A stretch of DNA of 64,000 nucleotides from Neophaeotheca triangularis (GCA_054600435.1 BAAIJX010000037.1:1-64000); one strand, 5' to 3'; positions 1 through 64,000 are shown, numbered from the stretch's first letter. Numbers and translations: made by a program. The notes: generated from the sequence alone by a model not told the origin.

Positions 1-101
1 CGTCGAAACCGCCGACAGCATCATCGCCCACCACACCAGCAACCGCGGCCACGCCTCGGCAGCCCAACAACTCCGCGACACCGCCGCCTTCCACCCCACG
101 A

Positions 102-147
102 CCCCCAACCCCCCCCACCCCCCCCCCCCACCCCCCCCACCCCCCCC

Positions 148-240
<93 letters not shown>
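102..240. repeat. Near-pure poly-C tract (~140 nt), probably partly a sequencing/assembly artefact
   Basis: Coding-like sequence (frame 2: VETADSIIAHHTSNRGH...) degrades into an almost pure C run that stops abruptly at 240. Confidence 0.85.
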
Positions 241-277
241 ATGTCGTTTGTTCATGGAAGGAAGTTCGGTTTGTGCA

Positions 278-660
278 AACAGGGCTTATAGAGGGTAGGT
301 GGGCTTCTAGAACAAGGTTTACAACAGGGCTTATAGAGGGTAGTGCTATAGAGGTAGGGCTCTTAGGAGGAGGGCTTATAATAGGGCTTTTAGAGGGAGA
401 GCTTATAGAACAGGGCTTATAGAAGGAGGATTAAACAGGGGGAGGGCCTTTAGAGGTAAGGCTCTTAGAGGGACGGCTCTTAAGAGGGACGGCTTATAGA
501 AGGAGGGTTTGTGGAAACAGGGCTTGTAGCATAAGGCTTCTAGGGGGAGGACTTATGGTAGGGCTTGTGGAAGGAGGATTTGTGGAAACAGGGCTTGTAG
601 AAATAGGGCTTTTTAGAGGGAGGGTTTGTGGAAACAGGACTTGTGTAGGCCTTTGTAGAG
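278..660. repeat. Degenerate ~15-bp minisatellite, core (AAC)AGGGCTTRTRGA
   Basis: Recurrent variants agggcttatag, agggcttgtag, agggcttgtgg, gggcttctag, ggtttgtgg; no intact ORF. Confidence 0.75.
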
Positions 661-813
661 GTGTTAAGTAGAGCTAGCCTCTTGTGCGGCTTTTCATCCT
701 TGAGTGGAATTTTGAGTGTGGGTGTAGGTGTGAGAGTAATGGGTGTGAGTGTGATTGCAAGTGTGACTGCGAGTGCGAGGTTGCGTGCGAGATTGAGTGT
801 GAGATTGAGTGTG

Positions 814-869
814 AGGTGATGTGCGGCAGGTGATGTGCGGCAGGTGATGTGCGGGAGGTGATGTGCGGG
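814..869. repeat. 14-bp tandem repeat AGGTGATGTGCGGS x4 within a GT-rich low-complexity stretch
   Basis: aggtgatgtgcggc aggtgatgtgcggc aggtgatgtgcggg aggtgatgtgcggg read directly. Confidence 0.9.
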
Positions 870-1618
870 AGATGAGCTGAGCTGAGGCTGAGGTGGAGAG
901 GGAGAAGAGAGGGGGAGGACGAAGAGGTAAATACCAGCGGGAAACTGCTTCTTCGGGGAGGATCTCGTCTAGGGTGAGTGTTAGAGTGACTGTGAGTGAT
1001 TCAGGGGGTGACCAGGGCTGTGAGAGGTTTTTAAGGGAAACTCTGCGGGATCGAGGGGAGATTTGGGGGCTCAATAGGGGCTTCAGGGGACCTTGGGGGT
1101 TACTGGGAGCTTTGGGGAAGCTATGGAGCGCGGGAGGGAGGTTTTGGAGTGCTTTTTTGGGCTTCTAGGGGCCTTGTGTGGTGTTTTCGTTTTCGTTTTT
1201 GATTTTAAGTGTGAGCCTACTGGTATTATCTCTTACTCTTCGTATATATGGAGTAGTAGGTTTACCCTCTCCCGCTCTGCCTTGTACTTTTGACCTCGTA
1301 CTTGCATAAACTAGCAGATGATACCGCTGTTGACAGTAGCTAGGGTCAAGCGGGCTCGGAGCTGGGTACGTCCGATAAGATCAGCAGATGGAGAAGGATT
1401 GGGGGTTGCGGCGGTCTTGGAGAAGTGACTGCGGGAGGCGACGAGTGGGGTTGGATAAGAAGATGAGAGCAGATGTTCTGTCTTTGGCTTCTCCTGCCTC
1501 AGTCACCGACGCACAGTGAGCTACTAGTTAGTACCATTCAAGCCACTCCCTGGGAAACATTCTCAACAAACATTCTCACCCAAGCCACTGAGATCGCATC
1601 CCCAAACAGAAACACCCC

Positions 1619-3357
1619 TCACTGTTCCCCACCAACCCTGAGAGCAATCGGATCCCCCGCCCCCTCTAACTTGACAAAAACCGCCTTCGTCTCCAAACAC
1701 GCCTCCATAGCCCAGCCATACCCCTCCCTACCCTCTCCACTCCCCTTCCATCCACCAAAAGGCATATCCACCGCTTGAGTCGGACTCGTACAATTGACAC
1801 CCACACTCCCCGCTTCGAGAGCTTTGGCGACTCTCAAAGCGCGCGAGATGTCCGCGCTGTAGACGGCGGCGTAGAGGCCGTATTCGGAAGCGTTGGCGAG
1901 GCTTAGAGCGGCGGTTTCGGTGGTGAAGGGGGTTAGGGTGGCGAAGGGGCCGAAGACTTCGTCGGTCATGGGTGGTGAGGATGCAGGGAGGGAGGTGTAG
2001 ATTGTTGGCTCGATGAAGAGGCCGGTGCCGGTTTCTGCGGGGCCTTGGGTTGTGTTGGAGGTGGTGTTGTTGGGGTTGTGGGTGGTTGCGTGGCCGCCGG
2101 TCTCAAGGATAGCGTTGGGGGTGTTGGAGGCGAGGGATAAGTAGTGTTTGATGCGATTGTGTTGGGCGGTGTCGGCTTGGGGGCCTTGGGTTGTGGTTGG
2201 GTCGAGGGGATCGCCGAGTTTGGTTGCTGTGTAAGTTGCTAGAAAAGCGGTTTTGAATTGGTCGAAGATGCTTTCGTGGATGTAGATGCGGCTGTTGGCG
2301 GCGCAAACTTGGCCCATGAGTAGATGCAGGGAGGCTGCTGTTTCTGCCGCTGCCTTCTCGATGTCCGCGTCGGGGAAGATTATCACGGGGGTTTTGCCGC
2401 CGAGTTCGAGAACTACGCGTTCTGATTTGGAGTTAGCTATTGCCATACGCGATGGGAATCGGTGTTGGGCGTACTCAGATTGCTCTTTGCCGCTGCTTCT
2501 TGAATCTTTCTACCTGTAGCTGTACTCCCTGTGAAGTTAATCATGCGTATGTCCATGTGCGAGGACAGTGTCGCGCCACAGGGTGTGCCGTGACCGGAGA
2601 GGACATTGACCACTCCCGGTGGGAAGCCAGCTTCATGGACCAATGTGGCGAGCTTGGCTGGCTGGTAATTAAAGTCAGCAATAATCGAAGAACATATCAA
2701 TGGAAGGCTCAATTAGCCACTTACAGACAGAGGTGCCTTCTCGCTGCTCTTGAGTACGACAGTGCACCCTGCTGCCAGAGCCGGCGCCAATTTATAACCG
2801 AACATCTAGTGTAGGAGCACTAGTAAGACTCTTCCGCCACCGCCAGTATACGCTACCCCGAGGAAGAAGAAACTCACAATCGTGGGCGCATTCCAAGGAA
2901 TTATAGCGGCCACCGGCCCGATCGGCTGTTTGAGAGTGATATTGACAAAGCCAGGCGTGTTTAAACTCGTGGTTCCTTTGGCATCATACCCAGCTTCAGC
3001 GTAATGCTCGAAAAGCCCGGCAACGTAATAGGGGTCGAAGTAACTTGAGACCGGTCTACCCATTGCCATGGCATCGAGCTGAGCGAGCTCGGTTGCGGCG
3101 CCGCGGATCAGGGTCGCAAATTTCTTCATGTACCCTCCTCGAGAGGGAGGGTCGAGGCTGGACCATGACGGGAATGCGTTTCTGGCTGCTTCGACGGCGC
3201 GGTTGGTGTCGGAGACGCTGGCTTCGCTGACATCTGTGATTTTTTCACGATTGTAGGGGGAGTAGATGGGGAAGGTCTTCTCGTCGGAAGAGGGGGAAAA
3301 GACGCCATTTATGTAGTGGCGGGTTTCAATCTTGTCTGAAGGGATAGGAAATGGCAT
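1619..3357 (-). CDS. NAD(P)+-dependent aldehyde dehydrogenase, 4 exons (3357-2878, 2805-2725, 2661-2475, 2421-1619)
   Basis: ALDH motifs IIPWNAP, KSSEKAP, FTGSTATG, LELGGK (catalytic Glu), GQVCAA (catalytic Cys), EVFGP, MPFGGWKGSG; three GT-AG introns join the ORF fragments in frame. Confidence 0.95.
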
Positions 3358-3722
3358 TTTGGCCGTACTGTTCCGATGGAGGATGGGTAAGGTAGAAATG
3401 TGTCGCGAAAAGGCGCTGATGGTGACTGTAAAGGTTCGAGGGGACGATGGCTCTCGCAGTGTACTAGAAGACCGAAACAGGAGGAATGATTAAGGAAAGG
3501 CAGTTCCTACTTATATTGCTGGCAGGGCGCTCTCCAGACACAATAGGTAGGTATGCGGAGGGCATGCAGTCAGCTTCGTTCCGGCTAGTAAGCTGACAGC
3601 TGACCGAAGTGCGATGCACTTTTTTATGGTGCCAGGGGGTTGGAGACTGAATCTAATATCAAGATGCTCTAAGGCCGGTGAGCCAACGTTAGTCTATACC
3701 TCGCGCTGACTGCATGTCCTTT

Positions 3723-3745
3723 GGGGGGGGGGGGGGGGGGGGGGG
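3723..3745. repeat. G23 homopolymer in the intergenic region upstream of ALDH
   Basis: Run of 23 G read directly. Confidence 0.9.
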
Positions 3746-4113
3746 CACCTGGCTGACCAATATCTCTTGGGTCTTACTATTCACGCGTTGGCAAGGGGTC
3801 GCAATGTCGCGCCTTACCCGGCATCAGGCCAGAATTGATTGCCATACTGAAGCTGACATATTCTAAGGGATGGGTTTGGTTATATGTATTGCTGTGAAGT
3901 AAAAAGTAGAGTACCGCAGAGTGAGGTTCGCATTGGCGCCGCAAAGTGGGGCCATTATGGTCAATTTCCGCATTGCACATTGCGCCAACGATAGCACTTC
4001 TTTCTCCTGGCGATAACATCCTCGACTGAAAAACTTCTACATAGTACCGCACCATCATTTGTTCTCTGCACTGTTGCAACCATAAAATACCCACCACCCA
4101 AAATCAGCCGTGG

Positions 4114-4555
4114 ATGTCCAGACCATGGAATGCCCTAATCCGGACTCACCACATCACCTCCCGGAAAAAGGTGGCCAAATTGAAGCAAGCGAGCTCCAAT
4201 TACGATGTCTATGCCTTGATACGGTACGGTGGTGCGCCTGGCGTGATGTACGTCGAGGGTGCGGAACGTGGTGTCACGGATTGGGTCGATTTCGTTCATG
4301 TATGATGGCGAGAATCCGTGCAGTCATGGCTTCACGTTGCTAACGCTCAAAAAGAATCTGCGTTACAAGCACTATCAGCTTGTTGCAAAGCCTGCTGAAG
4401 TCAAACTGGACGATGCCTCGAACGCAGCCGTAACGACTCCAAAAGCCGGCCTTGATGAAGCGGACTCTGTCAAAGAGTTTGGTCGTTTGTTGGAAGAACG
4501 AGGTGTTTATGCATGGTGGCGGCTTCACATGGGGTATGCTGGCAAAGACCCATAG
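4114..4555 (+). CDS. Small conserved protein resembling the RWDD2/DUF1115 C-terminal domain; 2 exons (intron 4300-4354)
   Basis: GTATGA...CTAAC...AAG intron joins ORFs 4114 and 4259 in frame; motifs IRTHHITSRKK and GAPGVMYVEG recall DUF1115 (SHHI...GKPGxxxVEG). Confidence 0.75.
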
Positions 4556-4658
4556 AGACCAAAACCCTCTCACGGTTTCGGGCGCGGAAACATAAGAGGG
4601 AAACAGCTGTGTCAGGATAGTCGGAATTCGCAAAGCATGTCGAAGCTTATCCATTGAA

Positions 4659-6057
4659 CTATGTCAGCCAACCCTCATCTCCACACGGAGCCATGTCCTG
4701 TTCGAACCGGATCATCCGATCGCGGAGCCAGCCTGACTTGACTCCTTCAGAGGCCTTGCCCAACCGGGCATCGATTCTGGACCTGCAGAGGCTCCCCTCG
4801 TCCACAGAATACTGCTTGCATTCCGCAACGCTTTCGCACTTGGCTCGGCATTCGTCGAGTGAGCCGACGATGCCTTCTTCATGATCGCACTCATTATTCC
4901 AGTCGTCACGCGTATGCTTCATGCGAGGCAGAATATACTGCTTGAAGACATCTTTGTGCCGTAAGAAGCGGCTCTCATTCTGAAAGCGAGTGGTTAGCGA
5001 CGAGATCTTGACAGTCACTCGCGAGCAAGAGCCTAACCGTTCGATTCAAAGCCAGCCAGCCTTGCTCAAAGTGCCACATATCCTCTATCTCGTCCGGCGT
5101 CATATGATGGTAGGAGACCACCGGATAGCACCACTGTCGCATGTTTGGATCCGCGATTGGACGCCCATCTGGTCGAGCGTAAGCGACTATCCCGGGATAG
5201 TCTCCTTGCATGATTGGCCAAGCATTCGTGAACTGGACGCCAGCGTCGTTGAAGACCTTGCCCAGCACACAATCTCCCGCCCAGTGGTTGTCGGTGTAGC
5301 TTTCGATTTCCCGCTGGTGAATCTCAAACCGGTCAACTACCAGCCGCATAGCTGGCTGAGACACCACGAAACCCGACCCGCCGTGTGCGAAGAGCGTATC
5401 TCCTATGAACATCTGGCTGCCGCTGTAATGGGGCTTGGTGTGATCGAGAACAGCGAGGTACTCCAGGAGTGATGCCCAGAGAAGGTATGTGTCTGCCTCG
5501 GCGAAGACATACCATTTCATGTCGGGATGATCGTGAAAAGTGCGGTTCATCATGGGCAAGAACTTCCACTTGTCGAGCTTCCAGCCTGGATTCTTGGACT
5601 TTCCAATCGATTCGATTGCTTCGCTGTCTGGCCCACTCAGTTCTGAAGACTCGAGAACGGAGCGTCCGCCTTGCTGGAGCCGTCGCCAGAGCTCGAAGTC
5701 GTCGTGGTCGTTCAGGATTTCCGGGCTCACAAATTCTAGGGCGTCGATGATTTGCTCGCTCTCGAATGATTCCTCGAAATCTGAGAAGATCATGTAGTGT
5801 GGATAGCATTGCAGCGTTGTCGACAAATGGACCGGTAGTCGGTCTTTGAGCTCCGTCGAGCCAGTCTTCAGCACTACTAATGTGTCTTCTGCTCCGGGTA
5901 GACTTCTGCAGGTTGATTCATTCTCTCGGAGATAGTCAATTCGTAAAGTTTGGATTCTTTTCGGCCTCCACTGGTCGCTGGTGTACCACATCATGATCAA
6001 TGCAATGCAAGAGGCAACCGCCAAGATCCGAAGTTTCGCAGTTTTACTATTAGCCAT
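4659..6057 (-). CDS. Glycosyltransferase family 31 (Fringe/core-1 galactosyltransferase-like), type II membrane protein; intron 5037-4980
   Basis: N-terminal anchor ILAVASCIALIMMW; GT31 motifs GWKLDKWKFLPM, KWYVFAEADTY, FAHGGSG, WAGDCVLG, VVSYHHM; the intron joins the 370-aa and 119-aa ORFs. Confidence 0.9.
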
Positions 6058-6833
6058 GTTTTCGTCGGAAAGGATGAGCAAAATCACTGAGTTCGATGAC
6101 GGTAAACCTTCGTATGAATTGCTTTATTGCACACGCAGAGATTGTATACAAGGTTGAGGATAGATAGATCTCTCACTGCCTCGGGGCCACAGCTGCAGCA
6201 GTATTGCGGCACAGCAGGCGCGAAGCCAAACAATCCCTGCAGGAGCGAAGCTGTTTCATGGAAGATCGCTTAACACAAGCTCGTCTGTACCGAGTCTAGC
6301 CTCTGGATGTCGAAAACGACAAAGTATGAGTCTGCACATTGCTTTAAATACCTAAGCGCCGGGATAGACATTGTTTCGAGGCCAGCGCTTAAAACAACAC
6401 GCACATTGGCTGCGGTACTTCCCGCTTTCACGTCAGGCTCTGCAGCCGTGAACTTCACTTTAAGTCAACTTCAGAGGTCGAGTTCCATGCGCCATGTCAA
6501 AGAGGCGGTGGATATGAGAGGTTCGCTAAAGACGAGGTAGCATTTCTGCATCATTGCCATACTATCAAGCGCCCTCGAAGATGCGGCAAGTCTCTTGCAC
6601 GCCGCACGCATGCCTCGATCCTCCTAATCTGCTACCTTGGCGACTCTAGAGTTCCTAAGAATGGCATACCATGTTGGCTGAGATGGATCATCGAAAGTGG
6701 GCATGCGGCGAGGTAGCAGCGTAAATGGAGGCAATAGGACGCTACATCTCTGCGCGCTTGAGTAACTTAACGGAGCGTCCTGTCCTTATTTTTTCGGTCT
6801 CCAAGCACCGCAAGCATCTACAACAAAGCAAAA

Positions 6834-7909
6834 ATGGGCCGCAAGACATTCGAGAAGTACAACAACACCTTGAAACTGTCTTCCATCGTTTCTTCGATAC
6901 TATGGACGGCAGCTAGTGGACAAACACCATCGCCTTTCGCCACTCTGTCGCCGGAGCCGTTCTTCCCTCCTAACCCTGCGGGCAGTGGAAGCTTCAGCTG
7001 GCCGTCAGGGGAGTCAACGACGTCGTTCACCGAAGGCTCCCTGATGAACGTGGAATGGACGACGGGCTTTCCGAGGGTGAACCTATGGCTGATAGCCAAC
7101 CAAACGTGGCATGCGCCGATTGGGATTGTTTGTAAGTACAGATGGGACCAGGCCTGATCGTTAGCTAATAGAAATTAGCAAACTATGCTGGCGGCTCGAT
7201 GGAGTGGACCGTCGAATGCGCGGACGACTGTAATGTGCCTTACATGTTTCGTGCGGTCAACGCCGCAGGCACGGCAGACGAGCAGAACCATGGCGGTTTC
7301 TACAGTCGTCAGTTCTGGATCAAGTCTACCGACAACTCCATACCCGTGGCCGCAAACTCACTCAGCACATTTACGAATACGCGCATGGAGCCGTCCGGGT
7401 CGTCTCTACCGAGAGTGACCCTAACATCGACCAGTCCAACTTGGGCGACTGCCTCAGTTCTAAACAGCGCGACTATTACCGAAATCTCCGCCACGACCAC
7501 AAAAGGTAGCGAAGGCGCAGAAGAAGAAGAAGAAGAAGAAGAAGAAGAAGAAGAAGAAGAAGAAGAAGAAGAAGAAGAAGAAGGGCTCGGCACACCGGCA
7601 CTCATCGGACTAGGCGTGGGACTCGGAGTCGGGTTCACCCTCTTGCTTATCGGCTCCCTCATCTTTTGTCGACGTTGGCGCCGAAAGGCAAAGATCACTT
7701 CAAGTTCATTCTCAGACGAACAGCATCGACGAGGACACGGGCAGCAGTTCCAAGCCCCATCAAAAACGCCACAGATGCATGAAGCGGAGGTCATGGAGAA
7801 GAAAACATACGCCGAAGCACCTGCTTGGAACACAGACCCTCAAGAGCTATCTGCAGAAACGCCTCTTGGACATAGTCGGCAGAATGATGGAAGCATGTGG
7901 CGTCGGTAG
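6834..7909 (+). CDS. Type I single-pass surface protein (~342 aa; Mid2/Wsc-like topology); intron 7132-7178
   Basis: Signal-like N-terminus, globular ectodomain, Ser/Thr-rich stalk, TM helix LIGLGVGLGVGFTLLLIGSLIFC followed by RRWRRK; GTAAGT...CTAAT...TAG intron is in frame with the 7199 ORF. Confidence 0.8.
7520..7582 (+). repeat. (GAA)21 perfect microsatellite encoding poly-Glu
   Basis: 63 nt uninterrupted GAA, in frame. Confidence 0.97.
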
Positions 7910-8370
7910 CGAGTTTAGGTTGCTCACTTGTGTACGAGTATCTCGGCCTTTATCAGAGACGATGTGATCGCCCTGTCCTATTGATGCCAAAACACGAGCC
8001 TTTGTTCTCTGTACAATGATAGGCCCAAGTTTGGTGTCACGTCTGACGCCTAGATCAGTTCGCCTGGTCTACAAGTCATTGTCCAAAAGGCATAAAGCCC
8101 GCCTTCGAGTGGGCTCGTCCAAGCACAAAGATCGAACAAGGAAGCATTGTGTACTGACTTCACCGTCGAACAAAGTCATTGTGCTTCTAGAGCCCCTGAA
8201 AAGAATAGCAGTAAGGCCTCACAGCATAAAGGTGTCAGGATTACCTCTTGTGCATTCAACATCAACCTTGCAACGCTTCTGGTAAGTTTTTGCAACTACA
8301 TTCCTCAGGACCCCTCACATCATTCCTAGACCAGACCTTCGCAACATCTGTTCCCAGCCACGTTATCATC

Positions 8371-9135
8371 ATGAACATTGACATGGATTTCCCCAAAAAC
8401 CTCCCCGACCTTCCACAAGAGATGAAATTGCTCATCGTCGAACAAGTCATCAGAGCCGAAGACCCCACGCCAAACGAGATTCGCAGACTTCTCACCAGGG
8501 TCGGAGCACTACGTCAACAGCATCTTTTCGAACATGCCGAGAGGCTCATCTTCGACGTCAACAGGATCCTCATCACCCTGGACAGCGGACTCGTAGACAA
8601 CGAAGGCAGGCTCATCCACGACTCCCCCCAAGTCCAACAGCTCGAGCGCATGAGGGAGCAGGTCAAGCACGTCAAGGTAAGAATCGACCTCGACCGTAAC
8701 CCCAACCCAGTACTAAGAATGAGGAACAACGCCAGAAACAAGGCCCTTATCTTTGCGACCTGGTCGTTCTTCACGCGTCTCGAGACCTTTGAGATCAATG
8801 TCGGATACCATCCTGACCACGACACACCCCAATCGCCCACCCAGGATAGTTTGGAGAGTACGTTGAACCATCTCGATCTGAGGCTCGTCTTGTGCTCCCA
8901 CCTTCATACGGCGAAGTTGCTCGGCGGCTCTTTCAGTGTGGACATCAAGCTCTCTTTTGTGCGTACTCCTCGAAGCTCCAGTGGCGACGCTGTCCAATTC
9001 AGCCTTGATGCGTATACCGAGGAGGAAGAAGAAGAAGGCGAAATCGTCCATCCTTTGTGGAATTATTGCAACTACCTGGGGCTGCTCAAAGACATGATGA
9101 ACGTCCCAAACGCCTCCGTTTGGCTCAAGCAGTAG
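8371..9135 (+). CDS. Hypothetical protein (~254 aa) with F-box-like N-terminus
   Basis: Long ORF with fungal codon bias; LPDLPQEMKLLIVEQVI resembles the F-box start LxxLPxEI. Confidence 0.65.
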   Translation: MNIDMDFPKNLPDLPQEMKLLIVEQVIRAEDPTPNEIRRLLTRVGALRQQHLFEHAERLIFDVNRILITLDSGLVDNEGRLIHDSPQVQQLERMREQVKHVKVRIDLDRNPNPVLRMRNNARNKALIFATWSFFTRLETFEINVGYHPDHDTPQSPTQDSLESTLNHLDLRLVLCSHLHTAKLLGGSFSVDIKLSFVRTPRSSSGDAVQFSLDAYTEEEEEEGEIVHPLWNYCNYLGLLKDMMNVPNASVWLKQ

Positions 9136-9563
9136 GGCTTTGGTCGTGTTGTGGGTGCGGTAAGCGAATATGTACTATTATTTAGAGAGGCTTGAAGAAT
9201 AATTTTGAAATAAGCTGCGTTCCTTAATGAATCGTACCTATTGTCTTCTCTTTCCACTGTCAATAACTAACGTGATCTTGTGAAACCTGAAACTTATATA
9301 AGCTTCCATGAGCTTTGGCGAGCTATTAGTAAGCACGGCATCCAAGTCTCTTCGCGGGCCGTCACGGTCTCCTGATGGCAAGCTCTACCCCGCTTTCTTC
9401 GGCTGCCCTCAAAGCAGACGACATTCGCGGGCCCTCCACTTCAAACGTCCATCATCCTCCACATTCTCTCCACGCATGGTCTGAAAGGACGATTGGAACC
9501 CAGGGGCTCCGATAACGTTAGCTGGTCAATGATGATAGCCAGAGAGGTCTGAGCGCTGTGGTC

Positions 9564-12524
9564 ATGGCTTATCTAACCCCGTCTGATGGAGGGCAAGACG
9601 CCGCGACGATGAGCCCGGAAGCAGCGAGAGGCAGTGATGATACGCCACACAACATTCGAGGCGGCGACGGCGACGACGAACCGGCGACGAAACGCCAGAG
9701 GTCGTCCGGCGGCAACAACATCGATGGAAGTCTTGCTCCATCCGCCGACTCCGCCACCAACCACCATGGGGATGCGGCCGGCCCTGAGACGGGGCAGAAT
9801 GGTCAAGCTGGCCAGCCGCCAAACTCGAGACTTTACATGTGTAGCAAATGTTCGAAGAGCTATGCTCGCCTCGACCACCTGAGCCGTCATGTCCGCATGC
9901 ACACTCAGGAGAAGCCCTATCAATGCCAAATCTGTACCAAGGCCTTCGCCCGTGCCGACCTTCTCAAACGCCACACACTTGGACATAGCAGAGATGATCC
10001 TCAGCAACGAGCCCCCGCCATCCAGCACTCGAGGGTTAGCCAGGCATGTGAAGCCTGTGCGAGTTTGCATTTGAAATGCGAAGAAGAGAAGCCATGTAAG
10101 CGATGCTCGAAGAAGAACATTCACTGTAACTACACGGCCAACTTTGTCCCTGCCCCTTCCGCCGTCGAGTCCAACCCAAGTCCGGGGACGTATATATCCC
10201 AGCAGTCGCATCAACCTCAACAACAGCCGCTGGCACCACAGCCAGATCACGGCCAACACTACCAGCAGCTTCAGCAGCCTCAGCAAGGCTATGCAAATGG
10301 CCTCCAACAGATGCCTTCCATCCAGAACTTACAGCAGATGCAAACACCGGTTCAACAGCCCATGCAAAGTCCAATGTCGTCTCTTCATCGGCACTCACTG
10401 CAAGATCAGCGCACTCAGCTTCCTCCAATGCAACCACAGATGAGCGTCGACGACACAATGATGCCTCCACCCCACACGGAAGGCGGTATGATCGATTATT
10501 TGAAGGACAAGAGAATGCCATTCGCGACTCCTACAACAGCAGGCAACCTTCAAGTCTTGAACGACTACCAAGCCCAGCAGCCGTGGACCCCTCGTGAGCT
10601 TTTCGACTTTGGTGTTGCAGATACCAATCTCGAGCTGAACGACCTTGATTTAAGCTTCCTTGACACTTACAACAATGCGAACCCATTCGACCTCCGCACG
10701 CCATCCATTGGCTATCCTACTACAGGCTCGGATATTATGCCTAGCTTCACTTCTGCAACTGTACCCCCACTAGACACAGGAGCACTGCCGAAAGCCTCAG
10801 TCTGGCGCTTCCGACCCCTGTCCAAGGACTCGGGGTCCGCGGAACAGGCCAACCTATCGCTGCCGACTCCGACAAGTCTCGACATCGACCGTCGAGTTAC
10901 ATGCGAGCCTCTATCGCAGACCTCGCGTGACAAGATCTTGGCCATGATACTGTCGAGTGTTAAACCAAACAATATCCCGAAATCTGTGGCATGCTTTCCT
11001 TCGATAGGACTATTGGACAGCTTGTTCCAGTTTTCTTTGACTTCGCCCGGCTCTCATGCTAAGCACTGGATACATGCACCAACCCTCCGAGCTGGACAGA
11101 CCCGACCAGAAGTGCTGGCAGCAATCATTGCGGCTGGCGCTGTTCTGACACCCGATGCCTCGATCCGAAAAGTCGGCTATGCTATTCAAGAAGCAATTCG
11201 CACGGCGATTCAAGTCCAACTCGAAGAAGATAATACCCTCATGCGAGATTTGCAGATTATGCAAGCGTCTCTTCTGCAGCTTAAAATCGGGCTCTGGTCC
11301 GGCGACAGCCGCAAAATGGAGCTGGCAGAAGGGTTTCAGCAGACGCTGGTCACTATGGCCCGGAGAGGCGGGCTTTTCAGGCGTGGTACCTATGAGCGAA
11401 TCGTCCCGTACGCCGAAGATCACGGCGATATCCTCGAGGGCAAGTGGCGGGATTGGATCAAACAGGAGAGCCGGAAACGTTTCGCACTGCACCTCTTTAG
11501 GCACGATCTCGAAGCTTCGGTCTCGTTACTGGTTTCGCCCTTAATATCCTACGCTGAGCTTTACCTTCCTTTACCAGAGTCTGAAGCGCTTTGGCACGCA
11601 CCTAGCGCTGAACAATGGAAATCCACTTACATGCGCTCGACGGCTCCACGCCACGACCACCAGCGTCAGCCCTCTCTCGTGGATTGCATTCAAGACTTAG
11701 ACGTGCTAGCTACCAAAGACATCTTCGTGGACCAGCGGCAAGCTTCCATGGCGGTTTTGGGGGCAGCCTGGCGTATGATCTGGGAGTACCGCCAACTAGA
11801 CTCCAGTATGAAGGAGCACTCGAGCCAGTGGATCAACGGCAATCTACTGATGAACAGCCGCCACAGCGAGCTGACCAAACTCCTCCAATACTTCCGCATC
11901 TCGTCCGTCGAAGACGCAAAAGTAACCCTAATCCTCGAACTCCTCCTCATGCACCTCCACATGTCCCTCGACGACGTGCACCTCTTCGCAGGAGTCGAAG
12001 GCGAAGAAGAAGCCCGTCGCGTCTACCCCTCTCTCGTCTCATGGACGCGCACAACCACCGCGCGCCAAGCCCTCTGGCACGCAGGCCAGGTCCTCCGCGC
12101 CGCTCGCGCTCTCCGTCAAGGTCTGATTTGCGACTTTGCAGCCATAGCCGTCTACCAAGCCAGCCTGGTCTTTTGGAGCTACGGCATCATAACCCGCGCG
12201 ACGGAGCCCACGCCCCCGCAGAGCCAACCCATAACCGCCTGGCTGGATTCTGCCGACGACGGCGGCGTGCAGCGCTGGATCATCAATGGTAAGGGCTCCG
12301 CGGCAATCAAGGTGTGGCACCACAACAACGGCTACAATGGCCAACAGCCTGCGCAACAGGCCGGTCTTGCTCAAGAGAGTTTGGCCATGATTTGTCATCC
12401 TGAGGAGGTTGTTACGGCTATGGTGGCGACTATGAGGCGGAATTATGATGGCACGAGGGCACCGCCGCTGGTGGACAATTTGGTGAATATCATGGAGGGT
12501 CTGCGGAAGGCTGCTCGGACTTGA
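9564..12524 (+). CDS. Transcription factor: two C2H2 fingers + Zn(II)2Cys6 cluster + Gln-rich region + fungal TF middle-homology region
   Basis: CSKC..H..H, TQEKPY linker, [39 protein letters not shown]-type middle-homology motif; intronless 986 aa from ATG 9564. Confidence 0.93.
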
Positions 12525-13758
12525 TCGTCACGGCTTCGCCAGTGGTGAATGAGATGGTGGTGATTGTAAAATTATTGGTTGCGAGAACGTGCTTGCTTTC
12601 AACCCAAACCGAAGCGGTTTGGGACACAAGTGGATCGCTGGGCATGGGGCTTTTCCGTTTGGCGTTCACGATACCCGGTCACGTATATATTTATCCCTTT
12701 TGCGGGCTGTACAGCACGCGAAAGAAAAAATCTTACCACTCCCTAAACCTCACCGCATGCGCCCCTCGAGAAGTTGCTCTCGCCTTTTGATGGTGTGAAG
12801 CAGTCTTGGTGGTGATGAAGCGTCCGCTGAAATAATGACGTGATCGAATAAAACATGGCAAGATTGGGGAGACCACTGCATTGGTCCTAACTGCCGGAGG
12901 TGTGAAGCCCGCAATAATGGTAGCCCAACTAGACATCTTGAAACCTGCAAGTGCGAAGCGAAGTCTCAAAGCTTTCCATTTCAACTCTTACTCATGTCCG
13001 CCGCTTCCCAGCAACGAGAAGATCCATCACGAACCCTCTCCATCCCCTAGATGCGAATCGTAGACACGTGAGTACAAACCCCCTTCGGGAGAAGATGTCC
13101 AGCGGCCAAAGGCGGGAGAAGAAAATGATCGCAATTTTTCCCCGATAGGTATTTGCTCGTTTCACCGCTCCCTCATCCGCAAGGAACTGCTCTCGGCCTG
13201 AGTGGAAAACAGTATCCACTATAGCGCCAGCCATGGGAGCAGAAACCGGGGCTCTCGATGCCGGAATTGGGGCTGCATGTAGTTTGTAAACCTCTGGACC
13301 TCTACCTGGCGAGTCCCTAGTCCTTCTGCCGGTTTCTCCTGTTGGAGAGCTACACGGCAGGTCGCAATGCAACGAAATATTTTGACTAGCGCAGGGACAG
13401 GGTAGTTGGATCGAGCTGCGATTGCCGGGGATGCGATGCGACGGGTGGGGGTTTCGTGTGGACGCTGTTCCTGGCGAGCTGAGCACGTTAGGACCTAGGC
13501 TAATAGCTTTCGACGAGGTGGATGCTATCCGTGCATGGCCGGTAGGGTCGCCGGGCGCGAGACTGTGTGGGACTAGTAACAAGGGAAGCGGCAGCTTCGT
13601 TAAGGCTTCTCCCTGCGCGAAAACTGTAGTGATGTCTGCGACGTTAGGATGCAAGATCTCAATTCTGTTGTCCAGCGAAACAGTGTTGGCAGTGAGTTCG
13701 AAACGGACGTGCCTCGGTCGTTCATGTGCCATGATTTATGTAATCAGAGTCAGCACGC

Positions 13759-15015
13759 TTATGCCTCCCGTAGCGCTTCTCTCAACATTGGTCCAACTTG
13801 CTTTCTGCTCGCAGCAAGATTGTTCTGATCCCAGCAGCGAAGCAACGATGAACCGTCAGCACCTGAAGCGGAAGCAGGCGAGACGCCAATGTCTTTCTCG
13901 ACAAGTTGCAGTTCCTTCCCAAACTTGGTTTCGAAAGCCTTGACGGCGGTCCTGCCCCGGTCATTATCGGCAGCAAGAAGCAATATTTCTCTTGCAAACC
14001 CGGCAGTCTCATCCGTGAAAGCAGTCATGATAGCAAAAAAGGTCAGATCCCGCTTCTTCTGGAAGTCTTGCAAAGCACCAAGGAAAGAGTCGGATTTCGC
14101 AACGAGCCATTTCATAGGCTTAACGACTGAAGCGACTCCAACACTTTGGTCGCCCTCGGTCCATAGCTTGTAGTCCTTCCTCAACACGTCTTCGAGTGAT
14201 AAGCCGTCCATGTTACCCTTCGCCTCGTTGATTTCAGCAAAGAACGCATCTCGATCAAAAGTCGCACCCAACTTCCCGCTAGTGAAGATCTTCGCTTCCA
14301 GATACCTCACAGCTTTGCGATCGTGGTCAGTAGTTTTGTTTTCGTCCTTGAGATTTGCCGTATCGATGAGAATGCTCCCCAGCGCCAGTTTCGCGGCCTG
14401 AGCATCCCACGTGCTCGTGTAAGCTACATCGTCTACCAGTCTGTCGTTCTGCCCGTGCGCCGCCCAAATGGCCGTGGAGCTGGAGTTTAGCGATTCCCAA
14501 GTTTCACGCACGTGGTTGGCGACAAGACTGCTGCAACTTCCGGCTGTTGTTATCAAGCGTGGCGACGCTGAGGCTGGCACTTTGCTCTCGTCCGCATGGT
14601 GGTCGATGCAAGCTTCTACGCGGGTGGAGTAGCGGGCTCCCAAGGCGCCTTGGAAGGCGTTATGATCCACGAGCGTCCATGTGGAGTTTTCGGGAAGGAG
14701 TTTGTCTTGGTCTAGGTCGTCTAAGGTTATGAGCTCACCGGGTTCGATGTATGCGTGTTTGAGCAGGGCAGCCAATTCAGGCCGGAGAGCGAGGTCTGCG
14801 GCCGGAATGTTCGTGATGGGTATCACAAAGGCGTTTTTGCCGTGGCGGTGAAGACTGCTTGATTGGATGTAGCCATATAACAATGCAGAGGTTATCGAGT
14901 CCAGGTCTGCGGATTCATTGCCTACGACTAGAGAGGCGGGAGTCTGGTTGTGAAGTGCGCTGCGGAGTTGCTTCTTGGCTGCACTCAGATAAGTGCGGAT
15001 GCTCATTCGTGACAT
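13759..15015 (-). CDS. PPX1: Exopolyphosphatase (DHH/DHHA2 family)
   Basis: GNESADLDS, LVDHN, CIDHH, GSCSSL, ILIDTANL, LRKDYK, SRKQV motifs; likely start MSRMSIRTYL. Confidence 0.92.
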   Translation of the reverse strand: MSRMSIRTYLSAAKKQLRSALHNQTPASLVVGNESADLDSITSALLYGYIQSSSLHRHGKNAFVIPITNIPAADLALRPELAALLKHAYIEPGELITLDDLDQDKLLPENSTWTLVDHNAFQGALGARYSTRVEACIDHHADESKVPASASPRLITTAGSCSSLVANHVRETWESLNSSSTAIWAAHGQNDRLVDDVAYTSTWDAQAAKLALGSILIDTANLKDENKTTDHDRKAVRYLEAKIFTSGKLGATFDRDAFFAEINEAKGNMDGLSLEDVLRKDYKLWTEGDQSVGVASVVKPMKWLVAKSDSFLGALQDFQKKRDLTFFAIMTAFTDETAGFAREILLLAADNDRGRTAVKAFETKFGKELQLVEKDIGVSPASASGADGSSLLRCWDQNNLAASRKQVGPMLREALREA

Positions 15016-15422
15016 CTTTGTGATTGTGAATTTCAAGGATGGCAATTTTTTTCTTTGTTTTCCAACTGCTTGTCTAGGACCATTGATACTTGGACGTTGG
15101 ATGATGTCTTTTCGGGAAGTCTCACTCCGATGAGACCAACAGGCGATAAGATAAGCGTCTAGGCTAGCCATTTCGGGTAATCTATTTGCAGCTCTACGCA
15201 GCTGCCTGTGCAGCATCACTTCTAGATTCCATGTCTTTCCACTTGTATCCTCATTCCCTTTTAGAACTCGCATGTTGCACTTGAAGACCTTCTCTTCCTC
15301 CGCGGCTTCTGCACACTCAATCGATACCTGACGGCCCAGAAAGTATCACGAGCACCTCATCTTCGTTGCTTGGCATCGACTCCCGTAAACCGTTTCTAGG
15401 CTCGATACATTCCACGACCAAG

Positions 15423-16625
15423 ATGGAGGCAGCAGCCCGTGGGAATAAGGCGATGGGCGCTAGTGACTACGACACGGCCATCAAAGAGTTTACTACTGCA
15501 CTCAAGACATCGCCCACATCTCCAGACTACTTGATCAAACGCTCCACGGCTTACCAACGCCAAAAGGACAAGGATTATGCTTCTTCTCTCCGAGATGCTG
15601 AGAACGGTGTTGCGTGCGCTGAGAGACGTGCAAAGAGGGAGCTCATCGTTCAGGCTCAACACAGGCGGGGGATTGCGCTATTCGGGTTGGAGAGGTATGG
15701 CGATGCAAAGCTGTGCTTTGAGATTGTTAGGAAGATGAACGACAAGGAGCCGACGTTGGCTATGTGGGAAAGAAAGACTGCAGACAAGCTTGCCGCGTTG
15801 CCAGAAGGAGACGAGAAGGCGAAGCTTACCATCAAGGAGACGCCTGATCTGGTGGAAGAATCGAAGGGCGAGGACGAGGTATCGACGAAGCCCACGGCTA
15901 CGGGTGCCAGCTCATCCACAACAACGGCCACTGCGCAAAGCCCAGCCCCTTCGAAAACTCAGCAAACACCCAAGGAAAAGATTCGCCACGAATGGTACCA
16001 AAACAGCGAGACCGTCTACTTCACCCTGTTCGCCAAAGGCGTTCCCAAAGACGAAGCTGTCATCGACATCACTGCAAACTCCCTGAGCATATCCTTCCCG
16101 CTGGCAGACGGTACAACAAGCTACGAGTGTACTTTCGATCCCCTCTACGCCCCCGTCGACACAGACAAATCCACCACGAAGATTCTCGGCACCAAAGTTG
16201 AAGTGCTCCTCGCCAAGTCCACACCCGGCCAAAAGTGGTCTGCTCTCGAGAGCTCTGAGTCGGCACATTCCACCGCAGCACCCCGTGCCGATTCCGCCAC
16301 CGATTGTGGCGCCGCAAGGCACCCATCTGCACAAAACGAAAACCACGGCCCAGCTTACCCAACCTCCTCCCGCAGTGGACCCAAGAACTGGGACAAGATC
16401 ACCGCCACTGGCGACGAGGAAGAAGAGGTCGAGGGTGGCGACCCTGCCAACCACTTTTTCAAGAAGCTCTTCAAGGACAGCAGCCCGGAAGTGCAGCGCG
16501 CGATGATGAAGAGCTACACTGAGTCGAATGGCACAGCGCTTAGTACGGATTGGAACGAGGTCAGCAAAGGCAAGGTGGAGACGAGTCCGCCTGATGGTAT
16601 GGAGGCGAGGAAATGGGGTCAGTGA
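15423..16625 (+). CDS. SGT1: Hsp90 co-chaperone SGT1 (TPR-CS-SGS)
   Basis: N-terminal TPRs, CS domain (IRHEWYQ...KVEVLL), SGS motifs YPTSS, KNWD, RAMMKSYTESNGTALSTDW, PPDGME. Confidence 0.96.
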   Translation: MEAAARGNKAMGASDYDTAIKEFTTALKTSPTSPDYLIKRSTAYQRQKDKDYASSLRDAENGVACAERRAKRELIVQAQHRRGIALFGLERYGDAKLCFEIVRKMNDKEPTLAMWERKTADKLAALPEGDEKAKLTIKETPDLVEESKGEDEVSTKPTATGASSSTTTATAQSPAPSKTQQTPKEKIRHEWYQNSETVYFTLFAKGVPKDEAVIDITANSLSISFPLADGTTSYECTFDPLYAPVDTDKSTTKILGTKVEVLLAKSTPGQKWSALESSESAHSTAAPRADSATDCGAARHPSAQNENHGPAYPTSSRSGPKNWDKITATGDEEEEVEGGDPANHFFKKLFKDSSPEVQRAMMKSYTESNGTALSTDWNEVSKGKVETSPPDGMEARKWGQ

Positions 16626-17376
16626 GATGGTGATGGAGAGCAGGGTAATATGGTTAGGTTAGAATGGGGGCGGACAAGATTTAATGCGCTGCCAAAGCGG
16701 AAACCCGACTTGTCCGGGAATGGCTTGCGGAGGAGCGAGCGTGCGATGGTACGATATTCATGATGATTGGGAGCGTTATTAGCATGGCGCTAGGGGATTT
16801 GTTTTGCAATCACCGCTGCGGCGGGTTGCAGATACGTAGGCGTCTTCGATGGGGAAGATTGAGTCACTTTGCTGAATATCCACATCTCCGCAAGGGGGGA
16901 GGCTTTTGATTTCCTAGTTTCCGTTCGTAAGCTTTTTTTTGTTTTTTTGAACATCCATGGATTGCTTTCAACACCCCCATTTCGCCTCGGATTAGCGTGT
17001 CTAACCTTCTAGCAATGGCATGCTGAATGGTTTTGCCATGCATCCCTCAATGCTTCTTTGATCGATTTATAAGCCTTCTAAACCCGCAAAATGCGCTCGC
17101 TCCCAGACTGCCGTTTTCGGCTAGCGTAGACCCTGGTATACAAGGCAGGAACCATTGGGTCTCTCTAGCGAAAGACGAAGAGCTTCAGTATGGTTGATTA
17201 CCAATTAGAAAAGAGGGCAACGGTGTTGACGACGACAGGACTAGAAATCATGTATATAGAACGTCGAAGAGAACGTAAAGCAGCAGACCGTTTCCTCAAC
17301 CCCATTCTCCCTTAGCAACACCCCCAGCATCTCAGAGCAACCCTATTGAGACCAACCTTCCTCAATAACCGAGACC

Positions 17377-18111
17377 ATGTCGACCGAAACCATCCTCGTG
17401 ATCGGCGCAACCGGCAACATGGGCACCGCAGCCATAACCGCCGGTCTACGCAACAACTACAACATCCTCGCCATCATCCGCTCCTCAGCCTCGAAAACCA
17501 AGCTCCTCTCCAACCTCCCCTCGGACCTGAAGACTTCCCGCATAACCTTCGCAACCGCCGACGTCACCTCTCCTACTGGTGTGCAAAGCATAGTCGACCA
17601 AGTGAGAACCGGCCAACTACCGGAATTCCACCACGTCTGGGCCTCCGTAGGAGCCGAGTACACCACCGCGTCCCTACTCTCGCTGGACGTGGAACGGATC
17701 CGCCGCAACATGACCGCCGGTTTCGAAGCTAATCTCTTCGCCTATTTGGCCACGATGCCGTACCTGCTCTCGCAGCCCGACAACGGCAAAGGCTGCTCCT
17801 GGACCTTGTGCACCGGCTCGCAAGGGGATCTTGGAACACACCCCTTGCCGGCTATGACACAGGGTCCGCTTTTTAGCTTCGCGGTTGCGGCTGCGAGGGA
17901 GTGTGAGGGGACCGGGGTGAGGTTTTGTGAGGTTTATCTGGGGTTTAGAGTTGAAGTGGATGCTGAGGCGAGGGCGCATAAGGTTGTAGGCGCCAGTCAT
18001 TTTTCGAGGGTTTATGGGATGATTCTGAGGGATCAAGCGGTGAAGGGGGCGAGGGTGAGGGTTGAGAGGCCGGAGGACATGGAGGGGTTGAGGTGGGAGA
18101 GGAGGTTTTGA
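17377..18111 (+). CDS. Atypical short-chain dehydrogenase / NAD(P)-binding Rossmann protein
   Basis: ILVIGATGNMG nucleotide-binding motif, ADVTS; 244 aa; no canonical YxxxK seen. Confidence 0.85.
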   Translation: MSTETILVIGATGNMGTAAITAGLRNNYNILAIIRSSASKTKLLSNLPSDLKTSRITFATADVTSPTGVQSIVDQVRTGQLPEFHHVWASVGAEYTTASLLSLDVERIRRNMTAGFEANLFAYLATMPYLLSQPDNGKGCSWTLCTGSQGDLGTHPLPAMTQGPLFSFAVAAARECEGTGVRFCEVYLGFRVEVDAEARAHKVVGASHFSRVYGMILRDQAVKGARVRVERPEDMEGLRWERRF

Positions 18112-18497
18112 AGTGATTGAGAGGTCCCATCAGCACATGTCGGATTCGAGACCGCATGGAGCTAGGGGCTCGTGGTCTGGGTGTCGGCGTAGCTGTAGTG
18201 GATTTTCTAGCTGTCGGTGTTTTGACTCAGTAGGAAACTACCAGGATATTCTGAATTTGATCGACATTGCTCTCCGCCGGTTGCTTTGAGAATCGATTGA
18301 CTGTTCGGATAAGGAGCTTTGCATGTTGATGAGATGTGTTGACTCAGCGTCCTCGAAACAAGGTCAAGTTCAATTTGCCTGGAAAACAATGTCAAAATCA
18401 ACCTCGTGCATTTCAGGGGTTCACCGTTTTAAATACAAGTAGCTCGTGCTTTGCCCTTCGTAGAAGAAAGATGCAGGCAGCAATGCTCATCGAACGC

Positions 18498-19973
18498 CTA
18501 GTCTCGACTGCGATTTGCCAACCACCTCTTAATCATGAATTCCCTGACCTTGAAGCCTCTAAGCAACCGCCCAATATCAATCTCCCCATCTTCCTCTTCA
18601 ATCGGCGCGGGAATCTCGACATAAACAAGCACCAAACTCTTCCTGACAGCACTCTGCACCCTATTAACGCAATGAAGCCACCACCAATCGCTCCGTGCCT
18701 CGGGTCGACGCAATATTTTGCCTTCGTCTGTGTTCCAGAAAGCGTCCACGTAAGATGGTATGATTAGGACCGCGAACTCCGCGTGGCTGAAGACAGGGCC
18801 GCGGTTGTATAGCAAGAAGTCTACGGAGAATTTTACACCTGGACGGATGACCCAGCCTAGTGACCGGAAGTGATGGTAGACTGCGTAGTTGATCAGGAAA
18901 GGGTCGTCTGGGGAGAGCGAACTTCGACTAGTCGGCTGCTGGGATGGCAGAAGTAGCGGTGGGAAGTGGGAGTGTGCGCGATAAAGCTCCAGCAGCTGTC
19001 GGTTCGAGAAGTAAGATGGTGAGGTCGTAGGCGAGCTTATTGATGGAGCGGGCAAAGCTGTCTGCAGGTATGCTTCGTCTTGCGGTGGTGGACGAATTTG
19101 CAGTATACCCAAGCCGTAAGAAAGGAAGAAGGCCTCTTCGAGGGTCAGTTGAAGATGCTCTTCGTCTTCTACGACTGGCTCTTCTTCAGCTGCCCTCTCC
19201 TGGGGGCTGGGCGGGTCATCCGGTAACGCGAGACTGGGAATGGTCGCTTCTTTTTGCTTTTGAGGGGCAGGATCCTTGCTTGCAACAATTTCTGCATCTG
19301 GCACTCGACCTTCTACTGAAGCCTCGCTTTGCTCGACGTCCAAGACCTCGCTTGATACTGCATCCGCTATTTCGTCTTCGCTGGCTCCAGCAACAGCATC
19401 TGAGCCCGTTAGTCCTTTCTTCTCCCTCGCCCTTTGCGCCTCAATCGCCTCCCTCTCCGCTCTCGCCCTCTCAAGTTTGAAAACCCTCCTCTCCTCTCTT
19501 CGTTTTAATGTCACCTCCTCGGCGCTCATACCACCCTTCCTTTGCGCCAGCTTCCGTGCCTTTTCTCTCGCCAACCAACTCGGCTCACTTCGGGATAAAG
19601 TGCCTTTACCGAAAAACCCCATCTCCCACAGAGCTCTGATGTGAACAGGATCAGTGATGTGTACAGCCCGGGTTTCTGGGTGGAAGAAGCCGACGTAGGG
19701 CCCCGATGCGTGCGATGAAGGTTGTGAGATGAGCTGCGATATAAAAGCATAGGCTAAGTGTAGCAGAGACAGAGGTTGCGAGGGGTGGAAGATCGGGAGT
19801 GGGTAAGTTTCAAGGGGCAAGGGCTTGCGGTGCAAATATCCATAATTCGGTCGTGGAGGTTTTTGCGGTCGTTTTTTGGCCGGTGTAAGTGTGCCTTGAG
19901 GTGTAGCTGCGTTTTGTGTTGTAGTGTCTTTTGGTCCGGGTGGGTAGCCATTTGGCACCGTTGAATCGGCCAT
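18498..19973 (-). CDS. SEN2: tRNA-splicing endonuclease catalytic subunit Sen2
   Basis: LWEMGFFGKGTLSRSEPSW, EHLQLTLEEAFFL, YHHFRSLGWVIRPGVKFSVDFLLYNRGPVFSHAEF, C-terminal RSRD. Confidence 0.96.
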   Translation of the reverse strand: MADSTVPNGYPPGPKDTTTQNAATPQGTLTPAKKRPQKPPRPNYGYLHRKPLPLETYPLPIFHPSQPLSLLHLAYAFISQLISQPSSHASGPYVGFFHPETRAVHITDPVHIRALWEMGFFGKGTLSRSEPSWLAREKARKLAQRKGGMSAEEVTLKRREERRVFKLERARAEREAIEAQRAREKKGLTGSDAVAGASEDEIADAVSSEVLDVEQSEASVEGRVPDAEIVASKDPAPQKQKEATIPSLALPDDPPSPQERAAEEEPVVEDEEHLQLTLEEAFFLSYGLGILQIRPPPQDEAYLQTALPAPSISSPTTSPSYFSNRQLLELYRAHSHFPPLLLPSQQPTSRSSLSPDDPFLINYAVYHHFRSLGWVIRPGVKFSVDFLLYNRGPVFSHAEFAVLIIPSYVDAFWNTDEGKILRRPEARSDWWWLHCVNRVQSAVRKSLVLVYVEIPAPIEEEDGEIDIGRLLRGFKVREFMIKRWLANRSRD

Positions 19974-20464
19974 ATTGCGAGTTGCTAGTGAGATCGGCCA
20001 GAGAACTTTGAACGCTTCTTAAATGCCGATACTTGTTTCTTTCCAGTTTACTTGAGCTCAAGTGAGCCGTTTCTTTCCCGATGAGTAGTAGCTATCGTGG
20101 TGCAACGAGCCTGACGATATTGTCACGTCAGACAGTTTCCTAAGTTCGGTCAAAATCCAAGCCCCTTCTTTCTCAATAGCAGTATACGCAAAGGTGATGC
20201 ATTTCGTGAAAAGCTCCGGGAAGTTCTGTTCGGAATTCTAGGAATTATGTAGGCGGACCAAAATATGACTTGAAGTCTCAAATGTCCCGATCTCTCCTAG
20301 CGCATCTTTTGTGCAAAGTTCACAAACGGCTCGCCCCGTACCCTAACCTTCTTTGTGAACCTTTTGACGTCGACGTGATTCTGTGAAACTGGAGACGGGA
20401 CATGAGGTCCCATCTCGTTTATCCTCTTGCAACTGCAATAGTGACCTGCACTTTGGCAACCAAG

Positions 20465-22279
20465 ATGTCGGCAGCGAGATGGGCTCAGCGCCTACCTAGA
20501 GCTACGACGCAGCTCATCGAGACGACAAGCACACGGCGTGTTGCGAACACGATACCGCAGAGACGATGGGCGCAACATGTACCAAAGAGAAGCAGACCGT
20601 GGGCGGGCGGCGGGCGAAACCAAGAAAACAACGAAAAGGACCTACAACAAATGGAACGTGAGCCGGAAATCGAGAGTAGAAATCCAGGAGCATCAGAACA
20701 GCCCTCCGCGACAGAGCAGCCAGCAGACCAACCTGGCCGCAACCAACAGCTTGCCACCGCTCTTGCAGAGTCCGCCTCTCAAGACCTCGTCACCGAAGTC
20801 AAGATACCCGAGGATGTTGATGGAGTACTCCCACCGAAACACCCTGCGCTGGCGATATTGGGCAACAGCTCGTTGGTGATCCAGCGTCAACTCGAGATGA
20901 TGAATGTAATGCTAGGCTTCGAGCAAGCGAACAGGTACATTATCATGGACGGTCAAGGGCAGACACTTGGATATCTAGCGGAGACAGACCATGGCATTGG
21001 ACAGTCAATGAAAAGGCAGTTCTTCAAGACCCACAGGAGCTTTACAACACACATCTTCGACAAGGACGAGCGGGAAGTGCTGCGCATCCATCGCCCGTTC
21101 GCTTACATCAACAGCCGTATTCGTATCTACGATCCAGTTCCAGAGGGAGGCTACCAGAATACAGAGGCATCCAACGCACTGCAAGGGCTGTCTGCAAGTT
21201 CCGTCGCTAACCCTTCAGCCGCCGGTGCACAAATCAGCCCCTTGAAGCTAGAAGAGATGCGCATCATTGGCGAAGCGCAACAGCAATGGGCGCCCCTACG
21301 TCGCAAATACAACCTCTTCTCCTACCGCCCAATCGATCCAGCCCTCTCTCCCGAAGCAAGCCCGCAACGCATCGAATCGGGCGAGAAAGCCTCTTCCGAC
21401 ACCAAAGCTGTCACAGTGACCGAGAATGAGACCTCCGACCGCGCTATCGAAGCCGGCATGTCCCAATTCGCCAACATCAACGAACCCTTCCTCTCTTGGG
21501 ACTTCACTCTTCGAGACGAAGAACAGCGCACCATCGGCAGCGTGAACCGCAACTTCGCGGGCTTCGCTCGGGAGATTTTCACTGACACGGGCGTATACGC
21601 TTTGCGCATGGACTCTGCAGGTCAGATGTCTGCGCTGCAGGATGCTGAGGGGAAGGACTTGCAGCAGTATGAGCGCGAAGCCACAGCTATGACGCTCGAT
21701 CAGCGTGCTGTCATGTTGGCTACGGCTGTCAGCGTTGATTTCGATTACTTTTCGAGGCATTCAGGGTCTGGTATGGGTGGCGGCTTTATGCCATTGTGGT
21801 TACCTGGCATGGGTGGCGGCGCAGCCGAGGGTGGCGCTGCTGGTGGTGCCGCTGGCGCTGGTGCTGCTGGAGAGGCTGGTGCTGCTGGCGCGGGGACTGC
21901 TGTTGGAGAAGCCGGCGCCATGGAAGGCGCTGCTGGTATGGCCGGGCGCGGCGCGACTGGTGCTGCGGAGTCGGGCATTGCTGGTGCTGGCACCATGGCC
22001 GGCTACGAAGCCATGCAAAGGGGTGCTTACGGAGGAGGACAGAGCGGCGTGGATGACGCAAGTCCAACTGCTGCCCAGCCCAACGACCCTTTCAATGCCG
22101 GCTCGCAGAACCCGGATGTAAGCGAGAACAGACCCGGAAACGAGGTTTGGGGCGAAGATCAAGATCCTTGGGGCGGTGGAGGGGACGGCGGACCGCCACC
22201 ACCAAGTGCTGGTGATGGCGGAGGAGAAGGCGGTGGAGGCTGGTTTGATACGATCTCCGACTTCTTTGGCGACGATTGA
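20465..22279 (+). CDS. AIM25: Mitochondrial phospholipid scramblase-family protein (Aim25-like); an upstream in-frame ATG at 20402 is also possible
   Basis: QRQLEMMNVMLGFEQANRY, HRPF, WAPLRRKY, FLSWDF, REIFTDTGVY, LDQRAVMLATAVSVDFDYFSRHS; Arg-rich presequence. Confidence 0.9.
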   Translation: MSAARWAQRLPRATTQLIETTSTRRVANTIPQRRWAQHVPKRSRPWAGGGRNQENNEKDLQQMEREPEIESRNPGASEQPSATEQPADQPGRNQQLATALAESASQDLVTEVKIPEDVDGVLPPKHPALAILGNSSLVIQRQLEMMNVMLGFEQANRYIIMDGQGQTLGYLAETDHGIGQSMKRQFFKTHRSFTTHIFDKDEREVLRIHRPFAYINSRIRIYDPVPEGGYQNTEASNALQGLSASSVANPSAAGAQISPLKLEEMRIIGEAQQQWAPLRRKYNLFSYRPIDPALSPEASPQRIESGEKASSDTKAVTVTENETSDRAIEAGMSQFANINEPFLSWDFTLRDEEQRTIGSVNRNFAGFAREIFTDTGVYALRMDSAGQMSALQDAEGKDLQQYEREATAMTLDQRAVMLATAVSVDFDYFSRHSGSGMGGGFMPLWLPGMGGGAAEGGAAGGAAGAGAAGEAGAAGAGTAVGEAGAMEGAAGMAGRGATGAAESGIAGAGTMAGYEAMQRGAYGGGQSGVDDASPTAAQPNDPFNAGSQNPDVSENRPGNEVWGEDQDPWGGGGDGGPPPPSAGDGGGEGGGGWFDTISDFFGDD

Positions 22280-24075
22280 AGTGAGGAGACTCCTGCAGTT
22301 GTACTCGCATTACTAACGACCTCAATGCTGGCGTCTTGGATAAGTCTTAGACGGTATATCATGGCTTTCTGTATCATTAGGGTAGTTTAGTCTTCGGTTA
22401 GCAAATGCACTGTAATTTTGACCAGCCTATGTCTCATCGCGACCGCCACATAGCTGATCCGACAGGGGTGACTCGGTGGCTGGTCCCATGCCACTGCTCA
22501 ACATCTCACATGTGACTAGACAAAGTCGGGGAAGCAACCGAATTCATAGTACCTACTTGCAAAAATCTTAGCTCCAAGCCGTGCAAATGTTCTTGCTCTC
22601 ACTTGTCGGCAGTAATAGAACATAGGCCAACACGCCCTTTACATCCCATCCGTGTACTTCCTTCTGGAAATCCCCAAAGAGACAGCTACGACGAGACACT
22701 GAGGTGCTTCTACGCTCTGGGGAACGTTCTCTACCAAAAATTTAGGAGAAATACAGCATTTCTCGAGGCCATGCGGTACCTAAATCTATCACTCAATGCC
22801 CTTGAGCAACGTAATTAGTGTGGCTTGTTTTGAATGCTCTGAGCCATGAATCACCTTCTGTAGACTCTGAGAGTCGCATTTAACTATTCTAGACCCTGGT
22901 AGATTGTTGGGAGGCAGAAATGCTATATCAATTCCTTAAGGCTACCTTGGTGAACGTAATCAATCTCTTGGGGCGTCCACGGGTGCTGGGGTCATGTCAC
23001 CATGGAAGTCGGGCTGGTATAAGGTACCTACCTATATGCCAGGGCAAACATCAAGGCCGCTTACTCATCAAAGAGTCTTAGACCTCCACTCGCCGCCGCT
23101 GGGCTCTTTCGCAGCATCCATGATTCCACACGTCCCTTGCCCGACCCTCATGCCCCATCAAAAGAAAGTTCAAGGCCTCGATCACCAGCATTTGAACAAT
23201 GACTGCTATGTACTGGCTGAATTCGGACTTTTGAACGGATCTCCGTCCGCGGGGTGCCCCTAATGGTTTTGCGTGCGAGTCACGCTGAAGCAATGGCGTG
23301 GTATTGAAACGTCTCACCTTTCATTGCCAGGAAATACTCACACTTTGCATGCACCCCATCCTGATCCAGGTCCAAAACACAAATGACGTTGGACATCTGG
23401 CTTTTCGATTGGCTGTTCCAGTCAACGTCCAGGCCATCTAGGTCCTAGGCGCGTCCGGAGGTTTGTGCATAGTGTACTGCCACAACTGCCAGGCAAATCG
23501 GCCGCCTTGCAAGGCAAATTCTCGATGCCGGTGCTAAAACCCTGCTAGCACTCGCCCGGAAAAGTCTCGTCTTCACATGCAGTCACCCAACACTTGCATC
23601 CTGGCGATCTGGAGGCCTAGTAAAACCGAACGTCGCCTCAGACAACACCTCACGGCTCATATCAGAAAAGCCACGCAGATGAGTAGGATCCCGGGAGGCG
23701 TCCGCCTGTCAAGACAGCGGAGTACTCTTCGGGTTCTCGGAATCAGCGCCTAGGCGCTCGTCCCTCACATTGTGTTACTCTTGGGCTTGCTGTTGACAAC
23801 GTCGTGAAACATTTGCGGTAAACTTTAGGGCTCTATTAGGCAAGCCCAACAACCGTCATTTCTCGTGAACCAACAGAAGCCTCCGACATGACGGGATCTC
23901 GCAGCCTCTAGATCCTTCAATCTGCTGTCGGCGAAGGTCATATCGCCGCGTTTTCATACTTCACTCCCCTAAGTACCTCTCGATTGACGATCTTCTCCCT
24001 TACGAATCTCACGTTTTTCACGCCACGCTATTCACCCCAGTCGCTCTTTGCTATCTCCATTTCTAATTCTTTGTG

Positions 24076-25582
24076 ATGATTTCTTGGACGAGCATGGCGC
24101 AAGTCGCCTTACTTTCTTCTACAGCTCTTGCGCAAGGCTTCGATCGGAGTGTCTGTTCCAACGAGCAATTTAGGTCGTTGTCATGCCTGAACGGCATGGG
24201 CATGGCTCTAGAAGCGTGTCAATCTTTGCTACCAGCAGTGCCAGCGGCGCAAACCGCAACGCACACAGTGACGACGACGGCGGAGGCAGCGAGAATGTAC
24301 AGGAGACAGGACTGCCCTGCAGGAACTACAGTCGACAGAACAAATATTCAGAGCAGTACGGTGACGGTGACAACGTAAGGCAAACATTGAAACTGTTCCT
24401 TGTTGAACCACCAACTAACACAACAGTAGCGAAGCAACATCCACTGCCACAGTCGGAATAACAAAAGTCAGTAGCTGCGCGACAACGCTGACCACGTACC
24501 TGCCGTCGAACGCAGCACAGCGTTCGGAGGCGGCGCCGTCCTCTGGACCTGAACCATACGGATCCGCATCCCCTCGACTGGCGCCCTCTGAACCCGCTCC
24601 CTCCCAGCCCGCGCCCTCCGAGCCGGCTGTTACCTCCGTACCTTCGATTACCAATCAGCCTTCTCGTGCACCAGATCAAACCTCACTCTCTCCCGAGCTG
24701 TCCTCGATAGCGCAGTCGATACTAGCCACTGCTGGAACACAGACTTCAGCAAGAGACACACAGGTTATCACATCGTCTCCAGCCCTACCTTCCGTGTACG
24801 CACGTCAAGAGACAGACTGGGATGCGCTTTTCAATGCTGCTCACACGGACGGTTGCCATCCTATGTCTGCCTTGCTCGCATTGGGCGCCCTTTTCGAAGA
24901 CAACTTGAACACGGCTTGTGCCTGCATCGGTGTGACGGCTTTACCGACTCGTACTACCACTGTTACCGTAACGGGAACCCCCCAACCGCAGCCAAATGCA
25001 GGGTCGCCGAACGTCAACACGCCAAACGCCAACACGCCAAACGCAGACACCCCGAACGCAGAGACACCAGATGCTTACGGCGCCCTAGGCGTACCAGGTG
25101 CTCGGCCCACCAGTCTAAACTGCGATGGATCTCAGGACCGAACATCTACAATGTACCACCAACAGTCGGTCGTCTACACCGAATACGTCACAAAAGCAGC
25201 AACGACCATAACCCTCAGCGCAACCAGCAGCGAGACCGCCACCGCAACGGTGACCCTTGCAGCACCTACTTTCACACAAGTTTTTGGCCCCAGGACAGGA
25301 TGCATGGACGTCGCGGCGAATTTCAAGGCCGAGCAACTCCCCAACAACGTCAAGGGCGAAGGGGAAGCAGCGCAAAAGTGCAAGGACATGTGCACCCAAA
25401 GAGGAAATTGCGAGCATGTGTACGTGCAGCACATGATGGCTGACTATGGGAGCACCTTGCCGTACTTTGAGTGCTTCTTCAACGATCACTGCTTGAGCGA
25501 GGAGACGGATTTGGAGTGTGGACAGAGGCCGGGAACTTACGGTCGGGCGATTGGATGGGACGCTATCGGCAGAGGTCAGTAG
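24076..25582 (+). CDS. Secreted Cys-rich, Thr/Pro-rich modular protein (~484 aa) with a C-terminal disulfide-rich (PAN/apple-like?) domain; intron 24375-24426 (or 24429)
   Basis: Signal peptide MISWTSMAQVALLSSTALA; GTAAGG...CTAAC...CAG intron; I translated the frame from 24428 into the 24794 ORF without meeting a stop. Confidence 0.8.
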
Positions 25583-25911
25583 ATGGGATCGACGGATCGA
25601 GATGGAAGATGCGAGGAAGATAAATTCTTTTCCATTAGTATATGGAGCACCATAGGATCCATGGCCGGCTTAGGCATTCATTGGGGCATTACTTAGGTAG
25701 ACTCTCGAAGTGACTCTACACGTGACGAGCTGGAGCTTGGGCCTCCATTTTGTACTACCTCATCTCAAGCTTCAGCTTCTTAATCTCTGTATACATCACC
25801 CACTACGACATAAGTGTATCCTGCATAAGGATAAACAACACAATGACCCGCGCCAGTGCCCTGTGTACACTGACCTATTACCCTCTCGAGCCCGAATGAG
25901 CGACCACCACG

Positions 25912-26520
25912 ATGGCCCAACCCGTCATCGTCCGCGCCTACACCGGCCCCAAAACCACCCCCTCAAGAGGCCCTACAAACCCAACCCGCAATCGCAAAGA
26001 CCAGCAACCCACCTTCCCAGTCACTAGCTCCTACGCCTTCGCCGACATCCTCAAGTGCGCCGATAGCCCGGAGCTGCAAACAGCCCTCGACGGCATCGCC
26101 GAAATCGCCGCTAATAACCGCACGGCCCTTGCCGATGAGTATAGCTCGCACCTCCCTCCTTTGGGAGAGATTACGGCTTCTTCTGCGACGGTGCCTGCAA
26201 GGCCTGGGGTTTTGAGGCCGAGGGTTCTGACAACCGTGGAAGAGGCTAGTTCGAGTGGCAGTGAAGGGAGTGGGAGGAGGTGGAGTGGGGCTAGTTTTTG
26301 CGAGGGGCAGGAGGTGGATATCTTGGTTGTGAGGAGGGTAAGGATTGGGTGTTTGGGGAGGGCAGTCGTAGTTTGTGGTACTACTGCGACTGCTCGGCCT
26401 GGTGGTGTGGAAGCCGTAAAGTCCACAGAGGCAGAGAGTATGCGATTCACTCATGCGCAACGAGACACCGTTCTCAGCCCAGCGAGAACAAGTCTTCAGC
26501 GCAACTTGATCGAGACCTGA
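25912..26520 (+). CDS. Hypothetical protein (202 aa)
   Basis: Single ORF with coding-like bias and a structured-looking core SYAFADIL...ALDGIAEI...LADEYSSHLPPLGEI. Confidence 0.7.
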   Translation: MAQPVIVRAYTGPKTTPSRGPTNPTRNRKDQQPTFPVTSSYAFADILKCADSPELQTALDGIAEIAANNRTALADEYSSHLPPLGEITASSATVPARPGVLRPRVLTTVEEASSSGSEGSGRRWSGASFCEGQEVDILVVRRVRIGCLGRAVVVCGTTATARPGGVEAVKSTEAESMRFTHAQRDTVLSPARTSLQRNLIET

Positions 26521-26521
26521 C

Positions 26522-28503
26522 CTATACTACGTGACTGTTGGTCATACTCTTACAACAATACTGCAAGGGCAACACGACCTTGTCCGCGAGATACTTCCGC
26601 CAATTGTCCCCATCTAGAGTCTCTGGAGACTCGTTAAGACACCAGTTGACTGCAGCAATGTAATCTTCCACTGTCTCACCCTCAAGCTCCTTGGCCCATT
26701 GGGTGGCCACTATGCTACGATAGAGGGCGTTGGTCTTGTCCGCCGCCAACCCGGGCAAGGATTGCCAGAGCTTGTGATCTTCAAGAATGTGTTCAGCATG
26801 GAGCTCCAGAAGCATGACTCCAAGACACGAAAAGCTTTTTTTCGAGCTCTTGCCCTTCTCTTTGGCTGATGTCGCATTTGCCCCAAATTCTGCCGCGACG
26901 TAAGGTCGATCGAAAATAGGCGTGCAATTACTGCTGGAGCCAACCGGAAAACGAATATCCTCTGCTTGCCATTGCGTCCGTGCCCATGGGGTAGACTGAA
27001 GCTGCAAGTGCGACGAGGCAATGGCCAGAGCAATCCTGTACCTTTCGAGCAGCTTCAGGTGCACCTTGCGCGGGCCGTGAAGCGCCTCGCTTAGAGTGAT
27101 GGAGCCCGCGGCGATCTTTTGAGCGGGCTGAGAATAAACGCTGTATCCTGAACCTTCATCTCCAAGCGATCCAAGGAAAGCTGCCTCCATGCCGCAGCCC
27201 GACATAGCAAGACACAAATCTTGGATCTCACTGGTCGTTTTCTTGGGAAGAGGCGGTATCAAGCACTTAACACGCTTTCCCGACGTTTGTTTGTCGTTCG
27301 GCTGGGCCTGCGCTGTATTGGTGTTTCCGTCGAATCTTCCACGTTTTGGTAAGCAATCGTCGCTTACTGGACCCGCCCGCAATCCGAATAGAACTTACTG
27401 CAATCTGACTGTCCTAAGCTTCTTCTTTCCCTTCGACATGCTGCTTTTGCACCGGTCGGACAAGCCGTAAAGTGAGGGTCGTTGTGGCCCAGGGGGTAGA
27501 AGCATCGCAGTGTCTATTGGCTTCGCGGCCGGTGGCTCCAAACGCTTGATTTGCAACCCGGCTTGGTCCCATTGGCGCGAGAAGTTTATTGCCCCATCTG
27601 GTGTACCAAAGAGTATGAGGAGTCTGAATTCGAATTCGGGCGAGGTCCTGTGCTGTAGCCATAAGTGGGCGCGGTGACTGTCATGACAATCGCATCTCCA
27701 CGAGTTGTGCATCAACGTCCAGACGCTGTTGGCGTCCTCCCAATATTGCAGTAACGCTTTGACAGCACTTGCTGGAATAGTTGTGCTTCTAGACTCCTCC
27801 AAGGTGACCACCCATTTCGCTGAGAGCTTCAGCAGTCTGCACAGCTTCCGATTTTTGTGGGCAATTGACTCGAGCTGCTCCTTGCGCTGAGACAAGGTGA
27901 CAATAAACTTGGCGCGCTGGATCTGGTATTCCAACTTTTGTTTAACGAAGTGCTGGTTTGCAGCGCTCAGAAGTGCATCTTTGGGAGTGCTGTCAAGTTT
28001 GCCGGTGTGGGCCTGGAAGGGTTATCAGTACGCTTTACTTCGATTTCTAAGCGTCAGTAAGCTATTCTGACCAGTCTGGACTCGATCATTCCCTGGAAAT
28101 TTGGTCTGCCACATCCCAGATCCATGAGCAAGGAGTTGATCTTTGTCTGCATATCCTGGAGCAGCTCGATGAAGCGTGAATATGTATCCTGGTCGAAGAG
28201 AAGTGTTCTAAGAGCGATCTCTAGCCCACTCCCTGCGTCGGCGGGCGCATTCTGGCTGGCCAACAACTTGTCCAATCCGTCCTTCTCAAGAGTGTGTTCA
28301 GGGACTAACGGTACGAGTAGCGTCTTGATGCAAAGACGAAATTGTAATTCTTCGTCTTTGATGTCGTTGATGAAGGCTCGCCACTCACTTTCGAACTTGG
28401 CCAAGGTCTTCGCTTTCTGGTAAAATTCTCCAATATGCTCAATGACCATCAAAGCCAGAGGAAAGGCCCCCAAAACCAGGCCCACGAGCTCTATACCACT
28501 CAT
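26522..28503 (-). CDS. HeLo-like N-terminal helical domain + pseudokinase-like C-terminal domain, 619 aa, 3 exons (28503-28072, 28012-27399, 27335-26522)
   Basis: N-terminus MSGIELVGLVLGAFPL; central WxCxC..H motif; C-terminal RYRIALAIASSHLQLQSTPW...W...DI, LGVMLLEL, YIAAVNWCL, VVLPL; two GT-AG introns give 1860 nt in frame. Confidence 0.82.
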
Positions 28504-28819
28504 GGTGAAATTGTCGAGGGGTGCGGTTGGTATGGAGCTGAGGAAATATGGAGAGGTGAGACGCTGACCAGAGTCACAGGGGAGATATATGGTTCGATTC
28601 GGCCATGTGCCGTGCTCCGCCCCCTCCTGACGAGGCGAAGCCATGCATCAACGTCAGCCAGTAGACGCCCCCCGCTTGCGCGCGCGCATGAGGCTGAGCT
28701 GTCAGCTCCTTTGCCTACAAATTCAGAAGGCCCTATCTCCCCATCGCAATTTTCAAACACAGTGACTTGCGAAGCTCGCCTCTGTCGCAAAGCCAAGGCC
28801 TTCGTCAATACACGATTAT
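28504..28819. promoter_or_regulatory. 316-bp shared bidirectional promoter of the head-to-head pair
   Basis: Interval between divergent ATGs at 28503(-) and 28820(+). Confidence 0.6.
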
Positions 28820-31800
28820 ATGCGAATGGAGCCCCCTAGTCTAACTCTAAGACAGCTTGTGCGCCGGGTTGTAAAATGCATCGCAAGCTGGCATGAGTTC
28901 CTTCATAGCGACCCATCTCTGGAAAACGAAAAGATAAGAGTCGAGGATGCCGGGGAAAAGTTCCACCTCTGGGCTGGTAGTGTAGGCGCATGGCACTCAA
29001 TCAACGACCAACACTCGCTCGAATACCGTTTGCAAGCAAGCAAAGAAGTGTCTGGCCGCATCCACGGGGTGCTCAGCGACATTTGCCATACTTGTGATAC
29101 AGGCGAGTACACTCCATCAGCCTGCAACGGCGCCCACCCAACACAACGCACGATTCTGATACTACCAAGGCCTGGCTTGTGGTGACTCCAAAGAGCACGG
29201 GCTCGACTCACCACAAGTGCTTTGCGACGAAGGCGGAGATGAAGACGAAAATTTCATACTGGCGATGTCGGAGACTGTAGCCTCTACCGAATCCAGCATA
29301 TCTTACTTTGTCGCATCGCTGGAGGATTCTGTCTCTCGACTTTTTAAGATCTCTCGGTTGATAAGTCGTTCAACCACCAATGACCATTTTACTAAGGCAC
29401 AGGGCGCGCGCGATTGCAGCTTCGACGAGCTTGTGGATGTTATACACTGCAGAGACAAGTTTCGCGATTCTGCTGCGGAAGACTGGCTCTTGGAACGTCT
29501 TGGTCGAGCCAACGCAAAACGGCGGCAATACTTTGCCTATTGTCGGAGCCATGAGGAAAGACTTGCGAATGCAGAAGTCAGGATCCAACCGAACAATGTT
29601 CCGCAACCAGCGAACCACGACCGTTGCACGGCCCAAACAAGTCCGAAGAACGGGACACGCAAGCCACAAACTGCCGTCACCAACGAATTCCGAAATCAGA
29701 CCGTCGCGGCGAGCTTTCCGGGGCCAGACCCGGGTTTTGTTGACGATGGTTTCGACGACAATGTCACGTTATCGACAAGGGCTTCAACGCCAGACACTGC
29801 AGATGATGGCGAACGCGCACGCGTGCCGAAACTTGATGAATACAGTCTCAGAGGGGAAGAGTTTATCTGCCCATTCTGTCGTAGGACTCAGCGGTTCAAT
29901 AGCCAGCGATCTTGGAAGTAAGTGCGCGATCCCAAGACTTTACCTATTGCTATCGTTAACACAGCGTGTTAGAAAGCACGTGCACGCTGACCTCAGGGCA
30001 TATGTCTGTACACATCCGAGTTGTTCTATGATGTTGTTTGAAACGAAGCGATCATGGGCGGACCACGAGCATCAAAAGCATCGCCTAACGTGGTCTTGCG
30101 TGGAGTGTGTGGAGAGGTTTCCGAGCAGAACAGACCTCGCAGTACATTACCGGGAGAACCATCGCGCGGACATTTCGTCTACATCTTTGGGCTTGCTGCT
30201 CGATGTTTGCTCCTCTCCGTCTGATGTTGTTCTGGCATCCGAGTGCAAGCTCTGTCACTGGGAATCGAAGATACGTCGCTTCGAACCTGACACGCCGTCA
30301 GATCTCCCCATTCTAGTTTCTGCACAGCAATTCTTTGGACATGTGGCTGGTCATTTGGAGGACGTGGCACGATTTGCACTACCACGCATCCTACTGGAAA
30401 CCGGGACGGACCACATTTCTGGAAGCGCTATATCTAACGAGCATATCTATAGTAGCTGCAAAGTAAGTCTTGGACTCATGCCATCGCCGAGACGATGTTG
30501 ATTTGGTTGCTGACACGACACGTGCATTAGCTGAACACACTTGCGATGGAAGAGCATAGCCATACCTCATCTCGGCCTGAAAACTCTTTCTCTTCTCTGG
30601 CTTCAACAAGAGGAAATTCCCCCGTTCGCTGTGTCTTTGCTGAACTCCAAGAGACGTCTTCTGCCAATAGTATGGATCTTGTGGCGGCGTACTTGGATTC
30701 AGAATCGGACAGGTTATACGAAGTGCCTCGAGAGACAGGTGCAGGCGTGGGGTTGCCTGGCAATGATCCAACCCATGGTTTCATTGAACGAGTCCGCTCA
30801 CCTCCGTGTGCCACAAAGACTAATGATGCCGAGGCCACGCATCGCAAGTCTGTGGAAGCGCACCAGAACCCGCTGCCTGGTACAGATGTACAGGACCAGC
30901 CGGCTGATATCGACCACCAGGTGAAGCCATGTCTATTTCAAGAGCAGGACTGGCCAAAACGAGCAGAAAAGTTGGCTCTATCGGCTTTTTTGCACAATGA
31001 GAAGATTACCAGTGACCAACAAAGGATCGGCTACGACGCTCCACAGATGCTCCAGTCACTTTCCGGGCATTCCGATATCGAGCAGCCGGGCAACATATTT
31101 GAAATGCCATTCCACCTCAATTGCCAAGGCCAGGCCAGCAACCTTGATTTCCTGGACGCCTTCGATCTGCCGGTTTTGACGGCTTACCCAGTTCTTGCCA
31201 AAACGCCAGCTGACGACGGCCGTCCCGGGGGCCCTGCTCGAGCTCTAACTTCGTGGCGTTCGGCCTCGACTTCACCTGTAGCCTCCTCGCAACCAAAGCG
31301 TCGTCGTGCATACCTGTGTCCTTTATGTTGGCAAAGGTTCGCACACCCACGCGATCTGTACCGCCACTTGAACGAAAGTTGCAACCAGACTCACCGTTAT
31401 ATATGCCCTGACCAGCATTGCAGTCGGCCCCCCTTCAAGCGGGCTGAACGCTTCAGGCAGCATCATCGATGGACTCATTTCTGTCGCGAAAATACAAAGG
31501 GGGCTGATTGCATCCACGATACTCTGGCTCGTCGACCCTTGTCGACGAGGAAAGCGCTCGCTTGCGGTATCTGTGAGTTCAAATGCTCGCTCAACAAGGA
31601 CTTTGCGTCACACCTCTGCCGGGAACACTGGTGGAAGGGTCATGGCAAGGATGATTGGGACAATAAGATCAAGCTTCGTAACCTGTGGGAATACCGAATC
31701 TCTGTACAAGAATTGATCGATCCCCGTGTTGGTAACCCGTGCCGGATCGCATTATTGGACGACACTGTAACCATGCAGGAGATAATTCATTTGGAGTATG

Positions 31801-32021
31801 ACGATGACACCGAGGTCATCGCCCTGGCCAGTGCTCTACTTTGCACCAAGGGACAGCCTGAAGGGGGGTCGGAAGATAGGCATCAAGATTCGGGGCATAC
31901 TCACGCCTCTCAAAAATCCCAGGACAATAAAGCCGACGCCATACTCCCCGTGTCCTTGAAGGAGGGAATCATCAGAGTCCGCCTTAAGTCAGAGACTGGG
32001 GATCTCGGGCTACCCGTATGA
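28820..32021 (+). CDS. Helical N-terminal domain + central zinc fingers + C-terminal C2H2 array, ~1003 aa, 4 exons (28820-29102, 29170-29917, 29973-30462, 30531-32021)
   Basis: FHLWAGSVGA..SLEYRL, LFKIS, LLERLGRANAKRRQYFAY, FICPFC..WKKHVHADLRAYVC, WSCVEC..H, CKLC..HVAGHLE; C-terminal CPLC, CPDQHC, CGIC fingers; introns (first is GC-AG) give 3012 nt in frame. Confidence 0.82.
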
Positions 32022-33076
32022 GTATCCAGAGGCCAGCCAGGAGCAAACACAGGACAGCATGGAATCACAGAGCAACAGCACCAGCCACTGTGTACGCCAT
32101 CTGAACAACATTCAGAGGGTATTGACGTCTCCCGGTGGAGTCGACATACAGCAACACTCAAAGCCGCACAGCTATACGCGTCAGGGTTCCGTAAAGGCTT
32201 TCCCAGCCCATGGCAAGGGAGTTCCAGCGGGGAGGCGATTGTGATCATGGCCCAGATGATTGGTACTCACCTATCTGGCATGCCTACGTCGGGAGTGACA
32301 AGCGAACGGACTCAGGGGCAGGGGAAAGGGGTTGGGTGGCTTTGCTTTGCTTTGCTTTGCTTCAGTATAGGAGGCAGTAGATGGAGTTTCTTAACGAGAC
32401 GATAGGAGCTGGTTGATTCTCGAGGAGCTTTAAGGAGGTTTTAACTAAGGAGACTGTCTACAGCATTCGGCGTGAATCTCAACTGAAATACTGCTTTGAA
32501 AGTTTTATGTTGCTGCACAGCAGAGCTGGGCCGGAAGCTATAGAGTTCTCCTACGCCTCTGCCTTGACATCTATCGATTTACATACCGATGTTACAAGCA
32601 CGAAGAGGTTGCGAAGTCAGGCGAGCATGTGGCATGGCCTAGAATCAATGCTATGCTGTTGAATGCCAAAGAGCAGGGAGGGGCAGGGGGACGAATGATG
32701 TTTTCTCGTGGAATTGCTTGAAAGCCGCCGGGCGACTTGTCTCAATAACCAAGCGGGTAGATATAGAAACTACCAATAAATACCACAAGCTCACTATGCA
32801 TAACAGAGCAATGACGAGATGTGTATGATGCTGGTAGGATTGGGGTCGAGTCGTCGAGGTTTAGGCTTGGCATATCACGCTCGGACGCGTTTCAGCTTGA
32901 GGAGGCGATGACGGAAGGAGCAGGGGGAAGCTCGCAAGATGAGGTGACGAGCACCTTGTCGTCTCAACGACCCCTGATAACAACAACACCACCTCCCACC
33001 ATCGCACTCAAGCAGAACACTCTTCTTCATTTCCACACCAGCGCGTCAAAAACAACACCCCCAATATTTCCGCAAA

Positions 33077-33781
33077 ATGGCACTCCTCAACCGCGACAGC
33101 CCAGTAATCGCAACCGCCAAAGCCCTAACAATCACCAGCACCCTCTACGCCGCGAGCAGCATAGCAACAACAACGACCTCAAGCATCCCAACCCTGCTCC
33201 TCGCAACCGCCCAACCGCCAACCAGCACCAACTCCCGCCGCCCCCAAACCAACCGCATGGAATCCGGCCGCCTAACCCCGCGCCCAGAAACCAACGAAAC
33301 CGCCAAACAGCTCGGCAGCTCCAACCCAGCAACGGCTCTCAACAACGCTCTCAATGCGTCCTCCGACCCCCCGGCCCCTGAAGGCTACAAGCTCGCGTCG
33401 CAGCAGTTCCTGCTGCTCCACCGCGCGAGCGCCGCGTCCCAGCTACCAGCCGAGATCCTCGCGGTCGCCGCTTCCGGCTATCTAGCCTACGCGCACAGGG
33501 CTTTGGGGACGAAGGCCTGGGTGCCGTGGGCGGTTGTCGCGGGGTTGGTGGGGAGTGTTTTCCCCGTTGCTTTTTGGGGAATGCGGGGGGAAGAAGTGAA
33601 GTTGTCTAGGATGGCGGGGGAGAGGGAGGGGGTCGAGCCTTATGAGGATAGCCCTCCGGATTGGGAGATGGAGAGGGGGAATACTGAGGGGTTTTTGAGG
33701 AGGTGGAGGGGGTGGAATGCTGTTAGGGGTGCGCTTGTCGGGGTTGCTGGGGTTGTGGGAATTTGGGGGGTTGTTGGGTAG
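33077..33781 (+). CDS. Membrane protein resembling the DUF1772/anthrone oxygenase family
   Basis: Four hydrophobic segments, SIPTLL, C-terminal LRRWRGWNAVRG motif. Confidence 0.7.
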   Translation: MALLNRDSPVIATAKALTITSTLYAASSIATTTTSSIPTLLLATAQPPTSTNSRRPQTNRMESGRLTPRPETNETAKQLGSSNPATALNNALNASSDPPAPEGYKLASQQFLLLHRASAASQLPAEILAVAASGYLAYAHRALGTKAWVPWAVVAGLVGSVFPVAFWGMRGEEVKLSRMAGEREGVEPYEDSPPDWEMERGNTEGFLRRWRGWNAVRGALVGVAGVVGIWGVVG

Positions 33782-35080
33782 ATGGGAGAAGTGCAAAGAG
33801 GGGGATGAGAGGTGGAATGGGTAGTGTTGGACTGTATACCGGTAAGAGGGGGAGAATTGAAGCTGTGCAAATGCTCTAATGAGCTGGGACAAATTCAGCA
33901 GTGAGAGTGACAGATTGCGCATGGTGGTTTTAGAATGCTATTTATTGGAGTCGGGCTTGTCAGACTGTGCTATCAAGCGTTTTCTCTGTATATCAGTAGT
34001 ACCATATTACACTCGTACTGACTTCACGGTCCGGATTACCGCTGAGCATGCCTATGCACGGTACCCTATCGTCTACGTAGGCAATCGGCTTGCTAGAAAC
34101 AGTAAATTCCGAGTATCCATACGGATCCCCGATGCAAGCTTGGCGAGGCTAGCAAAAGCCGCTCTTATCTTCACGGCGTGTTCAGATGGCCAGCTATCAT
34201 TCGATGAGATTCCGCGATTCCCACTTTGCCGCCGCCGCCGGGTCCGGTATAGAAGGTAGCAAACTAGCGATTTCGAGTGCGGAAACGGGCGGAACGAAAT
34301 GGCAAATATACCTACCTAGGTAGCAAGTGGGACCCGTGGTGTGACTGCATATCACTATTAGGTAGTGATAGCCCAAGGAATCGAGGGATCGGATTGCTGG
34401 CCCTGTCAAGCGGGCTCCGCCGGGACGCGCACCTTGCTGCAAGCGAGCGGTCTGGACTTTTTGCGGCTTCCGTTGAGGGTGTGGCGAGTTTCATGACGGG
34501 AAACGTCTAAAAACGGCCTTGTGCTGCAAAATAGGATTCCGAGGGTGTTAATACAGCTTGAGGAGAGGAGAGAGGAAAGGCAGTGAATAATCATGAACGC
34601 TTCACTCTTGACTCGATCGATACATTAACGTTAGGGCAGATGGAAGGTGTTCCTGAACATGGGCTGGCTTATTAATCCATCATCTCACGTGCGACGGTGG
34701 GGTCGTTCGGACCGTAGCGCGGGGCTAAGCCGACTTCGGCATCACCACAACGTCAGCCTCACAAACGGAGCAAGAGCGGGTTCCATGTGTACCAGGGCAC
34801 CTTCCCATTCCCACCTTCGCTATTTACGTGCCAGGTACCTGCCTGCCTGCCTGCCTGCAGCGACTTTCCCAACAAGCAACCTCACCTCCTCTTCCTGTCT
34901 CACACCTGAACAACACACTCACCGACTTCTCCAACAACTCCTCGTCCTCTCCAAGACCTTCCATCCGACGACATACAAAAGAGCTCTCTAACCGATTTAC
35001 GCTCGCACTACTCCCTCTCTCCCCACAAAACTACTGCACCCCACATCCACCAACTCTCGCTTCACCCTCCAACCGCCATC

Positions 35081-36087
35081 ATGTCGAACAAGGTAGGCCA
35101 ACCTCACCTCGTCCATCATCACCACCACCAGCAGGCAAAATGCCTCCTCTTGAAAGAGCCTCTCAGTTCCTTCAACACCTCAATCCCTCCCCCTCTTCTT
35201 CTTCACCGTCTTCTCCCGCTCATTCTAATCCCGCAAAGGCTCAATACATCCTCCTCGACTGCGACAACACTCTCTGCTTGAGTGAGCGTCTGGCTTTTGA
35301 GGCCTGCACCGACCTCTCCAATGAAGTCCTTGCCAAGTACAACCGCGATGCCCGCTACACCGTCGACAAGCTGCTCGAGGAGTTTGTCGGCCACAACTTC
35401 CGCGGCATGCTCAATGGCCTGCAGAAACAGCACGACTTCAAGATGCCCGACGAGGACGTCGACCGCTACGTCGAGATGGAGCTTGGCCGTGTCACCACCA
35501 AGCTGAGCGAGAAGTGCCAGCCCTGCCCCGGCGCTCCAGAGATGCTCGAGTGGATCAAGAGGCACGGCTACCCCATGGCTGTTGTTTCTACTTCCGCCAA
35601 GCCTCGCGTCGTCGCCAGCATTGAGAAGGTCGGCATCTCCCACTACTTCCACGATGAGCACGTCTACAGCGCTGCCACGTCTCTCAACCCTCCATCCTCC
35701 AAGCCCGACCCCAAGATCTACAACTTCGCTTGCGAGCAGCTGGGTGTTGCGAACAAGGACGCTGTCACGGTCGAGGACTCCAAGAGCGGTGCCACTGCTG
35801 CCATGCGTGCCGGCATCCCCTGCATCGGTTACGTCGGCGTCTACGGTGTCGAGGAGGGCAAGGAGAAGATGGAGCAGATGGCCAAGACGTTGACCGAGCA
35901 GTGCCACTGCAAGGTCATCATGTACGACTGGTTAGTAGTGTCCTTCACATACTTCCTAGCCACACCCAAGCTAACCATTTCTTTTCTTCTCGCTTACAGG
36001 AAGGAGTTCCCCGAGTGCCTCAAGAAGATCGAGCAAGGCATCGCCGATGACCTCTCCCTCAAGAAGCAGGACACCCCCATGTCTTAG
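35081..36087 (+). CDS. HAD-superfamily hydrolase/phosphatase (beta-PGM/CbbY-like); exons 35081-35092, 35239-35930, 36000-36087
   Basis: Motif I DCDNTL, motif II VVSTS, KPDPKIY, VEDSKSG; strong optimal codon use; two GT-AG introns with CTAAY branch points. Confidence 0.92.
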
Positions 36088-38382
36088 GCAGACGGCAAGG
36101 TGAAGGGTCCTCAGGTCTCGAACAAGCCCATCGTCCCCAACGACGCCGCCGGTGTTCCACGCAAGGCCTAAACAGCCCCCACAACAACACCGTCCGTCAC
36201 TCGGTTCCGATCGGCCAGGCTTGCCCTGGGGCTCCCGTTTTCTGCTTTCTTCTGAGGAAGAAACAATGATTACGACGACATTTGACGACGATGACACGCT
36301 GCGGACATGTTTTTTACGACTTCGGACTCCCTAATTTTTCTTCTTCTTGTCTCTCTCCGGCGCTCATCATGGGTGTTTAAGGGAGTACGGAAGAGGGAAA
36401 AGTACGGACGGATTCGGACGGCGTTTTTCCAGCAGGCCACACAGTTACTACTAGTTTAGCGGGCTCTACTGGCCACGCTTAATAGATGATATCCCACCCA
36501 CCAATTTGAAAAGCTTTTCGAAAAATGTCTTGCTGCTGTTCCTGTGACTGCTTTTGCGCTTGTTTTGCTTACATCCTTAACTTGCACTCTTGCTTGGCAT
36601 TCTGCACCGGTTCCAAGTAGCGGATACCGTTGCTGTTCTTCGCCGACTCCCCGCTTTTCAAGACCGAAGGCGAGGTGCATGAAAGCCTTTTTACCCAACC
36701 TCACGAAGAGACCGGGAGAGCGGAAAGGGCCATGAAAAGCAACAACCCGATTCACTTAGTTCACACGGAATTGCAAGGTTTTGCAAGAAACAGCTGCAGG
36801 TGGACTCTCGAAACCGGTCGGCTGCTCTTACCAGTCGGCTTCTATCTACTTCGAGCCGTGGGAGCTTTTCACATTTGATCTTTGATGTCTGATGATTGGG
36901 CGTGTACGCACCCTTTAATGCAAGCGCTCTCGCTCGTTCCTTCGTCCCTCCTCCCTCCCTCCTTCTCCGGTCTCGACCCGACTCAACTCGACTCAACTCA
37001 ACTACGGGCAGGTACGCTCGCTTTCGCCAGCCTACACCTACAGGCTTGTCGCCTTCCTGTCGCTTCCTTGTTCTCCGGGTTAGTTGCTTTACCGCGTTGC
37101 TTCACGAGCATGATCGGAACGGGCGTGTTCGCCTGCCTGTCCTTCTATCTACCGGGGAGATGCTGCTCTATCGAAGGTGCTTGTGAGGAGATCTGTATGT
37201 ATATATGTATATATGTATCGGGGTGGATGAAAGCGGCGATGGTGGATGATGGGGAACGGGACGGCGTTTCCACGCACGCCCGAAATTGAACGGCCGCTCG
37301 TTACCTAGGTAGTCGGAGATGCAATGGCAAACTCCCCTCGGATCCGCAGTAGCATAGGGGAACGATCGGGTTGTTTGCTTTTGGATACCTGCTGCAAGAT
37401 GAATTTCTTTTCTTTCTCTTTCGCTGCTGCGCACGTTTTTGCGGTATACTTGAGAGTTAGGTCGTGGCAAGATGGGGGGAGAGCATCGATATACAAGGAT
37501 GTTTTTTTTTTTCCGTTCCTTTTGTACATGTGCGCTTTTGCTCTATGTACAAATCCACGAGAATATAGCCCAGAGATCGCTTGCTCCTTGTCCTTCATCG
37601 GATGGCAAAGCAACCGACGGAATGGGAAACCAAGATTCCCGTTCTGATGGACGCGGCGAGATGCTGCGTCATAAACGCCATTTGTCGCTAAAAAGAGGGA
37701 AGGATGAGATAAATTTGACACCGTCGCTATGCCCCGTCCATTCGCGGTTCCTTTCCCCGTGAACAGGAACCAGAGAGGAACGACGCGTGCTCCTTGTGCT
37801 GGGTATGGTGAAAAGGGTACAATATGATACAATACAACACGGCAGCCAGTCAGCCGGCTGGCTATGTGTTGGAAATTGAGAACGAGGAATTTCGAAGCGT
37901 CCGGGGCTAGGGAGGTAGATAAATGTACAGCGTGAGGTTGGGTTTGATCGGATGCGAGCTCGGGGAGCGCGATTTGGGTGGAGGCTTTCGCTTCGGAGCC
38001 TTGGTGCTTCCGTTCCGGGGCTCGATTGCTTGCCGGATCTTTCTGGTTGGGTGCTTCAAATTGCTTTCTATTTCTTTTCGGCGAAATCGCTTGCTTGAAG
38101 GTTTCGCGTCATGCTTGGGAGTTTGACCTGTAGCAGTGGGTATTAGCTATGTGTTTTTTCTATTTCTTCTCGGGCTTCTGAACATTGCGGTATTACACAC
38201 GGGAAAAAGCAACGGAGGCGCAAAGGCAAAGACTGGAAGAAGGGGAAGAGCAAGCACAAGGGGCCCGCACGAGAAGCAATTTACCCCGTAAAACCTCCGC
38301 CTGCACCTTATCGTGAAATCCCTTCCCACTTCTTTCACCTCGTTGCCGTCTCTTTTCCCTCTTAAGCTTGCGCTCGCGCTTC

Positions 38383-39344
38383 TCACCCCGACATGTTGGA
38401 AACAGCAGAGGGGAGCCTTACAACTAGCCCGTCCAATTCCTTGGACATTACGACCTGACACCCCAGCCGGCTGGTTTCCGTGAGCCCGAAGGCGAGGTCT
38501 AGCATGTCGTTTTCGTCGTCGGAGGGTTCCTCCTAAAAGTAGCAGGGCGGTCAGTGAGCGGTCTTCAACTAGACTTTCTACGATGATCTAGTGGAACAAT
38601 GCTTGTCTCGCTTCTTTCCTGGGGTTTTCGTGCGAATGCCTTGGTTGGAGCTGGCGCATGAAGTTTTGCGCGCGCGTATCCTTTGCGAGCATGCATAAGG
38701 AATACGCAGGAATACTACTGGCGTTCAAGCGCGAATCCGCGCAGGCCTGCCGAATTCGACGTCCCCGAACCCCCCAGATTTTGAACCCACTCTGCCTGTC
38801 CATCCGCGCCTCCTCTTTTTCCACATGGACCCAAACCATTCCAGCCCCCAGTCCAAACTCAGGGCCGCCGGACCCTTCTCCCCACCCTCCCGACCAAAAC
38901 TTCAAAACTTAGAAATGAACTCACCATCTTATCAAACCACTCATCCCCCTCAACAATAACATGACAAGTCGAACAAGCGCAACTCCCTCCACAAGCCCCC
39001 TCCATTTCCAAATCTTTTGCTTGAGCAATATCCAACAAGTTATCGCCGTCGGCGACCTCGAAAGTATGCTGGCTGCCGTCTTTTTCCACAAATGTGACGT
39101 GCCGCTCTTCGCCCGCTTTTGGGGGTTGTAGGTCGCCGTGCGAGGTCCGGGAGGTGGTTGTGAAAGCACGGGCGTGAGAGAGAGCGGTTCTTCGCTTGGG
39201 GAGGGGCGCGTGCGCGCTTGTTAGAGTGTGGTTTTGTCGCGTATGGAAGGCTGTTCGTGGTGTCGGGAGGCGCTGGGTGAATTGGGTGAAGCGGGAGAGG
39301 CGTTGCGCGAGGGCGCTGGGCTGGAGGGGGAGTTTGGCTGGCAT
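38383..39344 (-). CDS. YAH1: Mitochondrial [2Fe-2S] ferredoxin (adrenodoxin type); exons 39344-38925 and 38532-38383
   Basis: Presequence; [15 protein letters not shown]; second exon (absent from the ORF track) reads [27 protein letters not shown]. Confidence 0.95.
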
Positions 39345-39657
39345 GGTCGCGAGGGGTTGTTAGGGAGGGTCGAAGGAGGATGATGTATTTGTGTAGCGAC
39401 TGTCTACTTGTCTTTGTAGAGATGAGGTCGACGATGTGGTCTTGGAGACTTTTTTTTGATTACTTCATCTGAGAAACGTCGATTCACTGCCAAGCCAAGA
39501 CTTGGATCCGAGCTCGGGGAAGCTTGAACTTGAACTTGTGCCCGCCTTCACATGCATCGAGCCATCATGGAGAGAGCTTCGACTTGAGTTCAACTTCACC
39601 TTCTTTGATATCAATCAATACTACTTACTACTATAGCTGTCTAATTTGACTGCCACC

Positions 39658-41193
39658 ATGGACAAGAACAGTGGGATGCCGATAACGACCTCGACGGAAC
39701 GGAACCCGCTACGGCCATACTATATCCCGCCCAGTATCGGCCCAGCTCCTTCAACGTCGCAATCTCAACCTTCTCACGCTCATACTTCAGGCCTACCCTC
39801 GTCATACTCCTCCACCGCACGAGATTACCTGCCTGAACTGGATCTTGACATAAGAAGTACTACCAGCGAGGCCTGGACTTCAGCCCGCAGCTTAATCGAC
39901 AGCCTAGCATGGCGTTACACGTCCGTCTTACTGGCACAGCCTTTTGATGTGGCCAAGACTGTGTTGCAAGTGTCATTACCGCCGGACGCTGCTACTGGAA
40001 GTGCGGACCCGAAAAAAAAGAAGAGTCCTAGGCGAAAGACTTCAAGAAAAGAACATACCAGTCGAAGCAAATATGAAACATCAGAGGATGAGACGGCAGA
40101 CAGCGATGAAAGCGACACACCAGACTACTTCACCTCCTCCGCCCCACGAAGTCGATCGCCGCGAAAACGAAGACGGACACCATCCCCGCAGTCGCCCTCT
40201 CCGCCACCCTCTACAACACCCACCGGACGGAGAAAGAGAAGCTCCCGAAGTCCCGCATCAAACCCTCCATCTCCTTACCTCCCTCTCAAACGCATCGACA
40301 GCATCAACCACGCCCTAAGCATCCTTTACACCCACTCCGGCGCCATCGGACTTTGGCGCGGCACAAACTGCACCTTCCTCTACACCCTTCTCCACCGCAC
40401 CACCGACGCCTTCCTCCGCAGTCTCCTCCTCACCATCCTTGGCCTCCCCGAAACAGCCTCCCCCCTGGACTCCACCAGCGTCCTCTCCCGCCCCGCCTCA
40501 GCCCTCTCCCCGGACCTCTCCGACACTCCCTCCCCTCTTGCTACCCTTGCCCTCACAACGCTCGCCTCCACCCTCACCGGCCTCCTACTAGCGCCCCTAG
40601 ACCTTGTCCGTACCAAACTCATCATTACCCCTTTAACCCACGCCCCTCGCTCGACCCTCTCGAATCTCAAACGCCTGCCCTCTCTCTTCGTCCCCTCTTC
40701 CCTAACCCTCCCAACAATCCTCCACTCCTCCCTCCCCTCCCTAATTTCCACCGCCCTCCCCCTCTTCGCCCGCAGACAATTCTCCCTCACCCCGGAAACC
40801 ACTCCAAACCTCTGGCCCCTCTTCTCCTTTGCCACCTCCATTCTCGAACTCTTCCTGCGCCTACCACTGGAGACCCTCCTCCGCCGCGCCCAGGTCTCAT
40901 CGCTCCGAGCCCAGCACCGGCACGCCACCTCCAAATCTCGCACGGATGCTGATCTCGAACTCCCGACTATAATCCCCACAGCCCCATACCTCGGCATCAG
41001 CGGCACGGTCTACTCGATTCTATACTCCGAGGGCGAGGTCGCGGCTCGAGACGGCAAGGGCATGGTTAGGGTCCGGATGGGGCAGGGGGTGAAGGGGCTG
41101 GTTAGGGGTTGGAGAGTTGGGTTTTGGGGGATTGTCGGTGTTTGGGGTGCCGGGGCTCTGGGGAGTAGTGGGAATGTTGGGGGTGAGTTTTGA
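39658..41193 (+). CDS. UGO1: Mitochondrial outer-membrane fusion protein, carrier-like fold
   Basis: NPLRPYYIPP, YTSVLLAQPFDVAKTVLQV, LAPLDLVRTKL, LPLETLLRR, GLVRGWRVG; degenerate carrier PxD/ExxK/R motifs. Confidence 0.85.
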   Translation: MDKNSGMPITTSTERNPLRPYYIPPSIGPAPSTSQSQPSHAHTSGLPSSYSSTARDYLPELDLDIRSTTSEAWTSARSLIDSLAWRYTSVLLAQPFDVAKTVLQVSLPPDAATGSADPKKKKSPRRKTSRKEHTSRSKYETSEDETADSDESDTPDYFTSSAPRSRSPRKRRRTPSPQSPSPPPSTTPTGRRKRSSRSPASNPPSPYLPLKRIDSINHALSILYTHSGAIGLWRGTNCTFLYTLLHRTTDAFLRSLLLTILGLPETASPLDSTSVLSRPASALSPDLSDTPSPLATLALTTLASTLTGLLLAPLDLVRTKLIITPLTHAPRSTLSNLKRLPSLFVPSSLTLPTILHSSLPSLISTALPLFARRQFSLTPETTPNLWPLFSFATSILELFLRLPLETLLRRAQVSSLRAQHRHATSKSRTDADLELPTIIPTAPYLGISGTVYSILYSEGEVAARDGKGMVRVRMGQGVKGLVRGWRVGFWGIVGVWGAGALGSSGNVGGEF

Positions 41194-44147
41194 TTGTGAA
41201 GGTGGGAGCGGCGGTAAAGATGAGACTGGCTTGCTTGGTTCTGATTCTGTATTGTTGGTCGCGGGCGATTGCGGTGGCTGAGACTTTCGGGAAACCGGGG
41301 TCTTTGGGATCAGCCTTTGGGCCGAAAAAAGAGTCTACTAGGGCGGCGATTGTTTCGATTATCACCACTACATGGGTGTGTGAGGGCGTAGGAGCTTCGG
41401 GTCGTGTTGTGTAAGATACGATGCCATACCACCATCACCACCATCCGGCTTGATTTGCTTCGCTTTACATCTCTGGCGCAGGATTTGGTGGGATCAAGGG
41501 CAGATATGTCTCTACTCTGTAATATATCCTTCATACCACACTATCGTACCAATACCTTTTCGTTCTGCACGGTCTACGGCAAGCGCTGAACGCTATACTG
41601 GAGGGATTCTCAATCGATGTGCCAACTCGGCTGACGTTGCAACGACCGCTGGGAAACAACTCGCAGAGAGCAGAACGACATCTCGCCAGAGAAAAACCCA
41701 TCCACCTTTCCCATCGACCCCATCTTCTCGAGGTAAAGAAAGAGGAGAAAGAGGGAATGGCTTGGATGGTACTGCGAGCGCGATGATACTAGCGAATGCA
41801 CCCTCATCGGCTCCAGACTTGCCCTTTACCCTCGATTCAACCTTCCATCGGCTTTGCCAGCGAGGTCTTCATGCTGCCATCTCACGGATCCGCGACCCTT
41901 GCGTTTCTGGCTTCTGGCGGCTGATGCTGTGCTATGTCTTTGAAGAGGGACTTTGAAAGAACTTTTGCCGCCTATCTGAGCGCGGGCACACAATTTCGAC
42001 CTCACTCGTATACCCTCCGGTATCCTTGGCCCAGGCACTTTTGGGTATTTACTGGAGTGCCGACGTTGGGCTTGCGCTAAGAGTGCTTGCGTACCTGTGT
42101 GGAAGAGCCACCAGATTGGGTGTTGACAGCAAACTGGGTTTGATGAGACTCTGCCTCGCCGGTTCCTGTCCAGGGGCTATTGTCAAGAACGCGGTGGGCG
42201 GTGTCTGCGGAACCCAGTGGCGTGGAAGCTTCACGAAGTCGTCTTGCTGTCCAAGGCCTGGGAGCGAGTTGTCCAGACCGAGCGCTCGGAGACACATAGA
42301 TTCATGCATAGCGGGAAGGTGATCGGTGTGCGTTGTGTTGAACGATGGGGTGGACCATGGACGTATTGACGGCAGACAATATGTCTATGGAGGTAGGTGT
42401 ATTTTCTGTCTGGTTGATGAGACCGTGTTGGTCTGACTGGACGAAAGGCCTGCCAAGTTTACTGCGGTTGCCGCATTAGGAAGGTAACTCCATGAAAGAA
42501 CGATTGGAGGTTGAGTCTCAGGGTTCGAGTTTGAGTAGATAGCTACCCTATGGTATAGAACATCTAGCTTGGCAGACACCCCAGACAGGTAAACAGACTG
42601 GGGTACCTTGTCTGTGTCTGCCCTCGACTAGACGATCAGACATGTATTGTTACCCTGGTTGAATGCCGCTCGTGGGTATTGAGGGCAAGACCTGTATTAC
42701 CTTGAGTAAAAATTAGTTTAACTCAAGAGCATCTTTTATGTAAGAACAAGATTTGAGCGAAGAAGACCTTGGCGAGGACGAGGGGACAAATCAAGCGAGC
42801 ACTTTCACGATAGGTTGCATCGTGCGGTCGGTAGTAGGAGAAGTGGATGTTTGTTAGACGAACGAAGGGGGGTTCGTGCGATATCAGTAGTGCCGTTATG
42901 GTCACGAAACCGCATGCTTTCGAGGCTGTCAACTCCCGCGAAGAAGGTTCGATACCGTGCCAAGACAAGTCACATGCGCCAATTGAGTTAATGTGCAGTA
43001 GTATTCCCTGGTGGAAAGGTCAGAAAGGTAATAATGCTGGCCGGATGTGAGGCCAGGTGAGGTCTAACATCTCCACATTGGGAATGGGCCCGAGCGGGTG
43101 AAGTTTGCACGACTAGTAAACTTCCATTGCCTTCCTCTTCCGTCGAGGACAACCTGCGAGGTGCAACTCTCTTGGGATGATCACGAGCAGCGACAAGAAG
43201 AGCCAGACTTGCCAGAAAAATTTAAACCCCGAATGCAGGAGGTAAGGCACAAGGTTTTATCGCCCGACCACTCCGACCACGTTGCCGCTGACCGGCTGAG
43301 CCAATTCTCAAACGAAGAAAACACCTCCACTTCCATCAAGTGACCGAGAGGGATAATACTACTACTACTTATTATGAAACAATTACTACTGCAGGCCATA
43401 CGTTCTAGCAATGGCGCGACCGAGGTTTGCCGTTCTCTGATCGACCAAAGTCATTCGTCCTTTCCGACGGTCCTTGTCCTTGGTTTTCTCGATGTACCGG
43501 TAGACTGTAGTTGCCCCGGCTGTACCCAGCGCCTTGGGACAGCATCATCTCATCCAGATTCCAGCGTGCCAGATGTCGATGATGCGTTGGACATGTTCGG
43601 GTGAATGCCCTCTCCACATCAATAATGGGATGCGCCCAACACCGCCGGTGCCACCACCGCTACCGCTGGAGCCTGGTCGTCGTGGCCGGGTCGACGACGT
43701 CTGTGGAGAGGCACCTGCTCACTGTATATGCGCTGGAGGTGATCACTGGTTACCGACTAAAAATGATCTACGCGACTTTTGCTCCGATACCAAGGCGTCT
43801 TCACCCTCGACCTGCCTTGGCATATATCCAGACGACGTACTACATACAGACTTTGGAGTCTAAGTCACAACCTTCCTCCGGTTCAATCTCGCTTTTACCA
43901 CATCATACCGTTACCACGATAATGTAGCAGGCTCCAAACTATGCATTGGCCTGGCTGTCAAAGTGGACCGGTCACCCAGATGCCTCCTTCCTGCCCTAGA
44001 AGTGATCTTCATTCCACGGCGCGAAGACAGTGACGGCGAGGCGTAGAAGGTGTCTCACGAAACTCCATCCGCAAGTATAAGTAACGTGGTCTCGCACCTT
44101 CAACAAACGCCGCCAGCCACCAAGTTTTCTACACCTTGTATATCACA

Positions 44148-45528
44148 ATGCGTTTCTTCACCATCCTCGCGGCGTTGCCGCTCGCCCTTGGTGCTTCTCT
44201 CCTTCAAGTCAGACAGGAAGACGCTGTTGAAGGCCAATACATTGTCAAGCTTCGCGACAATGCCGACCCAAGCCTTGTTCAAACGCTACGAGACCAGGTC
44301 GAGAACATCCTTCCCGGGAGGCTCGGCGACACACTCGACATTGGTGACTTCAAGGGCTTCGTTTTGGCGAACCCTAACAGCAACAACTTGCTCGACGGCC
44401 TCTCGAACTTGCCTATCCTTGGGGGTCTTTTCAATACCCTCAATCGAATTTTGGACCGGGTGCTCCAATTGGACGGCGTCGAATACGTTGAGCAGGTTGT
44501 GAACGTGAGGTCGCAGGCGCTCGTTGGCCAGAACAATGCGCCCTGGGGTCTTGCTCGCATCTCCAACAGAAACCCTTACACCAGCCAATACGTGTTTGGT
44601 TAGTCTGGAGTCACCGTCTCACGTCGAGCGAATGTCCTGACAGTCAAAACAGATAACAGCGCCGGTGCAGGAACCACAGCTTACATCATCGACACTGGAA
44701 TCTACACCTCCCACAACGATTTTGGCGGTCGTGCTTCTTTCGGGGCAAACTTCATCGGTAGGTAGCCAAGTCCTCCGCGCTAGCGACATCCAACTAACAT
44801 AGCAGACAATCAAAACACCGACTGCCAGGGACACGGTATGACTAGCCCCCAAGCTAAGATACCAGCTACTACATTCACTAATGCATCTCATAGGTACCCA
44901 CGTAGCTGGCACTGTTGGCGGAAACACCTACGGTGTAGCGAAGAGGGCCAACCTTGTCGGAGTCAAAGTGCTCGACTGCAATGGCGATGGCAACTCCAGG
45001 ACCGTCGTTGCCGGTATACAATACGCCGCCCAACAAGCACAAGGAAACAACAGGGCAGTGGCCACTCTGTCCTTGGGTGGACCCTTCAGTCGCGCGATCA
45101 ACGACGCCGCCGCCGCCGCCGTTCGCAGCGGCCTCTTCATGGCCGTCGCCTCTGGCAACGAAGGCGTGAACGCCGAAAACTCCTCTCCCGCTTCCGAGCC
45201 CACCGTCTGCACCGTCGGAGCCACCGACATCTACGACCGCTTTGCTAGCTTCTCCAACTTCGGCAGCGTCGTTGACATTCTTGCACCCGGTGTCGACATT
45301 CTTTCCGCTTACATCGGCAGCCAGTCCGCCAGCACCTACCTTTCTGGTACTAGCATGGCTACACCCCACGTTGCGGGTCTTGCTGCATACTTGCTGGCTC
45401 TGGAGACGCCCAGAGCACCTGTCGCGCTTTGCGACCGCATCAAGAGCCTTTCTACCAAGAATGCCGTAAGCGGCCTGGGCGGGAGGAATACGGTCAACAA
45501 CCTCGCCTACAACGGTGCTCGGGGTTAA
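44148..45528 (+). CDS. Secreted subtilisin (S8A, proteinase K-like) with I9 propeptide; introns 44599-44652, 44758-44805, 44836-44893
   Basis: Signal peptide, YIVKL propeptide, APWGLARIS, catalytic triad IIDTG / GHGTHVAG / [12 protein letters not shown] after splicing. Confidence 0.95.
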
Positions 45529-46199
45529 ATGGACCTGGACTTGGTGAGGAGAAACAGCATATTCGACATTATATCAAATGCATACATAGCTTAGAGCAAT
45601 TAACAGCTTCGTATTTTTTTCCCACCTCGAAAAGGGTACTTCTTTCGTACAGCCCTTCATTTTCCATCCTACAGCAGGCATGGGGTTAAAGGCTACAGTC
45701 CCCGAGTACGGAGCCACACCCGCGACCAGATCTCGCACGACGATCACATCTGCCATCCGCAGATCCCCCATCCCAAGAAACAGCATCTAGCCGCAAGACG
45801 ACGGCTCGGTCTCACCAATCAGAACCGCGCCGATGCAGATGATTTGAGTTTCCCATCAACCCCACCTCACGCATGCTTCACGTCCCCGCAGAAGTTCGAA
45901 GTCTACCTACCTACACCACCCCACCTATGCCCACCTCCAGCGAGCTTTGGTGGTGATCGGTGCTTCGAAACAGGTCGAGAACCGGGCATATGGAGACGGA
46001 GGTATATCTAGGTACATCGTCGGTGGCGCGCTGTTTGTTATGGGCGGGGTTTGTGGGGTTTATTATATTTGGGATGCACCTCTGGGTCTTTGCTTCTGTT
46101 GATGCTACTTTAATCAGCTTGTTCGTGTGTTTAGAATCGCAGACTGTTAGCAAAGAGCTGGGTAGCGACATTTGAGGCTGGAAGATACAGCTCAAGAAC

Positions 46200-47659
46200 A
46201 TGTCCGAACAATACATCAAATGGTTGGTATTGACGTTCAAGGGGCGAGGGACACCGGGAAAGAGCCCCAAGGCTGATGAGTCCATTTAGGGATGCGGAAG
46301 GGGTGGAGAAGATCCAGCCGGGCGAGAAGGAGAAGATTCAAGAGGTCTCGGATCAGTTCAATCGGTTCCAGATGATGAATTTCAACGAGCACATGCATTG
46401 CCTTCGAGGCACGCACCTGAAGACGCAAGGCGTGAGTCTTCGGCAGTTGGAGGGAGTTACGCAGCGAAGATCAACAGATGCTGACTATGGAGCTTTCGCC
46501 AGTGTGTTGTGGGCAAGTTCATCGTCCATGAGAAACTCCCTCCGCATCTCGCACAGGGAATGTTCGCCAAACCTGGGGTGAGTCCCTTCCTTTACGCATT
46601 CGGCCATCGACCATCGACCCCAAAGTTAACCCCCAACTCATCGATAGACCTACGACATGATCATGCGATATTCATCCCTGACTCCCAAGATCGTCCCAGA
46701 CAACGTCCCAGCTCCCCGAGGCATTGGAATGAAAATATTCGGCATCGAGGGCGAGAAACTGTGGGGACAAGACAAGAAGACGCAAGACTGGACTTTCAAT
46801 AACTATCCGATCCTCGAGTTGAGGGATCCGATCACAACGTGTGAGATTGCAGACTCCTTGGAACGAAACTGGAACAACCTGCCGCAATTCGCGAAAGAGC
46901 AGAGTGAGAGGGTCGATGCCGATGTGGCTACTATGGGCAGCCAGTTGCCACGACAGCACAGTAAGCCGAGCCACCCAACGCAAAACACTCGAAAGGCAAA
47001 CTCCTAACAATGCTGGTTCACAGTGGTCGCCATGCCCGAGTACTCGCAATCCGCCTACCGCCACGGCGACTACGTAGCCAAATACGGCGTCTTCCCACTC
47101 AGCAGCGAGCAGAAAGCCATTGAAAACGAATCCATCACCGACAACGCTCCCATCAACATCCTCTCCGCCAAGACCAGAGAGTTCCACATGACGCATAAAG
47201 TCACTTACAGTTTCTGCGCGCAGATGCTCGAGAACCTGGAGGAGCAACCCGTCGACGATCTCGGTGTCGAATGGGACGAGAAAAAGTACCCGTTCCAGCA
47301 GATCGCGACTCTCGAGTTCGAGCCCCAGGACAGCTGGCTTCCGGAATTCAGGGCATGGTTCGTGGACATCTTCTACAGACTACTACGTTCGAGGCTTAGC
47401 TAACCGTCTTGCAAACAGGTGGGACGACCGCATCACAGTCAACAGCTGGCACGGGCTCAAAGCTCACCAGCCGCTAGGTAGTACAAACCGGATGCGCAGG
47501 GTCGTGTATGCCGAGAGCAGGAAGTTGAGACTCAGAGTCAATGGTTATAAGAATTATGTTGAGCCCGAGGGTTTGGAGGATGTACCTGCGCCTGTGCCGC
47601 CGCCGCAGTTTGAGCTGCCGCATCAGCCGGCTGTGAGGACGGTTCCGGTGGCTTCTTGA
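46200..47659 (+). CDS. Small catalase-like heme protein (catalase-related family); introns 46223-46289, 46432-46502, 46578-46647, 46961-47023, 47358-47418
   Basis: RGTHLKTQGC (distal His motif), MRYSS, PRGIGMK, QDWTFNN, HQPLGSTNRMRRVVYAESR (proximal Tyr); five GT-AG introns all restore frame. Confidence 0.88.
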
Positions 47660-48792
47660 TGATCGCGGAGGGTTTGCAGGCGTTTGGGAAGGGGTGTTGG
47701 TAGGAGGTTTGTCTGGCTTTCGTGGTTGTTTCGCGGGTGTACTGGTTGTTGTTCTCCGTTTGACTCGGGGTCTTCCTGCTATCAGAATATGCAATTTCAA
47801 TGTTGCTTTAATCAATAGCCATGACGTCCTGCTGATTCTAATCAAATGTTTCGTAGTATCACTCATGACGGTTCCTCGCTTACCACACGCACACCTAAAC
47901 CTAACAGTTCTCCCTCAACATCACCAAACAGCCAACTCAGGTAACTCATCCCCTGAGCGAAACCCTCCTCAGCCGGAAGACCTACGCCATACAGGGGACA
48001 AAGCTCTTCTCATACTCCTGCTGCACGCCTTTTTCACAACTGCCCGTAGCTGCCCGTAACCCAATGCAAGATGCACCCAAGCGCCACAGCACGGAAGCAT
48101 CACAGCCAACCCATCTCGATCGCCGGCGCCACTTTAGGTTGCTGAGGGCCAGGACTTCGTCCACCCCGAGAACACCCCCTTGTCACATAACAGTCCCGAA
48201 CGAGACCTCGAGCCGGCCATCGGTCTCTTTTGCAATTCGAAAGTGATCGATTTGGAGGAGCCGAAGTCCAGCAGAGGTGGGAAGCTTTCTTTCACTGCGG
48301 CCTTCGTATTGTCGATCATATCAAAGCAGTGCAGTGGAAAGGTTTAGTGGACAGCATCAATTGGGGAGCATCGACTGGGGAACATCGTCGACGTCTTTGA
48401 TCCGAGTCATCCTTGGAGCTTGGAGGAGCATGCTTTGGCTGAAACTGTGTCGAGCCGAAATGCCTTGGACGCACAAGTTGTACATATTCTCGTGGACGTT
48501 AGCGTGAGTCTTCGGTGTCTATGCCGCTCTTGGGCAGAGGGGACTTGGTAGTTGTGGCGCAGAGCCGGCTACTGTTTTGGTGCATCGGAACGGCTTAAGG
48601 CGGGACTGGTTGACGAGGATGACGGGCAAGGCGCCTTAAGACGAGGGATATGGCGAGTAGATTGGAAAGACAACAGGACTAGAAAAACCAAGAAGGCAAG
48701 AAAACAGGAGCGAGAGGCACGGCACGTAACGAATTGTATTCTCACGGCTAGCATAGCTTTACTCAACTCAGCCCTAACGATTGCAAAACCCT

Positions 48793-51085
48793 TCAACCCT
48801 TCTTCGGCTCAGCAATGATACCTTCAGGGCTCGAGTTCCTGCCCTCACCACCCTCAATACCGTAATTCTCCTCAGTCTCGTTCTGCACCATGGTAACACC
48901 AGGAGCGTAGTGCAGCTCGCCTTCACCCCTGCGGATGCTCGGCACGAAGACGTCGAACCAGCGCGGCACGATGAAGCCGATGGCCATGATGACCATGGTG
49001 AGGTGCATGATGGTGAAGGCGAAGATGTGGAGTTGGTTGGCGCGATTGGCGTGGAAGGTCGGATACGCCAGAGAAAAAACGATCGCTAGGATAGGGCAAG
49101 TGATGTACTTGAGCATCGGTGTCCAGATCCAGGGGAGGGGCCAGTTCTTGCCTTGAGCAACGGTGAGGTTGAGATCGCGGGTGAGTTGTTGGCCCTGTGG
49201 AGATGTTAATCATGTTTGGACGTCAGAGAGGGTGACGGTATGGGTTAGAATGCTTACCGAGTAAAAGGCAAGGTACCATAGCTTGCTGAGCATGGCGTTG
49301 TTGCCCCAGAATCGCGGCGGTAGAGCGTCCGGGCGCTTCGAGAGGAGGACAGCCGTGACAGTCGTGATGATAAAGATGCCGAAACCAACACCAGCTCCAG
49401 CTCCGGGGTGAACAGCGTGGCCGATACCAACTCCCAAAATCAACGCCAGAAAGTACCCAGCGTTGAAAAGGAAGTATGGGATTTTACCGCACTGGCCCAT
49501 GACGTCCTTGTAGCGGTAGACAGTAGTTGCGGAAGCACACTCCATGAAGGTGACGAAGAAGAGGGCCAGGTTGTTGACGTAGGTGTCAACAGCATCCAGG
49601 AGGTAGTAGCCAAATTCAGTGCAGAACATGATCGACAAGAGGAACGAGACAGTGACGCAGCCTGTCGCGACCATCCAGCGTGGGAACTTCTTGCCCCAGT
49701 CGCTGTCTGTGACCAGGGTGACCACAGCTTCCATGAGCGCGAAGGAGGAGCTTATACCGAGAAGCATCAGGGTGGCGAAGAAAATGACGGAGAAGAAGGC
49801 TGCACCAGGCTGAGGAAAGTCAATTAGTCGCGAGAACTACACAAGAGGTGTGCATCGTTCAACTTACCATCTGTGCAAGAGCTTCCGGGTATGTCAGGAA
49901 AGCAATGGTAAATGTAGACAAGGTTTCCTCGCTGGGTTGAAGGCCGAGAAATCCGATAACCCCAAAGACCGCAAAGGCTGCGATGACTTCAATCAAGCTG
50001 TTGCTGAATGCAATGATCAAAGCGTCCTGGACAGCGTTCGAGAACTTGTTGTTGTACGAGGCGTAGGAGGTGAAGTATCCAAAACCAACACCAATACCTG
50101 AAGGGGTGGGTTAGCACAAGAAGCCCTTGGTCACCCGTGTAAGCGCAATGCAGCGCTTGGTCTGCGACTTACTGAAAAAGATTTGTCCCGATGCTGCCTG
50201 CCAGATTTCTCGGTTGGCCAGCTTAGCGCTATCCCAAGAGCCAAAGTAGAGCGCGACACCCCGGCCAGCGTTAGGTAGGGATAAACCGCGGCCGAGGAGA
50301 ATGATGATCATGATCAGGGGAAGGCCCACTAATTCGAGTGTCAGTAATACGCTTGCTGGCTCGTGTCATTTGGGTGCGCACGTACTGGTGAAGTAGACGA
50401 CTCTGCCAGTAAGGCCGATGCCCTTGAACATGCAAAGCCAAACAACAAACCAGGTGAAGGCGGTCCAGCCGACGGTCTCTCCGACGATACCTGTGGCTGG
50501 CCATTGGTAGTAGGTCTCAACGTTGCCATTCCCATCAAATGTTCCTTCAACTGGGTCTGGTGCACGGTGTACGTCCTCTGCGTAGAATTCGTCTGGCCTG
50601 CCCTCCCATGGAAAGGGGGTGCTGAAGGAGGACCTGAAGTAGCGCATCACGTACGCGAGAATGACCACATAGTAGACGACAACGGAGTAGCCGGTGAAGA
50701 TCACAGCCAGACCGACACCCTTGAAGCGCTTGTGGATATGGTCGAAAGCGATGATGCAGCCACCTTTGTATCCTTGACCGATTGAGCTAAGACACGCTGG
50801 GTCAGCTCAAGTTGCGTGGGTCTCGCCGACGGCGGGGCCAACTCACATTTCCAGCATCAGGATGGGAATACCCAGAAAGAAGAGCGCGAGCAAATAGGGA
50901 ATGAACCATTGCGCTCCGTTGTTGTTGAAGACCTGTCCAGGGTAACGCAGCAAGTTACCCAAACCTACGGCGCCTCCCAAGGATGCCAGGATGAACGAAA
51001 GGCGAGAGCCCCATTGAGCTCTTCCGTCGACGTCCTTGTCGGCATCTGGTGCGAACCACTGGCCGACTCTCTTGAAAGAAACCAT
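48793..51085 (-). CDS. Neurotransmitter:sodium symporter (NSS/SNF/SLC6) family transporter; introns 50846-50787, 50385-50329, 50172-50098, 49867-49810, 49257-49195
   Basis: RAQWGSRLSFILASLGGAVGLGNLLRYP, NNGAQWFIPY, WQAASGQIFFSIGVGFG, YASYN, LGISS; many TM helices. Confidence 0.93.
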
Positions 51086-53137
51086 CTTTGGTTGGCGAAG
51101 AGACGCGCGAAGCCGTCCGTCAGGGTGTTGTGGCGGTCGACTGAGGAGTGGGAATGAGACGCGCTGGGTTGGGAAGGCTGAGTCGAAGGCAGGGGAGTGA
51201 GCGAAGGGTCGATCAATTTATCTAGTAAGACCTATCGCTTCAGCGACAATAAGCCAAGTGGTTTCCAAGACTTAACGGGAGCAGCACCCACGCGGCACCG
51301 TCGCCCACTTACGGTTCTAGCCTTGCTCCGTGCGGCGTTTGTGGCTATCTTTGCGATACCTAAAAAACTTCTTATCTTTCGCGAAAGTCTGCGCTCCAGC
51401 GGATTTGGTGGCTCTTATCTTTGGTTGACCTTGGCGGAGTTTGGATATAGTTCTCGAAGATAATTTTCGAGTCAGCACATGAACCGTCCATGATGTTTTG
51501 TCCGTTGCTTCGAAACAAAGAGTAGGTATGACAAGCCACGTGCGCTCATGTGAGGGAATAAGCAGTGTCAAAGAAAGGAGTCTGAATGGCCCATCACGCG
51601 ACCCCCCAGCTCCGTTCTGGAAACCGCCAAGGACACCCCGCACTCACCTCAAGCGCCATCCCCCATGTTCCCCAGGCTCGAGTCAATAGGCTTTTCGCTT
51701 AACGTAGAAAGTGCCTAACATAGAGGGTAGTAAGGTAGATGGCGAGGCGGGTGTTAAGTAATAGTATATCTTGAACACGACGTTCCTGCTGTTGTCTTTA
51801 TTTAGGGCCAAACACGCGCGGAGACCCCATGGGGTGCAGCCCAATTACTTACCTCCCGGTGCCTCCTGCGGGCGATGGGCCATCCCTACCTGTTTGTTGA
51901 AGAGACCGCGTTATAATTCTTGGTCCAACGCAGACTGGTTGTTCGCCTACCTTGTCTGCAAATCGAGGCCCGAGATAGCAAAGTCGGCGCAATCTGCTAT
52001 CCAATCGCTCCAAGTCAGGGTCCTTCGGCTGGTCCTGGAAAAGTTGCTTGAAGATCAACTATAGCCCAGAAGCTACTGCAGGAATGATCTCGCATACCTG
52101 CCCACTGGGACTGAGTTTACAGCTCGGCTGGAGACGGCTTTGTGGAGGTTGCAAGAGCTACAGGCGCCACGACATTGGCGTGCATGAACCGGGGTTATCG
52201 TGTGGAAGTAGAGTCTAGCCACGAAGAGGTTTAATACTTCGTGTCGCGTGTCCGAATAAACGACGGGAAGAAAAGTTCGGCCTTGTGATTTGTTACCGAG
52301 CCGCTGTTTCCAACAATATTGAGAAAGCAGTAGTGCTGGTAGATAGCCGCACAGCGCTATCATCTGCGTCTGAAATGAGCTGGATGGTCTGATCACTTGT
52401 TGGTGCTGGCGCGACAGCAGTAATAGCGTATCTTCTAAGAATCGGCTGGAGCCTGGCCGTCAATAATGATGAGGCTTTGCTCAACATTGTTGGAGACATT
52501 GTTGATGCGGCTGAACTTTGATCCATCCAGTGGCGTCCACTCTGGTTTGAGCCTCAGGAACAATCGGCTCAAGGAATGAGAAAAGCGTAGCCACGGTTGC
52601 ACCGGGATGGCTGGTTGGTACTCCATTGTAGGGGCCGCAGGTGCCAGGCGGCCCCAAACGCCTCCTCGGAAGCGTATATCAGCAGCACATGGCAATCTGG
52701 CAATACCTCCGTGATGTTCAAGGCCTCGGCCGCAAGCGCCAACCATAAGGCCTGGTGTCTTGCTTGGCTTCGCCTTGCGCAGTTCCCAGAACGGGTGAAG
52801 ACCGTCCGCATGGCAGATGTCGAGGTATGTTACCAAAGCTCATCACGTGTCGGAATACCGATATAACAAAAAGAGTAGTGTGTTAAGTAGTTGATGTTGA
52901 AGAGAAAGAAGCAAGTAGGGATGTTGTAGAAAATATGTAATTATGTATGTGGTCTTGTAGTAGGGCGTGGGGCGTGGCACCTGCTCATGCCTGAGGCAAC
53001 TAGGTCATAATATGCCCCCTAACCGCTTCAGGACGCGTAGCCTCATTGAACACGAGTCGCAAGGACAACACCTCCTCAATTGCGCTTGAAGTAGCAAACA
53101 AAGGACGCTATCACACCCCGTAACCCACCCTCTCGCC

Positions 53138-53977
53138 ATGTTGGCCCTCTCCCTTCTTACCGCCCTCCTAGGCCTCCTCGCTCCTCTCGCATCCGCAACA
53201 GCCCTGACCTACAAGCTCGTCCCCAATGAGAAGGAATGCTTCTACACCAATGTCGAAACCCAGGGCGCAAAGATAGCATTCTACTTCGCCGTGCAGAGTG
53301 GTGGGAGCTTTGATAGTACGTGTGGATAATCGTGGAAGAACCAGAAAAGGCTTGGCATGGCTAATCAGCATGGCGCAGTCGCATACTCTGTCCACGGTCC
53401 TACCAAAACACCAGGCAAGGAGCAGATCATCCTCGACGGCGCGAAGGAAAGACAAGGCGACTTTGTGTTCACCGCCGAGAACGTGGGCGAGTACCGCTTT
53501 TGCTTCGATAACACCGTTTCGACTTTCTCGGATAAGCTGGTGGACTTTGAGATCGCTGTACGTGGCTCTACCGTAACATAGATACTTACCAGAGGTCTCC
53601 TCGAGCTAATACACAATCGCTTGGCAGGTCGAGAATGAGCTCCGCAAAGACCTTCCGCAAAAGGCTGGCGTCCCTACCGAACAACTATCTGGTGTCGAGG
53701 AAGCTGTGCTTCGGTTGTCAGGACAAGTCTCCACTCTGACGAGACAGCAAAAGTACTTTAGGACCAGGGAGAACAGGAACTTCAGCACAGTGAGGAGCAC
53801 AGAGCAGCGCATCTGGAACTTCAGCTTGATGGAGGTGGGTATGATGGTTGCTATGGCAGGGCTGCAAGTGTTTGTGGTCAAGATGTTCTTCACTGGCGGA
53901 AGGAAAGGTGAGTTCCCCTGACAATTTACTTTTCCAAGTCGCGACGACTGCTAACTCCTTTCGCAGGTTACGTCTAG
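53138..53977 (+). CDS. p24/emp24/gp25L GOLD-domain cargo receptor; introns 53316-53378, 53558-53627, 53908-53966
   Basis: Signal peptide, ECFY, FYFAVQSGGSFD, GEYRFCFDN, QKYFRTRENRNFSTV, TM helix then FF..KGYV tail. Confidence 0.93.
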
Positions 53978-54069
53978 ACAATTAAAAATGTACAATACAT
54001 CCAGCGCTTCGACCAAACCAGCTCCACGTCCCCATTGCAATGCCAACAACCACCGAGCCTCCAACCCAC

Positions 54070-54618
54070 TCACCCCACCCTCCTCCCGTCCTCAACAACC
54101 ATATACTCATCCCCAACCATCATCTTCATCTCCTCCTCGACCATGAAATTCTCATGATCCGGCGTCAAAGCCTTGCTAGCCGGATCATACATGAACCGCG
54201 CAAAGTCCTTATAGTCTCTAAACACAAAAGTGCAAATCGCATCGTAATCCAGCATAGGCGCCGACTTGCCCTTGAGCATATCGGCCATGATGGTGCGGTC
54301 GCGGGATAGGCAATATGTCTGGGAGAGAAGAGGGGCCTCAGCTGGTTCGGACGTGTGGAAGGGGAAGTGTCGAAGGCGGGTGTACATGTCGCGAAGAAGG
54401 GGGGTGAGTTGTTGAACTGAATTTCAGTAGACACCTACCAGACTGTATGTGATCACGTTATGCTTCTCGAGCACAGGCGCAGCCATTTGCGCGTGTTTGT
54501 GGTTGTAGTGCTCGATGAAATCGGCGTCGCTGAGGCCAGGTTTCTTCTTCACCAAGATGGTCGCTTTGACTACTTTGCGGAAACCCGTTGTGTTGGGGTA
54601 GCCTGCTTCGAGGACCAT
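54070..54618 (-). CDS. EthD-domain (dimeric alpha-beta barrel) protein; intron 54438-54319
   Basis: KKKPGLSDADFIEHYNHKHA, DYDAI, LTPDHENFM motifs. Confidence 0.88.
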
Positions 54619-54848
54619 GTTGAGCAATACAATATTTATTTCGGTTGTAGAAGGGGGAAAGGAAAAAGGAGCGAAATGGTGGCATGTGAAAGCTCGCATG
54701 AACATGATCGACAACAGATGGAAGCTCAAGCCAGCTGGCATGCAACGTCACCTCTAGATAACCTTATGCTGCAAGGTACCAGACGACAACAACTAATACA
54801 CATCCGTCATCAACAGCACCAAAACGAACTCAACAACCCTCACGCAGA

Positions 54849-55268
54849 ATGCTCCTCCTAACCCTCCTCCTCGCCCTCCTCCCTTCCCTCGGGGCCGCAC
54901 AATTTCAATTCTTCGAACAAATGTTCAACCAACCCGGCGGCGGCCACCAAAACCAACCCCAAAACGCCGCCTCGGACGCCGCTTGGTACCAGCAACAATA
55001 CGGCAACAGTGCGTCCCCATCCCAAACTCCGTTTCAGCCAGAAGAATCGTAGCTAACAGATTCCGCGTGTCTAGCCCGCTGTGACAAATACCTCTGCCCG
55101 CAAACTCTCAGTTGCGTGCACTTCCCGCACCACTGCCCTTGCGCTTTCCCGGATGTTGAGGAGAAGGTTGAGTTTGGCGATGGGAGTATGGCTTGTGTGA
55201 GTAAAGGGGGCTTTAAGCAGGGAGAGAGTTTAAGGAAGGTTGAGTTGGCGAGGAAAGGGCTGTTGTAG
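54849..55268 (+). CDS. LCL2: Long chronological lifespan protein 2; intron 55009-55074
   Basis: Signal peptide, QFQFFEQMF; exon 2 reads [21 protein letters not shown]...[10 protein letters not shown]. Confidence 0.9.
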
Positions 55269-55967
55269 GGTAAGGTAGGATTAGGGGAATTTCGAGACAG
55301 TTTAATATTTTGGTTTTTGCCAGAGTTTGGGGCGTGGTGGCTGGGGTAGGGTGAATGGCATTCGTGCTTGAGGGCTGTTCGGGTTGTGGGATGTTTGGGT
55401 CCAATAGGTCTTACATGGTAGGTCGGGTTGCGTGGGGTGGGTTTGGCAATACTTGCTCTTCGAAGAACGGGTGGTAGGTCATGTCATGGACGAGTAGCAT
55501 ACTCGCTGAGGGTATAGCGTCAAGGATAAACTGCTTTGGATCGTTCGCCCCGGCACAAAGAGCAACGCACTCGAGGCAGAACGCTAGAATACCACAGGTA
55601 TCAAGAAGGCAGCTGCATTAACACGCGTCTTGGAACCGCAGCATCAGGATCGAAAGACATTCTGCCAGGTAATAGATTTGAAGTGTAAGAAGCCACGATC
55701 TTGGGCACTGAGGGAAGGGCTCCAGGGCGCGTGTGTGGTCCTCAGTTGTTCTCGGCGCATGCTGTCAGATTACAACGATGCACTCGAGGAGCGACGGGAA
55801 AGATGGTTCGTAGAGGATCTGTCAACAGCAGAGAAATTTACACCACGGTCAAAGGGCTGAACTTGCCTGGATCAGAGCAGTAGTGACTACTTTAGAGTAG
55901 AAGCAAGTCATCAGTCGTCAATTCGTAACTACAGTACTGTACACGCTCAAACTCTCCCGCCTTTCAC

Positions 55968-57569
55968 TTAAGCCGTCACAGCCTTCGCCGCCCCCTTCCG
56001 CCCCCTGACCCCTCGCTCAACAAATCTATACTGGTATTCTTGCGGCATTCCCTCCCCACATTCCTCCCTCCCCCAAGCTTTCATTAACGCCTGCACCATG
56101 ACCTTACGCTCCTTCTCCGCCGCCTGCCTCTCCCCATTCAACGCAGAAATCTCAGTTTGTAGCCTCTCGATGCGTTTCTGGTAGTGAGCGTCGCGTTTGC
56201 GCAAGACCGCTTTCACGCGCTCGTCCACGGCTTGGTTGGCTTCGGTGTGCGCGGTGCGGGTTTCGGTGTGTGCGGCACGTTCGTTATCGAGGATGGATGT
56301 GGTTCGTTGGAGTGATGTGCGAGTTTCGGTGTGTGCCTTGCGTTCGTTCGAGAGGTCAATTGTGGTTTGTGTGAGTTCGGTGCGGAGTTGGGAGAGTTGG
56401 GCTTGGGCGGTTTCTGCCGCCGTTGTGGCTTTTTGGAATTTTTCTTCTTCGTCGTTTTGGCGTGTGCTTGCCGCTTGCTGTTCTTTCGCTAGCGCTGCCA
56501 GCGCGGTCCTAGTCGCTTCGTGGGCATTCTGCTCAGTTTCGAGCGCGGCCTTCTCCGTTTCGAGTGCGGCTTGTGTGGTTTTGAGAGTCGCTCGGGATCC
56601 CTCTGCTTCTTGCTGGCGTACAGCTGTCTGTTTATTCTCGGTACTCTTGAGCGCTTGGTTCTCTGCGCGCATTTTCTCCAGCTCAGCGCGTGTCTCTTCA
56701 TGTCCTAATTGTTCAGCTGCCAGCTCCGACTGGCTCTCTGTCCTCATTTTCTCCAGCGCAGCGCGTGTCTCGTCGTGCGCCGATTTCTCGGCCGTCAGCT
56801 TCGCCTGTCTCTCTGCCCTCGCTTCCTCCAACGCGGCGCGTGTTTCGTTGTGTGCCGATTTCTCCTCCGTCAGCTCCGCAAGATATCTGTCCAGAGCCGC
56901 CCGGGAGCCCTGTTGGTCGTGCAGCCACACAGCTGCCTGTTCCTCCCCAGCATTCTCCAGCGCCTTGTTGTCCGCCGTCGCCTCCTCGAGCGCGGCACGC
57001 GTTTTCTCATGTGCTGCCTCTTCAGCTTTCAGTGCATTTCGAGTCTCCTCGCATGCCGCCTTAGCAGCGTCTCGATGGTTTTGCAGGCGTTCTCTCAGCT
57101 GTGCGATCTCTGCGCGGAGGTTCTCGATTTCGGATCTTGGTGAGGGCGAGGCTGTCCTGGGTGTAGACTTGGCAGCGGATTGGACGGGCGAGGCTGCTTT
57201 TGGTAGGGATTTGGCGGTAGATTGGACGGGCGAGGCTGTTCTCGGCAGGGATTTGGCAGCAGAGGGGACCGGAGAGGGAATGCGATGGGCGTGTTGAGGG
57301 GTGCGGAGGACTGAGTTATCCACCAATTCGCTGTAGTATTCTTCCACGGTCGGTTGTCGGGAGCGCATCCAACGACCCATGTTGAGTGTAAAGTCGCTCG
57401 GGCCCTCGATGTCACCGCTTAGGACGCGGTCACGCTGCGGCTTGTCGGCGTAGGCCAGAGTGTCGTCGTCGCTGTCGATGCCTAGCGCGGCAAGATTGAG
57501 GGAGTATTGAGAGGCGACGGGAGAGGATGGCGCGGGCGGCGATGCTTGCTTCGGTGTTGAGGAAGACAT
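55968..57569 (-). CDS. Long coiled-coil protein, possibly spindle-pole-body associated (SnaD-like)
   Basis: 533-aa ORF; DIEGPSDFTLNM N-terminal motif, Ser-Pro repeats, repeated AHxxTRAALE coiled coil, C-terminal ALMKAWGREECG..YQYRF; family recalled from memory only. Confidence 0.7.
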   Translation of the reverse strand: MSSSTPKQASPPAPSSPVASQYSLNLAALGIDSDDDTLAYADKPQRDRVLSGDIEGPSDFTLNMGRWMRSRQPTVEEYYSELVDNSVLRTPQHAHRIPSPVPSAAKSLPRTASPVQSTAKSLPKAASPVQSAAKSTPRTASPSPRSEIENLRAEIAQLRERLQNHRDAAKAACEETRNALKAEEAAHEKTRAALEEATADNKALENAGEEQAAVWLHDQQGSRAALDRYLAELTEEKSAHNETRAALEEARAERQAKLTAEKSAHDETRAALEKMRTESQSELAAEQLGHEETRAELEKMRAENQALKSTENKQTAVRQQEAEGSRATLKTTQAALETEKAALETEQNAHEATRTALAALAKEQQAASTRQNDEEEKFQKATTAAETAQAQLSQLRTELTQTTIDLSNERKAHTETRTSLQRTTSILDNERAAHTETRTAHTEANQAVDERVKAVLRKRDAHYQKRIERLQTEISALNGERQAAEKERKVMVQALMKAWGREECGEGMPQEYQYRFVERGVRGRKGAAKAVTA

Positions 57570-57818
57570 GGTGCCTGTCGTGGTCGACTTGCGCCTTTGC
57601 TGTTTGTTCGGGTCTTTTGTCCTGGAGGGTTGGATGATGGCGATGAAATTATGCTGATGTTCTGGTGCCTCGATGATATTTCTGATGTTGTTTCTGACGA
57701 GTCTTTCTGGTGTTCTGAGCGTGTTGAGTTGCTTGTTGCAGTGAGAAGACGCGTCGGGGACGAAGCTCAGCTTGCCTTATTTACATTTGACAACAAAAAA
57801 GATGCGCCTCGGAGCTTT

Positions 57819-57851
57819 GCGATAAGATGCGATAAGATGCGATAAGATAAG
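57819..57851. repeat. (GCGATAAGAT)x3 tandem repeat containing four GATAAG boxes
   Basis: gcgataagatgcgataagatgcgataagataag read directly, in the divergent promoter. Confidence 0.85.
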
Positions 57852-57977
57852 ACTCCATCTCGTGTCCTTTCACATGCCAGAATTTCTGATAGCCAGAAAG
57901 TCCTTGGAACTTCAATAGGTTTGAGGCCGTCCTAAAACATTAAAGGCTTAAAGCGCTTTTTCAAACAAACGTGACGA

Positions 57978-59628
57978 ATGACCCCGTCGCGTGAGGGTTT
58001 GGACGGCCTGTCGTCCTCCCAGCTTGAGAGTAATGGCCAGTCTACAGTAGTCTGGGCCGCCGCCACCATCTGCCTCATCTGGTTTGTTGCTGTTGTTTTG
58101 GTCTGCGCAATTGGATATACCCAGTTGTACGTTCTCTCCTTTGCAGCCAGAAGACTTCAACCATAGTTCGCTGACAACCGACAGATGGAGGTATTTCTCC
58201 TCGAAAACGGCGAAGGAGGCGTGGACATCAAGCGAAGCACCAGACATCACCATCATCAGACCGCTCAAAGGACTAGAACCCAGCCTCTATGATTGCCTGG
58301 CCTCTACCTTCCGCCAGGACTATCCACACGAAAAGCTCCACATCCGCTTCTGCATCCCTGATCGCAATGATTCCTCGCTCCCCGTGTTGCAGCGTCTACT
58401 CAACGACTTCCCCAACTTCGACGCTCAAATCCTAGTCGAAGCCGAAGACCCCGAACTACAGCGAGACCTCCTCGGCCCCAACCCTAAAGTCCGCAACATG
58501 AGCCGCGCCTACCGTGAAGCTGTCGGAAACCTCATCTGGATCATCGACTGCAACGTCTGGATCGCCAAAGGCGTTTGCGGACGCATGGTAGCCAAACTCC
58601 ACGGCCAGGGCACGCCGCACCGCAACAAGTTCGTCCACCAACTGCCCCTCGTCATCGACACAATCGGCACCACCACCCGCGAAGAAACCCAAGGCCTCCT
58701 CAACCCCAGCCCCTCAGACGACCTCATCCGCACCTCCAGCGCCTCGGTGGAATCCGGCACCACCACCACCAACAACCGCACTATCCAAGCCATCGGCGGC
58801 GGCAGGCTGGAGGAGTGTTTCATGTCGTCCTCGCACGCGAAATTCTACACGGCCATCAATACCGTGCTGATCGCTCCCTGCATCGTAGGCAAGAGCACCA
58901 TGTTCCGGCGGTCGCACCTGGACAGCTTGACCGACAACAAGGGCATCGACTACTTCAGCGAGAACATCTGCGAAGACCACTTGATCGGTGATCTCCTCTG
59001 GAAGGGCCAAGTTCCCGAAGAGCAGCGCGGCGAGACGTGGGGCAAGCATGCTATGGTTTTTGGGGATCTGGCTGTGCAGCCCATGGCTGGTATGAGCGTG
59101 GCGGAGTATGTGCGGCGACGGGTTAGGTGGTTGCGAGTCCGGAAATTCACCGTCACGCTCGCGACGTTGGTTGAGCCGGGTACGGAGAGCTTTCTGTGCT
59201 CGCTATATGGCGCTTTTGCTTTCACTACACTGCCGATTTTCAATGAGAGCGTGGCGATTCCGCAGTCCTGGACGGCTTTTGCGGGCTTTTGGTTAGCGAT
59301 TGTCGTGGTTTGGTGTTTTGTGGACTGGACGCTTTACCGAAAATTGCATTCAGCCGCTTCGATCGAAGTCGATGAGAATACGCCTGCTTTTGCCCGGCCG
59401 CCGAGGGATGTTGGACGGCGGCCTTTGGGAGAGTGGCTGCTATCTTGGCTAGGCAGGGAAGCTTTGGCGCTGCCGATTTGGATGTGGGCGTTTTGGGGAG
59501 GCACGCAGGTCGAGTGGCGGGGAAGGAGGTTCCGTGTAGGCATGGACATGAAAGTGCACGAGCTTGAGAACGAGGAAGTCAACGGGAATTTGGATGTGTC
59601 GGGCTCGTCGAAAGCTAGGAGAGATTGA
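57978..59628 (+). CDS. GCS1: Ceramide glucosyltransferase (glucosylceramide synthase, GT21); intron 58127-58184
   Basis: N-terminal TM, IIRPLKGLEP, GPNPKVRNM, WIIDCNVW, VGKS, ICEDHL, RRVRWLRVRKF, WLGRE. Confidence 0.95.
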
Positions 59629-59656
59629 TAGAATATAGAGAAGAGTCTTTCCGCTT

Positions 59657-61114
59657 CTACCGCTTCCGCGCATTCACGTTCCTACCAGCTCCCACCTTGA
59701 TGCGTCCACCGGCCTTCCCGCGATCTCCCGTCAATATTCCAGGCAGGTAATCCTCGTCCATCAACCCCCGCTCCTTCGTCTTCTTCTCCTGCGTCACAGC
59801 CCGCTGGTACTCCTTCTGGTCCTCGGCCAAAATCAATTCATTGCCCCAATGCCCCTTACCTCCGCCCCTAACCCTGCCATTCGCAGACCCATGCACCGGT
59901 TTCGGGATACTATACTTTTCGCCCTTATTATTCCACTGCATGTTCTTCTTCAAATGCAGGCGGAACTCGCCATTGGCACTCGTACTGCACGTAACGCGAG
60001 TGAGCGTCGGTTTCCCGCACTTGGTGCAGAACTGCTTGCTCATGTCCTTGCAGAGGGTGAAGCAGGCGTGGCAGCGGAGCACAAAGGTCTTCAGATGCTT
60101 GACGCGGTGTAAAGTTGGGCTGAGAAGGTTGAGCCCGATTTGGAGGATTACATTTTGCATGGCGTAATCGGTTGTCAGGACGGCGGCTTGCATGGTTTTG
60201 GGCTCGGTGGTTTCGAGTTTGCTGGAGCCGGTGCTGTCAATGGCTTGCTTCTTTTTAAGATTCGAGGGAGTTATCCAGCCGCCGCCGTCGTCTGAGGAGT
60301 GGTCGTCCTCGATGTCGTCGGGTGGATTTGAGGTGGAGTTTTGCGTTATGTCGAGTCTGGGCGTGTTTGTTTCTTGTGGGGTTTCCTGACTTGCTTGCTG
60401 GGATTCCCCTGTCGGTTGAAATGGCCCTGGCTGGTTTGTTGTGTCGTCGAGCGTGGTATCGGCCAGTTTCTCGGTGATGGACGGCGCATTTGTGAGCGCG
60501 GCACCGCCGTCTCTCTCGTCGTCGCCATTGCTTGCTGCCGCCTCTATTTCTTTAGCCGGCTCTGGCATTTTAATTTCATCGACGGGACCCTTGGGGGTTT
60601 CCGTCTCGATATGAGTTGGCCTCTCGTTGTCACTGGTCATTGGCTTCGCCCATGGCGCTACTGGTGCCGGCTTTGAATCATCTTTCGCCACCTCCTGCTC
60701 CTGCGCTGTAGCCTCTGCCTTCGCTTCACCCTTCTCGGGAGGCGATCCATTCATGCCCTTCTGACCCGGCGTCCTCCTCAACCTCCAATCCCCCTGATTC
60801 CGCTCACATTCAATCTCATACGTAAGAGCGATAATCTGAATGTCCGGTTTGCTGAGAACTGCCAAGTCTCCCGTTCTCCGTGCAAAGTCCGTTACAAATT
60901 TGACGCTCGTTGGATTCGGTGTGCGCAACGTTAAAAAGGGCATGAGTGTGGATCCCACCCGTGTTCTTGTCGTGGCATCTTTGATTTCAGAAATAATAGC
61001 CGGGACTGTGATGAGATTTTCTGACTGGCCGATCAAGGTTGATACTGAGGGCTCGTTGCGGATAATGGCTCCCGTGTCCAAAACGAGTGTATTCACTGGT
61101 TTTTGTTGCTCCAT
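59657..61114 (-). CDS. NOB1: 20S pre-rRNA D-site endonuclease (PIN domain + zinc ribbon)
   Basis: LVLDTGA, TGDLAVLSKPD, GGWITPSN, TTDYAMQNV, LRCHAC..FCTKCG. Confidence 0.97.
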   Translation of the reverse strand: MEQQKPVNTLVLDTGAIIRNEPSVSTLIGQSENLITVPAIISEIKDATTRTRVGSTLMPFLTLRTPNPTSVKFVTDFARRTGDLAVLSKPDIQIIALTYEIECERNQGDWRLRRTPGQKGMNGSPPEKGEAKAEATAQEQEVAKDDSKPAPVAPWAKPMTSDNERPTHIETETPKGPVDEIKMPEPAKEIEAAASNGDDERDGGAALTNAPSITEKLADTTLDDTTNQPGPFQPTGESQQASQETPQETNTPRLDITQNSTSNPPDDIEDDHSSDDGGGWITPSNLKKKQAIDSTGSSKLETTEPKTMQAAVLTTDYAMQNVILQIGLNLLSPTLHRVKHLKTFVLRCHACFTLCKDMSKQFCTKCGKPTLTRVTCSTSANGEFRLHLKKNMQWNNKGEKYSIPKPVHGSANGRVRGGGKGHWGNELILAEDQKEYQRAVTQEKKTKERGLMDEDYLPGILTGDRGKAGGRIKVGAGRNVNARKR

Positions 61115-63659
61115 GGTGTCGGTTCGGATATTGTGTGTCCAGTAAGTTTGGTTTTGGGTGAGTGCAAGATTTTACTGAGGTTTTCGAGCTGGAGGTGCAG
61201 GTGAGTCTGATGGCAAAAAGTTTGTATTACATAAGCGAGACAACCCAACGGTGACACGAACAGACGGAAGGCACGAACCCAAAGTGAACGACATTTCTTG
61301 ATCCTCTACTACAACAATCGAGCTGAGCATACTTGGAGAACGACATACAGCCAATCTCTATCTAGCCGGAGATCTCCTTTCGATAACAGCCTCGCAAGGA
61401 GTCCCAAAACCCTTTCGGCGATGGGGACTAGTCGCAAAGGCTCAAGTAGGCCTTTTGCCTTTCTCAGGGATTCCCGTATCAATGCCTGCACGATCGGTCG
61501 GCCACAAGACCATTTGCTGTAACAAGCGAACAAAGCCCCCTCCAGGGATTTTGCAAGCTGGGCTTCTGAGGGAGTACCTGGTAACCGACTTGCTGACGCC
61601 CTTGGGACTCCAACCTCGTTCGTCGCCGTACGTCTCGTACCGTACCTAGCCTTTGCTCCAAATGTCTTCCAGAACGGACTGCTGGTTGTAATACTCTTTG
61701 TTCGAGAAGCGGACGACTTATCTCGCTCGCTTACTCGATGTGGTATGCTCAGTCAAGCCGGCCAGAACGGGGTGTTACCGACTCGTTGTCGTGCATTCTT
61801 TCGGCAAGCCGAAAAGAGAACTATGAGGCTGTGCTCTTTCGACTTTCAAATTCCTTGAGGCCTCCAAGGTTGATAGCTCGAAGTCGTTCAGTCGCTCGGG
61901 GGCTCGGTCGTAAGGCCGAACGAATCGCGCTTTGGTGCAACCACCCGTATTGCAACGCTGATGCTGAACTTGGCCTGCTGACGCTTTCGTCAAATCTTCC
62001 CAAGTCCTGGTCGCGTCGGCATCATGGCCTGACAAGAGAAAGTTACGGCCCGAGCGGATCATGCCGATAAGTCAAATTATTCCTGCCCAACCGCCGATTT
62101 CTTCGGTCTTGCGGCAGATCTTGTCTGGATCTAGTCCGCCTTTCTCCCCTATTGGACGGACCGACGACACACTCGACTTACAGGTAGTTGACGATTCGTC
62201 GTGGGATGAGCCAGTGCAATGCCCGGCTAGCATATAAGCTGTAGTGCCCTGACTTCTTCCATCGGTGTCTCAGGGTGGTTTTTCTTTTGGCCTTCTGTCG
62301 TCACATTTCGTTGATCGAAGGATGTAATTTAACCTGTTCGTTCCGGCAGATACGGCGCGGTCAGAACGCCGCATGAAGACACTGATCTGGACCAATGGTC
62401 ACAAGGTGTTGTCCACATAGGCAACTCGCAATCTAGACTCAGAAGCCGGTGAGCCCTTTGGTGGTTCGCTTCATGCAGTTTCGAAGGCAAAGTGGCGTTT
62501 CCGTTAAAGCGCGCAAGCCCGCATACTTACGCCCTCCTGCGACCTTGGCCCATCCTTGATGGCCTCTCTGCTTCAAATACAAAGGCTTCCCGCTGATTCG
62601 AACGAACTCGACATTTGCGGTTTTCCATCGCAAGACTTACGACGTCTTTTGCCAGTTGCTGCTGTCACGCCGGATTTCCCCTGCAGCTCGGCTGTTTTGG
62701 TCGCATGATGAGCCTATCAGAACGAAGAGCTCCGCCTAGGCACTGAGCTTTGCCTCTAAACCAGGACTTCAGCAACGCGTTACGAAGATGTGGAGTCTTT
62801 ATAGACTATCTAACAGGCAACCGATTGCAAAAGTTGAGCCTCAAAAGCTCGTCTGGTTTGCGTACCATTGGACCTACTTGCCTCAAGCGAAAGGGTGGTC
62901 AGCAATCCTCCAGCTTCCTCCGCAATCGCCTGTCGATTCTGAAATCACCGATCCGCTGCTACACGGAATCACTCGAGCCGCCAAGGTACCAACCGCTGAG
63001 GTCTACATCTCGGACTTGGCCGATGATACACTGCTCGATGCCACTACGCGTGAACGTCGAGATCAGCTTGCCTCCACGTGCTGTGCCTTCCCACGTCATT
63101 TCAAGTCAGAGACAACTACATTCCAACTTCAGCCCAGGTACCGAGATAATGGCCCTCCTCGCGAATGCAAGACGCTGATAGGCGCTTCACAGCGGTATGT
63201 GATGGCCAGCGGAGCTTGAGCGCCATGAGTACCCACTAAAACTCTTGGATGAGCTCTTTCACCAGCATTCGAGCACGTGGAGCCATTATTCCAGGTTTCA
63301 CAGCAGGGTCAGTGGCTAAAAATCGCGGGACAACCATGTCCGTTAGCAGCTCGGCAGGTAGGAGGTCATTCCGGTGCTCACACAAACTGTCTCGGCATTA
63401 GGCTCTGCCGTTGGAGAGCGCTTTCTTAAACCTCGAGAGCGACTCCCAATGGTTACTGGCACACCGGTTGGCACAGTCACGTGCATTGGTCTTGCCCACG
63501 AAGGCGATACTACACGCTCTTCAAGGGGTAATGATGCCCAAACTAAATTGCTTTTTTCTGTGACCACGGGAAAGCTCGTGAAAAAAGAGCAAGAGCGCAA
63601 GTATATGAAGTCGAGCCCTCGCCCTTTCAGGTAGTCAGCTGAAGTCCCTTTTCCGAACC

Positions 63660-64000
63660 ATGGCAAACCAACAACAGGTAAGTGCTAGCACAGTTTTGGC
63701 GGTCAGCCTCCCACTAATGGCAACCATTTCCCAGCTGCCCGTGATCTGCTTTCAAGTCCAGCCCATGAGACCAAGCCCGCAATTCAGACAGCAATTCGGT
63801 CCGACTGGGTATTGGATCCCTCCCAAGCCTCGTGAATCAAACGTCCTCCTACCCGGGCTCACAACGAATAACTGGTATCGCTACGATGGTACGCAGGTTC
63901 AGCAGATGCAACCGCCACCCGAGCAATCGCGTCGCCTTTACAGCCAGCACTCGATGTACTACGAAGAGGGACACTTCTGGATCGTCAAGGGCGACGCATC
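63660..64000 (+). CDS. 5' part of a hypothetical gene running off the window; exon 63660-63677, intron 63678-63734, exon 63735 onward
   Basis: ATG, then CAG|GTAAGT...CTAAT...CCAG; spliced frame MANQQQLPVICFQVQP...WYRYDG...HFWIVKGDA stays open to the window end. Confidence 0.7.
   Translation, partial: MANQQQVSASTVLAVSLPLMATISQLPVICFQVQPMRPSPQFRQQFGPTGYWIPPKPRESNVLLPGLTTNNWYRYDGTQVQQMQPPPEQSRRLYSQHSMYYEEGHFWIVKGDA

Follow-up and report, generated by a model that had tools for sequence, protein, structure and literature searches.

Two divergently transcribed genes of Neophaeotheca triangularis, here called A and B, very probably form a real, co-inherited two-gene module, and the pair looks like an undescribed two-gene switch. 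Within the window, by which we mean the whole 64,000-nucleotide stretch analysed (GCA_054600435.1 BAAIJX010000037.1:1-64000), gene A lies on the minus strand (26522..28503) and, in our splice model, encodes 619 aa in three exons (28503-28072, 28012-27399 and 27335-26522) with GT..AG introns of 59 nt (28071-28013) and 63 nt (27398-27336) between them. It is colinear with orthologues of 611-617 aa (P0001-P0006), and its exon breaks fall at matching sites in related loci. Gene B lies on the plus strand (28820..32021) and is modelled as four spliced exons (28820-29093, 29170-29917, 29973-30462 and 30531-32021) encoding 1000 or 1003 aa; exon 1 has an alternative GC donor at 29102 that keeps the frame. 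Exons 1-3 are colinear with P0008, and exon 4 was assigned to gene B because, in the B relatives at two related loci (L004 and L008), the first zinc-finger region leads into a homologous second cluster within a single open frame. The two genes are separated by 316 bp from ATG to ATG (28504..28819), a divergent intergenic region that is presumably a shared promoter. A preliminary description of this DNA had called A and B head-to-head spliced genes at this distance; both were located where it had placed them, and the gene models hold.

The same arrangement is found in related loci. We surveyed ten metagenome loci encoding a relative of A, taken from five record series (two of the loci, L004 and L005, are identical) and covering one A subfamily with 34-67% identity to P0001. 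A B relative lies head-to-head upstream of the A relative, on the opposite strand, in nine of the ten; the tenth (L010) has only 465 bp of upstream sequence, which is too short to tell. The start-to-start distance was 305-393 bp in the seven loci in which it could be measured, the window value being 316 bp. Gene order beyond the pair is not kept, and the pair occurs in at least three unrelated flanking contexts: scramblase and HAD hydrolase genes in the window, NADPH oxidase and N-myristoyltransferase genes in L004, and ALG11 and Ufd2 in L008. The stretch containing A and B is the only one that L004 and L008 share, and the A and B ORFs are the only window ORFs of at least 70 aa that match any related locus. 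Because nine of ten related loci repeat the A/B arrangement and no other window gene does so, the pairing goes beyond chance. The preliminary description had made its proposal depend beforehand on the homologues being preferentially adjacent, and this is what we observed.

The A and B trees are congruent at their supported branches, a point that the preliminary description had also put forward as a check, and the dS values of A and B match in each pair compared (0.29/0.26, 0.66/0.56 and 0.78/0.76, respectively). The dN/dS ratio lay at 0.05-0.10 in A and at 0.09-0.20 in B, and both genes are under purifying selection. In the one pair for which the comparison could be made, dS was 0.29 for A and 0.26 for B versus 0.27 for the flanking housekeeping gene Ufd2, and neither dN/dS nor the comparison with Ufd2 gave a sign of balancing or diversifying selection. 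These low ratios, and the lack of any dS excess over Ufd2, argue against an allorecognition (het-like) or selfish toxin–antidote locus, in which mismatched A and B alleles would kill and thereby account for the linkage. The tight linkage and two-gene layout would suit such a locus, as would the several versions, 75-96% identical, found within one metagenome series and, in the available part of a pangenome study (PMC13412767), the differences between Neurospora strains in the copy number of PF26082, the zinc-finger family annotated on a relative of B. However, the versions are not alleles, because their genomic contexts differ, and two further runs under the same organism name gave only fragments of less than 95% identity. 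We consider this explanation highly improbable, and for the allorecognition or toxin–antidote behaviour suggested earlier we obtained no positive evidence.

Complex prediction points to direct binding of the A and B products, which we regard as likely. The prediction was made on stand-in orthologues, P0001 for A and P0008 for B, which come from different assemblies under one species name. Three runs with these stand-ins gave ipSAE values of 0.67, 0.66 and 0.66, whereas the three controls gave 0.07, 0.00 and 0.00, and the pair passed a mark that 51 of 78 solved complexes reach, as do 2 of 108 mismatched pairs. An A–B interface, the second point on which the preliminary description had staked its proposal in advance, is thus predicted. 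At least 47% of contacts were common to the runs, with a partner pLDDT of 61. The predicted contact runs from N-domain to N-domain, with residues 38-61 of A against residues 40-55 and 75-88 of B (stand-in numbering). This pass is unlikely to reflect memory of a solved structure, because a PDB sequence search found no related complex. On the B side, the predicted interface coincides with an invariant motif, and its residues score higher in conservation than the remainder of residues 30-230 (0.759 versus 0.643, permutation p 0.003); on the A side, conservation is no higher inside the interface than outside it (0.665 versus 0.66, p 0.47).

One alternative is that A and B are co-regulated neighbours only, kept together by a bidirectional promoter, with products that do not interact and a predicted complex that is a false positive. 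Besides the mismatched pairs mentioned above, 7 of 44 neighbouring gene pairs drawn blindly in the tool's own trial reached the pass mark, and the ordinary conservation of the A-side interface and the low monomer confidence also fit this explanation. However, the four known false passes scored 0.34-0.59, below the A–B value of 0.66, whose controls stayed at 0.07 or less. The B-side contact falls on the invariant motif, and the pair has persisted while synonymous sites became saturated (dS 1.4-2.5) and the other neighbours all changed. We judge an explanation by shared regulation only to be quite unlikely.

The protein encoded by gene A begins with a hydrophobic N-terminal helix (residues 3-21; 28441..28497, minus strand), as had been noted earlier. 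The Kyte-Doolittle mean over these 19 residues is 2.24, and therefore the helix is strongly hydrophobic. The first 13 residues are near-invariant across the A family, with M1, S2, G3, E5, G8, V10, L11, G12 and A13 invariant. The remainder of exon 1 (28072..28440, minus strand) encodes a helical N-domain, as indicated by an AF2 model and the ESM Atlas. In the AF2 model of an A orthologue, helices span residues 3-30, 42-66 and 94-127, and the second of these carries a conserved N-D-I-K-D-E motif and makes the predicted contact with B. The closest named ESM Atlas cluster to the A N-domain was HeLo (score 0.93, with 175 shared language-model features), and one cluster, with a lead-level score of 0.83, had DUF7580 proteins as 37% and HeLo proteins as 27% of its members. 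None of ten A N-terminal exons matched the HeLo, Helo_like_N or SesA profiles of Pfam, even at E <= 10, and the structural matches of the N-domain, obtained with the whole-protein model (for example, Rx CC, Z 10.4), were under the level that the tool treats as meaningful for helical bundles. The A N-domain may thus resemble HeLo in its language-model features only.

Exon 3 of gene A matches DUF7580 (PF24476; 26561..27235, minus strand; Pfam E 2e-11, profile positions 75-313 of 319) with 44.5 bits, compared with a gathering score of 27 bits, which makes A a member of this family. DUF7580 is matched by all eight A family members in Pfam and is precomputed on all seven database relatives. When an A orthologue model was compared with known structures by VIA-align, kinase or pseudokinase domains accounted for 43 of the best 50 rows, with Z values of 9.0-11.3 over 135-175 aligned residues (rmsd 3.7-5.1); the match covers the C-lobe half only, at model residues about 412-611, the C-terminal half of DUF7580. 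The Foldseek matches listed for this model, about 40, were all kinases, the best having an E value of 0.009 and none among those listed reaching E <= 0.001. The AF2 model behind these comparisons is weak (mean pLDDT 52.3, pTM 0.34). At the sequence level, none of the eight A family members matched a kinase profile in Pfam at E <= 10, a PDB search with A found no kinase, and the position of the kinase HRD motif, judged by eye, reads A-R-K/T. As modelled, the C-terminal domain of A is kinase-like without recognisable catalytic motifs, in keeping with the degenerate kinase-like C terminus first described: the C-terminal half of DUF7580 falls on kinase C-lobes, with no kinase signal in its sequence.

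Gene B encodes a conserved N-terminal motif (residues 43-88; 28946..29083, plus strand) that is predicted to contact A. It reads F-x-L-W-x-G-x-x-G ... L-x-Y-R-L, and D43, L50, W51, G53, G56, D63, L67, R70, L71, V77 and R80 are invariant in this region. The commonest family match for the N-domain of B was HeLo (PF14479), found in 5 of 21 rows, the N-terminal region being present in 8 of the 21; all of these matches were below the 23.2-bit cut-off (best E 0.0073), and exon 1 of gene B in the window had no Pfam match at E <= 0.1. Judging from these profiles, the N-terminal helical domain of B appears weakly like the HeLo/Goodbye family. The first zinc-finger region, of the AcuF-type C2H2 class, was located by tblastn (29862..30387, plus strand) and is split by intron 2 (29918-29972); residues 340-479 of P0008 align to window positions 29971-30387 with 38.6% identity. 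P0008, the closest named relative of B (E 4.7e-34), is colinear through the zinc fingers and carries a precomputed zf-C2H2_AcuF annotation (PF26082.1), although our local copy of Pfam gave no PF26082 match, not even for P0008 itself. Against the PDB, this region has weak matches to C2H2 proteins, the best with an E value of 0.006. In the literature searched, we found no described function for DUF7580 or PF26082, no mention of DUF7580 and no link between the two families.

A second C2H2 cluster and a C-terminal extension lie in exon 4 of gene B (31263..31853, plus strand; exon-4 residues about 245-441), and 32 of 33 matches in a full-library search covered this part only. The cluster has invariant Cys and His columns, is directly preceded by a basic K-R-R-R stretch and is homologous to the second cluster of the L008 and L004 relatives (hhalign probability 93.2%, E 2.9e-7); a Gln/Ser-rich tail also occurs, in some lineages. 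Beyond this shared cluster, the tails of B relatives differ, with a GATA finger in L008 (E 5.8e-12) and DUF6590 in L004. The helical N-domain and zinc fingers attributed to B at the outset were recovered as a conserved helical region and two C2H2 clusters, and the idea of an integrated C-terminal module finds an echo in the lineage-differing tails of the relatives.

The main rival explanation is that B is a DNA-binding transcription factor and A a pseudo-enzyme regulator that binds its N-domain and governs how active B is or where it lies, for example by tethering it to a membrane with the hydrophobic helix of A, with no cell death involved. This is a possible but somewhat doubtful reading. 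It is the simpler account of B, as two C2H2-like clusters, the K-R-R-R stretch, the Gln/Ser-rich tail and the GATA finger in one lineage all fit a transcription factor. The predicted A–B binding and the conserved shared promoter region fit it equally well, and strong purifying selection on both genes fits it too. There is precedent in the adjacent or divergent activator/regulator pairs AflR/AflS and QutA/QutR, in which, as proposed here, the neighbours bind and one is a zinc-finger protein, the other a catalytically dead look-alike. Unlike those pairs, A and B have no metabolic cluster around them among the window ORFs scanned, and the families are unrelated. Several observations speak against a transcription factor. 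The tails of B vary by lineage (C2H2 extension, DUF6590 or GATA), which is odd for a fixed target; we found no sequence motif common to the shared intergenic region across related loci; and the first helix of A, together with its language-model features, resembles HeLo-type death domains. In addition, PF26082 ranks with HET and ankyrin among the families that vary most in copy number in the available part of the Neurospora pangenome study (PMC13412767).

Our tentative proposal, which we hold to be a serious possibility, is that A and B make up a divergently transcribed two-gene switch in which B holds an MLKL-like executor, A. A promoter region of about 300-400 bp would serve both genes, and their products would bind. 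A would be built like MLKL, its hydrophobic first helix leading to a helical bundle and then to the kinase-like DUF7580 domain. The N-terminal helical domain of B is predicted to clamp helix 2 of A and to touch its kinase-like lobe, and the C-terminal half of B would carry zinc-finger and other modules that differ by lineage. In the heterocomplex, B would keep A inactive, until a disturbance sensed through the zinc-finger or variable modules of B released it. Once free, A would oligomerise and its N-terminal helix would act on the membrane. MLKL and HeLo proteins oligomerise and act on the membrane through their N-terminal helix. We infer the direction of control, as we do an attack on membranes, the death of the cell and any role in immunity, and that A is a membrane-targeting executor is rather doubtful. 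The guard/executor death switch of the preliminary description is a putative reading that fits the architecture, and the adjacency and the predicted interface came out against its refutation; its allorecognition or toxin–antidote side gained nothing positive.

In the order of its parts, A is like MLKL of animals and plants and like fungal HELL-kinase or HELL-pseudokinase proteins, some fungal HELL domains being found on kinase or pseudokinase proteins according to the available part of a 2025 review (PMC12881547). In both MLKL and A, an N-terminal helical bundle whose first helix is of the membrane type is followed by connecting helices and then by a kinase-like domain without recognisable catalytic motifs, and A, like MLKL, is predicted to be controlled through a protein partner. 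However, A showed no link at the sequence level to MLKL itself, to HeLo or to any kinase, and of the kinase fold its orthologue model gave the C-lobe-like half only. Its partner is a zinc-finger protein and not a kinase like RIPK3, and the contact is predicted between two bundles rather than between kinase and pseudokinase.

According to the available part of the same review (PMC12881547), the pathways to cell death in fungi often take the form of clusters of two or three genes. Like het-S/nwd2, HELLP/PNT1 and gasdermin/protease, as far as the available parts of the sources describe them (PMC10197012, PMC12881547), A and B place a putative executor beside a putative sensor or regulator in a conserved unit, and this adjacency of executor and controller, a trait of such two-gene clusters, is found in the nine loci described above. 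Unlike those systems, the pair has no NLR or protease, and a helical heterocomplex would carry its signal in place of amyloid templating or cleavage. Pfam searches found no NB-ARC, NACHT, HET, TIR or LRR domain in any A or B exon; NB-ARC and NACHT were absent too from the window ORFs of at least 150 aa (the scan took the longest ORF at each place, 31 of 69), and no protease was found near the pair, either with Pfam on the exons or among the window ORFs so scanned. The divergent layout and the lineage-variable, transcription-factor-like C-terminal modules of B are like RRS1/RPS4, but A and B lack the NB-ARC, NACHT, TIR and LRR domains and belong to another kingdom and other families. The analogies drawn earlier with doc, het-c/pin-c, sec-9/plp-1 and RRS1/RPS4 concern the layout alone, with no NB-ARC, NACHT or HET in the pair.

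The most specific form of our proposal is a necroptosis-like switch without NLR, amyloid motif, kinase or protease, in which an MLKL-like pseudokinase would be held by a HeLo/Goodbye-like B guard with lineage-swapped baits. We think this form unlikely. If it is true, the modules of B (C2H2 extension, GATA and DUF6590) would be baits for attackers of transcription factors, and the pair would amount to a fungal equivalent of integrated-decoy guarding that is assembled from unrelated components.

The window is fungal DNA of about 52–57% G+C with short GT..AG introns. Gene A, on the minus strand, has three exons (28503–28072, 28012–27399 and 27335–26522) separated by introns of 59 and 63 nt and encodes a DUF7580 protein of 619 amino acids. 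Gene B, a multi-zinc-finger gene on the plus strand, has four exons (28820–29093, 29170–29917, 29973–30462 and 30531–32021) and encodes about 1000 amino acids. The start codons of the two genes lie 316 bp apart, matching the figure in the preliminary description. For the first intron of gene B (29094–29169) there are two candidate donors, both in frame and three codons apart: a GT following 29093 and a GC following 29102, between which homologues do not discriminate. The genes around the pair are ordinary ones (aldehyde dehydrogenase, Zn-cluster factor, SGT1-like, tRNA-splicing endonuclease, scramblase, HAD hydrolase, NOB1 and others), and no NLR or HET gene was found among the 31 window ORFs scanned. 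Elsewhere in the window, a 1000-codon ORF (9522–12521, plus strand) unites C2H2 fingers, a Zn(2)-Cys(6) cluster and a fungal-specific transcription factor domain. A short GCTTT tandem run (32340–32362) lies just 3' of gene B, and contigs aligned to the window appear cut at 32312–32372, around this run. Of four runs whose contigs were aligned, one covers the entire stretch and may be the window's source, and an air-metagenome contig of low depth stops within gene A. The two runs that bear the same organism label gave only short pieces with less than 95% identity to the window.

A word-index search with exon 3 of gene A returned seven longer relatives among 3139 candidates, with 42–55% identity, all carrying DUF7580. 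Six belong to the Teratosphaeriaceae (Elasticomyces, Friedmanniomyces and an unnamed species), and the other, P0006, has no source name. These relatives are colinear with the three-exon model and thus support it. Exon 3 itself matches DUF7580 in Pfam (E = 2e-11), as did all eight family members tested. The deposited gene model of the Friedmanniomyces relative P0007 (483 amino acids) is without the N-terminal domain, though the corresponding metagenome locus, L002 (1886–3896), encodes one upstream; this model is probably truncated. For gene B, exon 2 found a single longer relative among 1610 candidates, the 524-residue Elasticomyces protein P0008 (E = 4.7e-34), which is colinear with exons 1–3 and ends where exon 3 ends. 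P0008 has a precomputed PF26082 (zf-C2H2_AcuF) annotation; the local Pfam copy misses this family even in P0008, so the membership of the window's own B is indirect. In the literature searched, acuF referred only to an unrelated Aspergillus PEP-carboxykinase gene.

The A+B module is real. Scanning metagenome contigs with A-family patterns yielded ten loci encoding an A relative, with 34–67% identity to the Elasticomyces elasticus orthologue P0001. Searches by tblastn with the B exons and P0008 placed a B relative directly upstream, on the opposite strand, in nine of them, so that the conserved divergent arrangement sought by the preliminary description is present; the tenth locus, L010, has 465 bp upstream only, short of the conserved part of B. 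Two of the loci (L004 and L005) are identical, leaving eight distinct B-positive loci, and the test covered one subfamily across five record series. Start-to-start spacing was 305–393 bp in the seven loci in which the B motif and start codon could be placed. No other window ORF of at least 70 amino acids was matched in any locus, despite 8 kb on each side in L004, L005 and L008. Between L004 and L008 the A+B stretch is the only common sequence and the flanking housekeeping genes differ; L008 and L009 are close relatives with a common downstream flank, and L001 has yet another downstream gene. The pair thus occupies at least three unrelated contexts, one in the window, one in the L004 group and one in the L008 group. 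Across the pair loci we found no shared intergenic motif; one intergenic 7-mer was common to four of five lineages, not including the window, and lies within the shuffle range.

The two genes have also diverged together. The preliminary description had called for congruent trees, and every supported branch of the A and B trees agrees, with B branches two to three times longer than A branches; L001 had too few columns to be placed in the B tree. In each pair compared, A and B show matching synonymous divergence. Between the L004 and L008 groups dS is saturated (1.4–2.5), and dN/dS is 0.05–0.10 for A and 0.09–0.20 for B. Between L008 and L009, dS is 0.29 for A, 0.263 for B and 0.266 for the flanking Ufd2 gene; with Ufd2 at the same level as the pair, there is no indication of old balanced alleles. 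Five versions of the pair (L003, L004, L007, L008 and L010) occur in a single metagenome series, with A 83–90% identical in the pairs compared and at least two versions in different genomic contexts. These could come from several related fungi or be dispersed paralogues.

The preliminary description read A as a membrane-disrupting executor of cell death and B as its guard or inhibitor. No kinase Pfam profile matched any of eight DUF7580 family members, and PDB searches with A, both by sequence and by profile, found no kinase, HeLo or MLKL. An AF2 model of P0001 from seven sequences was unusable (mean pLDDT 37.5); adding exon-wise rows from the metagenome loci, 37 rows in all, raised pLDDT to 52.3, with values of 70–80 in parts of residues 40–125, 180–205 and 420–600. 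Foldseek with the 37-row model gave no match at E = 0.001 or better, and the matches listed were all protein kinases (BRAF, TNNI3K, Src and PknB; E = 0.009–0.046). VIA-align compared the model with 48,161 chains, and kinase or pseudokinase domains made up 43 of the best 50 rows, led by TNNI3K (Z 11.3, rmsd 4.7, 160 aligned), CTR1 (Z 11.1) and BIK1 (Z 11.0), and also including the IRAK3 and Tribbles pseudokinases and RIPK2/RIPK3. The kinase matches all span model residues ~412–611. Together, the two structural searches indicate a fold resembling a kinase C-lobe for the C-terminal half of DUF7580, as seen in a low-confidence orthologue model. At the HRD position, read by eye only, the residues are A-R-K, or A-R-T in the window's own A.

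The N-terminal part of A opens with a strongly hydrophobic stretch (residues 1–21, Kyte–Doolittle 2.24) that is near-invariant across the family, and the N-domain is helical in the AF2 model. In the ESM Atlas, HeLo is the nearest named cluster to this domain (0.93, 175 shared features) and nine of the ten best named matches fall within one family or clan; one cluster brings together DUF7580 (37% of its members) and HeLo (27%) and has a lead-level score of 0.83. None of ten A N-terminal exons matched a HeLo-type Pfam profile. VIA-align matches to the N-domain were the Rx CC domain (Z 10.4), THATCH domains and designed bundles, below the level the tool treats as meaningful for helical bundles. 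HeLo/MLKL bundles are absent from the best 50 rows, which is not evidence of absence, as the whole model was the query and kinases filled the rows. In its overall build A resembles MLKL.

Gene B combines an N-terminal motif that is invariant across lineages with a variable C terminus. For this motif, 5 of 21 rows matched HeLo below threshold, with E = 0.0073 at best, and the window's own N-terminal exon gave no match at E ≤ 0.1. For exon 4, a word-index search found no long relative, and a full-library search returned its own ORF, P0009, and 32 further proteins (174–596 amino acids) that align solely to exon-4 residues ~202–441, the C2H2 cluster plus an extension; 8 of 13 scanned had weak C2H2-type Pfam matches. 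The exon-4 ORF (30546–32021) is catalogued alone as P0009 (491 amino acids, 100% identical), an entry that looks like ORF-style gene calling on the contig and is not evidence for a separate gene. The final exons of the B relatives at L008 and L004 each form one open frame (943 codons, 3625–6453, and 679 codons, 4384–6420, both minus strand), in which the AcuF-type fingers are followed by a second C2H2 cluster. Profile comparison showed this cluster to be homologous to that of window exon 4 (probability 93.2%, E = 2.9e-7, 98 columns); BLASTP with exon 4 gave no significant match to either tail (E = 0.22 for L008 and 0.04 for L004). The one-frame exons and the cluster homology argue that exon 4 is not a separate gene. 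Beyond the shared cluster, the L008 protein has a GATA finger (E = 5.8e-12) and then a tail rich in Gln and Ser, the L004 protein has DUF6590 (E = 4.4e-28) and then an acidic tail, and window B has the extension typical of the small stand-alone proteins. The difference between the L008 and L004 tails indicates that the C-terminal module of B has been exchanged between lineages. PDB searches with B matched generic C2H2 fingers only. The main rival to the executor and guard reading is that B is a zinc-finger transcription factor and A a pseudokinase-type regulator acting with it.

The preliminary description also proposed predicting an A–B complex, and an interface was indeed predicted, on stand-in orthologues: full-length P0001 for A and residues 1–389 of P0008 for B. 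Both proteins are named Elasticomyces elasticus but come from different assemblies and may not be encoded next to each other. The job passed, with ipSAE of 0.67, 0.66 and 0.66 versus 0.07, 0.00 and 0.00 for three controls, a partner pLDDT of 61 and at least 47% of contacts common to runs. Among solved complexes 51 of 78 attain the pass mark, as do 2 of 108 pairs that are mismatched and 7 of 44 neighbouring gene pairs drawn blindly; a protein closely related to a true partner usually passes too. A sequence search of the PDB found no similar complex. On the A side, the confident contacts fall on residues 38–61, which form helix 2 with its conserved N-D-x-K-D-E motif, and on some residues in 200–204, 436–441, 559–567 and 600–605. 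On the B side they fall on residues 40–55, 75–88 and 139–161, the invariant motifs of B. Predicted contact residues include N46, K49 and D50 of A and W52, R81 and R150 of B, numbered as in the stand-ins. Conservation is higher at the B interface than elsewhere in residues 30–230 (P = 0.003); at the A interface it is no higher than in the rest (P = 0.47). By this prediction, A and B are likely to bind each other.

Fungal regulated cell death runs via small gene clusters. To our knowledge, the described controllers of such clusters are NLRs with amyloid motifs, or proteases, and in fungi MLKL-like proteins bearing a kinase-like domain are on record solely as an architecture, with no partner named. 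HELL domains carried by fungal kinase or pseudokinase proteins, and death clusters of two or three genes, are covered in reviews from 2025 (PMC12881547) and 2023 (PMC10197012). Goodbye-like domains have the bundle core of MLKL in common with it and an added N-terminal extension (PMC9815663), a layout that would suit the N-domain of B. Given the MLKL build of A and the described clusters, the model in which B guards and A executes is coherent, with the killing step putative.

In the literature searched we found no link between DUF7580 and PF26082 and no mention of 'DUF7580' or 'DUF6590'; one study lists PF26082 among the most copy-number-variable families in Neurospora (PMC13412767). If the transcription factor reading is true, A would instead be a new regulator of pseudokinase type that acts on a zinc-finger factor, still a useful annotation. 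Under the guard and executor model, gene B is a concrete candidate partner for a fungal MLKL look-alike, being conserved and predicted to bind, and the prediction defines a contact surface between helix 2 of A and an invariant B motif. A candidate partner and a contact surface make the control of a fungal MLKL look-alike directly testable, and they provide a first functional lead for the uncharacterised families DUF7580 and PF26082.
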